Shown here in pieces: positions 1-64,000 of a stretch of DNA of 64,000 bases. Origin of the DNA: Eledone cirrhosa. Taxonomy: Eukaryota. The stretch covers positions 281,294,001 through 281,358,000 of the forward strand of contig OZ024740.1 in NCBI GenBank assembly GCA_964016885.1, in the 5' to 3' direction. A model generated the notes under the pieces. That model was not told the origin of the DNA. It saw only the letters and a program-made list of their open reading frames with translations, and made no database searches. Positions within the stretch are counted from its first letter, which is position 1. Each line of letters begins with the position of its first letter. The translations under genes were made by a program, and so were the position numbers.

Positions 1-2750
1 CCAGGAGGGTGGGCTTCAGAAGGGGGGATTCCCATGTCAATAGGAGGGGAGTCATTCTCTAGCTTTCTAGTCCATAGCTGTAGTCTGGTTTCTTCCTGAG
101 ATGTTGTTAGGGGCTGGATATGCCTAAGGAAGCTTCTCCTTAACTTCAGTCGTTCGGCCGGAGATTCACTTCTACTCAGCTTGCAGCTTCCCGTCTCACA
201 TCTGCAGGGGCGATGCCACCGAGTAGATGCGGGTTGTTCGGGTTGGTAGGCTTCAGGCAACCAATGATCAAACGGCAGGTGTTGTTCAACGCTGGGTCTA
301 GTTTACTGGCATGGGTTGATCTCTCCCAAACAGACACGGGTACTCCGCAGAGGAATAGCACAGGACCAAGGCAGTACACCTTAGTGTGTGTGCTGTGGCT
401 CCCCATTTGGAGTTGGTCAGTTTCCGTAGGATGTTGTTTCGGAAGCTGACTTTCAATTTGGTGTTTTTGATGTATTCCTTGAATGAGAGGTCCAGAGTTA
501 CGGCAAGGTAGACAGGATTGGTGCAGTTCTCAAGTGGTGTTCCTGACCATGTGATGTTAAGAGGTCGGTTGGCTTCCTGGTTCCTGGATGGAACGAGCAG
601 GCTTGTGTCTTCGCAGGGTTTGCGTGCAGGTGATTGCTCTCGTAGTAGAGGAGTAGCTCATCCAGAGCTGAGTTGAGGTCTGCTTCTACTGCTTCGAACG
701 TACTGTCTTAGGATGTAACACAGAGGTCATCAGCGTAGATGAACCGCTCAGTGTTCTGGTCCATTGGCTGGTCATTTGTGTAGATGTTATATAGTAGTGG
801 AGCCATCACACTACCTCGAGGTAAGCCGTTCCTTTGTCGTCGCCAACGACTTTGCATGTTGTTCAGGGTAACATAAAAGCGCCTGTCTTTCAAGACGGCT
901 CCAATGAGGTCTGTGAGTGCTAGGTCTTTTGTCAGCTCCAAGATATTTTTCAGGAGGAGGCGATGGTTCACAGTGTCGTATGTGGCCGACAGATCAACAA
1001 AGACGGCTCCTGTTACCAGTCCTTTCTGAAACCTATCTTCAATGTGCTGAGTAAGAATCAGGAGTTGGCTTGTTGGGGATTTGCCAGATCGGAATCCAGC
1101 TTGTTGGGGGATGATGGCTGGTTCAACAACTGGGGCCAACCTGCTGAGGATCAGGCGCTCAAACAGCTTAAACGGGTGGCATAGCAGAGAGATTGGGCGG
1201 AAAATCTTTGCATGCGCTGGATCTTTACCCGGTTTCAGGAGAGCAATAATTTCTTCAGATCTTTGGGATGTTTCTTGTCAGCATGCAGTTGTTCATCAGC
1301 TCAAGGATCCATTTCCGCGTCAGAGGTCCAAAGTACTTGATCTACTCTGTGAAAATATTATCTAGGCCGGTGGCTTTACCAGTCTCAAGGGCATTGATGC
1401 TGATATTGAGCTCTTCAAGCGAGAACGGCTTAGTCAATCCGGTGGTTTGTGAGTACCGAAGTCGGTCTACCTTTGATCTTGTCTGTTTGGTGGTGGATTT
1501 CCCATTGAGCAACAGTTGCTATGCAGCTTGGTTGGTGGTGATGGTGTACTGCTATTGTGTTGGAGCTGACGGGTCTTTGCTGATTTCCGGATTAGACTCC
1601 ATGCCTTTTTACTGTTTTTCGTCATATCAGTTGTCTCCAACAGGTTTTGCCATTTCTGTTGGCGGCATTCTGATAGGGAGGTCATGAGTCCCTCACCTAC
1701 TTCGATGGTACTTTCAGCAAAGGGGTGAGATTCATAGAGCTGTTGGTATTGCTCATATAGTTCGCTGCTTTGAGCATCGAGTCCAGGAATATGTTGAGAG
1801 CGGCAGCCTCTTGGGATGTTCTTCCAAGCTGCTTGGTGCACAAACTTGGTAAAGTTATCGTAGTTTTGGGGGTCCACTGGGAGGTGGGCAATCTGCCTTT
1901 CAAGATCTTCTTGGAAGCCAGGCCAGTTCGCTTTCCCAAAGTTGAATCTTCTTCGGAATGGAACTGTGGCTGGGGTGATTACAGCATTGACTGTAATGCC
2001 AATGGGACGGTGTTGGGTTTTTGGCAGTGGCTCCAGTACCAGCTTCTTGCTCAGTCCGGTGATGTTATGACTGACAAACACGATATCAGGATTGTAACCT
2101 GCTTTCCATCGTCCGCTGTTGAAGGACTTTGGTTGTTTGGCTTCGTGGATCAAATCAAGCTGGTTGCTTTCAGCCCATGCTTCCACTGCATTTCCATCTG
2201 CATTGTTATTAGCATATCCCCATTGTGTGCTGTGGCTGTTGAAGTCTCCGATCACAATCTTTGGTTTTCCAGATGATGGTATTTCTGGCATCACAAGAGG
2301 TGTGAGACGTGGTTTGTAGACTGAGGTGATGGTAATTCCTCTGAGATCAGCGGTTAGGACTTCGATGTTATTATCATAGTTCTTTGATGATGATTCGATG
2401 ATTGTTCCATTTTTTGCTAGCATGATGCTTCCATATTTCTCATGTGGTCTTTCTATGAGGGTGGTCATTCCTTCCACATGAGGGCGGGGATGTTTAGGTC
2501 CACGTTGGGTTTCTTGTAGGCAGAGAATGTCACACTGATGCTCTCTGCAGAGTTTTGCAACAAGTTCTTCTTTAGTTGCAGATAGTTCTTCATTATTTAG
2601 AGATATGATGGCCAATGCTGGTCTTAGATGCGGGCGTTGGCCTCTCTTCATGCTCCGGAATGGTAGGCTACCGTCATTCGTTGAGCTTCTGCACATTGCT
2701 TGTCTTTCGGCTCGGCTTTGAAGTGTTTGGTAGAATTCGCAAGTAAACAT
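1..2750 (-). mobile_element. Decayed non-LTR retrotransposon (APE endonuclease + RT), Vingi/Ingi-like
   Basis: ORF 1467-2750 has APE motifs (DILCLQET, IVIGDFN, YNPDIVF, HRPI). ORF 708-1139 has RT motifs (QAGFR, VFVDLSATYD, GLPRGSVMAP, FIYADD). Further C-terminal pieces at 176-406. Several frameshifts. Clade call is from motif recall. Confidence 0.85.
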
Positions 2751-2755
2751 GGGTA

Positions 2756-3530
2756 TTATTTGACAGGGATCGCGACGTGAACGCTTCTACCTTGATCCCC
2801 GGATTCCAGCTTAAACCCAAAGTCCTCTAATGTCTTAACTTTGAACACCTTTGATCTCTCTGCTGCGAATATTCGTGCCTGCTTGTACTGCAAGTGAAAG
2901 AATGAGGACTTATTTCCAAGCCAAGCTTCATAGGCCTCCTTCTTTGCTGGGATGGCATCTTTGACCTCTTGTTCGAGCCAAGGGGTCCTCCTGCCATCCG
3001 GTGCGAAACGAAGGCTTTTTTGCCCGCAGAATTTAATAGCTGAAGCAGAAACTGCTGAGCTGAACAACCTCCACTCTGTCTCAACGTCCACAGCTTGCTC
3101 AGGGAGTTCTCTGAATTTGGATGCAATAATATTTGCATACCTGGGCCTGACTTCCTTATCCACCGACGCTTCTCACTTTATGCCGTGAGTCACCCTGGAT
3201 CTGCCCGTTTTGTGGGCTTCTTTAGCTTTATGTAGTCTCAAGTGGCAGATAACTAGATGGTGATCAGTTGACAGCTCATCAGAGAATCGAAGAGATCAGA
3301 GACAATAACACAATCAATTATTGATCTCTGTCCCTGATTCCCTATACCACGTATATTTATGGATGTCTCTGTGCTGGAAAAGGTGCTCATAATAGAGAGT
3401 CCATTACTAGAGCAGAAGTCTAATAAGGCCTCTCTATTCGTATTTAGATGGAGGTTGTCCTTTCTTCCAATCACTAATTTCTATGTCATGTGGTCAGTGC
3501 TAACATTTGCATTGAAGTTTCCCATCAGGA
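2756..3530 (-). mobile_element. RTE-clade LINE fragment (APE end and linker)
   Basis: Translations REALLDFCSSNGLSIMSTF, RSIIDCVIVS and RTPWLEQEVKDAIPAKKEAYEAWL are typical of RTE ORFs. Broken frames. Confidence 0.7.
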
Positions 3531-3539
3531 CTAAAAACG

Positions 3540-3900
3540 TCACCATCCAAATATCCTGGTTGTCCGCGACTGAGCAGATCTTCCAGGACCATGCGCTCTA
3601 CTACAACTACGCTTTTCGACGCAGCCGTTTTAACCAAGACATATTCTTCGGATCCCAATAGGCACCCAAATACCACCGGAACAGAAAATGTAAGGTTATG
3701 TACAACCCAGCCCACAATGCGGAAGTGACAACATTCAAAATTTGTCGGATGATCCGGAAGCATATCACACAGCAGTACCGATACCACAGAATTTGCAATA
3801 AAAACACTGTGAAGCTATCCTACTCAGCAATACAAAAAATAGCACAGAGTATCAATGTGTCTAACAGGACCACACTAACATTTTGGCGATTCCATGATAT
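3540..3900 (+). mobile_element. Degraded Naiad-type Penelope-like element fragment (RT thumb/linker)
   Basis: YNPAHNAEV...IRKHITQQYRYHRICNKNTVKLSYS matches the WFTPP...KHFP...KIFNRNCVKISYS linker of the element at 6.4 kb. Confidence 0.65.
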
Positions 3901-5287
3901 ACAACAGCATATATTCAAGGCTTTCAGACGCTTCAGATGGCTTCTTTGAAAGTATAAATAAATATTCACCTACCAATGGGTGGAAAAACCGTGCTGTGCT
4001 GTTCTCACATGTAGATTTTCATGCCTGCGTATATCAAGCAGTCAAGTGAATATTTGTACACTGGATATGGACGGGTATATATCCCGCTAGACATAGCAGA
4101 TATATATATATATAACGTGTGAAAGAATTTAAAAGTCTTGAATATAGACTATAGCATATTATAGAATCGCTAATATTTTGTCATTTGTCATTCGCCTCTT
4201 TAATTATACTATAATTATATTCAATTCCCTTTTATGCTCCTTTCTATTGTATAATACAGTATATTGATTATGATTTTATGCTCCTTCGTATCCTCCATAC
4301 CTTTCTTTTTTCTGTCCCCATTGGCCTACCATAGTTCTATTTAAAGTCCGTTTATTAGATAACGTTATTCAACTGATAGTAGAATATTTCATTCTATTCT
4401 GGATATTTTTATTGAGATATCTTAAACTTTGGAGATTTTGATTACTTAAACCATAGCTAATTTTGTATTGACTTATTATGTATTTTAAATACTTTCAATA
4501 TTAATTAATTTAATAGGGTTTTCTAGTCATTTATCCGGGTTTGATTCCTAATTTTTTTACTTAACTGTTTGTGACACCTAAGTAAATATATTTGTTTTTG
4601 TTTTTCGATTTCCGGTTGATTTTATTTATATTTATATTTCTTTTACTACCGTGCGTAGTTTCTGTCTGGTTCTTATTCACTTATTCACATATGTCTGTCT
4701 ACCAACCATGTAATTATGTACATTATACTATGTTTATTATTGGATATTGAAGTTGTTATATCATATCACTCTAATATCGTACTATAGATCTTAAATATTT
4801 ACCGATTATTCGATGTACCCTTATGTTAAATTTTGTAAATTCTGTAATATGTTTATATTTTTATAATTTTTGTAATGTTTAGATAATATTTATTTATACC
4901 AATTGTATAAAAACTTGACCTCCGTCTGTTTTCTTACAACGGTATAGAAATGTTTCCAGCACAATTTTTTCAACACAATTTAGTTCTGTATGATATTTTT
5001 TTCTCACCTTGTGTGTAACTTTATATGATTTGTTAAGTTATATGCCAATATATTATAATATTGTTATTATAGTGTTATTGTAATATTTATATTGTTTGTG
5101 CAAATTGACCGGAGTTTATAAATTATATAATTATATAGTATATTATATATTATATGTTTATTTTTACTTATTTCTTTATCATTTTATACTGTAAATAATA
5201 TATGTATTATATTTTTATTTTTATTTTTATTTATATTTAAACTCTTAATAAGTGTTTGTTTGTGTTTGTATTGATGGATATGTGTAT

Positions 5288-5337
<50 letters not shown>

Positions 5338-5637
5338 ACATATGTATATATATATATATATATTGGGCCTTTTAATATTATTATTATTATCATTATCAAT
5401 TATATTATATTATATTATATTATATTATATATAGTACTGTAATTCTCGCTTTATATCAGCACTTGTGTTTAGTTTTAGTTTTTGCATTGTACTATATTTG
5501 TAATATGGATCAAAATGTTATTCACTTCCTTAGCAATTTTTACTTGATAATTTTCCTATGCTTTAATGTATGTATACTCCATATTCTTCTGAGTTTTCGG
5601 CTTGTATTGGCCGATAGTGCTTCTTATAGCTTTACTT

Positions 5638-5675
5638 GCCCTGATGAGTCCTTAATAGGACGAAACATTGTTGGC
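5638..5675 (+). ncRNA. Minimal type I hammerhead ribozyme at a PLE-type 3' end
   Basis: gcc-CTGATGA-gtcc(ttaata)ggac-GAAA-c(att)g-TT-ggc. Followed by AATAAA (5677) and then a (TA)n tract. Confidence 0.85.
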
Positions 5676-5716
5676 TAATAAAGACTATTGATGTATTGAA
5701 GGCTTCTTTGGTTTAT

Positions 5717-5812
<96 letters not shown>

Positions 5813-5876
5813 TATATATAATATATATATATATATATTATTATTATTATGTAATAAACAACATAAGGCAATTATT

Positions 5877-5932
5877 CCATTTACCAGTGGTTTCTTAAAA
5901 GCAAAAGGTTTTGCTTTCAATCCTCAGAATGA
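5877..5932 (-). ncRNA. Type I hammerhead ribozyme (same as 59858-59913)
   Basis: Minus strand: tcatt-CTGAGGA-ttgaaagcaaaa(cc)ttttgcttttaa-GAAA-cca(c)tgg-TA-aatgg. Confidence 0.85.
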
Positions 5933-6039
5933 AAAATCCTGGTTTGTTTATTGAATATGGATTTTAGAATCCATATTCAATAAACAAACCAGGATTTTTC
6001 ATTCTGAGGATTGAAAGCAAAACCTTTTGCTTTTAAGAA
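5892..6039. repeat. Near-perfect ~70-bp-arm inverted repeat (fold-back of a PLE 3' end)
   Basis: ttcttaaaagcaaaagg...gaatatggatt / aatccatattc...ccttttgcttttaagaa. Confidence 0.9.
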
Positions 6040-6145
6040 TATTTTTCTTGATAGATTTTTATATATTTCAATTTCTATTTCATTTATCTATATATTTTTT
6101 TGATTTTCTTGATGTGTTTTTCTAAGTGTTTGCCCATGTTTTATA

Positions 6146-6221
6146 TTGCCGCGTCTGACGAACGAATGAAGTCGTTTATTTCGTATTCGCCTCATTCGGG
6201 AAACCTCTGGTAATGAGGTAA
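6146..6221 (+). ncRNA. Hammerhead ribozyme in 5' pLTR
   Basis: ttgccgcgt-CTGACGA-acgaatga...tcattcgg-GAAA-cc(tct)gg-TA-atgaggtaa. One stem I mismatch relative to the 3' copy. Confidence 0.75.
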
Positions 6222-6440
6222 TTATATTGTATTGATTTTATACATTAAAATTTGCTCTGATACTTACATAGAGCACTCTTCATTTCTATTACCTTTTCTG
6301 TTTCCAACGGAAATTTCAATACTTATAAAGCTCCCAAGGGAATGATCGTAGCATATTCTACACCGTTATGAGATTGGCACCTTCCAGCCCTTTTTAAGTC
6401 GAGCACTCTTCAGTCATAGGATTTTAAACCAATACCGAAT

Positions 6441-8529
6441 ATGGACAAATACCCTTTGGACTACTCTGTAAAGAATATCCCAACACCTTCTAATACTCTC
6501 TACACGAAAATACTGATAGACAAAGTAGAGAAGGTTGTTAAAAGAATGAGATGGAAAGCTTTGATTCTCGATGGTCAATTTAACACGGATTCTACGGAAT
6601 ATTTTGACATCAAAACTCACAAATACCCGCAAAGAGTAAAAGATATGACCGCCTTTGAATTAGACCTAGTTAACCTTATCAACAACATCAATTTTCGTAA
6701 GTACTCTAACCCCTTTCAATCCAAATTATCTAATGATATTTCTACTTTCAAATCTTCTAATAATAAGTTCATCTTCTCAGATAAAACTAAAAACCTATAT
6801 GAAGTTAATAATAATTTACACGACCAACTATTAATAGATAATATCACCTCTAAATACCAAATAGCTAATATAAATACGTACCATAATATAAATAAGGAAG
6901 CTAAAGAATTAGCTGTTTCTTTAAAAATAGATAATAGGACAGAAAAACTTGCTAAACGTTCTGCGTATATCACCCTTAAAGATCATAAACCTGACTTTAT
7001 TAATCGCCCTAGTTGTAGATTAATCAACCCTGCTAAGACTGATATTGGTCTTGCCAGTAAAAAAATTTTAAATAAATTAAATACACACATTAGAAGTAAG
7101 TCTAAATTACTCCAATGGATAAATAGCTCTTCCGTAGTACATTGGTTTAATAATATTAAAAACAAAATCAGTTCTAGATTCACCCAATTTGATATCGTAG
7201 ATTTCTACCCATCTATTACTCAGACCCTTTTGGTGAAAGCTTTAAATTTCGCTAGAGGGTTCACTAATATCTCTGATATTGAAGAGGATGTAATCTTGCA
7301 TGCTAGGAACACTCTACTTTTTAATGATAATGACACTTGGGTAAAAATATCTAACCCAGAGAACCCATTCGATGTCTCAATGGGCTCTTATGACAGTGCC
7401 GAGGTTTGTGATCTGGTCGGCCTATTCCTCTTACATACACTTAAAGAAAAATTTCCTAACCATATTTTTGGGCTTTATCGCGATGATGGTCTAATACTTT
7501 CCCATACCACCATAGGCCATAACTTAGATAGATTAAGGAAAGACTTAATAAAAACCTTTGCTAGTTTTAATCTTAAAATTACTATTGACACTAACCTTTC
7601 CAACGTAGATTTCCTAGATATAAACCTAGATTTGCCTACTGCTTCTTATAAACCATACCATAAACCTAATGAAAACTTAAAATATATAAATAAAGGATCT
7701 TGCCATCCACCTATAGATTTTAAAAACCTTATCCCTAATATTAGCCGTAGGATCTCCACCCTCTCTTCATCAGAAGCTATTTTTAATAAGGCATCCCCCT
7801 ACTATAATAAAGCCCTCCAAAATAGCGGCTTTAGCGAACCGATTAAATACATACCTAACTACACTAACTCTATTAAACATAAAAATAATCTGGTTCACAC
7901 CCCCCTACTCTCTAGCAGTTAAAACTAATGTAGGCAAAAAATTCCTAGAACTCCTAGATAAACATTTCCCTAGAACACATAGATACTATAAGATCTTTAA
8001 CAGAAACTGTGTTAAAATTAGCTATTCCTGCGGTCCCCCTATTAAGTCCTATATCCTCAACAAAATATCACCTAGAGAAAATCAAACTTGCTCCTGTAGA
8101 ATCAAAAGTGAATGCCCATTACAAGGTAAATGCAACACCAAAGCCATTGTATATGCGGCTAATGTGACAACCATCAGCAACAACCATCCAGTCACCAGTG
8201 AACGATATGTGGGTATGACGCAAGACAGATTCAAAACGCGTTATTACTCACATGTCGCATCCTTTCGACATCCAGAAAAAAGATTTACAACAGCTCTGGC
8301 TAGCAGAATTTGGGATTTGAAAGACTAAGGCATCCAATATAAACTAGATTGGTCAATTTTGAACCAATCTAAAAAATATGCTAGAGGAACAAGAAAATGC
8401 ACGCTCTGCATAAACGAAAAATTTTGGATATTGCAAAATCTTAAATCACCAAAGACCTGCTTGAACACAAAGACGGAAATTTTTACCAGTTGCCCACACA
8501 TGAAATCACACCTGCTTTCCAGCTCATAA
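6441..8529 (+). pseudogene. PLE RT-GIY-YIG polyprotein (one frameshift near 7880, one TAA near 8326)
   Basis: RMRWKA, RLINPAK, FDIVDFYPSI, MGSYDSAEVCDLVG, LYRDDGL. In the shifted frame: KIIWFTPPYS...CSCRIKSECPLQGKC...IVY...RYVGMT...CTLCINEK...CPH. Confidence 0.92.
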
Positions 8530-8953
8530 ACTTAACACACTTTCAGATACTTATCCTCCATAAACTCTTATTATTCTCTTTTTAATTACCCTTTCTGACT
8601 TACTTTCATTCTTATCCTTGTCAATAATTTCATTTATTTTCACTTTTATTTATTTTTACTTCACCCCCCCCCCTTTATTCTCATATCCACTTCCTATTTT
8701 CTATTTTTTACTTCCCCTTCTTTTACTTCCCTTTTTCCTCCACTAACTGATTATACTTGTCTTTTGTATTTTTCAATCCAGATATATTTTTCATTTTTAT
8801 TTTTATTTTATTTTTGCGCAGCCTATCTTACAATTTTACATTTGTACTTATTTATCCACATTTCAATATGGCTGAACGCCTTAATGTGTGTATACTTTTT
8901 ATATATGTACATGAGTGACTACGTATGTGTGCGCGCGTGCGTGTATGTGTATG

Positions 8954-8984
<31 letters not shown>

Positions 8985-9767
8985 ATATGTGTGTGTACAG
9001 GTGTTTGTGTGTGTGTATGTATATATTATGCGTATGTGTAAGTGTCTTTATATCCGTGTTTTTGACATCTCGGTTTTATGTTTTTGTTCCTTTTTTCTTC
9101 TCCCCCCCCCCCTTCCCTATTTTGTTACTTACTCAGTTTCATACGTGGGCATACAAACAGGTTTATATGCGCGAGTATAAGTATGTGTGTGTGTGTGTGT
9201 GTATGTACGTATCGAACGTATGGAATTGTAAGTGCGCGTGTGTATATAAGCATAATTATTTTTACATTTCTTTTGTGAGACACGCGTGTCTGTGTATGTA
9301 TGTACCCCCCCCCTTTTTTTTTGTTTTCTTTAATTTTTTCCTTTCTATCTTTTCTTTCTAATTTATCGTTACTATATTTTTATAAATATATCGAGACTGA
9401 TACTTTTCTTTTAATTATTATACTCTCTTTACCTCCTTTCTTTCCGCATCTAAGTGTACGAGTGTCCAGGCGTTTCATGCGCGCGACTTTATATTCTTAT
9501 ATTTACGATGTAACCATTTCTGTCTGTATAATACAGACATATAGATACATTTGCCCTAAATTTTTATAATTACGCACACTTTCTCACTATACATTTACAT
9601 GTGCACATATACATATATGCACATCTGTGAGCGTATATACATACACATACACACACCTAACTATTTTTCTTGATAGATTTTTATATATTTCAATTTCTAT
9701 TTCATTTATCTATATATATTTTTGATTTTCTTGATGTGTTTTTCGAAGTGTCTGCCCATGTTTTATA

Positions 9768-9843
9768 TTGCCTCGTCTGACGAACGAATGAAGTCGTTTA
9801 TTTCGTATTCGCCTCATTCGGGAAACCTCTGGTAATGAGGTAA
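9768..9843 (+). ncRNA. Hammerhead ribozyme in 3' pLTR
   Basis: ttgcctcgt/atgaggtaa 9-bp stem I (with G-U pairs), CTGACGA core, cgaatga/tcattcg stem II, GAAA, cc(tct)gg, UA. Confidence 0.8.
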
Positions 9844-9865
9844 TTATATTGTATTGATTTTATAC

Positions 9866-9869
<4 letters not shown>

Positions 9870-9930
<61 letters not shown>

Positions 9931-9944
9931 TATATATAATATAT

Positions 9945-9994
<50 letters not shown>

Positions 9995-10035
9995 ATATAT
10001 AATATATATATGTATATAATATATATATGTATATA

Positions 10036-10068
<33 letters not shown>

Positions 10069-10098
10069 ATATATATATGTATATAATATATATATATA

Positions 10099-10152
<54 letters not shown>

Positions 10153-10166
10153 TATGTATATAATAT

Positions 10167-10200
<34 letters not shown>

Positions 10201-10215
10201 ATATATATATATAAA

Positions 10216-10247
<32 letters not shown>

Positions 10248-10321
10248 TATATATATATAATATATATAATATATATATATATATATAATATATATATATA
10301 ATATATATATATATATATAAT

Positions 10322-10366
<45 letters not shown>

Positions 10367-10368
10367 AT

Positions 10369-10419
<51 letters not shown>

Positions 10420-10442
10420 ATATATATATATAATATATATAT
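9870..10442. repeat. Imperfect (TA)n microsatellite (one of many in the window)
   Basis: Directly visible. Similar tracts at ~5721-5838, 12803-13118, 23850-24592, 54493-54565, 54765-54860 and 55558-55714. Confidence 0.97.
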
Positions 10443-10645
10443 TTTTTTATTTAGGTTTGTTGGTTCACCACTGGATAGAATTGGTCATTCCGTATGGTCA
10501 ATCTTGATGTAATATTATGGAGAGTACTCAACGTAGTGCAGTTCACCCGTCCTCGTTTGTGTAGTTGGTGGTGCGAATACGGAGTTAATTATTATGAATA
10601 AAATTACAGGAGGCTGGACTGGTGTAAATCCTTGAAAGGTTTGTT

Positions 10646-10703
10646 ATACTATGATCATTTCAATGCCCGGGTTCAGTATGAATCCGGTGATATCATCAGG
10701 TAT
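10646..10703 (-). ncRNA. Type I hammerhead ribozyme
   Basis: Minus: atac-CTGATGA-tatcaccggattca(tac)tgaacccgggcatt-GAAA-tgatca-TA-gtat. Palindromic stem III. Confidence 0.8.
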
Positions 10704-10903
10704 TCGAAATATAACAAAGGAATATATAAAATCCATGGGTCCGAAAATCAGAGACAGAGAGGACGACTGACCAACTAGCTGCTTTCACCTCGGTCAGTCG
10801 CCCTTAAGTGATGGCAACTCGGTCTACTAATGACCATCTGGTGAGGGAGCGAAGGCTTATAATGTACTACACCTCTCCGTCAGAGAATAAAAAAATAAAA
10901 AAG

Positions 10904-10904
10904 A

Positions 10905-10997
<93 letters not shown>

Positions 10998-11000
10998 AGA
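10904..11000. repeat. (AAAG)n microsatellite
   Basis: Directly visible. Explains the KKER-repeat ORF. Confidence 0.95.
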
Positions 11001-12700
11001 AAAGTCAGCGTAATGGTCACACTACAGTCAGGCTAGAAAACGCCGCGAAAAATATTATTCCAAAGAACCTATATTTTAACAAAGGGTAAATAATGGGTGT
11101 CTGTATGGTCTAATGTGTGAACAGAAAATTGGAACGTTAACTTATGTTAAGAGTTATAGGATGAAATAAGATTAAAAGTTAAAATATTATTAGAAAATTA
11201 ATAGAAAATTGAAGGTTTGGGTTACGAGATTTATTTAATGAAATTACAGAGAGTGTCTTATATGAAAAAGTTTAAGTGTATTATAGGAATTTCGATAAGT
11301 TATCAAGGTGGGATATAGAGTAAAGATTAAAGCCTTCGATTGTAAATCCCAGCCAGCACCTCCTAACCACGTGTCAGCCAGTTTCGAGTGGTATCGTCTA
11401 GCGAAAGAAATGGAAATTAATTTTTCCGAGTACTCTAGGAACGTGACTGCCATAGGCTTCGGGTGTGCTAGCGGGAAGTCTACCATCTTCGACGGGCCAT
11501 CGTCTATACCAAACGAATACTATTAATTCACACAGGAGGGGTTTATTTACGTGCCAGTAGAGGGAGGCATGATACAGCTAACAGTTATGCCTGAGCCTAG
11601 ACTTTATAGGTATAAGTATAATATGGCGGTCAAAACAGGCGGCGCGGCGGTCCCCGGGGAAAATCAGGCCCGCTCCGAGTAATTTCGTTTACCGGAAGAG
11701 GGGGAAATTTATTTTTCCAAGCACTCAAGGAAGGCTGAACTTTCCGATCGCCCGGCGCACAGCCAGGAAAACCACCACATCAGTCGAAAGTAATAAAACC
11801 CAATGAAAAGTGCCAATAGACTAATTATTTTTAAGTGCCAGTAAGTCCGGGTTATAAGTATTGTGGTTCTTTGGTGGGTAGGGCTATGAAAGGTGCATAA
11901 AGACCTGAGTAAGGAATAATAAGCAGAAAATCACAAATAAATAAAAGCAGGATACAAATATAAAAATACAAAGATAAAAATACATTAATAAAAATACATT
12001 AATAAAAGTAAAAAGTAAAAAGTAAAATACATAAATAAAACGCCGTCATAGCTAGGGTAGTGATGTAGTAAGACGGAAGTATATAAGAACATATCGGAGG
12101 AATCAAAGCAAAGTGGAAATACAAAATAGATCAAGTTGCAGTAAGATAATACAAGGTTGTACATATAGATATAGAGGATGGAAGAGATGGAATGGTATCA
12201 GGTGGTACCTAGTGTAAGTTCATGTCCCAGTATTCAGTGTGAATCACAAAAAGTCCTGAAGTATAGAGTAGAGAGTTCAGTCAATACAATACATGTTTAA
12301 GTATAATGCGTAGAATTTTGTCGGAATCGGAATCATCCCGACAAGGAAGTAGTATCAGGTGGCGGTAGACAAAGCACAGAGGAGCCAAAATCCAAATGGT
12401 AAGTAAATCAGTTAATCCCATGCTGGCAATAGCTTTACACTGAAGTCAGTGCCGCTGTTCAATATTACATCTGAAAGTGCTCAACATTATTGGAGCATTA
12501 TTTATTTAGGTTTGTTGGTTCACCACTGGAAAGAACTGGTCATTCCGTACTGTCAATCTTGATGTAATATTATGGAGAGTACTCAACGTAGTGCAGTTCA
12601 CCCGTCTTCGTTTGTGTAGTTGGTGGTGCGAATACGGAGTTAATTATTATAAATAAAATAACAGGAGGCTGGACTGGTGTAAATCCTTGAAAGGTATGTT

Positions 12701-12758
12701 ATACTATGATCATTTCAATGACCGGGTTCCGTATGAATCCGGTGATATCATCAGGTAT
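12701..12758 (-). ncRNA. Type I hammerhead ribozyme (second copy)
   Basis: Same motif as 10646-10703 with two stem II substitutions. Confidence 0.8.
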
Positions 12759-12798
12759 TCGAAATATAACAAAGGAATATATAAAATCCATTGGTCCG

Positions 12799-12843
<45 letters not shown>

Positions 12844-13033
12844 TATATATATATTATATATATATATATTATATATACATATAATATATATATAATATAT
12901 ATATATATAATATATATATATCTATATATATTAAATATATATATATATATTATATATATATATATTATATATATATATATTATATATATATATATATTAT
13001 ATATATATATATATTATATATATATATATATAT

Positions 13034-13119
<86 letters not shown>

Positions 13120-13123
<4 letters not shown>

Positions 13124-13624
13124 CATAAAAGATAGATGGCATAACAAGCCTTGACTATTGGATTCGATTAGAAAAGCTCAAACTTTATTCTCCTCAATGT
13201 CACCATGAGCGCTACATTATCTGTATGATGTGGAAAATATTCCATCGGCTTTGCCCAAATGATTTTGGCATCACTTTTGGTGTACACCCAAGGCTTGGGC
13301 CTGGTGCTATCCGCCCACACCAAAAATCTCACTCACATCACATAACAACAATACGGCACAATTATTTCACCTCAATTGGCCCTGCACTCTTTAACATTAG
13401 ACCAAAACACATCAAAGCAGAGACAGACCCCATCAAGTTCAAGAAGTCTTTGGATAAATTCCTTCAAGAAATCCCGGATAAGCCTCCTACACCCGGATAT
13501 GCCTCTGTAAACAATAACTCTCTGCCCAAACACTGATTTGTAAGACTTGGCCAGGTGGCGCTATTAAGTTAGACATTGCCTGGGCCAATACTGGCCGAAA
13601 CTTATCAAAGTTATCAAAGTAAAG

Positions 13625-13626
<2 letters not shown>
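13120..13626 (+). mobile_element. 3' end of CR1-group LINE
   Basis: LDYWIRLEKLKLYS...ERYIICMMWKI...GPALFN...FKKSLDKFLQEIPDKP. 3' stem-loop ggcc-aatact-ggcc and a short tandem tail (ttatcaaag)2. Confidence 0.75.
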
Positions 13627-13662
<36 letters not shown>

Positions 13663-13665
<3 letters not shown>

Positions 13666-16600
13666 TCTTAAACAACTCATTGAGAAATCTGACTCCTTTA
13701 TACGAAGACTTAGATGGCATGCCTTCCATTTCGATAGAAAATCAGATGAAAAAATAAATAAATCCAGTTACAACTTCGATATGATCTTCAAATCCAAGAA
13801 GAATTCACCTAACAACAAACTATTAATGGAATTTGAAAATGAAATAATATCGATTATACAAAACATCAAATTCAAGAAAAAACAATTTGTAGGCCAGGAA
13901 TACATTAAAGGCCTCAACAATAATATAGATAACCTTGAAAAAACTGAGAAGATCCTCGTAAAATCTGATAAAACTAACAATCTATATAGAATGCAAAAGG
14001 ACGAATACAATAATCTCATATTGAAAGAACCCAGGAAAAATTACAAAATAACAACTAATGAAGATCTTGAAACGTTAAATAGAGAAGCTTCTGAAATAAT
14101 TCATAAATTAGGCATCGAAAATAGGACTGAACCCTTTATACCTAGAAGACCGAAAATTAAACTGAAAGACCAGAAAAGAAACTTTGAAATAGAACTACCA
14201 GTCAGACTTATAGCACCATCTAAATCATACTTAGGCATAGTTAGTAAACATATATTAGATAGAATCATACCTCAACTTAAAGAAAAATCATACCTAAAAC
14301 TATGGAGGGGTACTAATGAGGTTATAGGTTGGTTCAATAACATAACATTTAAACATAACAAAAAATTCATTCAAATGGATATTGCAAATTACTACTCCCC
14401 TATTACTTTTATGTTACTTAATAAGGCTCTTATCTATGCATCTAAACATACAGATCTATGAAGTGAAGAAATGAATATCATTTTAACCGCACGGAAAACT
14501 TTAATTGAATTCAACAATCATCTCTGGACAAGAGCCGATAGAAAAATAATTTTGATATCACCATGGGATCATCTGACTCGGCGCAAATAACGGATCTTGT
14601 AGGGTTATTTATTAATATTACACTGCATAGAAAAATACCAGAGATGACCGGTGGTTTATATCGTGATGATATGGTGCTTTTAATTGAAAATCATAGTAAT
14701 TGTGAAATTAATAGGAAAAGAAAATCCATAATACAATTCTTCAATAACTACAACCTTAAGTTAGAAATAGTGAATAACTATAAAATCGTTAACTTTTTAG
14801 ACGTTACATTAAACCTTAGCACAGGGCTCTACTATCCATTCCATAAAATCAATGATAATCTAAATTATGTAAGTTTTAACTCTAATCATCTATTAAGAAC
14901 ACTATTGTCAATAGTGTCCAACAACGGATTTCACGCATCTCCGCTAATAAAAACATTTTTGATAATAAGGCTGAATATTATAATGAAGCTTTAAATAGAG
15001 CAGGGTATACAAATAAAATTAAATACATTGACAACAATATTAAGGCAAATTATTTTACTATTAATTGTAATAATAATAAGCAATTTAACTTAAACTCTAA
15101 AACTAACAAAAGAACTAGAAATATTATTTGGTATTCACGCCCATTCTCATTAAGCATTAAAATACCTTTAGCAAAGCTATTCTTTAAAGCACTAGACAAA
15201 TGTTTTCCTAAAGCCCACAGATACCACTCAATCTTTAACAGACATACCATAAAACTATCCTACTCTACTACTATGAACATAGCACAAAATGTAAATAGAA
15301 TTAATAATAGAAACTTAAATTTAAACCCTAACCAAAATAACCAAAATAGCAATCATAATATTTCTAGCAATATCCAACATAATAGTACCGTTCCGAGCAA
15401 AAGCAACTCCGCAAAATTAAATCAAATTATCCTTTACAAAATAAAAAGATAAAAACGTGGTCTACAAATGCACAGTTAAAACTTGTGAACATATATTTAA
15501 CTATGTCGGTGCCACTTCTACAGGATTTAAACTTCGCTGGAATAACCACAATTTTTCTTTCAGAAGAATTGATAAAAAATGTTCAACTTCTCTTTCAAAC
15601 CTGATATGGAACTTAAAATGCAATAATATAGACTATTCATTATCTTGGAAAACAGTTTCAGAAGCACCCGCGTACTGTAAAACACAGCTTTATCTAGATT
15701 CTGTAAATTGTGTATTGAAGAAAGATTTTCATATAATTAACTGTAAAAACTCTATTAATCTCAGAACGAATTTATTTAATTCTTGTAGACATCCCCAGAA
15801 TTCAACATTCAGAACTATATATAACTTATAATTATACTTATAATATTCCTATTAATCTCCATAACAATCTCATCTACTTTATTTTTAATATATTAATATC
15901 TCTAAATCATAATATCTCTAACATTTGCTGTACTTGCACTTTTTTTTAAATGTTCTTATAATATATATGTATATAATTCTAATTTTTTAATTTTTTAACT
16001 TTTAATTGTTTAATAATTTTTTTGAATAATTATTTTTTTAAAATAATTTTAATTTTTAATTTATAATTTAAAAAATTTTTTTTTATTTTTTTTTATTTTT
16101 ATTTTTTTTTTATTTTTTTACTTTTTAATTTTCTTAATTTCTTAATTCTTAAGTCTTTATTAAGTACAATGACACCCTCTAATAACCATTAACTGATTCT
16201 GGATAAATGTATCTTAAGCATACATACTTATTTTGACTAAATAGTCTCACATTAACGAATAAATTAAATCGGAGTTTATCTTTCCTTATCTTTCCTTTTC
16301 AATCATATAAATATTATTACTTAACTCCGTTAATTTAATTTTAAATCATTCTCAATTTTAAATACATATTTATTTACATAATATACCCATTTATTTATTT
16401 ATTTATTTATTTATCTACTTAAAACAGAACAAAAACATTCCTCGTAACTCATATTATAAACAAATTATAAACAACTAATAATTGTAAATTATCCTTTTAA
16501 TATAAATACACACACTATTAAAATATATACTTACATATATACATAGATAACTGTTCGAATATATTTCCCTCAAATTAACGTAATATGAGCTTTTAATTTA

Positions 16601-16991
16601 TCTTTGCTTTTTTCCTTCTTCTCTCTCTTTCTCTTACTATTTTTCCTTCTCCTCTTCTCTCTTTCTTACTATTTTTTATTTCTACTCTGTCTTACTATTA
16701 TATATTATATATCTAAACTCTCCATAGTCGTTTAAACTAACGGTTGTTTTTCAATTATTTACATATTCATATGCATAAGTTTAAAAAATAAGTTTGAAAA
16801 ATCCACTATACATTTCCACTATCCAGGGAATATTCAACTGATAAGGTATGATTTTCCTGGGTATGTCTCTATTTATAAAACAAACTTTGTATTTTATCTG
16901 AAGAAAGCGTACCAAAGTGTTTTGGTGCCCTTGAAATATATATAATAAAATAAATATGGTTTTATAAATATAGTTTCCATTCTTTTAATAT

Positions 16992-16997
<6 letters not shown>
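13663..16997 (+). mobile_element. Decayed Naiad-type PLE (second family) with AT-rich 3' UTR and terminal HHR
   Basis: RRLRWH, KSDKTNNLY, RLIAPSK, MDIANYY, MGSSDSAQITDLVG, LYRDD, then GIY-YIG VYKC...YVGATSTGFKLRW. Multiple stops and frameshifts. Bounded by (TA)n. Confidence 0.88.
16890..16952 (+). ncRNA. Type I hammerhead ribozyme
   Basis: tattttat-CTGAAGA-aagcgtaccaaa(gtgt)tttggtgccctt-GAAA-tatata-TA-ataaaata. Perfect 8-bp stem I. Confidence 0.85.
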
Positions 16998-17077
<80 letters not shown>

Positions 17078-17370
17078 TATAAATTATGTCCATAGAATCA
17101 TTTGATAATATATATACACCATTTCCTCTCCCAATTAGCATAATCAACCACACAAAAAACCAATTAAACCAGGCTATAAGATTAAAAGGCACCTATGAAA
17201 AAATAATAGATAAATAAACGACAGCCATCTATTCGCGATCAACAGCTATAGAATATTTACCCACCATTTCAAAAGCACGTGGAAATCGATTAAATATACC
17301 GTCAACCATATACAATTAGGTATAAAATTAAAGTTAGAAGAAAAAATACATATACACATACCAGGATTAC

Positions 17371-17452
17371 GTTGCTACACTTTAGGGTTTCGTTCGCTTT
17401 CGGAAATATCCTATCAAGGATAAATTCTCGAGCTTCGAACTCATCAGGAAAC
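17371..17452 (-). ncRNA. Hammerhead-like motif with long stem II
   Basis: Minus: gtttc-CTGATGA-gttcg...atcct(tgat)aggat...cgaac-GAAA-c...g-TA-gcaac. Stem I has one mismatch. Confidence 0.65.
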
Positions 17453-17559
17453 AAACTCACTTGGACAAAGATTTTCTTAAATGATCCCCGCCAGAAACGA
17501 ATTCAAAATGGCTAAGAACTGTGACGTGGCAGTGGTCAACTCAGAAAGAATGTGAATAT

Positions 17560-17637
<78 letters not shown>

Positions 17638-17646
17638 TATAGAAAT

Positions 17647-17697
17647 GGCTTCTACAGGACTAGAACTGTTTCATACAGAGGAAATCATCAGAAAGCC
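17647..17697 (-). ncRNA. Type I hammerhead ribozyme (family also partial at 48695-48728 and 49743-49786)
   Basis: Minus: ggcttt-CTGATGA-tttcctctgtat-GAAA-cag(ttctagtc)ctg-TA-gaagcc. Stem II is decayed in this copy. Confidence 0.75.
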
Positions 17698-17993
17698 GAC
17701 TGACAATGTACATTTCTGGTATTTATACATTTTGTATGGTGATGGTTGGGAGTGGTAGAGGTCATAGTGGGGTTAAAGGATGGGGATTCTTAGAAAAAAC
17801 AAAAGTTATTTAGAGAAAGGAGTTTAGTGGCAAGTTGCAATTGAAATAAACATTTCCTTATTCCATAGTACAATTTTTAACAAAAGGTATCAAGTAGTTG
17901 ATCGAACATCTGTGGAAATTGTTAGTAAAGGTCACAATCACTCACGCCAACGCATATACCTACATACATATATATTTCTACACATATACACAC

Positions 17994-18151
<158 letters not shown>

Positions 18152-18191
18152 AATATAAAATGAAAGTGCTTTTATAAAGGAATTTATTAGG

Positions 18192-18309
18192 TATTGACAT
18201 ATGTTTCTGTAACAGACGGAATACTTATGTATCGCTGCTTGCGTAATCATATAATGTTAGCAAGTATTCGATAGCAAATGTATAAACAGTTGTCACTTCT
18301 TCAGAGATA
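18192..18309 (-). ncRNA. Hammerhead-like motif with ~90-nt stem II
   Basis: Minus: CTGAAGA-agtgaca...gaatactt...aagtattc...tgttaca-GAAA-catatg-TC-aata, then AATAAA. Weak stem I. Confidence 0.6.
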
Positions 18310-20579
18310 TTGGATAAATTGGAAAAAATCAGAAAAATTTAAGTATTTATATTAGTTGTAAGAAAGGAAGAAGAGAAGGGATAGCATATGACAGATGGCA
18401 ATTCAATTTGCTGGTAAACATGTCTATAGAAGGTTTTTAATGAGAATACAATGAGTATATGGCTTATTTTATCTAAATAAAAATTTTAATCTATATTTGA
18501 CCAATTGAACAATGGGCAGGGCTGGTCGTTTGGTGTAGTAGTATTAATACAGATATAAAGTGTCCAGTAAGGAAGAGAGAGATTTTCACTGTTACTGTAT
18601 AACAACAATGCTGGTAGCCTGCTGGTATATGCATTAGGGAATTGAATTAAGAAATCTCATTTTATCTATAGCAGTTTATATTAAATGGTAAAGAATAGAA
18701 GAATTGATAGAATTAAGATTAATAGAGAATGTTAATATGTATTTTGACAATCAAACGGAGATGGAGACAGGCGTTCAATCCTGGTAGCGTTTGTAATATG
18801 AAAATGTAGATTTCAAGCGATAGTTGCAGTATAACAATCGCTCTATTCTGTTATTTAATAACATATTTTTGGATTTCATAATACAAAATATTTCCATATT
18901 ACACAATTTACAAAATTCATGCGCGAAAATAACCAACAATTTAACCTAAAATGGGATATAATAGCAGCTGCTCCTTCATATTTCCAAGGACAGGAATTTT
19001 GTAAATTCTGTAACATGGAAATATTATATATATATATATAATATATATATATTTATTTATTAAAATAACAGATTAAAGTTTAAGCAAAGAATCGCTTTAA
19101 ACGCATACCCATTCTTTTCTTAACCCTTCAAGAAGGAATATGACGTCACTTTCAACTTATATCTGGAGTCTAAAAGATAACCACACCTAATATAAGTTAC
19201 ACTGGGAGATCTTAGCTAGGGCTAGAACGTATAACGGAAATAAAAGACCATGTGACCTCTGGCCGCTGAGGCCCTGGAAATACTCTACGCCAAAGACCAC
19301 ATTTTAAACAAAAATCTGCTTGTAAACATAAATTGCACAAAACGTTCCTGTATTACAACTCCACATTATACCCGAACGGATAGTACGAACTATACGCGGA
19401 TATTTTACGTCTTGATGGGGTAGCTAAGTATATGTTATATTTATACCATTACTTATTTGTATAGGTATGTATATATTACCCGTATGTTTTGTGAATGTAC
19501 GTATACTTTCTCGTACGTATATTTATTTGTATATGTTATGGCGTATATATTATATATACTGGTACTAGTGCTTATGGTTATGTGTATACGTGAGTTCTGC
19601 GTCCTTGTGAGTATGTAGGGTTCGTGTATATGTGTACTTTGTGTTTGGTTAACGTACGTCTGTGTACATATGTGTATTTACATGTAGGTATGAGTGTGAG
19701 CGCATTATATGCATATTTATGTGTGTATATTTATATACGTTTATATAATTATATGTATACATGCACACACACATACATATATATATATATTTTTTATATA
19801 TTTGTTATGTGTATTTGATGTATACGTACGTATGTGTGCGGGTACAGGCGTTACGTGGGTTCTGTATAATTACCTCTGTATTTATTTAGTTTATTCTTAA
19901 CTCTGAAGCCGAGAATCATTCGGTTTCCTACATAGAATTTTAGCCTACGACTCAGACCAACTCCAAGGAACTTCAAACATTACTGGTCACAACTCGCTAT
20001 ATTATACTAAAAGAAGAGAAATAAATAAAGAAATATATAGAAATATATATTTTTGTAAATAAGACAATAGAACCGTGTGGAAATGGAAGCACCAATTGAA
20101 ACATAAGTTTTAAATCTCCGAAGCCGTTTATGAAAGTATTGAAGCAGACAAGAAAACACACTTCGATCTTCCGACGTGGAAGAGGCTCCTATCAGAAGAA
20201 ACCGTCACCAAACCATCATTTTTCTCACCTGTTGTACAAACCTGGCTGGACACAGAACACGGTACAAACATTCTAATAGTTCTATAGAGTTATGAAATAA
20301 TACATATGAACAAGCCATAGATGACGGATATCATTAAGTAATGTCAGTTTCATGAGGAGATAAAACGCCTCCATCCTTTTGAAGGTAAAAAAAATGAGTA
20401 TAAATCCTGGAAAACTGTAAGTCCGGTATTGGAAAAAGAAGAAAAGAAAATCACAAGGGATTGACACTCCAAATTCACTATTTTCCTTTTACTTTGCTCC
20501 ACTTTTCCAATTAAATGACACGACGGTTCAGTTATATTCAAATATTGTAAGCGCGTCCATTGAGAATATCGTCTTTCAC

Positions 20580-21640
20580 AAACTGCTCAGTTGCTCGCAT
20601 GTGTGCGTGCTGAATTCTGGGTCTTTCCGCTGGGAACAACCCCTTGTCCCCCCCTCCCTTTTTTTGTGTACATCCATCCATTCACTCATTCATTTACTGC
20701 CATTCTACCTTCCTGTGTCTCCCCCTCCATACAGCCCCTTTTCGCTCTCGTTTTCTGGCACCTCCATATATATAGGTGAGCTATGCTGCCCTCTAACCAG
20801 CACTTTCCCTTCCAATCACACACACACCAGCCACCCACCCCTGATGCCGCTCGGTTCCCCAGTCCCCGGTCCCGCGCCCCATCCCCCACCCCTGCAAATC
20901 GACACCTGCAGCACTTGCGGCACTACTAACAAACGGAAGAGGGGCCGGAACTGTTTGGAGTGCGGCTGTTTCCATCACCTCACCTGCGTAGGCTTGACTC
21001 GTCGAGCTTCCAATGCCCTCGCAGCGTGGAGGTGCAAGAGCTGCCTCTACCCCCACGTCTTCCCAGCCACGGCCGTCTGGCACACCACCAGATGGGACAG
21101 CGAGCTTGCCTGACGCCCGAGCCTCGCTGGTCAACATCGCTCGGCTCAGGCGGCTCCGGAAGATCCCATTCAGGATCACGAGAGCAGCACGGGTGCCGGT
21201 GGCCGATGCCCTCGCTTCCTCGATTGAGAGCGCCCTGGACTCATGGGTGATGTTTTGGCCGCAGTCAGAGTTGTTGACTCAGAGGACACTGCCCTCCTTC
21301 TCCATTGGCACGTAGCTAGACAACCATTGCCTGCGAATCGGCGTTTCCCTGAGGCTCGGCCTCCGGATCTGCTAGCCACACCAATGTCGCTGCGGTTCCA
21401 CCGTGGACTCTTTCGGCCTCCACCCGCTTTTCTGTCGCCACAGTGCCGGCCGCATTCCACGCCATACTGCCCTCAACGAGGTCATTAAGCATGGCTTGGA
21501 CGCTGAAGGCTTCCCTTCCCAGCTCGAGCTGGTGGGGCTGGATCGAGGTGACGGCAAAAGGCCAGATGGCATGACCATCTTCCCGTTCCGCGGTGGCAAA
21601 CCCCTCGTCTGGGATGCCACTTGCACCGACACTTTCTGAA
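20580..21640 (+). mobile_element. Internally deleted CRE-like non-LTR retrotransposon (PHD-like finger + restriction-like endonuclease)
   Basis: GC-rich island. CSTC...CLECGCFHHLTC...WRCKSC finger, RITRAARVPVADAL, and RLE GLHPLFC...RHTALNE...KRPDGMT...WDATC. The RT core is absent. Confidence 0.75.
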
Positions 21641-22186
21641 GCCTCAACCTTTATAAGAAATAACACCGGGGTCGACAACCCGAATGTCCAAAATCCTATA
21701 GCTACCACCCAGACTTCTGCACTGCATTATAACCAGCAGACTAACACACAGGATAATTGTAACTGTAGAGCTAATAGAGCCTGCCCTTTAGATAAAAAAT
21801 GCCTAACCAAGGATATGATATACTCATGCACCGTCACAACTAGCAACTCTTCAGAAACTTATGTAGGCTCCACTTCTAACTGCTTCAAAATCAGATATAA
21901 TTCGCACATCCACTCGTTCAAAAAGCACAGTCTAGCCAACTCCACCTCACTATCTAGCTACATACACTATCTAAAAACTAAAAATAAACCTTACACACTC
22001 AAATGGGAAGTGATAGATAGCGCGACTTCGTACAAACCACCTAATAAATTTTGTAACCTCTATATACTAGAGACCAACAATATTATCTTCTCTAACCGGA
22101 ACCTACTTAACAAAAAATCTGAAGTGTTTGCAACTTGCCAGCACCGCTTCAGACATTCCTTCCAAAACTTTAAGCCCAATATATAG
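21640..22186 (+). mobile_element. Naiad-type PLE GIY-YIG 3' fragment
   Basis: CNCRANRACPLDKKC...MIYSC...YVGSTSNCFKIRYNSH...LLNKKSE...CQH. Confidence 0.85.
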
Positions 22187-23614
22187 CAATGTCGGACTTG
22201 AACCAAACACCACCTCTAGCATCAAACACCAGGGGCACACCTTATACCACATACCCAACACTAACTGATCTAATATAACACAAACAGCGACATCCCTCTA
22301 GAACCCTTCGCAGGGCGATTACTCATTTGTACCTCTACTTTAGGTGTGACAACATCCACCCACTTGAACTGCACTACACCGCTCTATAGGTTATTTAAGC
22401 ATAAATTGATTGTCTTGTTAGTGTTGTGCGGAGGAAGTGCCATCGTTGGACAGATGAAAAACGAATTAATCTAGTAACGCTGATGAGCAGTATGACCGGT
22501 TCGCTGAGTGCAGGGAATGAATGTATTGCAAGTAGCGTATGGGTTGTACATATATGGATGATTTGATGGTCAGATTGGGGTCATGAGGACTGCGGATTGA
22601 CCTCTGGTCGGCCCTGGTGATGATTATCCTTCGACATCCAATGTAGCAAGCGATGACCCAGAACTTACCAGAGATCATTGTGTGTTGAAGTGATTCTGCA
22701 ATCACCGCGCCTGGTCCTTTGAGTAGACTACAGCCACAGAGATCATTAATTTAGAATCCTCGCTCGTCGTCTATAATATTCATTTGTGGCACTCTACGAT
22801 GGGGGTTAATCACCATAATAATACGAACAACTTCAGCACAACTTAATAGACTACTCTATAGTTAAAACACTTTAAATTTTAGAAATTTTTTAGAAATTGC
22901 GCATAACCATAGAAGCTAGGGTCTATTTTGAGACACATTTCAATAGTTAGTAATAGAAACCTCGGAGTTACCTCCCCTCATGCATTAACTCCCCTTAACC
23001 ACACACACACTTCCGGGTAGTATTTCGATGTCGATTCTCGAAACGTAACATCCTCCTGTATTGAACTAAAGAACATCAGACTACGATTCTCTAACTGGAT
23101 TGTCAAACGCTCAATATCGAATCGTCGTAGATTATGTGAGGGGCATATAATCTGAAAATACACTCCCCAGACTATGAAAATGTCGAAGTACAAGAAGTCC
23201 ATATCATCCCTTCGCATTTCCAATATTTTTAATGCTTGCACTATTTTTAATGCTTATATTATTTCTCCACACACAGACTATAACAATCATATAAAGAATT
23301 TGTCACCAGATCAACCAACCTAACACTCTTGTTTACATACTTAAGTTCTTCTACTACACGTAACTCTCTGCCACACTATATAAACAAGACGCACGTGCTT
23401 GCCACACATATAACCTTTGCACTATATAACCGCTTATTTTCATGTTGTATTTTAACCTGTATTTTTGATTGTATCTTTTAATATGAATGTAATCTCTAAG
23501 TCTGTACTGCCACTCTAAATGCTGTAATGAATGTTGACCCACAATATTTGCATATGTAGCTGTATGACTCTTGGGTGAAAAGGAGGTCATATAAGTGTTC
23601 ATTCATTAATAAAT

Positions 23615-23661
23615 TGCTCCGAAGAATCCAAACCGCGGTTTGGAGGAAACAGTTGTAAGCA
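23615..23661 (+). ncRNA. Hammerhead-like motif with U4C core change
   Basis: tgct-CCGAAGA-atccaaacc(gc)ggtttggag-GAAA-ca(gt)tg-TA-agca. Confidence 0.65.
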
Positions 23662-24357
23662 TAAAAATGTTTTGAACAGTTCTTTAATTCTTCGATTCTT
23701 ATATTTCATATAACTGCTCTGTAAATCATCTGATGTTTTTACATTGAGCTACTTAACTTACATTGAGCTACTTAATTTAGGGTTTGTATAGAAATATATA
23801 TAACTGCAAACAGTTTTTGTATTTACATAACCATAAATAGTTTAATTAATACTATATATATTATATATATATTATATATATATATTATATATATATTCTA
23901 TATATATATAATATATATATTTATATATAATATATATAATATATATATATAAAATATATATATATATAATATATATAATATATATAATATATATATATAT
24001 AATATATATATAATATATATAATATATATATATATAATATATGTATATAATATATATATATATAATATATATATATAATTGTTTCTACTTTTGCCACAAG
24101 GCCGGCAATTAGCCAGTACATTACTGGTACTTTAATGTATCGACCCCGTAACAATGAAAGGCAAAGTTGACCTCGGCGGGATTTGATATAATATATATAT
24201 ATAATATATATATATAATATATATATATAATATATATATAATATATATATAATATATATATATAATATATATATATATCCATAATATATATATATATCCA
24301 TAATATATATATATATATATCCATAATATATATATATATCCATAATATATATATTAT

Positions 24358-24394
<37 letters not shown>

Positions 24395-24455
24395 GCAATA
24401 TATATATATATATATATATAATATATATATATATAATATATATATAATATATATA

Positions 24456-24515
<60 letters not shown>

Positions 24516-24540
24516 ATATATATAATATATATATATATCC

Positions 24541-24592
<52 letters not shown>

Positions 24593-24595
<3 letters not shown>

Positions 24596-24780
24596 CGGTG
24601 AATTGGCAGTATCGGTAGAGGGTCGGACATGCTTTCCAGCATAGTTATGTCCCTTTACGATCTGAGTTCAAATCCCGCCGAGGTTAACTTTGCCTTTCAT
24701 CCTTACGGGGTCGATAAAATAAAGTACCAGTAATATACTGGAATAATTGCTGGCCTTGTGCCAAAAGTAGAAACAATTAT
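24593..24780 (+). mobile_element. tRNA-derived SINE (abundant family)
   Basis: A-box TGGCAGTATCGG, B-box GAGTTCAAATCC, conserved body GCCTTTCATCCTTACGGGGTCGATAAAATAAAGTACC. Further copies at ~24076-24186(-), 45785-45965(+), 49990-50040(+) and 50970-51140(+). Confidence 0.85.
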
Positions 24781-25339
24781 ATATATATATATTATATATA
24801 TATAAAGGATTTTTCAGTTCTACTTCCCTTTGGAGCAAATATTAAACATCAATCCTTAGCTTCTTCTTTTCCCCTCAGGGCCCGATCAACATCAAACTTC
24901 CCCCGCCACAGAGCCTGTTAAAAATTCAGCAATTATTTCTTACTGTATTCTTTGCTTTCTTTCTTGATATATCCATTCACCCTAAATATCGCCAACTTAG
25001 AATATAGAACGAAAGTGATTTATAACGGTTTATTTAAAGAAGGAATTGCAGATATGCCTAATCTTAAACACTTCACATTTCTCAGTGTTTCACATTTCTC
25101 CGCGTATTCGTTTATAAGTTCTATTGCATATCCTTCAGCAAGTGGTGTTTGTACACTTTATTGTGGCACATGCTGATATAAAATTTCAACCAATTAGTTT
25201 ATATTTTTTAAAACAGATAGGTAGTAGCCTTTTCATTATCATATTTTTCATGAAAGACACTGCTTATGTTTTTCAAATCGCTTTGAAAATATTCGAGTAA
25301 TCTGCGGTATTTAGTAATATAACAAACTTTCTTAATAAT

Positions 25340-25509
25340 TGTTTCTATTTTAGGCACAACGCCAGCAATTACCCAGTACATTACTGGTACTTTATTTTAT
25401 CGACCCCCTAAGGATGAAAGGCAAAGTTAACCTCGGCGGGATCATAAAGGGACGTAACTCTATACTTCAAAGCATGGTGTTCGACTCTCTACCGATACTG
25501 CCAATCCAC
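25340..25509 (-). mobile_element. Same SINE family with a 17-bp target-site duplication
   Basis: caaactttcttaataat at 25323-25339 and 25510-25526 flanks the reverse copy. Confidence 0.88.
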
Positions 25510-28500
25510 CAAACTTTCTTAATAATGTGCTGGTGTTTGGAGTATAACTTAATAAATGTACGTATATAAAAATATATTAGATTAAAATTATTTTAGTTAA
25601 ACCTAAACAATTTTACACCGGCTGTTTTCTATTAAACAGAGGCTTGGTATCAAATTGGTTAATGGAATAGCTGATAGATAGTAAATGACAACATATGTCT
25701 TTTTTACTGGCTGGAATTGCTTTTACATCATGGTTGGTGCTATTTTTTTTACTTAAGCGCCATTAAGGATCTTTTTAATTTTGTTGTGTCAATTAAAGAC
25801 ATACTCAAAGGGGAAAAAATATACATTATTGTAAGTTAATTGACTTCCAAGTAAACAAATTAAAATCTTGAATATTTCTTTTACAGTAAACAAATCTCTC
25901 CATAAAACTAGAAATATTTATTAATTGAAGATTGTTGTAAGCCCAATGGCTGAATGAATGAAATCAGTCACTGCAACCCGACATAATTTCCAGCAATTTT
26001 GTTCAGAAGGCGTTGCACATACATCAACAAATAATAACCAAAATTCCCTAGAGGGTAACAGTAAATATTAAAAGTAGGGACAATTAAGAATTACCATGTT
26101 AAGAAACTCTTTGATGGAATGGCGGAAAACATATCTATCCCATCATTTCCGTGAACTAAAAGTAATCAACAATAGAATATAAAGAGTGGGTGTTAACACA
26201 CTTGCTAGGCAATCCACTATACACTTGTAGTCAGGATTTAGATAAATTGATTTCTTCAATATAACATATGATGGTGTAGAAAAGTAAATAGATTGATTGA
26301 CTTGTAGCCTAGGAATACGAAATATTACACCGATAAGAAGAAATACCTCACCAAATGTAGAAACATGTTAAACAGTATATGGTAATATAAACATGATTGA
26401 AAACTTTATTACCTAAACTCACTTTATTACAACACGTTTACGTTTCACAAAACCAAAACGTCATTTTGAAAAGAATGAACATATCCAGGAAACAGAAAGA
26501 ACAAATATTCAGAAAGCATTCAATACTGAGGGATTTAACAAGCAACAGAATCTTTTATTGAAACTGTCAAAACAAATGTTGGCCTACCTAAACGGATTCA
26601 GGTGTTACTGAGTGCTAATACAGGCTTTTCGATGCAAATACATGTCACGTACTTAAATTAAAAGCAATAATGCCAACATTTTTATTTAACTCCGTTTGCT
26701 GAACAATAACTTATTAGAGAAAATTGCATCATGAGAACTTGTATGTATTCTGTTGACTTTTAAAATGAAATGTTTGAATAATATTTTCACAGCCACTTTA
26801 GATATTATCTCATACAAAACACCTTAGTTCGAATATTATAGACGCCTATGAGTTAACTAAGTAGCTTTATTTTCAAATGGAACACTGATCAATTTAAACA
26901 ATGGAGGTTAGAAAAAGGCATATTAATAGAATTTTAATAAATACATTGTCGCATTTTTCTTTCATCTGTTCCTACTGCGGCACATAAAATCTGGAGTGGA
27001 GGATAATAACTGAATTATTTCAGAAATGTCCATTCTGTTCAACAACATCTAGGTATCTGTTCCAGATTCTTTGAAGGAGTCTTGAAAACTGGTGTTATTT
27101 TGAAAGTTAATTGACAGCTCCCAGTAATTATACGTATTTTCAATTACCAAAGCAGTTTAGAGAAGGTTACAAATCTTATACTGAAATGTTATAAACTAGT
27201 TAGAGCATTGGGAAAGAAATTCAATTCATTTATACTGATACAAGGGGAAGTCAAGATTTATTACTATAAATCTTGACATCCTCTTAATCCACTTTGATAA
27301 TTAAAGCGAGACTTTGAAAGTTGTAGTTGTCCGAACAGATCGTTTTACACTAATTTTCTTTTAAATTACTCCTCGCTCGTGAAATAATAATAATTTATGT
27401 TGACAAATTAATCTTTCTTTGTTGATTATGGCTAAATGGTTGACCTTTAATATCTTCTCGGAGAGAACAATTTTATATCACTTCATGATTATGTAGGAGA
27501 ATTCGTGTTACATCTGTTCTGTATCTACGTAGATGTAATTTTAGGATGAAATATCTGCTTTCATTAAAAGCATTTGTCAGAACTGTTTCTGTTGGTCATT
27601 CCATTACTAATACTATCTGACGGTGTCACCTCTTGACAGGAGATGAGGTTTGAACTCAAAACGCACACATGCGGATTACATACTGTAAAGCATCCCGTAT
27701 CGAACAAATATGCCACCCCTCTGCAGGACTGGTAGTTTATTTATAGACGGAGAAAGAATGAATGATACATTTGGCCTCGGTAGAAACTGAACTCAGAAAA
27801 CAGAGAGCTGGAATAAATACTGAGGCATTTAGTCTGGGATTCTAATGACTCCAATTCGCTGTCTTAAACTTAAAACTTGGTGGTCTCCTGTCAAATTATA
27901 AAATCAATATATATTGAGTCTAAATATAAGTAATTTTCTATGGGGTGAATTATATAGGCGTGAAAAGGCAATTTCATAGAAGAGAAACAGGAATGTGTTA
28001 CACTCATGTCTTTTAGGCATCTATTATACATAATGAGTGGTTATAACTGGGAATAAAAACCAAATCACGAACTAGTTTCTTAATTATGACCTATGACCTG
28101 TTAACTTCTGAAATTATCTTCATATAACTTATTGTTCCCAACCGAAAGAAAGTTTTCTCGGTAGGTATGTATGACATAGTTCTATTTAGTGATGGTTCGT
28201 CTTTTATCTGAGTCAATATTATTGTTCTGAGGGATAATTTTACACAGGTTATATAAGGCTATATAAGGATTCGTTGAAATAATTTTAACAATAAAAGAAA
28301 AAGGAATCTGGAGACCATTGCGTTGATTGACATAGGACTGTACAAAGTACTTTATGGCATTTAGACGGACCTCTTTACATTCTAAGTTGAAATTCTGCGT
28401 GGGCTTTGCTTTCCGAATTTTTCTGGGATTTATTAAATGAGTACCACTCAAATAATGAACAAAATAAAATAAAGTTTTAATGACGTATAACATCGCTAGA

Positions 28501-30881
28501 ATTTTCGAATTTTACGTCGAAGTAGATGGTTTTCGTGGAAAACATTTTTTTTTTTCGCTTTCAGGACAAAAGCTTTCCTTTCAAATTAACAGATATGGCG
28601 TTTATAATCTGAAAAATCTATAAAATAAACTGAATAAAATAGTGTCTACATAGTTCAATGGAAAACTATTTTTGCCATACTTGCTGAAATGGACTTTAAA
28701 AGTTTTTAATGGGGTTCTTATTATTATGTATATGTGACTAGAATATATTTAAATATGTATTCATGAATTTAAATTGTATTAATGTTTCTAGCTTCAGGAT
28801 AGTCAATCTGAAAAATAAATGCAAATATTTCAATAGCATTGCTTCAATAGCATTAGTTTACTTAACAATGTTTCACTGCACATTCCTTTCAATTCTGCTT
28901 AATCCTTTTTGTACATTTTGCAAATTGAATGGTTGTGGAACAAATGAAAACAATACGGATCTCATATTTTTTGTGACCATTGGAAATAATAAAAGACATA
29001 ATGATAAATTATTTTCCTTTAAATATGTTGTATTTTTTCTCGTAACACGAATGACATACGTACATTTGAAATACATGTTTCAAACCTATTTATATTTAGG
29101 CTTTTAAAAATAAAGTGATATATAATTAAACATTAAATCTGGGATATTTACTCACATTATCAATGAGCTATACCCAACCATCACAAAATTGTTATTGCCC
29201 GCCGTGTTTAATATCTAAATCAATAATGCAGTGCTATATATGATCTAGAATCTGTCGGATTAATTAAATCAGTTACTAAAGTGAATTAGTGATAATATTG
29301 AGTTGTTTGTAGCTTGTTTGGTAAAAGTTTCATCAGGTTTCCTGTTTCTGCAACATAAACATTTATTCGGATAATGAATTAGATTTAAACGCGCCCTTCA
29401 AGCATGGGAGCATTATACTTTTTAAAATGTAACTCGTAATCCAGATGACTCTCTAGTGCAAGATAATCCACCGTTTATTTCTTTTTATTTCCTTGGTTGT
29501 GTGTTATAAGTTGGCTTGATGTTTCTGGAGCTTTCATATAAAAAAATTCATCTGTCAGATTGTTAAATATGGTGTAATTATATTTTATTTTCATGTATAT
29601 TCTTAGTTTTATTGCCTGTCCTTCTCTATTTTATTGTTGTAACAGGATTTGAAGTTTGATCGAGTTTCCTGACACTTAAATTATGTCGTCTGTGATTCAA
29701 ATATGTATGAGAAATTCAGAATCGATTTTAATTCGTCATTAACATGGTGTAGACTTTGAAACACTTCTAGGTATGCTGTATATTTGGATTAATACAGTTA
29801 ATTTAATATCATAATATAATTCATTTAAAATAATAATCCATGACCCCGGAAGGATGAAAAGTATAGATGACTTCAAAGGAGACATATATAAGTATAGCAG
29901 GGGATTATAGTTCGGGGCTAGACTGATTCTGAAAACCGACAACCATTTTATAAATAATTATAAATATGATTATTATGCTGTCTTTGGACTAACATTTAAC
30001 ATTTCTTTTGACCATTTACACTTCTCTTTAATAATTTATATAAATTATGCTTCAAAATATTTGGACCTAGTTCAGTTTTCCCATACATACCACGAACTTT
30101 CTACGTCTGATGATATATATATATTGTATATTATCATATTTGAAAGTTGCTTTGCATGGATAATTAAAATATGGATACATAGAGTAATAATTTAATAAGT
30201 CTGGGTTTTCTTAATGTAATACATTTCAAAGAAGCGATGATGAATATTAATAACATTGATGTTAGATAATGTTGACAAGAGAATATATCTAAACAAAACA
30301 ACGAATATTTCAAAATTAAAATGTAAACGCGCGGGCATAATTAATATATCTACTAACTACCCTTTGTAGACACAACGGTTATCTATACTAAAGGCAAATA
30401 TCAAACGATAAAAATAGGAGCTCTACACAGCCATTCCACCAAAGGTGCATAAAAGCCCGATATATCACGTTAACAAAATTGGAGACCGTCTGGGTAAAAT
30501 AAAAAGTGATAATTGCCTGTGATCATAGGCATGCACGTTAAAGGCAAACAAAAACCAAACATATAATGACTTACCACTTTTTTAAGACACAAACACACCG
30601 AGGAACCTTATCAAATATGCTGACTGATGTAACTATTATTACTCATGTAGATAGTGTCTCAGAATAATTACATTCAATAATTCATTTTTTTAATACAATC
30701 ATTTTTCACGCTTCCTCATGTATATTATATAATATCGTACATTATTGTACATCGACTTAGTGCCTCCCCCATTACTACTTCGGCAAATACAGACCATATA
30801 TCCTTCACTGATAGGTCTAATAAGACCGAAATATGTCCGAAATTATCTCCCGTACTTTCTAAGATGATTGAAATAATATTA

Positions 30882-31678
30882 GCTACTAAACCACCCGTGA
30901 CCCGTTGGGTCACGTTCACTTCAAAATATTTTTAAAACATCATGTTCACTTAATTATTTTTTAAATAATTAAAATCTACACAGACATGTATATAATGCGA
31001 AATGAAACGGGAAGGCCCATATATATAGGTGTGTGTATGTATATATATAAATGTGTGTGTGTATGTATATACACATATGTATGTGTATGTGTATATGTAT
31101 ATATATGTAGGTGTTTGTGATCTATATACACTGGTCATAGACACACTCACACTAGCATATATATATATATATATATTTCAATGTATGTATAGTATATTTG
31201 GCAATATACCGTATGTTTAATTAAACACATTTTGAAGGCCATACGCTATCGGTTTTATGGTAGTGACTATGTCACTTACTTCTTTTCGGCGAAAGAAGGG
31301 AGAGAAGTTAACAGTCTGTTTCACGCTGTTGGCGATCATCAGAGCCACGCACTCCCTGCTTTCGCCGAAAATTATAGAAGCTAGATTTTTATAGAATTCT
31401 AGTAATAATCAGGAGCTGATTATATATATATATAAAGGAAATGAATACAAAGAGTTTAAAACCGTTAAAACATGTTTATATTATAGTGCACCTACGTACG
31501 TTTCGCCCTGAGCGGGATATAAAGGGCATGGAAAGCAAAATAATATTCAATATAGGATCCATGAGGGAATTCACGGTTAAATTAACATCATCATTCATAT
31601 TCCCCTTCTGTGCATGTATATATATATATATATATATACAACACCACCAGCTCTCTCTTCCATTCTCCTTCTCTGTCT

Positions 31679-31721
<43 letters not shown>

Positions 31722-31980
31722 CCCTCTCTCTTTCAATCTACTCTCTCACAACCACTATCTCTTTCCTTCTCTATATTTCTTTCTCTCTATTTATGAAGGT
31801 ACCCGGAAAAACCCGTATCTCGGGAAAGCCGCGCACCGATTTACACAACTTGTTTTATTCCATTTGTAGTCGCATTTCAGGGGCAAAATCCCTTCAAAAT
31901 TGTTCCCATTATGCGCCCTATTGGGTGTATTACATTACAGACATGGAAGCAAGCAAGCGAGCAATCGCACAATTTTAGTA
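30882..31980 (-). mobile_element. Non-autonomous Helitron-like element, copy 1 (interrupted at ~31175-31620)
   Basis: Terminal hairpin cgtgaccc-gtt-gggtcacg. Colinear with copy 2 on both sides of the inserted segments. Confidence 0.6.
31283..31371 (-). ncRNA. Hammerhead motif inside an extended hairpin
   Basis: Minus: CTGATGA-tcgc(caaca)gcgt-GAAA-cag(a)ctg-TT, closed distally by ttttcggcgaaag/ctttcgccgaaaa (13 bp). Confidence 0.7.
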
Positions 31981-32189
31981 ATATGCAAGAGCACCCGTGA
32001 ACCGTTGGATCACGTTCCCTTCAAAATATGTTTTAAAAATCATCTTCACTTAAAAATAATGTTTAAATAATTAAAATATACACAGACATGTATATAATGT
32101 GAAATGAAACTGGAAGGCCCATATATATACGTTTCTGTATGTATATATATATATATATATATATAGATGTGTGTGTTTGTATACATATA

Positions 32190-32249
<60 letters not shown>

Positions 32250-32252
<3 letters not shown>

Positions 32253-34475
32253 GTTTGAATATGTATAATAAAGCCAAAACAATGCAGGTATGGACATAGA
32301 AAAAATAATGCAATTGCAAAAGATATTGTTGACAATTCGTCTTTTACCTTAGATTTATTTAAATGTCCTTAATTTTCGAGATAATATCTCTTCTTCAGAG
32401 GGAAATAAAGGTCTCAAACCAGCGTTCTAAATAGCTTGGCAAGCCATGCTGACAGGAAATAGTATGGAGTATCTGTTCTATCTCTAATGTCAAAGAGTTA
32501 AAATTAGGTGGATAAAGAGTAGTCTCCCTTTAAAAGGGGTTTGTTTTGGGGTTTTTTTTCATATACATGCCTGTTTAAGTGTGTGGGAGAATGCATGAAG
32601 GTGTAAGTATGTGAGTGTGTGTGTGTGAGTGTGAGAAGATAAGTCTATTCGTAAATGTGGGGGGTAGGTGTTATCTGGTATTAGAACTGGTTTTGTGTGT
32701 GTATGTGTGAGAGAGAATAAGTGGAGGTGTAAGCGTGTGTGTGGGGGGGGGGGGGGTAAATATGGGGCTAGAAGCCCTATCAGGTTATAAATTGGGTGTT
32801 GAGTTCTAGTCTATTATTGATTGGTGGTTGTGTTTTATCTATAATTAGTGCTTCCTTAATTCTAAGATTGCCGAGGTTTCTTTCCTTAGTTTCTATCCTA
32901 ACTGTTATGGTTTTGTCGGTGTTTTTGCATTTAACTAGGTGTTTCTTAAATGAGGAAGCGTTAGTATTGAGGTGTTCTTTTATTCTTATGTGGAGTGGTC
33001 TGGTGGTGCTACCTACGTAGAAGTTGTTGCATGTCACACTCTAGTCTGTATACGACGTAAGCCTGGTGGCATAGGTCTGTGTCGTTGATGGGGCAGTTGG
33101 CTAGTCTGCAGCAGTTGTCATGTCTGGTGGAGTGTCTTTTGGTTAGCTGTCCGCGTAGAGAAGGACCTGAGTGGGCCAGTTGGATATCTAGTCCCTCTCG
33201 TCTGATGGCTCTGCGGATGGCTGTTGTTGTTTCTTCACTGAAGTGTGGGAGCTTCAGGAAGCAAGTGTTAGTGCCTCGGGTGTGGTGTCCTCTGTTCTTT
33301 CTGGCACGGTTTGTGGTGGATGTCGTGTATCCGTTCAGTTTGAGTACTTCCAGGAAATGTGTGGTGTGTGTGTCTCGGTCTCTAGCGTCGGTGCATTTGT
33401 TCCGGATACGTGCAGCTCCTTCCTTATGTATCCGAACTTGGCACCGAGTGGGAGGGCCGATCTGAAATGTACGAAAAGGTCCCTGCTGGCGGCTTTTTTA
33501 TAGAAGCAGGTGTGGATGTTGCCTTCCTCTGTTACCCTGAGTTGGAAGTCCAGTAGGGATAGGGATCCGCGGTCATCGGGGTGTTCCATGCTGAACTTTA
33601 TACTGGCGTCCATGCTGGAGAATGTTGTGTATATTTTATCTGCCTCCTCACGGGATGATGTAAGAATGAGTATGTCATCTACATATCGGGTGAAGTAGGC
33701 ATGGGAATGGCAGGTGTTGAGGGCTCTGCATTCTAGCTGGTTCATGTAGGTGATGGCCAGCAGGCCCGATAGGCTGGATCCCATGGGTAATCGTGTTGTC
33801 TGTCTGTATGTGTGGTGGTGGAAGGTGAAGTACGTGTTGTCTACTGTGAAGGACAAAAGCTGGTGTATGTCCGTCGGGTGGAGGCCGTAGCAGTGGATGT
33901 CCTCTGCGACCACGCAGTCCGCCAATAAATCGACAGCTGGATGAGCGGGGACTGTAGTGTAGAGGTAGACAACGTCGAGGCTAAAAGCGTATTTATTTAG
34001 TTTAAGTTGTTCTGGCTGGAGTTGGTGTAGTCTACGTATAACTTCGTCGGAGCTACTGACATGCCCGGGAAAGGTGGAGAGTAGAGGCTTGAGGACCTGG
34101 GAGAGGAGCCAGGAAATTTTGTATAGGGGTCCTTCTATGCTAGAGACGATGAGTCTTATTTGCGTCTTAGTACTATTCTTGTGGGTCTTGATGAGGTGGT
34201 AGAAAGTGGGCAGTCTGATATTTCTAGTGGTATAGTTGAGCTTAACTTTATTTGGGAGTTGTCTTCTCCTACAGATATCGAACCAAATGGAGTTGGTCTG
34301 TTTTTCGATCTGGGCTGCAGCCATGTCCGGGATCTTTGTGTATAATTCATTGTCGCTTAGGTGTTCAAAGGCTAGGTTATTGTATGTGGCTTGAGAGATG
34401 ACGCAAAAATCTTTACCTTTGTCGGATGGTAAGTATATAAGTTCCCTATTCCGTAGGTTCTTCAGGGCGAGTTGT
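32250..34475 (-). mobile_element. 5'-truncated Penelope-like element (non-Naiad RT, C-terminal GIY-YIG)
   Basis: YLPSDKG, LIKTHK, SLDVVYLYT, LPMGSSLSG, RYVDD, LLDF. GIY-YIG FYVGSTTRPLHIRIKEH...LRIKEA...INNR. Frameshifted. Confidence 0.9.
32367..32402 (-). ncRNA. Minimal hammerhead at PLE 3' end
   Basis: Minus: cct-CTGAAGA-agagat(att)atctc-GAAA-at-TA-agg, followed by AATAAA. Confidence 0.7.
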
Positions 34476-37400
34476 ATATATATATATATATATGGGTGTC
34501 TATGATCTATATACACTGGTCATAGACACACACGCACACATATACACACATATATATACATATATATACACACACTCATATATATATATACAACCAGCTC
34601 TCTCTTTCTCCATCTCTCTCTCTCTCTCTTCCATTCTCCTTCTTTGTCACCTCTTCCTCTCTCTATGTCTCTCTTTCAATCTACTCTCTAACAACTACTA
34701 TCTCTTTCTCTCTATCCTTCTCTCTCTCTGTTTACAAAGGTACCCAGAAAAACCCCACATATCAGGAAGCCGTGCACTGATTTACGCGAAACTTGTTTTA
34801 TTCCATTGATATTCACATTTCACGGTCAACATCCTTTCAATCTATTTTCCCATTATGTGCCCTTATGGCTGTATTACATTACAGACAAGTAAGCAAGCAA
34901 GCGAGTAATATATAGATAGATAGACCTATTGTTATAATTTCCACACTGTATAAATATTTCTAATTAGATTTTGATGATTATGATATCAAGAATGATATCA
35001 CGAATTAATTATCTACTTTTATATATATTAATATTCTATTTAGAATAACCGAATTATTTCCAGCTCCGGATTTCGAAAATGGTGTAAATAAAATTATTGA
35101 ACGAAGAAAAAAAAAAAAAGAATTTGCAAGCATTCAGAAATATCTGTCAATTAAAATAAAATGCTTAATTTAATGCTACAAATTCCGAAATTTCTAGCTA
35201 TAGTAGTATGCAAAAATAGTTTAGCTCATATAGAAAATGTATTGCTTAAGTATTGCTGCAACGTAAACATTAACTGATAATGAAGTAGTAGAAGTTGAGA
35301 TTTAGTAAAAGTGAATTCCTTAAATTTCGTATTATAATTCATATCAACTGATATGTATTAAAATACATGACTAATACAAAATTTAAGGAAAATTGATAAG
35401 AAAATTACGGCAGAGATGAGATGAAATCTTTACTTACAGATTTATCTTTGAATAGGATTTAAATCAAGAGAAATATAATTAAAATAAATTTTTAAGCTAC
35501 AATATAACTATATAGATTGTCTACAGCATATTTGTATAGAAAAGCAATATCATTTTTACACATATTCTAAATGTAGTGTTTTCTGTTCTACATGTTTTGA
35601 GTGTCCGCTGTTTCTTTTCCTCATACAGTCTCTGACAGAACGAGATACGTTTCTTCACTCCTTGAATGGATTTTGTACTGCGATGTCACTTATGTTCAAC
35701 TGATATAACTCTTGCCCTGTTAATATAAACAGATATTTTGCATAAGAATATGACAACCTTGCTGCTCTGATCAGAACCAAAACTTTAATGTTATGCATAT
35801 CAAGAAAGAAAATTCCCACTTAGACCTCTACGCACAAATAGAATATAGCTAAAACACTAATAATCGGTAAAAGTATTATACCTAGCAACATTTGATGATC
35901 TCTAAAGTCGATCACTTGGCTAAGATTAAGAGAACAGAGACCAGCTTTCTTATTTCCTCAAATCAGCGTTCTGTGTACGCTCTACGTGTGAATTCATTCA
36001 ATGTATTTCATGTACACGTAGTAAACATCTCACTTGTCCACCTTTTTTTCTCAGAACTGCAGCCTTCTAAAAGATCTTACCAGTTCACACATTACTTACA
36101 CACATCGAATTTCAGAAGTTATAAATTATCAACCGCAGAGTGCATTCAATTTATTGATTCCTTTCCTTTTCCTCGGCCTAAATAATAGATACATTCAAAA
36201 TATTTTCGAACGTACATATTTAACTGAAATATATTCCATAAAAAAATATGAGTGATTTTGTAAATAATGTTAACATCTACATTTTATCATTGTTGCATCT
36301 TAATACTCTAAGCAGCCATATTTCATGAAATATAAACGTAAACCAGGACAACAATTTTACTAATATAGAACTTGTCAGTTTTATTTATGTTCAATATTTA
36401 TTTGTTTAGAAAGTGAACGTGCAGAAATATTTCCTTTCATATTGGATCTACTTTTTGACGAAGTGGTTATGTCACTTCGATTTTAAACGGGTTCTTTATA
36501 AATTGAAAACAATATCTTTATCTAAAAATATCTTATAGAGTTAATAAACCATACATATCTTACTGCATCCAATTTCTTTTATACTTATTATTCGACTTCT
36601 CTGTGTTCGTACCTGGCGTACGTGTGTGTGTATGTTTAATTCTATTCATTCGATGTCTACTTAAAGTTACATTATTTAATTTCTTCTTTTAAACCTCTTT
36701 GTAGTGTATATTGATCTTATTATGCACATTCTGAAATATATTTAATTTTTATTCAAAGTTTAGTCGCAGTTTTTATCGCAGTTTTGGTGCGCTATTCGTG
36801 ACAATTATCACTAGTATGCCACATCTAAAGTATTATTGTACTAGTGTATAACTGGTTGTTTATGAAGGGAATATATAATGTTTTGTGAAAGCGCGTGACT
36901 GAGTGGTTAGAGAATTGGATTCCTTGAGCAAGGCATTTTATTTCATGTTGCACCTTCTACCTGGAGATGCGACAGATAGACAGTATTAGCAATTGGAAAG
37001 ACCAACGGAAACATAGTTTTCTTGGTCCTATTTGACGAAAGTCGATCGACTGTGGATATAATATTCACTTTCTTCTTCAAATTTTAACGAAGCTGTTCTT
37101 GTTAGAATTGTTACTGATTTTGTGTAGTTGTCATTATTTTCTTTTGTTATCCCTGTGATGGTAATAGTGGTGTTGACATGTTTAGTAGCGAGATATTAGT
37201 TACACCTTGTGTGTGTGTCTGTGTGTGTGTATTGTGTATGCGTGTGTATGGTATGTGTGTGTGGTATGCGTGGTGTGTGTAGTGGGTGTGTATATTGCTG
37301 GCGTCGTTTGCTAAATAAACCTCAGTTTATCCCCTAAGAGCTACAGATGGAGAGGTACTATCCAGCTCCCTAAGATTCTATAAAACGGTAACAAATGTTC

Positions 37401-37479
37401 AATATATAACTTTGTGTAATAATTAAAATGAATGACAAATGAATGAACAAAATAATAATAATAAAAGGAATGAAGGTGA

Positions 37480-39960
37480 GTAAGGAATACAAAGTAACTT
37501 CAAAACCTGACATTCTATCAATCAAATAAACCCTGAAACAGAAACTACTGCTGAAAGATCAAAGAATCAGAAGATTAAAAAAGGGAAATAGGTATACAGG
37601 CAAAATAAGCTATTTATGTCAAATACTAAAAGGTTTTACGGAGAAATTGGGTCACGCAGAATTCAAGTAAAAGTACCTTCTTCAATTCCTGAAAGAATGC
37701 TGTACAACAATAAGTATAGAAACATCTCATAGTGCAAATGTAGAATGGATAAAGAACATGGAAGAAACATACAATAATTTAGAAAGACAGGCTTGGGAAG
37801 GCATAATTTGGAAAAACTAGAGTTAGCACTAAAGAAAACCAACAAATGGAAATCTTCTGGCATTGATAAAGTGACGAACTTATGGTTATCTTCTCTAACT
37901 GCTACACATGATATGTTGGTAAATTTTTATAACAAAATTATGCACGACCCTGAGAAAACTCCTGTTTGGTTTGGTCAAGTTATAACATATCTCTTGCTAA
38001 AATTGACAGAAATAAATATTCCAAAAAATTATCGTCCTCTCATTTGCCTTCTTACAACATACACAATTTTGACCTCAATCTTGACTGAGAAAACCTAGAA
38101 ATTTATGGATCAAATTCTCTTTACCTCAGTAGGCAGAAAGGTTGATGTCGTGGGCCTTATAGTTGCAAAAACCAACTCTTCTTTGGAAAGACCAACTGAT
38201 TCTAGGAAACAGTCATAACAAGCGCAGAAGTTTGAGTACTGCTTGAATTGAATATAAAGAATCATTTGATAGTGTTCAACATTCATGAATTTTGAAAAAT
38301 TTGAATGTTCTGAAAATTTCCCCAGTAATATCAAACTTCCTGAAATACAATATTTCAGTATGGAATACAAATCTATCAGTGTCACACAATGATGGAACCA
38401 TAAATTCCAGTATCATAAATATTAACTGTGCTATTTTTCAAAGTGATTTGTTTTCTTCCCTGTTAGTTTGCATTACGCTCACACTGCTGTCTCTAGCGCT
38501 CAACAAATCAACATATGGCTACGAAATAGACAGCAAAACCATACATTATCTGTTTTATATAGATGACTTGAAACTGTATGCCAAGTATTACAGTGAATTG
38601 GAAGGGCTGCTGAAGATATGGTATTTGGATTGTAAAAAAGTACCAAAGTCACATTCAAGAAAGGCAAAATGACAAGCACAAGCTCAATGGAAAGGCAAAA
38701 TGACAAGCACAAGCGCAATGGAAATAGATGTTAATACAATAATTAAGGAACGAGGACAGGAACAAACCTACACATATCTAAGGATAAATGAAGGCGAATT
38801 CACCATGTCAGCAGGAAAGAGAGAATCAGGAAGGTATGCTACCGGAGATTACATGCTCTCTTGAAAACTGAGCTCAGACCAAAGAATAAAATATCTGCCA
38901 TAAATACGCTTGCAATTTCAGTTTTCACCGATAGTTTCAATATTATCAATTGGGACGTTAGTGAAATAAAGAAAATGGACACCAAAATCTACTGACCTAA
39001 AGCATATGTGTATCCCCTCTATCTCCCCAGACATGCAAAATATCAACAATTGGACTCGAAAGATACCCGAAAACTACAGATGATTGAATGCTGAAAATGG
39101 TTGCAGATCACTAAAAGAGCGGGATTACATTCAAACACAAAAGAAAGTAGGAATTTTATGGAAGGATTGAGAATTCATTTTGAAAATGATGGTGATTCTG
39201 CAATTAAACGTTGGTAAAACATGAAGGTCTACGGAGACTGTGCACTAAATGGGATCCAAAATCACTGCATGGACAGTAACAAAAGAACTGATGTAGATCA
39301 AATTCTCACCCACCAATGGCAAAAGACAGAGTGTGGGCTTCATTTTGGCTGCACAAAACAAGTGTTTTTCAACGCGCATCTTTCAAACCAATCTGAACAG
39401 TGTGGATTCTGCAATGATCATGTTCAGACCATTGAGGTCTTTTCAGGCTGCAAAGTATCAGCTATCCAGGAATGTAAAATGATAGAGAGGTTATACTTAC
39501 ACTGGGTAATTTGCAGATTTGATGGTATAAAACCCTGAAAAGAAATGGTACAACCAAGACCTAGAGGCAGTCGCAGGAGACGAGCATGTGGCAATCCTAT
39601 GCGAACACCAACAGAACAATCAAGGTCAACATACCAGATATAATTTTGAAGGATCATTAAAAGAAAACATACTTCTTAATTGACATGAGTATTCCATTAG
39701 ACCGTAACATCTCGAAAAAGATCCGAATGCTCAGTAAATATCAAGATTTGACAGTTAAAATTGAGAAAATATGGCATCTATAAGATGCCAAATTTTCACA
39801 CTGTTCAATACCAGCGATAGTCAGTGTACTTGGAATGATAAAAAAAAGAAATGAAAATGATTTGGACTAGATACCTGGAAAGCTATCTCTGCTAGAGATA
39901 CAGACAATAGTGTTAACTGGCACATTAAATGACCTGAGAACCTGAGAAGGGCAATTCAAA
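37480..39960 (+). mobile_element. Decayed R4/Dong-clade non-LTR retrotransposon (RT + RLE)
   Basis: KWKSSGIDKVTNLWL, PKNYRPLICL, FQSDLFSSL, HYLFYIDDLKLY, CGFC..QTIE..SGC, RTIKVNIPDII...LIDMSIP. Confidence 0.85.
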
Positions 39961-40182
39961 TACCAAGCAAAGACATTTACTGTCGTTTAAGCCTTTGTGG
40001 CATCATTTGTATGGCTATTGATTGTAAAAATGTGTGTATTACGAAATTTTGCCTCAAGTATTAGCGTGACATTCGGCATGATATGGGAAAGAAGCAGAAT
40101 TCAAAGGATATTTCAAATAATAATAATATAAATAGATAAAGAGAGAGAGAGAGAGAGAGGTAGAGAGAGAGAGAGAGGTAGA

Positions 40183-40232
<50 letters not shown>

Positions 40233-40427
40233 GAGAGAAAGAATTGAGTAAAAAGAAAGAGAAAACAAGGACTTTCATAGATATCTTGTTAGATTGTCGG
40301 ATTACAAACACGCGCGCACATATATGCATACACATTTGTATGTGGATATATATATATATATATAAGCGGTTATCAAACAATTTTCTAAATAAATTAAAAA
40401 ACGATTTAAATAATCATCTGTTCTATT

Positions 40428-40507
40428 GCTGTTACCGACGGTTTCACCATTCCAAATATTAGAAATCCAGAGAATTTCCAATGGAAAGAAATGGATCTTC
40501 AGACAAC
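40428..40507 (-). ncRNA. Hammerhead ribozyme with long branched stem II (unit 1)
   Basis: Minus: gttgt-CTGAAGA-tccatt...aatggt-GAAA-ccg(t)cgg-TA-acagc. Confidence 0.8.
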
Positions 40508-40894
40508 TTATTTCCATACTATCAGGTTGCCAGCCTTGCAGAAAGTAAATATTTCGCTTCCTGCCCAACGCATGCGGTCAAGCCGTTAAAATAAGACACA
40601 CGCAAATTCAGGTCGCAGATAATAGCTGTTTATTATAAACGTGTTGATACTGCCACTAAAATTAGTAGCATTATTCAACGTTTTGTTCTCTACATAAGGA
40701 GAAAATTATAAAAGTGGATGAATACTTCAACAGGCACTAAGTACTTGTAGAAATATGCAAGGTGTTTATAATATTTGTGGTTCGATGGTACTAATTTGAG
40801 ATACCACAACAATATAAAAAGAGCGGAGCAAGCGGTTATCAAACAATTTTCTAAATAAATTAAAAAACGATTTAAATAATCACCTGTTCTATTT

Positions 40895-40973
40895 CTGTTA
40901 CCGACGGTTTCACCATTCCAAATATTAGAAATCCAGAGAATTTCCAATGGAAAGAAATGGATCTTCAGACAGC
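40895..40973 (-). ncRNA. Hammerhead ribozyme (unit 2)
   Basis: Same motif 466 bp away. Stem I ctgt/acag. Confidence 0.8.
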
Positions 40974-41363
40974 TTATTTCCATACTATAAAGTTGCCAGC
41001 CTTACCGAAAGTAAATATTTCGCTTCCTGCCCAACGCATGCGGTCAAGCCGTTAAAATTAGACACACGCAAATTCAGGTCGCAGATAATAGCTGTTTATT
41101 ATAAACGTGTTGATACTGCCACTAAAATTAGTAGCATTATTCAACGTTTTGTTCTCTACATAAGGAGAAAATTATAAAAGTGGATGAATTCTTCAACAGG
41201 CACTAAGTACTTGTAGAAATATGCAAGGTGTTTATAATATTTGTGGTTCGATAGTACTAATTTGAGATACCAGAACAATATAAAAAGAGAGCAATAGAAC
41301 AGGTGATTATTTAAATCGTTTTTAATTTATTTAGAAAATTGTTTGATAACCGCTTGCTCCGCT

Positions 41364-41447
<84 letters not shown>

Positions 41448-41614
41448 ATGTAGATATAGATAAATGTATAGTGATGTTTGTTGATTATGGGCTGGAGATC
41501 TTTCCCGATACAATAAACCTCTCTCCAGTATAGATTTACTTATCATGTATTTCAAAACCATTCCACCTATGGAACATCCATCTTCCTATCGACACACACA
41601 CACACACACACACA

Positions 41615-41718
<104 letters not shown>

Positions 41719-42818
41719 TTTTTTTTATTTTATTTAATGTGTGCGTATGTGTGTGTAATTATAATGAATGAAGCCCAGACCCCATCTATTTTAAAATTAC
41801 ATTTAATGCTATGTTATGAATTCTTAATATAAAATGTTAGAAAGATTTGGCGAAATTCGAGCCTTCAATTGTGACAGACAGACCAAAAATGTAATACAAT
41901 CCTTATAATATGAATAAACTATTTTTTCTTATGTTCTATGTAATGGGACAAGCTGTATGTAAACTCAGTTTTTATCGATGTTTTATTATTTCATTTATAA
42001 GACCACTCTTAATCGACAGCTTTTATGTTTACGTTTGCTAAGTTAAACATAATTTAAACGCCATCTATTCCCTTAACAATAAACTATTTACCTACATATA
42101 GGAAAACTATGTCTAAAAACATTAAATAATATGTCAAGCGTCTTGAAATAATATATGACGTCAATGTTCGTGAATATACCTGGATATTTGAATGCATGTA
42201 AATATTATGTGTGTATAGAGCATGTATCTGTGGAAATGTTTAGTACACTGAGGATGTGCGCAACTATATATAAAAGTATGTATGATCGTGATTTTGCATT
42301 TGAATTATAGTATGCAATATTTTAAGGTATATTACGATGTACTTGTATGTATGTTCGACAATCACGATATTAAAGTGAGCAAATAAAATCAAAAAGTGAA
42401 ACAGGTTTTTATTTTTGAAGAGAGAAAGAAACCAATTATTTCGGCTCCATGCAACGTTATAGCTGATATGCTAATGTTTAATTAAATTCTTTGTATAAAT
42501 TATTAGAGAATGCTGGAATTGCGCGTGGTGTTATTATCTTAAACTGTTAAATTGGAATATGAAATTGAATATAAAACGGAATAGGACTACTACAACCGAA
42601 ATGTGGAGATAAGAAGGAAGAAATCGAAACCGAACAGATGTAGGATAACGAAGGTAAGATAATGCAGTTACATCGAAATGAAAACAAAAGTTTGATCCTG
42701 TAGTAGATTAAATCGAATATATGAAAGACGAACGTATTAGAGAAATAAAAGTTTGGGAGAGATACAGATGTACTTAAATTATTAACCATTGAAGTACACT
42801 GTGTGTGTTTATATATAC

Positions 42819-42846
<28 letters not shown>

Positions 42847-42857
<11 letters not shown>

Positions 42858-43357
42858 AAGATAGACATAGAATATTCGAAAATATTCTGTATGTTTATAA
42901 TAAACATTTTGAAGACCTAATTGTAATACGTGACGTATTCTATTCTATAGCGATTAGGTCTTCAAAATGTTTATTATAAACATACAGAATATTTTCGAAT
43001 ATTCTATGTCTATCTTCACATATATATCGCTATTTCAGAGCATTTATTCCAATTTCTAATTTCTGCCGGACCGGCAACCGCTCTTTCAAACCAGTTCCTG
43101 TACACAGCTAAGTATTCTATAAGTCTCTAGCTGTGTCATTCTCGATAAAAGCACTGGATATGTAATCCTGAAGATTTCTAATGAGAATGAAACGCGTAGG
43201 TTACTTCCCTTGCTTTTATCGAGAATCTAATTGTAATACGTGACGTATTCTATTCTATAGCGATTAGGTCTTCAAAATGTTTATTATAAACATACAGAAT
43301 ATTTTCGAATATTCTATGTCTATCTTCACATATATATCGCTATTTCAGAGCATTTAT

Positions 43358-43363
<6 letters not shown>
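42847..43363 (+). mobile_element. Retrozyme-like element: 310-bp unit + 137-bp terminal redundancy + 5' inversion
   Basis: 42917-43053 = 43227-43363. 42847-42921 is the reverse complement of 42953-43027. Flanked by (TA)n. Confidence 0.85.
43138..43226 (+). ncRNA. Type I hammerhead with extended stem I
   Basis: gtaatc-CTGAAGA-tttct(aatg)agaat-GAAA-cgcg-TA-ggttac, extended by a 16-bp helix attctcgataaaagca/tgcttttatcgagaat. Confidence 0.9.
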
Positions 43364-43406
<43 letters not shown>

Positions 43407-43498
43407 CCAGAAGTGTAATTAACCAACACATATTCAAATTCATATATATATATGAACACATATATATGAACACATGAATATATATATACACACACATT

Positions 43499-43550
<52 letters not shown>

Positions 43551-43856
43551 TATACTTGGGGAGGGTCATATTTGTGTAATATTGCCAGAATTAATAACAG
43601 AACATACTCACTGTTTGGTTGGTTTTCGGTTTTCGCTTTTCGCTTCTGTGTCTTTTATATCGGTAATCTAATTTATTCGGTCCTCGATGTTGCCATTGAC
43701 TGACCAACGGTCAAAAATAATACAGATACAATGTAGACACAAACACATATATATAGTTTATCAAAGTTCTTTCGTCGCACATCTGCAACATCGTCAGTGG
43801 TGCTATTGTTTCCTCCCGTTGCATTGTATTTTCTACGCCATCTTTGTATTTTCAAA

Positions 43857-43954
<98 letters not shown>

Positions 43955-43955
43955 C

Positions 43956-44027
43956 ATAGGAATTGTATAGTTTGTGTGCGTAAAGTTTAATTTTAATCTT
44001 TACGCACACAAACTATACAATTCCTAT
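43956..44027. repeat. Perfect 30-bp-arm inverted repeat
   Basis: ataggaattgtatagtttgtgtgcgtaaag-(12 nt)-ctttacgcacacaaactatacaattcctat. Confidence 0.9.
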
Positions 44028-44452
44028 CTCATGTATGTTGCTACCATAAGAAGCTCCTTTTCGGTCAGAACATCTTGGATTTCAACCCTACATTCTCCAT
44101 GAACATAGTTACTTCTCCAAACATACGCGTACATTTAATCTTGCGTGTAATTTATATATAAAGGCTGAACATTTATATATCTTAGAAATAAATTAATTAA
44201 ATGTCATTCTCATCTTTAATCTAATCCACTGTTTAGTAATCAACATAAAATATATGATTTCATTAATCAAAGATCCTAGTTTGTATGACTGTTTATTTAT
44301 TCAGTAATCCTTGTATATATAGCATACCATTCATAGATTCCAAGCATCCATCGCTATTGTCGTCATTATTGACGGCCCCTTTTCACTGAATTGCTGGCCT
44401 TGTGCCAAAAGTAGAAACAATTATTGACGGCGCGTGTCTACAGGTATATAAT

Positions 44453-44773
44453 TGGCACTCCGTCGTAACCGACGTTGAGTGTTCCAGTTGATCCGATCAA
44501 CGGAACAGCCTGCTCGTGAAATTAATGTGCCAGTGGCTGAGGATTCCACAGGCACTTGTACCCTTAACGTAGTTGTCAGGGAGATTCAGCGTGACACCAA
44601 ACGTGACAAGGCTGGCCCTTTGAATTACAGATACAACTCATTTTGCAAGCTGAGTGGACCGAAGCAACGAGAAATAAAATGTCTTGCTCAAGGACAAAAC
44701 GCGCTGCCGGAAATCGAACTGACGACCTTACGATTGTGAGCCGAATACCCTAACCACAAAGCCACGCGCCTTC
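44453..44773 (-). mobile_element. tRNA-derived CORE-type SINE
   Basis: Minus: ggcgcgtggctttgtggttag (A-box), agttcgatttcc (B-box), gtccttgagcaagacatttta (CORE-like). Partial copy at ~36890-36955(+). Confidence 0.8.
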
Positions 44774-46074
44774 ACATAAAGGAAGAAATGTATGCGTGAG
44801 ATTATAAAATGTATAGAATTAACATACCTTAATTATTTTCGGAACACATTTTATTTTTCCCAGTTTCAGTTATTTTCTCATTTCTTTTTATTCCAGAATC
44901 ACGGGGAAACGGTGAACTATTCTTTACTAATCGATCTTAAAAATTCGACTATAATGTCACGGAAATCTTGTGAGAATATAATCCCAAAAGCATGTGTTTA
45001 TACATCTTACAAATATGATTGCTGCTAAAATATTAAAATCTAATACTGATTTCTGACAATAATCAATTAAATCTATCCAGCAGTTAACTAGTTTTAATTT
45101 TGCTGATCTTTAAAGATACATGGTAAAGATCTCTTTTCAAAGGATGGTCATCATATGCTGAGAAAAGATGAAATACTCTTCTGTAGACCACTTCCCATTA
45201 ATCTTCACTATTCAGCTGACACTCTCTGTCATTAAATGTTCATTATTACCTGTTGTAGTTTAGTTTTCTGCCACTTATAAATTATTCTTTGCTATCTTCA
45301 CCACCGTCCTTATTCTCAGTCATTTTTTTGTCCGGCACAAATTGAAGGTCTCCAGAAGACAAAACCAATTTTGCTGATTTGCGTCGCTCTTCTCTGTGTA
45401 ACGCCCATAAACTTGTCGATCTCATCTCGCTATCACACATGTTTTCTTCGACTACATTAACCTGTCCCCTACCTCGATTTCCATTCTGTGCTCAGTATTT
45501 CCAGCTGTTGATGTTTTATGCAAATCATATTAGTCATTGTTCATACATAAACATGAAAATTCTACCCCATTGAATATTTCGTTCGATTAGTTTGTTTACA
45601 TATACTTAACTATTCACATGTGTGTGAGTTTCAACTTCTCGTTTTTATTGTATTCCAGATTGATGGCTTGAAACAAATTTAAAATGTGTTTTCCTTGAAA
45701 AACAAATTTTAATCTGAAGCACAAACTATTTAGAAATAACTTTCATACTTTAATCTGTTTTAAACATTTGTATTGTTAGAGTGGATATTACGGCCCTTTA
45801 CGTTCTGAGTTCAAATCCCACCGAGGTTAACTTTGCCTTACATATTTACGGAGGTCGATAAAATAAAGTACCAGTAATGTACTGAGAAAAGATGAAATGC
45901 TCTTCTGTAGACCACTTACCCGCAAAAAAGATATTTCTGGCCTTGTGCCTATAGTAAAAATCATTATGTTGAAGTGGATAAAATCCAAAACATTTCTATA
46001 TTTAAAACGACATATTTCAAAATAGGCAATAGTGCTGAAACTCAATGTTTGGAGGAGGGGCATAAATATCGGTT

Positions 46075-46286
46075 TATTATATAGGCACAAGGCCAGTGAT
46101 TTTGGGGGCGGGGAAAGTCGATTAAATCGACTCCAGTGCGTGACTGGTACTTTATTTTATCGACCCCGTGAGGATGAAAGGCAAAGTTAACCTCGGCGGA
46201 ATTTGAAATCAGATCATAAAGGGCCGTAACTCTTTGCTACAAAGCATGGCGTCCGACTCTCTACCGATACTGCCAATCCACCGCCC
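46075..46286 (-). mobile_element. tRNA-derived SINE, full length
   Basis: Reverse complement of the 24593 family. Confidence 0.85.
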
Positions 46287-47103
46287 TCGAGGGGCATGGA
46301 TATTAAACACTATTTTTAACATAGTAGAGCAAAGAGTACTGAATTAGAATAAGGCACTCTTGTTCAAATCCACTACAAAAGAGTTTGGTTAATTTTTAGA
46401 CAGAACATTTTATCTCATATTACCTCAATTCATCTAGGTTTCAAAATAATCGTTTCCGAATCTTAAATATCCAAAATATCAGTTATTCTATTTGCTATGC
46501 TTCCTATTTCTTTACAAAATACGAACCGTTAACCTCTTACCCAGTTTTGTGTTACATTTTCGACTCAAACCATTACGTTTTCTTAGTTTACTAGACTGTT
46601 ATCAAATAGATAGCATGCATTTTGGAAACAGGTCAATAGGGCTGACCACCCATTGATACATATCTATTAGCATTTAAAATGAAGCAATTGATTCTATTTA
46701 CTCAACGAATGTGTGAATTAGATTAATTTTAAAATCTTATTAACCTATAATTCATCAAACATTGCTGTGTAAATTTATTTGGCAACATTTGTATTAAATT
46801 CTTAATATTTCATAAAATTTAGTACAGAAAATCAATATATGTCACAGACTGTCTCAATCAATACTCTCTTTTATTATTGTTTTATTGTTTATTGTTTTAC
46901 TATTGTTCAACAAGAATATATTGTATCAACATAATTGTCCGGAAAATATTTTCAGTAAAGTTTTGGATGAATTATGTTTTCACTATTCAAAGTAAAACTG
47001 TCTAACGGATTTTATATTTTTATTGTTTTTCATGCCTTATGAATTTCTATTACGAAGACTTGTTTCGTCTCTCTCTCTTTCCTGTATGCTGTTTCATTTT
47101 CAG

Positions 47104-47266
47104 CGTCCATAACTTCTGTTGCTGGCGCCTTGAAGTTGAAAAGATAACCTCAAACCGAAGATCCAACCCAAATGCTTCCAATAGAGTGAGCTCCATCAAA
47201 TATACCGAACGGCCATGCGATGATGTTGAATCGGGAAACAGATTAAATCCATCACCAAATGAGTGA
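47104..47266 (+). CDS. Candidate terminal coding exon of an unidentified host gene
   Basis: Pyrimidine-rich tract ending ttttcag at 47103, then a GC-elevated open frame VHNFCCWRLEVEK...PSPNE* in otherwise AT-rich unique DNA. No homology recognised. Confidence 0.3.
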
Positions 47267-48034
47267 ACAATTCCTCCGACAAGATTCTACAGAGATTCCC
47301 ACAGAATGAGATTGAAGCTAAAACTATGTAGGTGTGTAGAGAATTTATTAATCACGCAGCAATGCGTGTGTCTTTTATAGTCTATGCGATGTTGTTTAAG
47401 ATTATATTTCAAAACTAGAGTACCTTATTTCACGCAATAGTCAAACCCTAGTCGAAAATCATTTGTCTTGTCTTCATAACTCTTTAAATAAATGATATCG
47501 TGATCATTTTTCTATTTGCGCCCGGTGGAAAATCAAGATACATATCAATTATGTATAAATGTCTATCTCTATGAAGACTAACTACTAAGTTACGATTTAC
47601 AATTGTTTGGGAAAAATTATACCATGTTTTTTAAAGATCATATCAACAAGCATATCTAGCCTTAGTCACGTCTTGACATATGACGAATGTTTACAATTAT
47701 TGAAACTGCTAATTCTTATATAGACTATATAAGCGTTATATCATAATCTCCTTATAATATATAACCAGCAATTTCTCTGTCTGTCTGTCCGACAGTGGAA
47801 ACACGTGCGCGCGTGGTTGCTATATCTCTCTCTCTCCAGCTATCCCTCTCTTTTAGTCTGTCTGTTTCTCTCACTCTCACTCTTTCTCTTTGTAACATAC
47901 TAACATTCCTCCCCTCTATCGCTGTGACGAATGGGGAGATGGAGGAGGAGGAGGAGGAGGAGAGAGTCACTTCGTCACTTCACCTCTGCCTTTCTTTCTC
48001 TCCCCTCTCACTCCCTCATTACGTACAGACATTA

Positions 48035-48227
48035 GGGCGGTGGATTGGCAGAATCTGTAGAGAGTCGGACACCATACTTCATAGCATGGAGTTACGTTCC
48101 TTTACGGTCTGAGTTCAAATACCGCCGAGGTTAACTTTGTCTTTCATCCTCACGGGGTCGATAAAATAAAGTACCAGTAATGTACTGGGTATTTGCTGGC
48201 CTTGTGCCAAAAGTAGAAACAATTATT
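48035..48227 (+). mobile_element. tRNA-derived SINE, full length
   Basis: Same family as 24593-24780. Confidence 0.85.
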
Positions 48228-48345
48228 AGAAACATTGCTTCATTTTTACATATATAAGCATTAGTAAAATAACTAATAATTTCAAAAGTAATTTTTCAAT
48301 TCCAATTGTTATGAACAGCAAAACATTAATAATAATTTTGTTCTA

Positions 48346-48596
48346 AGAAATATATATACATTTCTGTGTGTGTAATATATATATATATACACCCACAGAA
48401 ATATATATACATTTCTGTGTGTGTAATATATATATATATACACACACAGAAATATAAATACATTTCTGTGTGTGTAATATATATATATATACACACACAG
48501 AAATATATATATATACACACAGAAATATATATACATTTCTGTGTGTGTAATATATATATATATGCACACAGAAATATATATACATTTCTATGCCTG

Positions 48597-48655
<59 letters not shown>

Positions 48656-48693
48656 GAAATATATATACATTTCTGTGTGTGTAATATATATAT
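48346..48693. repeat. ~50-bp self-complementary minisatellite
   Basis: About 6-7 units of agaaatatatatacatttctgtgtgtgtaatatat(at)n acacacac. Confidence 0.85.
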
Positions 48694-48820
48694 AGACTAG
48701 AACTGTTTCATTCTTGAGAAATCACCAGGAATATATATATATATATATTGGTTAGTTTCAGAAGATCCCGTTAAGGGTGAAAGCAGCGATTCTTTGCTTA
48801 AACTTTAATCTTTTATTTTA

Positions 48821-48880
<60 letters not shown>

Positions 48881-50393
48881 GTACGTATGTAATATATTAA
48901 TAATATATATATAATGTATGTATATATAATATATAATATATATATATATGTTAGTAAATACGAAGAAATATTTATACTATTCCACACACATATCTGTTAG
49001 AACACGAAAAGTGTGAACCAACAGAATGTTCACTTTTCGTGTTCTAACATATATGCCTAGCTTCTCTAAAAAATTTTCGGGGATAGCCGTGGTGGTGGTG
49101 ATCGTATGTCATTGGCTAATTTTCAACCAATCAGAGTACCTCTCTCTATATCTCTTCCACTGTTACTTACGCCTGTTTCTCTCTATCTGTTCCGTCTCTA
49201 TTTATATCTCTTACTCTTTCGCTTTGCACTCCTCCCCTTCAATACCATCTCTCCCCCTCTCTATATATTTGTTACACTATCGCTGCACGCTCCTCTCCTT
49301 CAATATATCAATTACACACGCTTTACACTCCTTTATCCCCAGCGCCCCTATATATACACCCCCCCTCTCCCGCATCTATACTTTAATGTACCGTTGCACC
49401 GTGAATATATGTGTCTATATATATATATATACATATATATTGTATATACACATTCATGTATGTGTATACACACTCATGTATGTATATACACTGGTTTTAT
49501 GTGTGTATTGTAAATTTGTACTGTTAAAACACGAAACTAAGATTCGATTGACACTTTGATTACCTGTACAGGCAATAGTTATTAGAATGCTGTTGAAGTG
49601 TGTATATATTTTTGGGGGGACATCCTGTATATACACACATTATATATAATACAATAAACAGATAAATACACACATATATATATGAGCTTATTTAATTATA
49701 AATATTGTGAATTTTTAACTCAGTTCAATTATATATATAAATGGCTTCTACAGGACTAGAACTGTTTCATTCGAAAGAAATCATCATAATATTGAGAGGG
49801 GGGACTAGATAAAATATTTCAAATCAAATGTGTATAAGTTATAAGTTAAAATGTATAAATAGAGACGATAGTGGAGGTATATCTGTTTAGTGGAACAGTA
49901 GACGATAGAATTAAATACAGACGAGAATCTCCCTTTAATGAAACAGCAGACGATAGAATTAAGGCAATTTAAATTTTAAGCATTTGCATTTTTGCCTTTC
50001 ATCGTTACGGGGTCGATAAAATAAAGTACCAGTAATACACTGTCACTAGACGACTTTCAAATTGAATTGTTGGTTCCATTTCTTTAGTATTTTCAATTGT
50101 AGTTATCTACTTAAAAAGCGTTACACGGTTAGAGACATAATTGGTAAGTTATATCTTCCCTATTAAACCATTGCATTATTTCGCCTACAAAAATGAAATG
50201 TTCTTTAAAGAAACAGGAATATAACTTTATAAAAAAAAAAGTTGCATCCGCTTCTTTTATCATTGATAATTTTTTCGTTTTAATATTAATTGTTTTTTGT
50301 AGTTGTTTATATTAAAAATCTTACTGTAATATTTACTTAAACGAAGGCAGACATCCAAACTTATAGATTAATCTTGAGCGAAGGACTAGATAA

Positions 50394-50469
<76 letters not shown>

Positions 50470-51692
50470 GAAGAATGATAACATTTCAAGCAAGGAGTTT
50501 AATTAGGTAATGACTTACAAATTTGTTTCAGTATATAGACAAAGCCTGAAGCGCTAATTATAATAATTAGTTAATAATATTACAAAATATATTAATATTA
50601 TATTAAATATATACTGAAACCAATCAGTTTAGCAGAAAGTTTCCAGCCAAGAAACACGCATATTTTGCTATCCTCAAACACGTTTACACATGGCATGAAA
50701 TATAACTAATCCGAGATGGCTAGGTTTCATCTTCTAACTGGATATACGAAATCCATTATGTCTTGACAACAACATGAGGTAACATTATGTTATTCACAGA
50801 CACACTTTGTACACTGTTCCATATCAGAATGTATTTCCTTCGTCACATTCACAAACAGTATTGAAAATATGTTCTTCGGCAAATAAAAATGTTTTGTTCA
50901 TAATATTTCAACTAGCGATTGCTCTACTCCACGCACGACCACCATAAATTAATGACCAGCTCAACACAAGTATTGGTAGAGCGTCAGACACCATGCTTTG
51001 CAGTATTGTTATGGTCCTTTGCATTCTAAGTTCAAATCCTGCCGAGGTTAACTTCGACTTTCATACTTACTAATTCGATAAAATAAAGTACCAGTAATGG
51101 ACTGCCGTAATGGATTTGTGCCGAAAAATAGAAACACTATTAATGTGCAATAAGAGCAAAATATAACGACATTGCTCAATTATTTTATCTAATGTTGTAA
51201 TAACACAAGGAAATGTTGTTTGTGTATTTTTTTTTATATTTGCTCATAGGCTTTTACAATTTCGCTCAGCCAACAACTATTAAAAAGTGAGTTGCTTAAG
51301 ATAACAATTTAATCACAAATTGTTGCTATCTTTTAATACACTCCAACAAGTCATCAAATTATGTACAATAAAAACAAATCTTATTAATTTGCTCAGGGAA
51401 TATAAAGAAAATGTATATACACTGATAATTGCAATTGTATGTAAATATTTTGTTTTTGTATTGTATATTTTATGTTTTCTATTATGTATAATATATTGAT
51501 TTAATATTGATTGTTTTTTGTAGTTGTTTATATTAAAAGTCTGAAAATATTTTTATACATCTTACACTAATATTTATAAGATAATTTATAATAACAATTA
51601 CATAATCTAATTACATTACAACGATAATTTATTATTAATATATATCCTGTTTAACTAGAGTTATTACAAGCGTTGCCTTAAAAAAATATTAA

Positions 51693-52649
51693 ACTAGACA
51701 TGAAAAATGCGCAAGCTCAAAAGTGCCACAGAATGTTATAATAAACCTTCAAAAGTGTGGGACTAGAGTTGTTGCTAAAAAATATTGTAATCATTATATA
51801 TCGTACATTCTGTGGCATCCTTTATAAAAATAGCTTAAACCAACGAAGCCTTTATTTTTACGCTATTTCACTTAGTTAATTCTTAGAGTGTAACATATAA
51901 AAATAAATACATCTATGTTTAATGTAATAACAGCTATAAATAATTACGTAATATTATTATCATATACTCATAGTAACAAAATAATTGTGTTGAAACTTAA
52001 TATGATGCTTATATGAACGATCAAATCTATAATGATAATTTCTTAAATATACTAATAGTAAAATAATTTAGTTATCTATTGTTACATTTTCATAGAACTA
52101 TAATATTAACAATCGTATTGCATTATCAAATTTTTATCACTACAAACTTTCATATTGGAATTACCTTAAGCCACTTATTATTACTTCGCTTTCGTACTTT
52201 TACAGCTGTAGATATTGCGCTGTATCTTATATCTAACATCAATATCTCGTGGTAATTTGCATGAAGTGTAAAATAGGTTTATTAATAACTTTAATATGAA
52301 ATGTATTATACAGGGCTGCGGAGTCGGCCAAAAATTGACTGGCTCCAACTCAGGATCCGATACTCCATTATTTCCTAAATTTCAGCTCCGCAGCTCTGTT
52401 ATTATATTAATTAATTTATTTTATAGTTGTAAATCATATTTTTATATGTTACACTCTAAGAATTAACTAAGTGAAATAGCGTAAAAATAAAGGCTTCGTT
52501 GGTTTAAGCTATTTTTATAAAGGATGCCACAGAATGTACGATATATAATGATTACAATATTTTTTAGCAACAACTCTAGTCCCACACTTTTGAAGGTTTA
52601 TTATAACATTCTGTGGCACTTTTGAGCTTGCGCATTTTTCATGTCTAGT
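51693..52649. repeat. 213-bp inverted repeat arms ending in CTAGT (Helitron-like 3' ends facing outward)
   Basis: 51693-51905 is the reverse complement of 52437-52649, with a ~530-bp spacer. Confidence 0.85.
52311..52398. mobile_element. 88-bp hAT-type MITE
   Basis: TIRs cagggctgcggag/ctccgcagctctg. 8-bp TSD gtattata/ttattata (7/8). Confidence 0.75.
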
Positions 52650-53110
52650 AATATATATGTTATGTCGTCGACCACTGATTCCAACAACCAGCGTTCTAGG
52701 CCAGCACGTGACACCTGCGTTCCCAGCCATGGCACGCGCGACCTTGGAGTAGTTACCATGGAGATCTAGCCAGACACAGCCGAGTTCTTTGAATTTACAG
52801 ACGACAACTTTAAGACTGGCTTTTACTATTTTAACCAACTCACTGGGGCTGAGCATATAATATATATATATATGTGTGTGGGTGTTGTATGTGTGTGTAT
52901 GCGCGTGTGTGTGTGTGTGTTATATGTGTGTGTATGCGTGTGTGTGTGTATATTATATGTGTGTGTTATATGTGTGTGTGTATGTGTGTGTGTATGTGTA
53001 TGTGTGTGTGTATGTGTGTGCGTGTGTGTGGTATGTATGTGTGTGTGTGTTATATGTGTGTGTGTGTGTGTGTTTTATAAATAGGTGTGTGTTATATGTG
53101 TGTGTGTGTG

Positions 53111-53166
<56 letters not shown>

Positions 53167-53656
53167 TATATTATATATATATATTATATATGTATATTAT
53201 GTGTGTCTCTATATATATATATATACATATATATATAGGTTTAAGTGTGTATGTGCTTGTGTATGTGTGTGTTAGCGTGTGTGCATATGTGCGTATGTAT
53301 GAGTGTGTGTATGGTATGTGTGTGTTAGCGTATGTGTCTGTATGCGTGTGTGTCTGTCTGTGCGTGTGTCTGTGTGTATCTGTGTAAGTGTTTGTGTGTG
53401 TGTGTGTGTGTGTACAGGAATTCATAAGTTTCCTAAAATATGTCTGTATGCTTAATTTTTCTTAAAAATTATAAACTGGTTCTTCCTGTCAGAGATAATA
53501 ATCTGATTTGAGAATAATGCATCTCAAAATATGAACATGGGTGTATATATATTTATGTATGTGTGTGTGTGTGTCTGTGTGTGTGATTGTGTGTTTGTGT
53601 GTGTGTTAAATATATATCGACTAGCAGAAAACCACCCACCGGGTGGTTTTCTGCTA

Positions 53657-53961
53657 GTCTATATATATAAAACAGGGGATGTCTGTCTGTGTGTGTGAGT
53701 TTGAATTCCTAAAACTTGAGAAGCACACAACCTACTTTTTTAAACTTTACACATGTAATACTTATGTTTCAGGGAGTGTTCTTAGCAAAAGAAATTTCAA
53801 ATTTCCAATGACCTAGGGACCGCATTAGGTGATTTAGCGATCTCTCTCTATAATTCTTAGTCTTTCTCTTTTTAGATAGATACATACATATAACGTCGCG
53901 CCCTTATAATATATGTCTGTATGTCTGGCTGTCTGCATTACGTCACTTCCCTGACGATGTC

Positions 53962-54049
<88 letters not shown>

Positions 54050-54490
54050 TTTGAATCCCTAAAACTCTAGAACCACCCAACCGATTTTTTTCAAACTTTA
54101 CATGTGTATTACTTATGTTGCAGGGAGAGTTATGCACATAAAAAAATTCAACTTTTTGATACCCTAGCATTAGGTGAAAAACTGCGTTTTTTTAGGTTTT
54201 TAGGCTTTTTTTTAGGCTTTTTTTTCAGACAGATTTCCTTGAAATTGTAACTATGTATTAGTAAGTCTCTCCTTCATTCCGTGAGCAAAGAAAATCCAAC
54301 TTTTTATTAGGTGAAAAACTTGCATTTTTCCTGCTTCATCGAGGAAAATCTTAAAGGTTATGCAGCCATCAGAGTATTCGGTTTATTTTCTTTACATATT
54401 GTCCAGGCATGCAGTTTTTACACGAATAGGTCTGTTGGCGGCCCGTGTTCCAAAATACCTTTTCCGTGCAACGCCGGGTACCACTGTTAG

Positions 54491-54491
<1 letters not shown>
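53657..54491 (+). mobile_element. Non-autonomous Helitron-like element
   Basis: Starts TCTATATATATAAAAC...gtctgtctgtgtg. Ends ccgtgcaacgccgggtaccactgTTAGT. Internal duplication (~53680 vs ~53957). Confidence 0.65.
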
Positions 54492-54566
<75 letters not shown>

Positions 54567-54650
54567 CGAAGGAGTTGTGGTAAGGAACCAGATGGACCAT
54601 AACGCACCAGAGTACTCAATACTTAGGGTAGTACAGTGGGTAATAGGAAA

Positions 54651-54755
54651 AAAGTATGACCCCCGACAGCAGAGCTCAAGCCGTTTCGACGGCTATTTCT
54701 GTGTCCAGAAATACCCGTCGAAACGGCTTCAGCTCTGCTGTCGGGGTCATACTTT
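54651..54755. repeat. GC-rich ~50-bp-arm hairpin
   Basis: aaagtatgacccccgacagcagagctcaagccgtttcgacggctatttctg-tgtc-cagaaatacccgtcgaaacggcttcagctctgctgtcggggtcatacttt. Confidence 0.9.
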
Positions 54756-54759
54756 CTCA

Positions 54760-55611
<852 letters not shown>

Positions 55612-55787
55612 TAATATATGATATATATATATATATATATAATATATATAATATATGATATATATATATATAATATATATAATATATGATATATATATAT
55701 ATATATATATATATACATTATGAAGAGAGAAGAAACATTTAGATATAATTAGTAATAAAATGTATCATACCTAAACTGCTCCTAAAT

Positions 55788-55877
55788 TCCTCGACTACGT
55801 AGTTTCGTGGCATAAACAAAAACAATATATCATAAAGATATAGAGTCCTTGCGAGGTCTGCCGACTTATCAAGAGGA
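55788..55877 (-). ncRNA. Variant-core (U3-A8) hammerhead
   Basis: Mirror copy of 56516-56605. Confidence 0.72.
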
Positions 55878-56515
55878 TACCTCATTTTACTAGTCTCAAG
55901 AACGCGTCTACACGACGTGAGAAAGAATCCCAAAAGGCGGAGGGGGAGATAGTCACGCGATATAACGGTCGAGAAATAGAGCTAAGCCTCTTATAACCCC
56001 GAAGAAAATACCACGGAGGCGGAGGGGGTATCCATATCGAGGCCGTAGAAGAGGTGGTGAAGAAGGCGAGAAGTATGAGTAATGGAAGCTTTCCAGCTGT
56101 CCCCACACTTCAAAGATTGCTCGACCAGAGGGAGTTATTAACAATATATTTAGAAACACACAGATACATGCGGACACACACATATATACATGAATGCATC
56201 CGCACCCAACTGTGAGTTAAGGGTGCCAACTTCACCGATGTTGCTCAATGAATGACTGGAACAGACCAATTCAGTTGAACTAGACTGAACCAGTATCAGA
56301 GTTAAAAATACATTATGAAGAGAGAAGAAACATTTACACCTCTTCTACGGCCTCGATATGGATACCCCCTCCGCCTCCGTGGTATTTTCTTCGGGATTAT
56401 AAGAGGCTTAGCTCTATTTCTCGACCGTTATATCGCGTGACTATCTCCCCCTCCGCCTTTTGGGATTCTTACTCACGTCGTGTAGACGCGTTCTTGAGAC
56501 TAGTAAAATGAGGTA

Positions 56516-56605
56516 TCCTCTTGATAAGTCGGCAGACCTCGCAAGGACTCTATATCTTTATGATATATTGTTTTTGTTTATGCCACGAAACTACGTAGTC
56601 GAGGA
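56516..56605 (+). ncRNA. Variant-core (U3-A8) hammerhead
   Basis: tcctc-TTGATAA-gtcggca...tgccac-GAAA-ctacgtag-TC-gagga. Confidence 0.72.
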
Positions 56606-56838
56606 ATTTAGGAGCAGTTTAGGTATGATACATTTTATTACTAATTATATCTAAATGTTTCTTCTCTCTTCATAATGTATTTTTAACTCTGATACTGGTT
56701 CAGTCTAGTTCAACTGAATTGGTCTGTCCCAGTCATTCATTGAGCAACATCGGTGAAGTTGGCACCCTTAACTCACAGTTGGGTGCGGATGCATTCATGT
56801 ATATATGTGTGTGTCCGCATGTATCTGTGTGTTTCTAA

Positions 56839-56890
<52 letters not shown>

Positions 56891-57002
56891 GATATTTGAT
56901 ATATAATATATAATATATGATATATATATATATAATATATGATATGTTGATTTAAAACTGCACTATTCACAAGTGTGTTTTAACCTTCATATCATATCTC
57001 CC

Positions 57003-57073
57003 TATTTTATCTGACGAAAACGCAAATGTTATTGCATGATGGTATTTGTTTTTGAAATGCGCATAATAAAATA
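57003..57073 (+). ncRNA. Type I hammerhead ribozyme
   Basis: tattttat-CTGACGA-aaacgcaaatg...tatttgttttt-GAAA-tgcgca-TA-ataaaata. Confidence 0.85.
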
Positions 57074-57150
57074 TATGGAACTCTTTTAACCATCTTTTGA
57101 TCTTATATATTATAATATATATATATATATATAAACTTAGCTGAGAATAG

Positions 57151-57229
57151 ACTCCCTGATGACGTAAGGTTTCTCTATAGTTATTACGTAACTATAGTTA
57201 TCCCCTTACAGAAACTAATTAGTTGGAGT
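57151..57229 (+). ncRNA. Type I hammerhead ribozyme with long stem II
   Basis: actcc-CTGATGA-cgtaagg...ctatagtta(ttacg)taactatag...ccttaca-GAAA-ctaattag-TT-ggagt. Confidence 0.85.
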
Positions 57230-57654
57230 GAAATTTTAGTAAGTAAGTCAATTTTCATAACTTTCTTATTTACGTCTTTCATATACTTGTTCTGCATTCC
57301 CCTGCATAGAACCACAAAGTTACTAAGACAAAACATATATATCTGCTAGCATAGGTATGCATCGGTATACATATGTCGGTAGATATATTAATTCTTTATA
57401 ATTATCTTCAAATTATTTGTTGATCAAAATTTGCCAAATTACTACTGTGACTTATAGTAGTAGCTAGGCTCTGTCTTAATAGCACTCCCACTCCAAGCTG
57501 GTTAACCTCAGTGTCACGTGATTGATTCTTTTGAATTTGCCACTTGACCAAGAAGGCAGTGAATTTTTCAATGGCTTGGAATCTAGCGCAGCTCGCTTTT
57601 TTCCATCCACTGAATTATTTTTATATAAGTTCCCAGTGTCCCCGCATTGCCTGG

Positions 57655-59625
57655 AAACTAACAAACTGCATAATAGGCAGTATGGATGTTGTGTCCCTGT
57701 ATCCATCTATTGACGTGGATTTTGCTGTGGAGAAATGCGTAGAAATGATCAGTGAGAGCAAGGTTGAGTTCCGTGGGATTGATACCAGTGAGCTGGGACT
57801 CCTACTTAAGCTTACCTATAGTAATAATTACCTAGACACATATGACCTTAGCAACCTGTGCCCTACAAGACCAGCAAGAGGCAGACCACCTACCATTACC
57901 TCAATGGCCAAGAAAACCCACACAGATAGATGGAACGGGTGGACCAGAGCCATACGGACACCCGAAAACCACGATGAACTGAAGAAAATGATTGCACATG
58001 CGGTAGGGGCCAGCATAAAACTAACCCTTAAGGAACATATGTTCAAATTTAATGGAAAAACATATGCCCAAGAGGAAGGAGCAGCCATTGGTGTTAGCAT
58101 TGCAGGCGACATAGCTAACTTATTCATGGTATGGTGGGACAGTAGACTTAAACTTAAACTTAAAGAACAATTAGAAGACCCCTTAACCCTGATAATGTAC
58201 TCCCGCTACGTAGATGATATAAACATCGTAGTTAAGACACCCCCACTAGAGAACAGTCAGGAACTAGAGAAAAACACAATGGAAAGCATCCAGCAAATAG
58301 CAAACTCCATCCACCAGAGCATTAGAGTTACTATAGACTACCCAAGTAAACACCCCAACCATCGATTAACTGTACTAGACACAGAGCTCTGGTTAGATAC
58401 CATTAACAACAAAAAACAAATCCTCCATTCCCATTATGCCAAACCCATGACTTCCAAACATCTGATCCACCGAAACTCGGCCGTTTCGGACCATACCAAA
58501 ATCAACATACTGATTACGGATTTGGTACGGGTGATGAGAAATGTGTCCCGCATGTGCAACCCCGAAGAACTAGAGAGACACATACAACACTTCATCCACC
58601 GTATGCAGTTCTCTGGCTACAATCAGAGAGATAAAATCAGAGTGTATAGAGGAGCCAGAGCCAAATGGGAAAAAATGGTAAATAATGACATAAATGGGAC
58701 CTGCCCCTTGTATAGGAGCAAATTTTGGAATAGAATAGAAATAACTAGGAACAAGGCTAATAGAATAAACTCATAGTATGATAGTAATAAATACCAGAGT
58801 GTAATGTTCATCGATACAACCCCTAGAGGTGAATTAGCTTACAAATTTAGAAGGGCCCTAAATAAACATAAACTCAATATTAAGATAGTAGAAAGACCAG
58901 GTACCTCCGTAAAAACACTTATTAGCAAGACATACCCTTTTCAAAGACCCTCATGTATAGATAAGAAATGTATAACCTGTAAAATAAGCCCCCATATTAA
59001 CTGTAAAACTAGAAATGTAGTGTATAGCATAAGATGTACTGAAGGACAATGTAGAGACAAAAATATAGTGTACATAGGTGAGACAGCTCGTAGTGTAGGG
59101 GAACGGATAAATGAACACTGGCGAGACCTTCAAGATAATAAAGAATCATCTGTACTCTACCAACATGCTAAAATAGAACACAAGGGTAAATTAGAGAACA
59201 TAGAAATAAAAATAGAATCTACACACAGAAAAGACGCAATGTTTAGACAAATTACAGAGGCAATAAACATAAAAGAATTACAACCAAAATTAAATAGAAA
59301 ATATGAGTGGAACAGCAACATCACAACTTACAATTAAGGACAAAATGAAAACACACACACATAGAACAAACAACCAACCAGTAACATGTAAATAAACAAA
59401 TAAATAAATGAACATAAACACACACAGACACCCGGATGTGGCGCATGCGCAGACTGAGCACACAACACACACACAGAAACAAAATGGCGTAGGACAGAAC
59501 AAAGGAGAGGCACAGAAACAAAGAAAGGAATCCCCAGTCACTGAAGAGGTCACAGAGTGTGTGACGAAAGAACTATGACTATATATAAACAACTATCTGG
59601 TTGTGGAACCAACCAACCAACCAGA
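57655..59625 (+). mobile_element. 5'-truncated Penelope-like element (RT + GIY-YIG, single TAG at 58774)
   Basis: GSMDVVSLYPSI, QEEGAAIGVSIAG..ANLFMVWWD, RYVDD, VLD. In-frame continuation NS*YDSNKYQSVMF to CKTRNVVY...YIGETARSVGERINEH...RQITEA...LNRKYE. Confidence 0.92.
59536..59580 (+). ncRNA. Hammerhead at PLE 3' end
   Basis: agtca-CTGAAGA-ggtcac(agagtgt)gtgac-GAAA-g(aa)c-TA-tgact. Confidence 0.85.
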
Positions 59626-59857
59626 AATTTATAAATTTATAAATTTATAAATTTATTATAAATTTATTATAATAAATTGAAGTGAAAGCTACTGGTGGGT
59701 GTGTTTCCTATTGGCAACATGACCCTCCCAAAGTATAACAATATCGGTTTCAACACACGATTTCAGATAAAGAATCTTGCTAAACAAATTCAGAAACTAA
59801 ATATATATATATATATATATATTATTATTATGTAATAAACAACATAAGGCAATTATT

Positions 59858-59913
59858 CCATTTACCAGTGGTTTCTTAAAAGCAAAAGGTTTTGCTTTCA
59901 ATCCTCAGAATGA
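59858..59913 (-). ncRNA. Type I hammerhead ribozyme
   Basis: Identical to 5877-5932. Confidence 0.85.
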
Positions 59914-60124
59914 AAAATCCTGGTTTGTTTATTGAATATGGATTCTAAAAACGAAAATGCAATCTATATGAAAGTGAGGCTGGAAAAGGGAGAAGGAAAG
60001 GAAAAATAAAATAAAATAAAACTACACATGCAAACACACACAAAAAAACCCAAAAGCATACTTACACACACACACATATATACACATATAATTTGCACGC
60101 ATACACATATACACATACACATAC

Positions 60125-60169
<45 letters not shown>

Positions 60170-60269
60170 CACATACATACACACATATATATATAAGAGC
60201 GTACACCTACACACACATACACATATATATACACACATATACACATACATATATTCATACATACACACG

Positions 60270-60303
<34 letters not shown>

Positions 60304-60329
60304 TACATATATATACACATGTACATATC

Positions 60330-60379
<50 letters not shown>

Positions 60380-60402
60380 CATATACACACATATACACAT
60401 AT

Positions 60403-60442
<40 letters not shown>

Positions 60443-60838
60443 GTGTGTACAAGCCTACACATACACACACACATATATATACACACACATATACATACAT
60501 TCACACAAACATACAACGTACATACATACACATACATGAATGCACTCCACTACATATTAACACACGCAAATAAATATAAGAAAAAAATATATAAATAATA
60601 TTAACAAATATTTGACAGCGATACATGCCCCAGCTAACAGGACAGACACGCGTGGTAAGTAATACACACATAAGCGCATATACATACGTTCGAAATAGTA
60701 AACACATACACACACTCTCACACATAAATATACATATACAAATACATAAACACGTACATACACATACATACGCAAACACGTACACGTATACAATATAAAC
60801 ACACACATGTATATGTAATTATATACACACACACACAC

Positions 60839-60878
<40 letters not shown>

Positions 60879-61350
60879 TATATATATACATACAAAATAT
60901 AAAAATATAAACGCACACACACATATAAATACGTAAACACACATATACATACATAGCTAAACAATTATACACATGCAAATACGTATATATCAAAAGAACG
61001 CACAACCAAATACAAACACACACACATATATACACACACACACACCCACACACAAACCCACACATACATAAAAATAAATAAAAACACACGCAACATATAC
61101 ATACATAAACGTACATATACATACATACACATATACATATACATATATATATATACACACATATATATACACAAATATATATACATATATATATATATAC
61201 ACACGTACACGTACACATACACACATGCATACACATACACACACACATATACATGTGTGTATGTGTAAAGCTCAGTATTAGGTAAGACAAATGAACCTTA
61301 CATAAACGTATATATAGTAGTAAAGTAATAAAGCCATACAAGGCAATTAA

Positions 61351-61408
61351 TCCATTCACCAGAGGTTTCTTAAAAGCAAAAAAAGTTTCCTTCAATCTTC
61401 AGAATGAA
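61351..61408 (-). ncRNA. Paralogous hammerhead with non-canonical GUG triplet (mirror copy at 63224-63281 +)
   Basis: ttcatt-CTGAAGA-ttgaagga...gcttttaa-GAAA-cc(tct)gg-TG-aatgga. Confidence 0.65.
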
Positions 61409-61475
61409 ATATACAAATATATACACACATACAGACACGCACACACACATATATATATATACATATATATATATA

Positions 61476-61515
<40 letters not shown>

Positions 61516-62362
61516 CATACATACACACATACACACACATACATATACACACATACATACACATATATATACATACACAAACATATACGTACACATATAC
61601 ATATATACACACAAAAATACATACACATACACATAGGTATGTGAAGGGCAAAACAAAAAGAATATATGGGGTGGGGGGCCTAGAGGAGGTAAAAATATAA
61701 AGGGAGGTAAGGGGGAAAAAAATATATTTTTTAAATACAAGAGTACAGAAGGTAGAAGCAGCAAAATAAAAGCCGTAGCAAAAGTAAAGAGCAGAGAAGG
61801 AGTTCAAGGCGGTTGATTTATCGTAGGAGTGTCAATCCAGTTACAGATCAGATGCGATTTCAGATGAGGACAGCATCTGAAGATCTCAGTCTTAGAGTTA
61901 AGGCAAGCGGAAGTGTCTCTCAAGTTTAGCAAAATCCTATACTTTTCTGTGGTACACAAAGAACAATTCTTTGTGCCCCTTTGGTACTCCCTCGAATGGT
62001 CTAATATAGACCAATCAATAGAGTACGGGATATTACTATCCTTGAGATCCCATACCTTACTTGCGAGGGCCGTTGATGTTCGTTTATCTGAGTGTTTAAA
62101 AGAAGCGACATGTGAGTAAAATCTGGTTTTAAACCTGTCCTGGGTCATACCGACATATCGCTCGCTTCTGGCTGGCTGGTTGTTGATAACTGGCGTTATT
62201 TTAGCCTCATAAACGACAGATTTTGTTTTACATTTACCCTGCAATGGGCATTCATCCGGCTTCCTGCAACTGCATCCTGGATTTATCCTCGTACGGTTTG
62301 AACTGGTGATTTTGGATTTCATGGATGGACAACAAGAGTAGCTGATCTTAACTACATTCCTA

Positions 62363-63116
62363 TTGCAGGAAGCCGGATGAATGCCCATTGCAGGGTAAAT
62401 GTAAAACAAAATCTGTCGTTTATGAGGCTAAAATAACGCCAGTTATCAACAACCAGCCAGCCAGAAGCGAGCGATATGTCGGTATGACCCAGGACAGGTT
62501 TAAAACCAGATTTTACTCACATGTCGCTTCTTTTAAACACTCAGATAAACGAACATCAACGGCCCTCGCAAGTAAGGTATGGGATCTCAAGGATAGTAAT
62601 ATCCCGTACTCTATTGATTGGTCTATATTAGACCATTCGAGGGAGTACCAAAGGGGCACAAAGAATTGTTCTTTGTGTACCACAGAAAAGTATAGGATTT
62701 TGCTAAACTTGAGAGACACTTCCGCTTGCCTTAACTCTAAGACTGAGATCTTCAGATGCTGTCCTCATCTGAAATCGCATCTGATCTGTAACTGGATTGA
62801 CACTCCTACGATAAATCAACCGCCTTGAACTCCTTCTCTGCTCTTTACTTTTGCTACGGCTTTTATTTTGCTGCTTCTACCTTCTGTACTCTTGTATTTA
62901 AAAAATATATTTTTTTCCCCCTTACCTCCCTTTATATTTTTACCTCCTCTAGGCCCCCCACCCCATATATTCTTTTTGTTTTGCCCTTCACATACCTATG
63001 TGTATGTGTATGTATTTTTGTGTGTATATATGTATATGTGTACGTATATGTTTGTGTATGTATATATATGTGTATGTATGTGTGTATATGTATGTGTGTG
63101 TATGTGTGTATGTATG

Positions 63117-63156
<40 letters not shown>

Positions 63157-63749
63157 TATATATATATATGTATATATATATATGTGTGTGTGCGTGTCTG
63201 TATGTGTGTATATATTTGTATATTTCATTCTGAAGATTGAAGGAAACTTTTTTTGCTTTTAAGAAACCTCTGGTGAATGGATTAATTGCCTTGTATGGCT
63301 TTATTACTTTACTACTATATATACGTTTATGTAAGGTTCATTTGTCTTACCTAATACTGAGCTTTACACATACACACATGTATATGTGTGTGTGTATGTG
63401 TATGCATGTGTGTATGTGTACGTGTACGTGTGTATATATATATATATGTATATATATTTGTGTATATATATGTGTGTATATATATATATGTATATGTATA
63501 TGTGTATGTATGTATATGTACGTTTATGTATGTATATGTTGCGTGTGTTTTTATTTATTTTTATGTATGTGTGGGTTTGTGTGTGGGTGTGTGTGTGTAT
63601 ATATGTGTGTGTGTTTGTATTTGGTTGTGCGTTCTTTTGATATATACGTATTTGCATGTGTATAATTGTTTAGCTATGTATGTATATGTGTGTTTACGTA
63701 TTTATATGTGTGTGTGCGTTTATATTTTTATATTTTGTATGTATATATA

Positions 63750-63789
<40 letters not shown>

Positions 63790-64000
63790 GTGTGTGTGTG
63801 TGTATATAATTACATATACATGTGTGTGTTTATATTGTATACGTGTACGTGTTTGCGTATGTATGTGTATGTACGTGTTTATGTATTTGTATATGTATAT
63901 TTATGTGTGAGAGTGTGTGTATGTGTTTACTATTTCGAACGTATGTATATGCGCTTATGTGTGTATTACTTACCACGCGTGTCTGTCCTGTTAGCTGGGG
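62363..64000 (+). mobile_element. Inverted duplicate of the same Naiad 3' region (right arm of a >1.6-kb palindrome)
   Basis: 62363-64000 is the reverse complement of 62269-60628, with a 93-bp spacer. Runs off the window. Confidence 0.93.

Follow-up and report, generated by a model that had tools for sequence, protein, structure and literature searches.

Architecture of the element

Between two (TA)n tracts, the 64-kb stretch of DNA analysed here (the window) carries a tandem of period 466, with 2.0 copies and 97% matches, joined head-to-head to a short inverted piece of itself (Table 1). The two units are 97–98% alike, with 11 differences over 460 shared positions, and a motif scan located one type I hammerhead with an intact core in each, encoded by the minus strand; the cut sites predicted for the two lie 466 nt apart. 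In these respects a preliminary description of the locus has held up: it had reported two near-identical units, one ribozyme per unit at that spacing, (TA)n on both sides and an inverted junction piece of ~77 bp, which we find to reach ~41373 at 96% identity. Monomer positions are numbered here from the base after the predicted cut site. On this scale the inverted arm begins at position 3, and no clear microhomology marks its junction with the long arm. The long arm itself has its 3′ end at position 69, atypically for a family whose arms end at 87 or 192.

Translation of the unit showed stops closing all six reading frames, and none of eight Penelope-type protein queries matched it (best E 0.15). 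It thus contains no ORF with the reverse transcriptase (RT) and GIY-YIG endonuclease of an autonomous Penelope-like element, and a reading of the unit as the decayed end of a Penelope ORF was discarded for lack of any protein match. When folded, the monomer gave a z-score of -3.16, and 0 of 100 shuffles did as well. A complete type I hammerhead in two consecutive tandem units is the mark of a retrozyme, and the unit falls within the sequence-level definition of a non-LTR retrozyme in the available text of bioRxiv 10.64898/2026.07.22.740005. The earlier label "retrozyme-like" is therefore apt for a unit that has no ORF, is dispersed genome-wide and resembles none of the eight Penelope-type queries.

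Table 1. Coordinates of the two-armed element, its predicted ribozymes and further hammerhead-like motifs in the window
Feature	Position	Strand	Remarks
Left (TA)n target tract	40346..40363	.	sequence
Long arm	40364..41289	-	926 nt, two laps, monomer position 76 round to 69; same extent as the tandem of period 466
Downstream type I hammerhead	40428..40515	-	predicted cut after 40433; anatomy like upstream copy
466-nt monomer	40433..40898	-	between the two predicted cleavage sites
Internal copy of long-end motif (CAUCCACUUUUAUA)	40707..40720	-	family 3′ end, position 192
Internal copy of short-end motif (CUCUUUUUAUA)	40813..40823	-	family 3′ end, position 87
Upstream type I hammerhead	40894..40981	-	predicted cut after 40899; parts in order: GGAAA box (40981-40977), stem I, CUGAAGA (40968-40962), 50-nt rod-like stem II with UUUCC loop (40953-40949), GAAA, palindromic stem III
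Second copy of long-end motif	41173-41186		
Inverted second arm	41290..41373	+	monomer positions 3-87, ends at short end
Right (TA)n target tract	41368..41425	.	first bases indistinguishable from the element's TATA end
Hammerhead-like motifs	5625-5695, 9777, 16898, 57011, 57156	+	
Hammerhead-like motifs	5927, 10699, 12754, 17691, 59908	-	

Predicted hammerhead ribozymes

The two ribozymes differ slightly in stem I, which has 4 bp in the upstream copy (with a rare C>A at 40894) and 5 bp, including G-U pairs, in the downstream copy, where CUGAAGA starts from 40502. Neither ribozyme, at 40433 or 40899, is reported by Rfam at E≤1. We aligned 36 sequences, namely the two window copies and 34 of 46 other non-redundant relatives; of the 12 relatives left aside, 11 are chimeric or break off upstream of the core, and the twelfth carries an insertion. 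Two pairs of basal stem II are swapped from C-G to U-A, in 12 and 10 of the 36 sequences respectively, and one pair of stem I is swapped in 5 sequences. The covariation of basal stem II across subfamilies suggests that the hammerhead fold is under selection; conservation of stem III is partly built in, because the relatives were collected with the stem III motif.

Stem II had been described as branched, with an internal tttcca-tt-ggaaa hairpin and a second arm. The palindrome is indeed present (as tttcca-t-tggaaa, with one central base), but its folding into a hairpin is not borne out: in both window copies the 5-bp hairpin, which would close a 3-nt loop, has a pairing probability of 0.0 and an 11-bp apical helix one of 0.99. 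Folded alone, each stem II favours a rod with that 11-bp apical helix in 35 of the 36 sequences, and neither of the proposed arms shows a two-sided change. RNAalifold, run on the gapped alignment, retains the small hairpin as a weak consensus (-2.25 kcal/mol, no two-sided change), 95% pairable across the alignment. A multi-helix junction inside stem II was accordingly rejected, on the single-sequence folds and the absence of two-sided changes.

The internal-loop UUUCC of stem II is complementary to the GGAAA box 5′ of stem I. Across the alignment 97% of cells pair, and the box is conserved in 33–36 of the 36 sequences, compared with 17–31 for neighbouring columns. The loop may thus pair with the box as a pseudoknot, an idea that we treat as a lead only, since a two-sided change occurs in just one sequence of the 36. 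The same loop-to-flank pairing could form in another element, an unrelated hammerhead (L326:1757-1885, plus strand) with UUUCCA in a long stem II and UGGAAA upstream.

As described in the available part of PMC4209133, hammerheads thought to act as dimers share with ours the type I topology, a stem I of 4–5 bp, a 7-bp basal stem II and a short palindromic stem III. Unlike them, the ribozymes studied here have an extra 11-bp apical helix beyond the internal loop, as well as the possible 5-bp pairing of that loop with the GGAAA box; the word "pseudoknot" is absent from the main text of that paper. On its own the stem III palindrome forms no helix; two copies of it pair at -11.3 kcal/mol. In 30 of the 36 sequences the bases facing each other at the first (basal) position of stem II do not pair, most of them being U-U, and a U-U also lies at the base of stem II in axolotl HHR_Amex2. 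The axolotl retrozyme with this feature is described as cleaving weakly by itself and more efficiently in dimeric form (PMC7229834), while eight of nine predicted frog retrozymes are reported to have failed to cleave in vitro (bioRxiv 10.64898/2026.07.22.740005).

Dispersal, fixed ends and the pairing of arms

Copy number, which the preliminary description had proposed to determine, is that of a dispersed multi-copy family: the 466-nt unit returned 1,855 candidate places in the 3.0-Gb genome, of which 40 were scored, with relatives at ~70% to 98% identity. A 13-mer from the 3′ half of the ribozyme has 749+699 (1,448) matches, against 291+291 (582) for its reversed control, leaving ~870 ribozyme-motif matches above background; an 18-mer of the young subfamily has 134+110 (244), against 0+0 for its control. 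In three sequencing runs of unknown kind, from one sample, 29% of the unit's words were found, and two of the runs show only a multi-copy repeat.

Our main sample consists of the 74 insertions that hold the first 100 of the 244 18-mer matches in genome order; 26 further insertions, biased to full length, form an extra set. Of 113 arms in the main sample, 104 end near position 87 (45 arms) or 192 (59 arms). These fixed 3′ ends terminate in TATA and nearly always run into (TA)n, while 5′ ends vary; the long arm in the window is one of the nine arms lacking a canonical end. The 74 insertions comprise 33 that are simple head-to-head, 28 that are single-armed and 13 set aside as complex. Both ends are canonical in 25 of the 33 head-to-head insertions, and every one of these 25 combines 87 with 192. 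Independent choice at 45:59 would yield mixed pairs about half the time, so that the chance of 25 in 25 is ~2 in 100 million. The other eight, the window copy (69+87) and L182 among them, have at least one non-canonical end; L182 is a possible long+long pair (197 and 192), in which one end has no TA after it. All seven pairs of canonical ends in the extra set are likewise 87+192. An inverted second arm is therefore usual in this family, and is known from Penelope elements, rather than being peculiar to the window copy.

Two traits of Penelope-mobilised insertions are found here, namely partial tandems with 5′ truncation plus an inverted 5′-truncated copy, and two alternative 3′ ends. Microhomology of at least 2 nt occurs at 14 of 41 arm junctions, compared with 18% for random joins; target-site duplications are unreadable inside (TA)n. 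The 5′ ends near the two priming sites exceed expectation (11 against 4.5, and 8 against 2.8). We set this excess aside as evidence, as the windows were chosen post hoc and TA microhomology would also explain it.

Local duplication of DNA, in the form of a satellite or a 3′ UTR remnant and without an RNA intermediate of its own, is a highly improbable account of these data. Adjacent laps that share a variant (L16, L17) do point to some DNA-level duplication within long arrays, yet the copies are scattered in their hundreds through the genome, flanked by (TA)n and fixed at the 3′ end but not at the 5′ end. This is at odds with local duplication, as are the missing link to an ORF and inverted arms that end differently from the main arm. 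The preliminary description had itself raised a locally duplicated 3′ UTR of a coding element; in 177 locus stretches the unit is nowhere the correctly oriented 3′ UTR of a Penelope-type ORF, and although 35 of the 177 lie near a Penelope-type match, none has a consistent 3′ UTR arrangement by inspection. Judged by the pattern of ends, local duplication is refuted for the family and may apply to single laps.

Penelope-type elements and end pairing beyond the 466-nt family

A search for GIY-YIG domains returned 10,597 candidate places, of which 150 were scored. The long frames match RT plus GIY-YIG, two of the RT scores falling just under Pfam's cut-off, and the RT+GIY-YIG frames carry a CxxxxCxxC linker. 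Families of this type fit the description of Neptune or Nematis in the available text of PMC8557442. Two Neptune-like families end in (TA)n behind hammerheads of their own, at ~80 or 148 nt past the cut in one and at 125 or 188 nt in the other. One Neptune-like family, L128 (e.g. L245-L274), has at least 40 copies that are 100% identical over 311 nt, some of them in tandem 4.2 kb apart, and has thus been active very recently.

A second two-armed retrozyme, very young and with a 310-nt unit, lies in the window at 42810-43400, 1.4 kb from the 466-bp tandem; its hammerhead has a predicted cut after 43198 (plus strand) and its ends lie ~139 and 165 nt past the cut. In this family the arms reach up to 16 laps at 99% identity, with one haplotype running through both. 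Wherever both ends are visible, the short and the long end are combined, in 29 of 29 such loci (of 37) for the 310-nt family and in 6 of 6 and 4 of 4 for the two Neptune-like families (30 loci each), counts in which only the second arm is informative because the queries ended at the long end.

Among 57 Penelope-type locus stretches, and among 47 sources searched with a ribozyme model, no ORF-bearing element had ends homologous to the 466-nt unit; both sets are a small part of the 10,597 GIY-YIG places. The search for such a partner in the GIY-YIG loci did yield one more retrozyme copy (L334), together with the weak long-stem ribozyme of L326 (E 0.35). The copy at L111 was considered as part of a Neptune-like element and rejected: it is a separate insertion 1.5 kb behind an 844-residue frame, in a (TA)n tract that follows the ribozyme and the end belonging to that element.

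Probable continuity of the template

Sequence differences amount to 2.5% between laps of one arm, 2.3% between opposite arms and 5.0% between insertions. Within insertions, 82 of 91 pairs differ by less than the median distance to other insertions, a count that includes 11 pairs from the duplicated locus L206. Among the 99 arms that extend as far as position 10, 95 continue through the cut site, and arm ends do not pile up there (4 at positions 1–10, against 3.0 expected); the start of the window's inverted arm at position 3 is therefore likely to be chance. At the cut-site junction 81 of 105 matches carry identical sequence and one is shorter. One long array (L061/L062, G000:C1:156425700-156438600) spans 12.9 kb and is built of a 457-nt sister unit; it has 19+9 ribozyme motifs in opposed arms that end at 87 and ~194. 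Its units are nearly identical, 17 of 26 being the same across both arms.

These observations bear on a model in which the enzyme copies cleaved linear monomers and builds tandems because, on reaching a monomer's 5′ end, it jumps to the 3′ end of another. The window's inverted arm begins 2 nt from the cut site, as such jumping would allow, and five ends lie at positions 6–10 (L001 and three others in the 74-insertion sample, and L212 in the extra set). However, the ends show no excess at the cut site, most junction matches are of one sequence, and laps share a haplotype, which would be lost if the enzyme jumped among transcripts of different loci; nor is there an excess of A>G (65, against 71 T>C), so that scars of RNA editing are likewise lacking. 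We disfavour this model and regard it as improbable.

A more serious competitor keeps the Penelope enzymes and replaces the circle with an uncut linear multimer transcript, the ribozyme being slow or gated by protein. Arms that run on past the cut site, and insertions with a single haplotype each, suit it as well as they suit a circle. Some variants are confined to certain laps (L305, L312 and L314 in the 310-nt family; position 194 in the 466-nt family), which implies a further role for subsequent conversion, for recombination or for a multimer template; such partly shared variants fit a multimer template, and a single monomer circle fails to explain them without later conversion or recombination. 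For the anole element, moreover, the available text of PMC11167929 describes hammerhead mutants without effect on insertion in vitro and uncut RNA as the dominant substrate. Against a multimer, arms of 19 units, and of 16 laps in the 99% identical family, call for long source arrays or later expansion, because 5′ truncation shortens arrays in each round, and the covariation indicates a fold kept across subfamilies. We consider an uncut template possible though rather unlikely.

Proposed mechanism

The element at this locus is probably a non-LTR retrozyme insertion mobilised by Penelope enzymes, and those enzymes likely came from a Neptune-like Penelope element inserting into (TA)n, to judge from the linker-bearing families and their ends. 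Given Penelope-driven copying, we lean towards a circular template over an uncut multimer. The pattern of the family fits either. The preliminary description read the locus as the source of a non-coding circular RNA, which it may be if this copy is transcribed.

Transcripts of dimers such as this one are predicted to cut themselves, two hammerheads probably pairing by their palindromic stem III to act as a dimer, and the resulting 466-nt monomer would be ligated into a circle. A Penelope endonuclease would cut both strands of (TA)n, and both DNA 3′ ends would prime reverse transcription on the same RNA species at two internal UAUA sites, 87 and 192. Each cDNA would pass the cut site, which requires a template covalently continuous there, whether as an uncut multimer or as a ligated circle. 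Finally, the cDNAs would be joined to each other, often via short microhomology. In its fullest form, a dimeric Penelope RT-endonuclease would prime both ends of a double-strand cut at two dedicated and non-interchangeable sites of one ribozyme-made circle, with rolling-circle reverse transcription in both directions, short+long pairing as a general law of Neptune elements and a pseudoknotted hammerhead with a long stem II; this conjunction we put forward only tentatively.

Relation to known systems

The element class is itself already known. Metazoan non-LTR retrozymes, as described in the available text of PMC7229834 and bioRxiv 10.64898/2026.07.22.740005, are, like those studied here, non-coding tandem units with one type I hammerhead each, low in GC, ranging from dimers to long arrays and co-existing with Penelope elements. 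The 466-nt unit is longer than the 170–400 nt given by Cervera and de la Pena 2020 (PMC7229834) and within the 51–972 bp of Li, Clavereau and Pollet 2026 (bioRxiv 10.64898/2026.07.22.740005). It departs from the retrozymes so described in its inverted arms, fixed double ends, (TA)n targeting and 50-nt stem II; neither "inverted" nor "microsatellite" occurs in the main text of PMC7229834. Searches of the literature on octopus hammerheads, Penelope-like elements and circular RNA returned no description of the 466-nt family.

The resemblance to Neptune-clade elements is close. Their published descriptions (Craig et al. 2021, PMC8557442; Frangieh et al. 2024, PMC11167929) include partial tandems, 5′ truncation and an inverted 5′-truncated copy, a one-ended tail and microsatellite targets, and a hammerhead near the 3′ end as well as two internal RT start sites. 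Tandem or inverted structure, a one-ended tail and a bias towards microsatellites are given for Penelope-like elements more widely (PMC8557442). The purified anole Penelope protein, for which a dimer is predicted, both cleaves and extends the two strands, and it starts at two internal sites that define the tail (PMC11167929). Unlike these elements, the family studied here has no ORF, and its tail is 105 nt, compared with the 30–40 bp described. The strict pairing of a short with a long arm is absent from the Penelope descriptions in the available portions of PMC8557442 and PMC11167929, and the anole study in vitro reports no difference in start site between strands, unlike the pairing seen here. 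Neither strict end pairing nor two-armed retrozymes were found in the main texts of the open literature searched.

Mobilisation of retrozymes by Penelope elements via circles has been proposed (PMC7229834) and has phylogenetic support (bioRxiv 10.64898/2026.07.22.740005); in their available text, the papers proposing it for animal retrozymes leave the copying step undemonstrated, and the origin of the tandem and inverted Penelope structures is called undefined in one paper. In the present family the template is short and non-coding, and the positions at which priming is predicted are exact, at 87 and 192 nt beyond the cut. Its strict pairing rule recurs in autonomous elements of the same genome, and there is evidence that copying passes the cut site. 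With such a template the question of circle mobilisation and that of the origin of tandem and inverted structures become one defined in vitro experiment. If true, the short+long rule would explain both the Penelope "tail" and the inverted ends.

Other features of the window

The window contains about ten more hammerhead-like motifs (Table 1), several of them behind Penelope-type frames. An HDV-like ribozyme at 2729-2811 on the minus strand (Rfam CPEB3, 61.2 bits, E 3.4e-14) is likely the 5′ ribozyme of a LINE: a frame of 439 residues without stops, which matches endonuclease-RT families, overlaps it at its start. A palindrome of at least 3.4 kb at 60628-64000 (98% identity, centre ~62316) has a GIY-YIG-type C-terminal frame in both arms and is likely a Penelope-type insertion of inverted structure. 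The intervals 55713-56845 and 51686-52654 contain further elements of fold-back or inverted-end type with arms 99% identical, the former lying between (TA)n tracts. Finally, the region 10443-12803 holds 306-nt direct repeats 2 kb apart with a minus-strand hammerhead in each, an arrangement resembling a pLTR pair.

Follow-up and report, generated by a model that had tools for sequence, protein, structure and literature searches.

A young hammerhead retrozyme of Eledone cirrhosa whose inverted insertions pair two unlike fixed ends: a case for two probable primings on one RNA that is itself probably circular

Published work already covers non-LTR retrozymes, the circular RNAs derived from them and the connection of these elements with the repeats of Penelope-like elements (PLEs) (PMC7229834; bioRxiv 10.64898/2026.07.22.740005), and insertion templated by a circle was proposed in 2014. 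The 595-nt unit of Eledone cirrhosa described here resembles the metazoan non-LTR retrozymes of these two sources in being a tandem unit that codes for no protein and bears one type I hammerhead, in its thousands of dispersed copies, in its low GC content and in sharing its genome with PLEs. Its length compares with RNAs of 170–400 nt (PMC7229834) and with a consensus range of 51–972 bp (bioRxiv 10.64898/2026.07.22.740005). It differs in its U3-A8 hammerhead core with a long stem II, and in its two fixed ends and frequent inversions, which the accessible text of these sources does not describe; the circle, moreover, is here a predicted one. Of nine retrozyme dimers tested from Xenopus, eight did not cleave (bioRxiv 10.64898/2026.07.22.740005).

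Insertions of EN+ PLEs carry an inverted 5'-truncated copy and a tail of 30–40 bp, often at one end only (PMC8557442, PMC3846280). The 595-nt unit shares with these elements the head-to-head inversion, the one-end tail, the 5' truncation and the preference for (TA)n. In contrast to what the accessible text of these papers reports, it has no ORF and a tail of 165 nt, the one-end rule was counted (71 to at most 4), and the two arms share a haplotype. The Poseidon PLE of Anolis has been studied in vitro, where two reverse transcriptase (RT) start sites bound the tail, both target strands are cut and extended, and a dimer is predicted (PMC11167929). Ribozyme cleavage was unneeded in that system, unprocessed RNA being the main substrate (PMC11167929). 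Poseidon and the 595-nt unit are alike in that the RT has two internal start sites, one on either side of a tail downstream of the hammerhead, and in an AT-rich target; extension of both target strands is likewise proposed here for the unit. The start sites of Poseidon, as far as the accessible text goes, show no strand preference and no target homology, whereas those of the 595-nt unit have an ATAT-like match to the target and serve one per strand. Similarly, no Poseidon RNA is described there as ending at the ribozyme site (PMC11167929), whereas a small excess of copies of the 595-nt unit starts at it.

The window, by which we mean the whole 64,000-nt stretch of DNA that was analysed (source genome 3.0 Gb), contains an insertion of this unit with the features given below. 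In the circle numbering of the 595-nt unit, c1 is the base right after the ribozyme GTC.

55713-56845, no strand: whole insertion, 1,133 bp, two arms of the 595-nt unit placed 5' to 5' with their 3' ends outward, in (TA)n
55713-56336, minus strand: arm 1, 624 nt, from c52 round to c80; its outer end is site S ('short') at 55713
56337-56845, plus strand: arm 2, 509 nt, from c332 to c245; its outer end is site T ('tail') at 56845
56336-56337, no strand: inversion junction, c52 against c332, blunt, with microhomology absent
56681-56845, plus strand: the 'tail' of 165 nt (c81-c245) that separates the two fixed ends
56143-56307, minus strand: internal read-through of the same 165-nt tail, within arm 1
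55560-55712, no strand: left (TA)n target flank, start approximate
56846-56945, no strand: right (TA)n target flank, end approximate
56516-56605, plus strand: type I hammerhead of arm 2, by motif scan; predicted cleavage after GTC 56598-56600
55877-55788, minus strand: type I hammerhead of arm 1, by motif scan; predicted cleavage between 55793 and 55792

Comparison of the window with itself gave two inverted pairs, 55713-56056 / 56680-56337 (344 nt, 2 mismatches) and 56143-56336 / 56845-56652 (194 nt, 1 mismatch), and a direct repeat of 29 nt at a spacing of 595 nt (55713-55741 / 56308-56336). This agrees with an earlier sequence-only reading, which had described a 595-nt unit with a short terminal redundancy and an inverted copy. 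Its claim of a young insertion is supported by the comparison of the arms, which differ at 3 positions in 538 nt, and the motif scan placed the GTC of a type I hammerhead at 56598-56600, where a GUC site had been proposed. The right end needs correction from 56843 to 56845. The inverted copy indeed reads through the supposed end-start junction, but this junction, 56680/56681, is a fixed insertion end that lies 80 nt downstream of the ribozyme site, and not the ribozyme site itself.

The insert has stops in all six frames, and the unit is therefore non-coding. It lacks the ORF with RT and GIY-YIG endonuclease by which an autonomous PLE is recognised, and no similarity to the PLE proteins of the window was found. 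The unit shows the sequence characters of a non-LTR retrozyme: one hammerhead per unit, dispersed high-copy tandem repeats, no coding and, judged from its closure on itself, no LTR-type organisation. That a retrozyme-type hammerhead unit had inserted in the manner of a PLE, as was claimed from the sequence, is borne out by the non-coding unit, the fixed 3' ends, the free 5' ends and the inversion. The window insertion is a real, young retrozyme insertion, and a PLE almost certainly moved it.

An assembly artefact was considered as the source of the inversion and is excluded as a general cause, because the arrangement recurs at dozens of loci and the inner junction differs from one locus to the next. 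Contigs of four sequencing runs, of unrecorded type, cover the unit over 55745-56790 and are uninformative on expression. In one of the four runs, loose ends of TA runs are present at both fixed sites, and none of these contigs spans the inversion junction of the window.

The predicted hammerhead consists of a 5-bp stem I, the core TTGATAA, a long stem II, GAAA and a short palindromic stem III. In the core, U3-A8 replaces C3-G8, a variant known from a Schistosoma PLE ribozyme (PMC4209133). The Rfam scan gave no match to a hammerhead family, and the ribozyme on its own folded no better than shuffles (z -1.08); the prediction rests on the exact motif and its conservation. The motif is present in every unit, with core and stems nearly invariant, and its 5' half is also kept in a subfamily of 72–78% identity whose copies were picked by the 3' half only. 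Copies that start at the predicted cleavage site after letters other than TC number 25 (23 once two local duplicates are removed), against 7, 8 and 0 at three other sites that served as controls for 5' starts; the 0 of the third control is unexplained. This small excess hints that cleavage occurs, and a minority of copies may derive from cut linear RNA. In six inversions (L134, L135, L139, L142, L145, L148) one arm starts from the cleavage site and the other within ~20 nt of it, which looks like run-off of both cDNAs at the 5' terminus of a linear RNA that had been cut.

A 24-mer that spans this site (the ribozyme 3' half) has 7,444 exact matches genome-wide and its reversed control 0; the matching copies are dispersed over many contigs in both orientations. 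The unit stands head to tail in short dispersed arrays, with periods of ~585–595 nt and up to 4.9 units per arm. Of 220 arms mapped, in a sampling that favours long arms, 111 are longer than one unit and the longest measures 2,906 nt. The unit closes on itself: these 111 arms exceed a whole unit without entering other sequence. The older subfamily (loci L166-L195; 72–78% identical) has the same ribozyme core, the same two ends and the same multi-lap layout, and therefore the arrangement persisted while the remainder diverged. Target-site duplications, which in non-LTR retrozymes exceed 4 bp when present, are obscured by (TA)n at most loci; duplication-like flanks were seen by eye in L013 and L090. 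At many loci (e.g. L032, L081, L085, L110, L130) several PLE-type families are stacked end to end in one (TA)n tract.

Insertions were sampled in four sets. Set A comprises the 39 best-scoring insertions of a DNA search that gave 1,111 candidates, 39 of which were scored, with an identity of ~99%. Set B holds 49 insertions with the 24-mer from C1, 0–54 Mb, and set C holds 23 loci chosen for a start at the cleavage site. Set D consists of 60 loci from end lists, 16 of them known S-T pairs (D1) and 44 found by the S end alone (D2). The pooled count of ends leaves out set C, set D1 and the control loci L151-L165.

Our results show that the 3' (outer) ends of the arms occupy one of two positions separated by 165 nt, site S at c74-82 and site T at c240-252; at both, the last letters are ATAT-like and continue into the flanking (TA)n. 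The 5' (inner) ends are scattered round the circle. Variable start points on one circle had been expected from the sequence; instead, the outer ends are fixed at these two sites, and only the inner ends vary. By the sequence-only reading's own criterion, fixed ends speak against its proposal, yet they are exactly what two RT start sites predict. Genome-wide, the S end followed by TA has 2,485 exact matches, and the T end followed by TA has 1,033 on the forward strand, the reverse count being inflated by gap variants. Single-arm insertions end at S in 18 cases, at T in 16 and elsewhere in 1 (n = 35, sets A and B).

Inverted insertions are oriented tails-out, and they almost always pair one S end with one T end. 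This was the case in 26 of 27 inversions of set A, in 21 of 26 of set B and in 24 of 26 of set D2. Pooled, 71 inversions have S and T ends against at most 4 with alike ends (p 3e-17 under independent end choice); four more have one end at neither fixed site. Of the 4 scored as alike, three include either an adjacent older copy or a simple-repeat look-alike; the fourth, L013, is a genuine inversion with two S ends. Matches of 30–70 nt to c195-c245 at <85% are such look-alikes and were filtered or discounted. Position lists for C1, 0–73 Mb, which overlap with set B, gave the same picture: all 31 tails-out pairs within 6 kb join an S to a T end. Because inverted insertions pair unlike ends, the inversion most likely reflects two primings and not a strand switch. 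That both primings took place on one RNA is a reading that we hold with good confidence.

L1 twin priming is alike in that two primers on one RNA yield an inverted insertion. The two parts of such an L1 insertion are adjacent pieces of one linear RNA. In contrast, the arms of the 595-nt unit overlap and are often longer than one lap, and both of its priming sites are fixed. Inverted copies, the one-sided tail, two RT start sites and retrozymes as such are already published. Within the literature covered (mainly open-access main texts), we found neither obligatory unlike-end pairing as a counted rule, nor a report of one haplotype per inverted insertion, nor a retrozyme with start sites 165 nt apart.

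The template was analysed in 133 of 148 insertions, after 15 old, complex or duplicated ones had been dropped. Divergence between units is 0.41% when they stand in one arm, 0.36% when they stand in the two arms of one insertion and 1.8% between insertions. At 19 common family variants the arms disagree in 4 of 120 cases, and among variants that segregate among at least three units 138 of 142 are singletons. Another 31 variants are private to one sampled insertion, that is, among the 133 sampled of several thousand, and fixed in all of its units; 11 of these involve three or more units, and 19 extend across both arms. All laps and both arms thus come from one haplotype, and the later differences are mostly private. 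The stretch c588-c7, which holds the ribozyme site, has no indel in ~198 units (8 of 88 loci dropped beforehand), and in the window both arms cross this site.

One haplotype per insertion and a ribozyme site crossed without indels favour a circular template, which we consider probable. A cut linear monomer was rejected as the main template: 7,444 copies span the cleavage site and 25 start there, so that nearly all cDNAs reaching the site pass through it. A monomer circle would explain why the units are homogeneous, why arms extend over several laps, why the junction is clean and why each start site is used once. An alternative explanation might be that the template was an uncut linear multimer from a genomic tandem array, with the same two primings and no circle involved. 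Arrays of 3–5 units exist as possible sources, and in vitro the PLE RT starts internally and can dispense with ribozyme cleavage (PMC11167929). The low divergence within arrays would also be compatible with it, since a young homogeneous master would give much the same variants. However, S and T would each occur several times along a multimer, which predicts that alike ends are not rare, and in fact they are. Differences between units are not inherited either: 2 segregating sites are shared in just 3 pairs of loci, which are made up of the same three loci, and in the pair inspected the shared sites are one adjacent dinucleotide in a TG-rich stretch. Parental inversion junctions, too, are not inherited. 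Furthermore, linear copying with 5' truncation should only shorten arrays, yet the 72–78% identical subfamily is also multi-lap. We therefore regard the uncut multimer as unlikely. The earlier proposal of a circular or multimeric RNA holds in so far as the template was more than one linear monomer; in the choice between the two, the sequence variation favours the circle.

The inner junctions of the inversions arise anew. Two of 3,240 junction pairs lie within 3 nt of each other, where 0.9 is expected, and the window junction, c52/c332, is unmatched by any other of the 81 junctions examined. Of these, 55 were measurable: 35 are blunt or overlapping and 20 have extra or unmatched letters, while an overlap of at least 3 nt occurs in 11, compared to 4.7% at random. 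In the first loci, the offset between the 5' ends of the two arms was near 0 in 7 of 44 cases and between +120 and +170 in 11 of 44. Fixed beforehand as a test, these clusters failed in the new loci (1/37 and 4/37). A model in which the junction forms by 'collision of two RTs' was dropped, as the clusters did not recur.

The sequence-only reading had suggested a strand switch of one cDNA. Such a cDNA might fold back or switch strand and copy itself, by self-priming as proposed for the rotifer Penelope. In line with this, both arms start at the same base in 3 of 81 junctions and lie within 15 nt in 8, and palindromes have been reported at inverted junctions (PMC3846280). However, only 9 of the 81 junctions have a geometry in which the shorter arm could have been copied from the longer, and in the window neither arm is contained in the other. 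The excess of near-symmetric junctions is absent from the new loci (1/37). Moreover, fold-back supplies no reason for the unlike ends, which point to separate primings. As a general route it is largely refuted and has very little probability, although a few copies may have arisen by it.

Two PLE families of this genome are abundant and young and have long open frames, and both show two ends in (TA)n. They are represented in the window as follows.

57653 to ~59804, plus strand: family A, a 5'-truncated PLE with RT and GIY-YIG by Pfam, and one stop between two frames
~59810 to beyond 64000 (into locus L256), no strand: family B, a large tails-out inversion with its junction near 62351

The copy of family A has a hammerhead in its 3' region, near 59530-59580, and alternative ends at 59744 and ~59804. 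This family is very abundant and young (38,934 first-look candidates), with frames of up to 863 aa or more and a cysteine motif that we take to be Neptune-like. Its ends in (TA)n are S-like in 18 cases and T-like in 19, with 6 unlike pairs and 1 alike among 10. The arms of the family B inversion are 98% identical, and the long 3' region, rich in TG, bears two hammerheads; the short end is on the left and a ~75-nt tail on the right. The frames of this family measure 714 aa. Both families are candidate mobilisers of the 595-nt unit. The 3' region of family A has no significant DNA similarity to the unit, and family B was compared with it by eye; among the PLE proteins of the window and in the 3' region of family A, we found no autonomous PLE with sequence in common with the unit. 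A relaxed ribozyme pattern gave 158 matches, and the 30 of these loci that were read, mostly older subfamily or junction copies, include none joined to a PLE ORF.

The window also contains other elements. At 57135-57659 (plus strand) lies a second non-coding hammerhead unit of ~525 nt, with the core CTGATGA near 57157 and ends at 57285 and 57400. It is tandem in other loci and forms unlike-end inversions in L045 and L079, and is probably another retrozyme family. A small hammerhead-bearing element is found at 56950-57133 and 16890-16952, with relatives in L017, L034, L133 and L163, inverted in L017. The near-perfect 105-nt hairpin at 54651-54755, between two (TA)n tracts, gave weak miRNA-family matches only and may mark where the arms of a further small inverted insertion meet. 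Other PLE families are represented by GIY-YIG fragments at 8095-8505, 15445-15792, 19101-19259 and 21764-22171.

It is highly improbable that the 595-nt unit, instead of being an independently mobile retrozyme, is only the pLTR (3' stump) left by an autonomous PLE, or else a satellite spread via unequal crossing-over. Retrozymes do resemble PLE pLTRs and the layout is that of PLE ends, but the unit is self-closing, with 111 of 220 arms running beyond one unit without other sequence, and has no similarity to the PLE proteins of the window. Its copies form short arrays that have target-primed ends and are scattered over many contigs in either orientation, and no ORF-bearing PLE with a repeat >95% identical to it was found in the fetched loci, a small part of the copies.

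Overall, a young retrozyme inserted by a PLE RT-endonuclease through two primings, probably on a circular RNA, is the best explanation, and one that we favour with some confidence. Tandem copies would be transcribed and would then self-cleave, probably as dimers because stem III is short and palindromic, and the cleaved RNA would be ligated into a circle. A PLE protein dimer would bind this circle, and the borrowed Penelope-like RT-endonuclease would nick both (TA)n strands. Each half of the dimer would prime at its own site, S or T, where ATAT would pair with the target. Both RTs would travel round the template and might halt anywhere, after which the two cDNA ends would be joined bluntly or via short homology; a single surviving cDNA would give a single-arm insertion. 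The specific proposal of a PLE dimer with one subunit per fixed start site, reverse-transcribing a single circle twice in rolling-circle mode, once from each of the two target strands, is tentative, and we put it forward as a possibility somewhat short of probable.

The kind of element is already known, and the main yield of our analysis is the two-end rule together with the one-template evidence. The accessible text of two sources calls open the questions on which these results bear, namely the origin of tandem and inverted PLE insertions with a one-sided tail (PMC8557442) and the mobilisation of non-LTR retrozymes (bioRxiv 10.64898/2026.07.22.740005). Unlike ends per inversion, one template per insertion and multi-lap copying through the ribozyme site place countable constraints on both. 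Being short and defined, the RNA of the 595-nt unit also suits the in vitro assay that already exists for a PLE, which makes the asymmetry of the dimer and the choice between circular and linear templates testable. If a dimer does act on one circle, the 'tail' and the inverted repeat of PLEs would be the products of one event, and the 595-nt circle would be a minimal natural substrate that recorded this event thousands of times.
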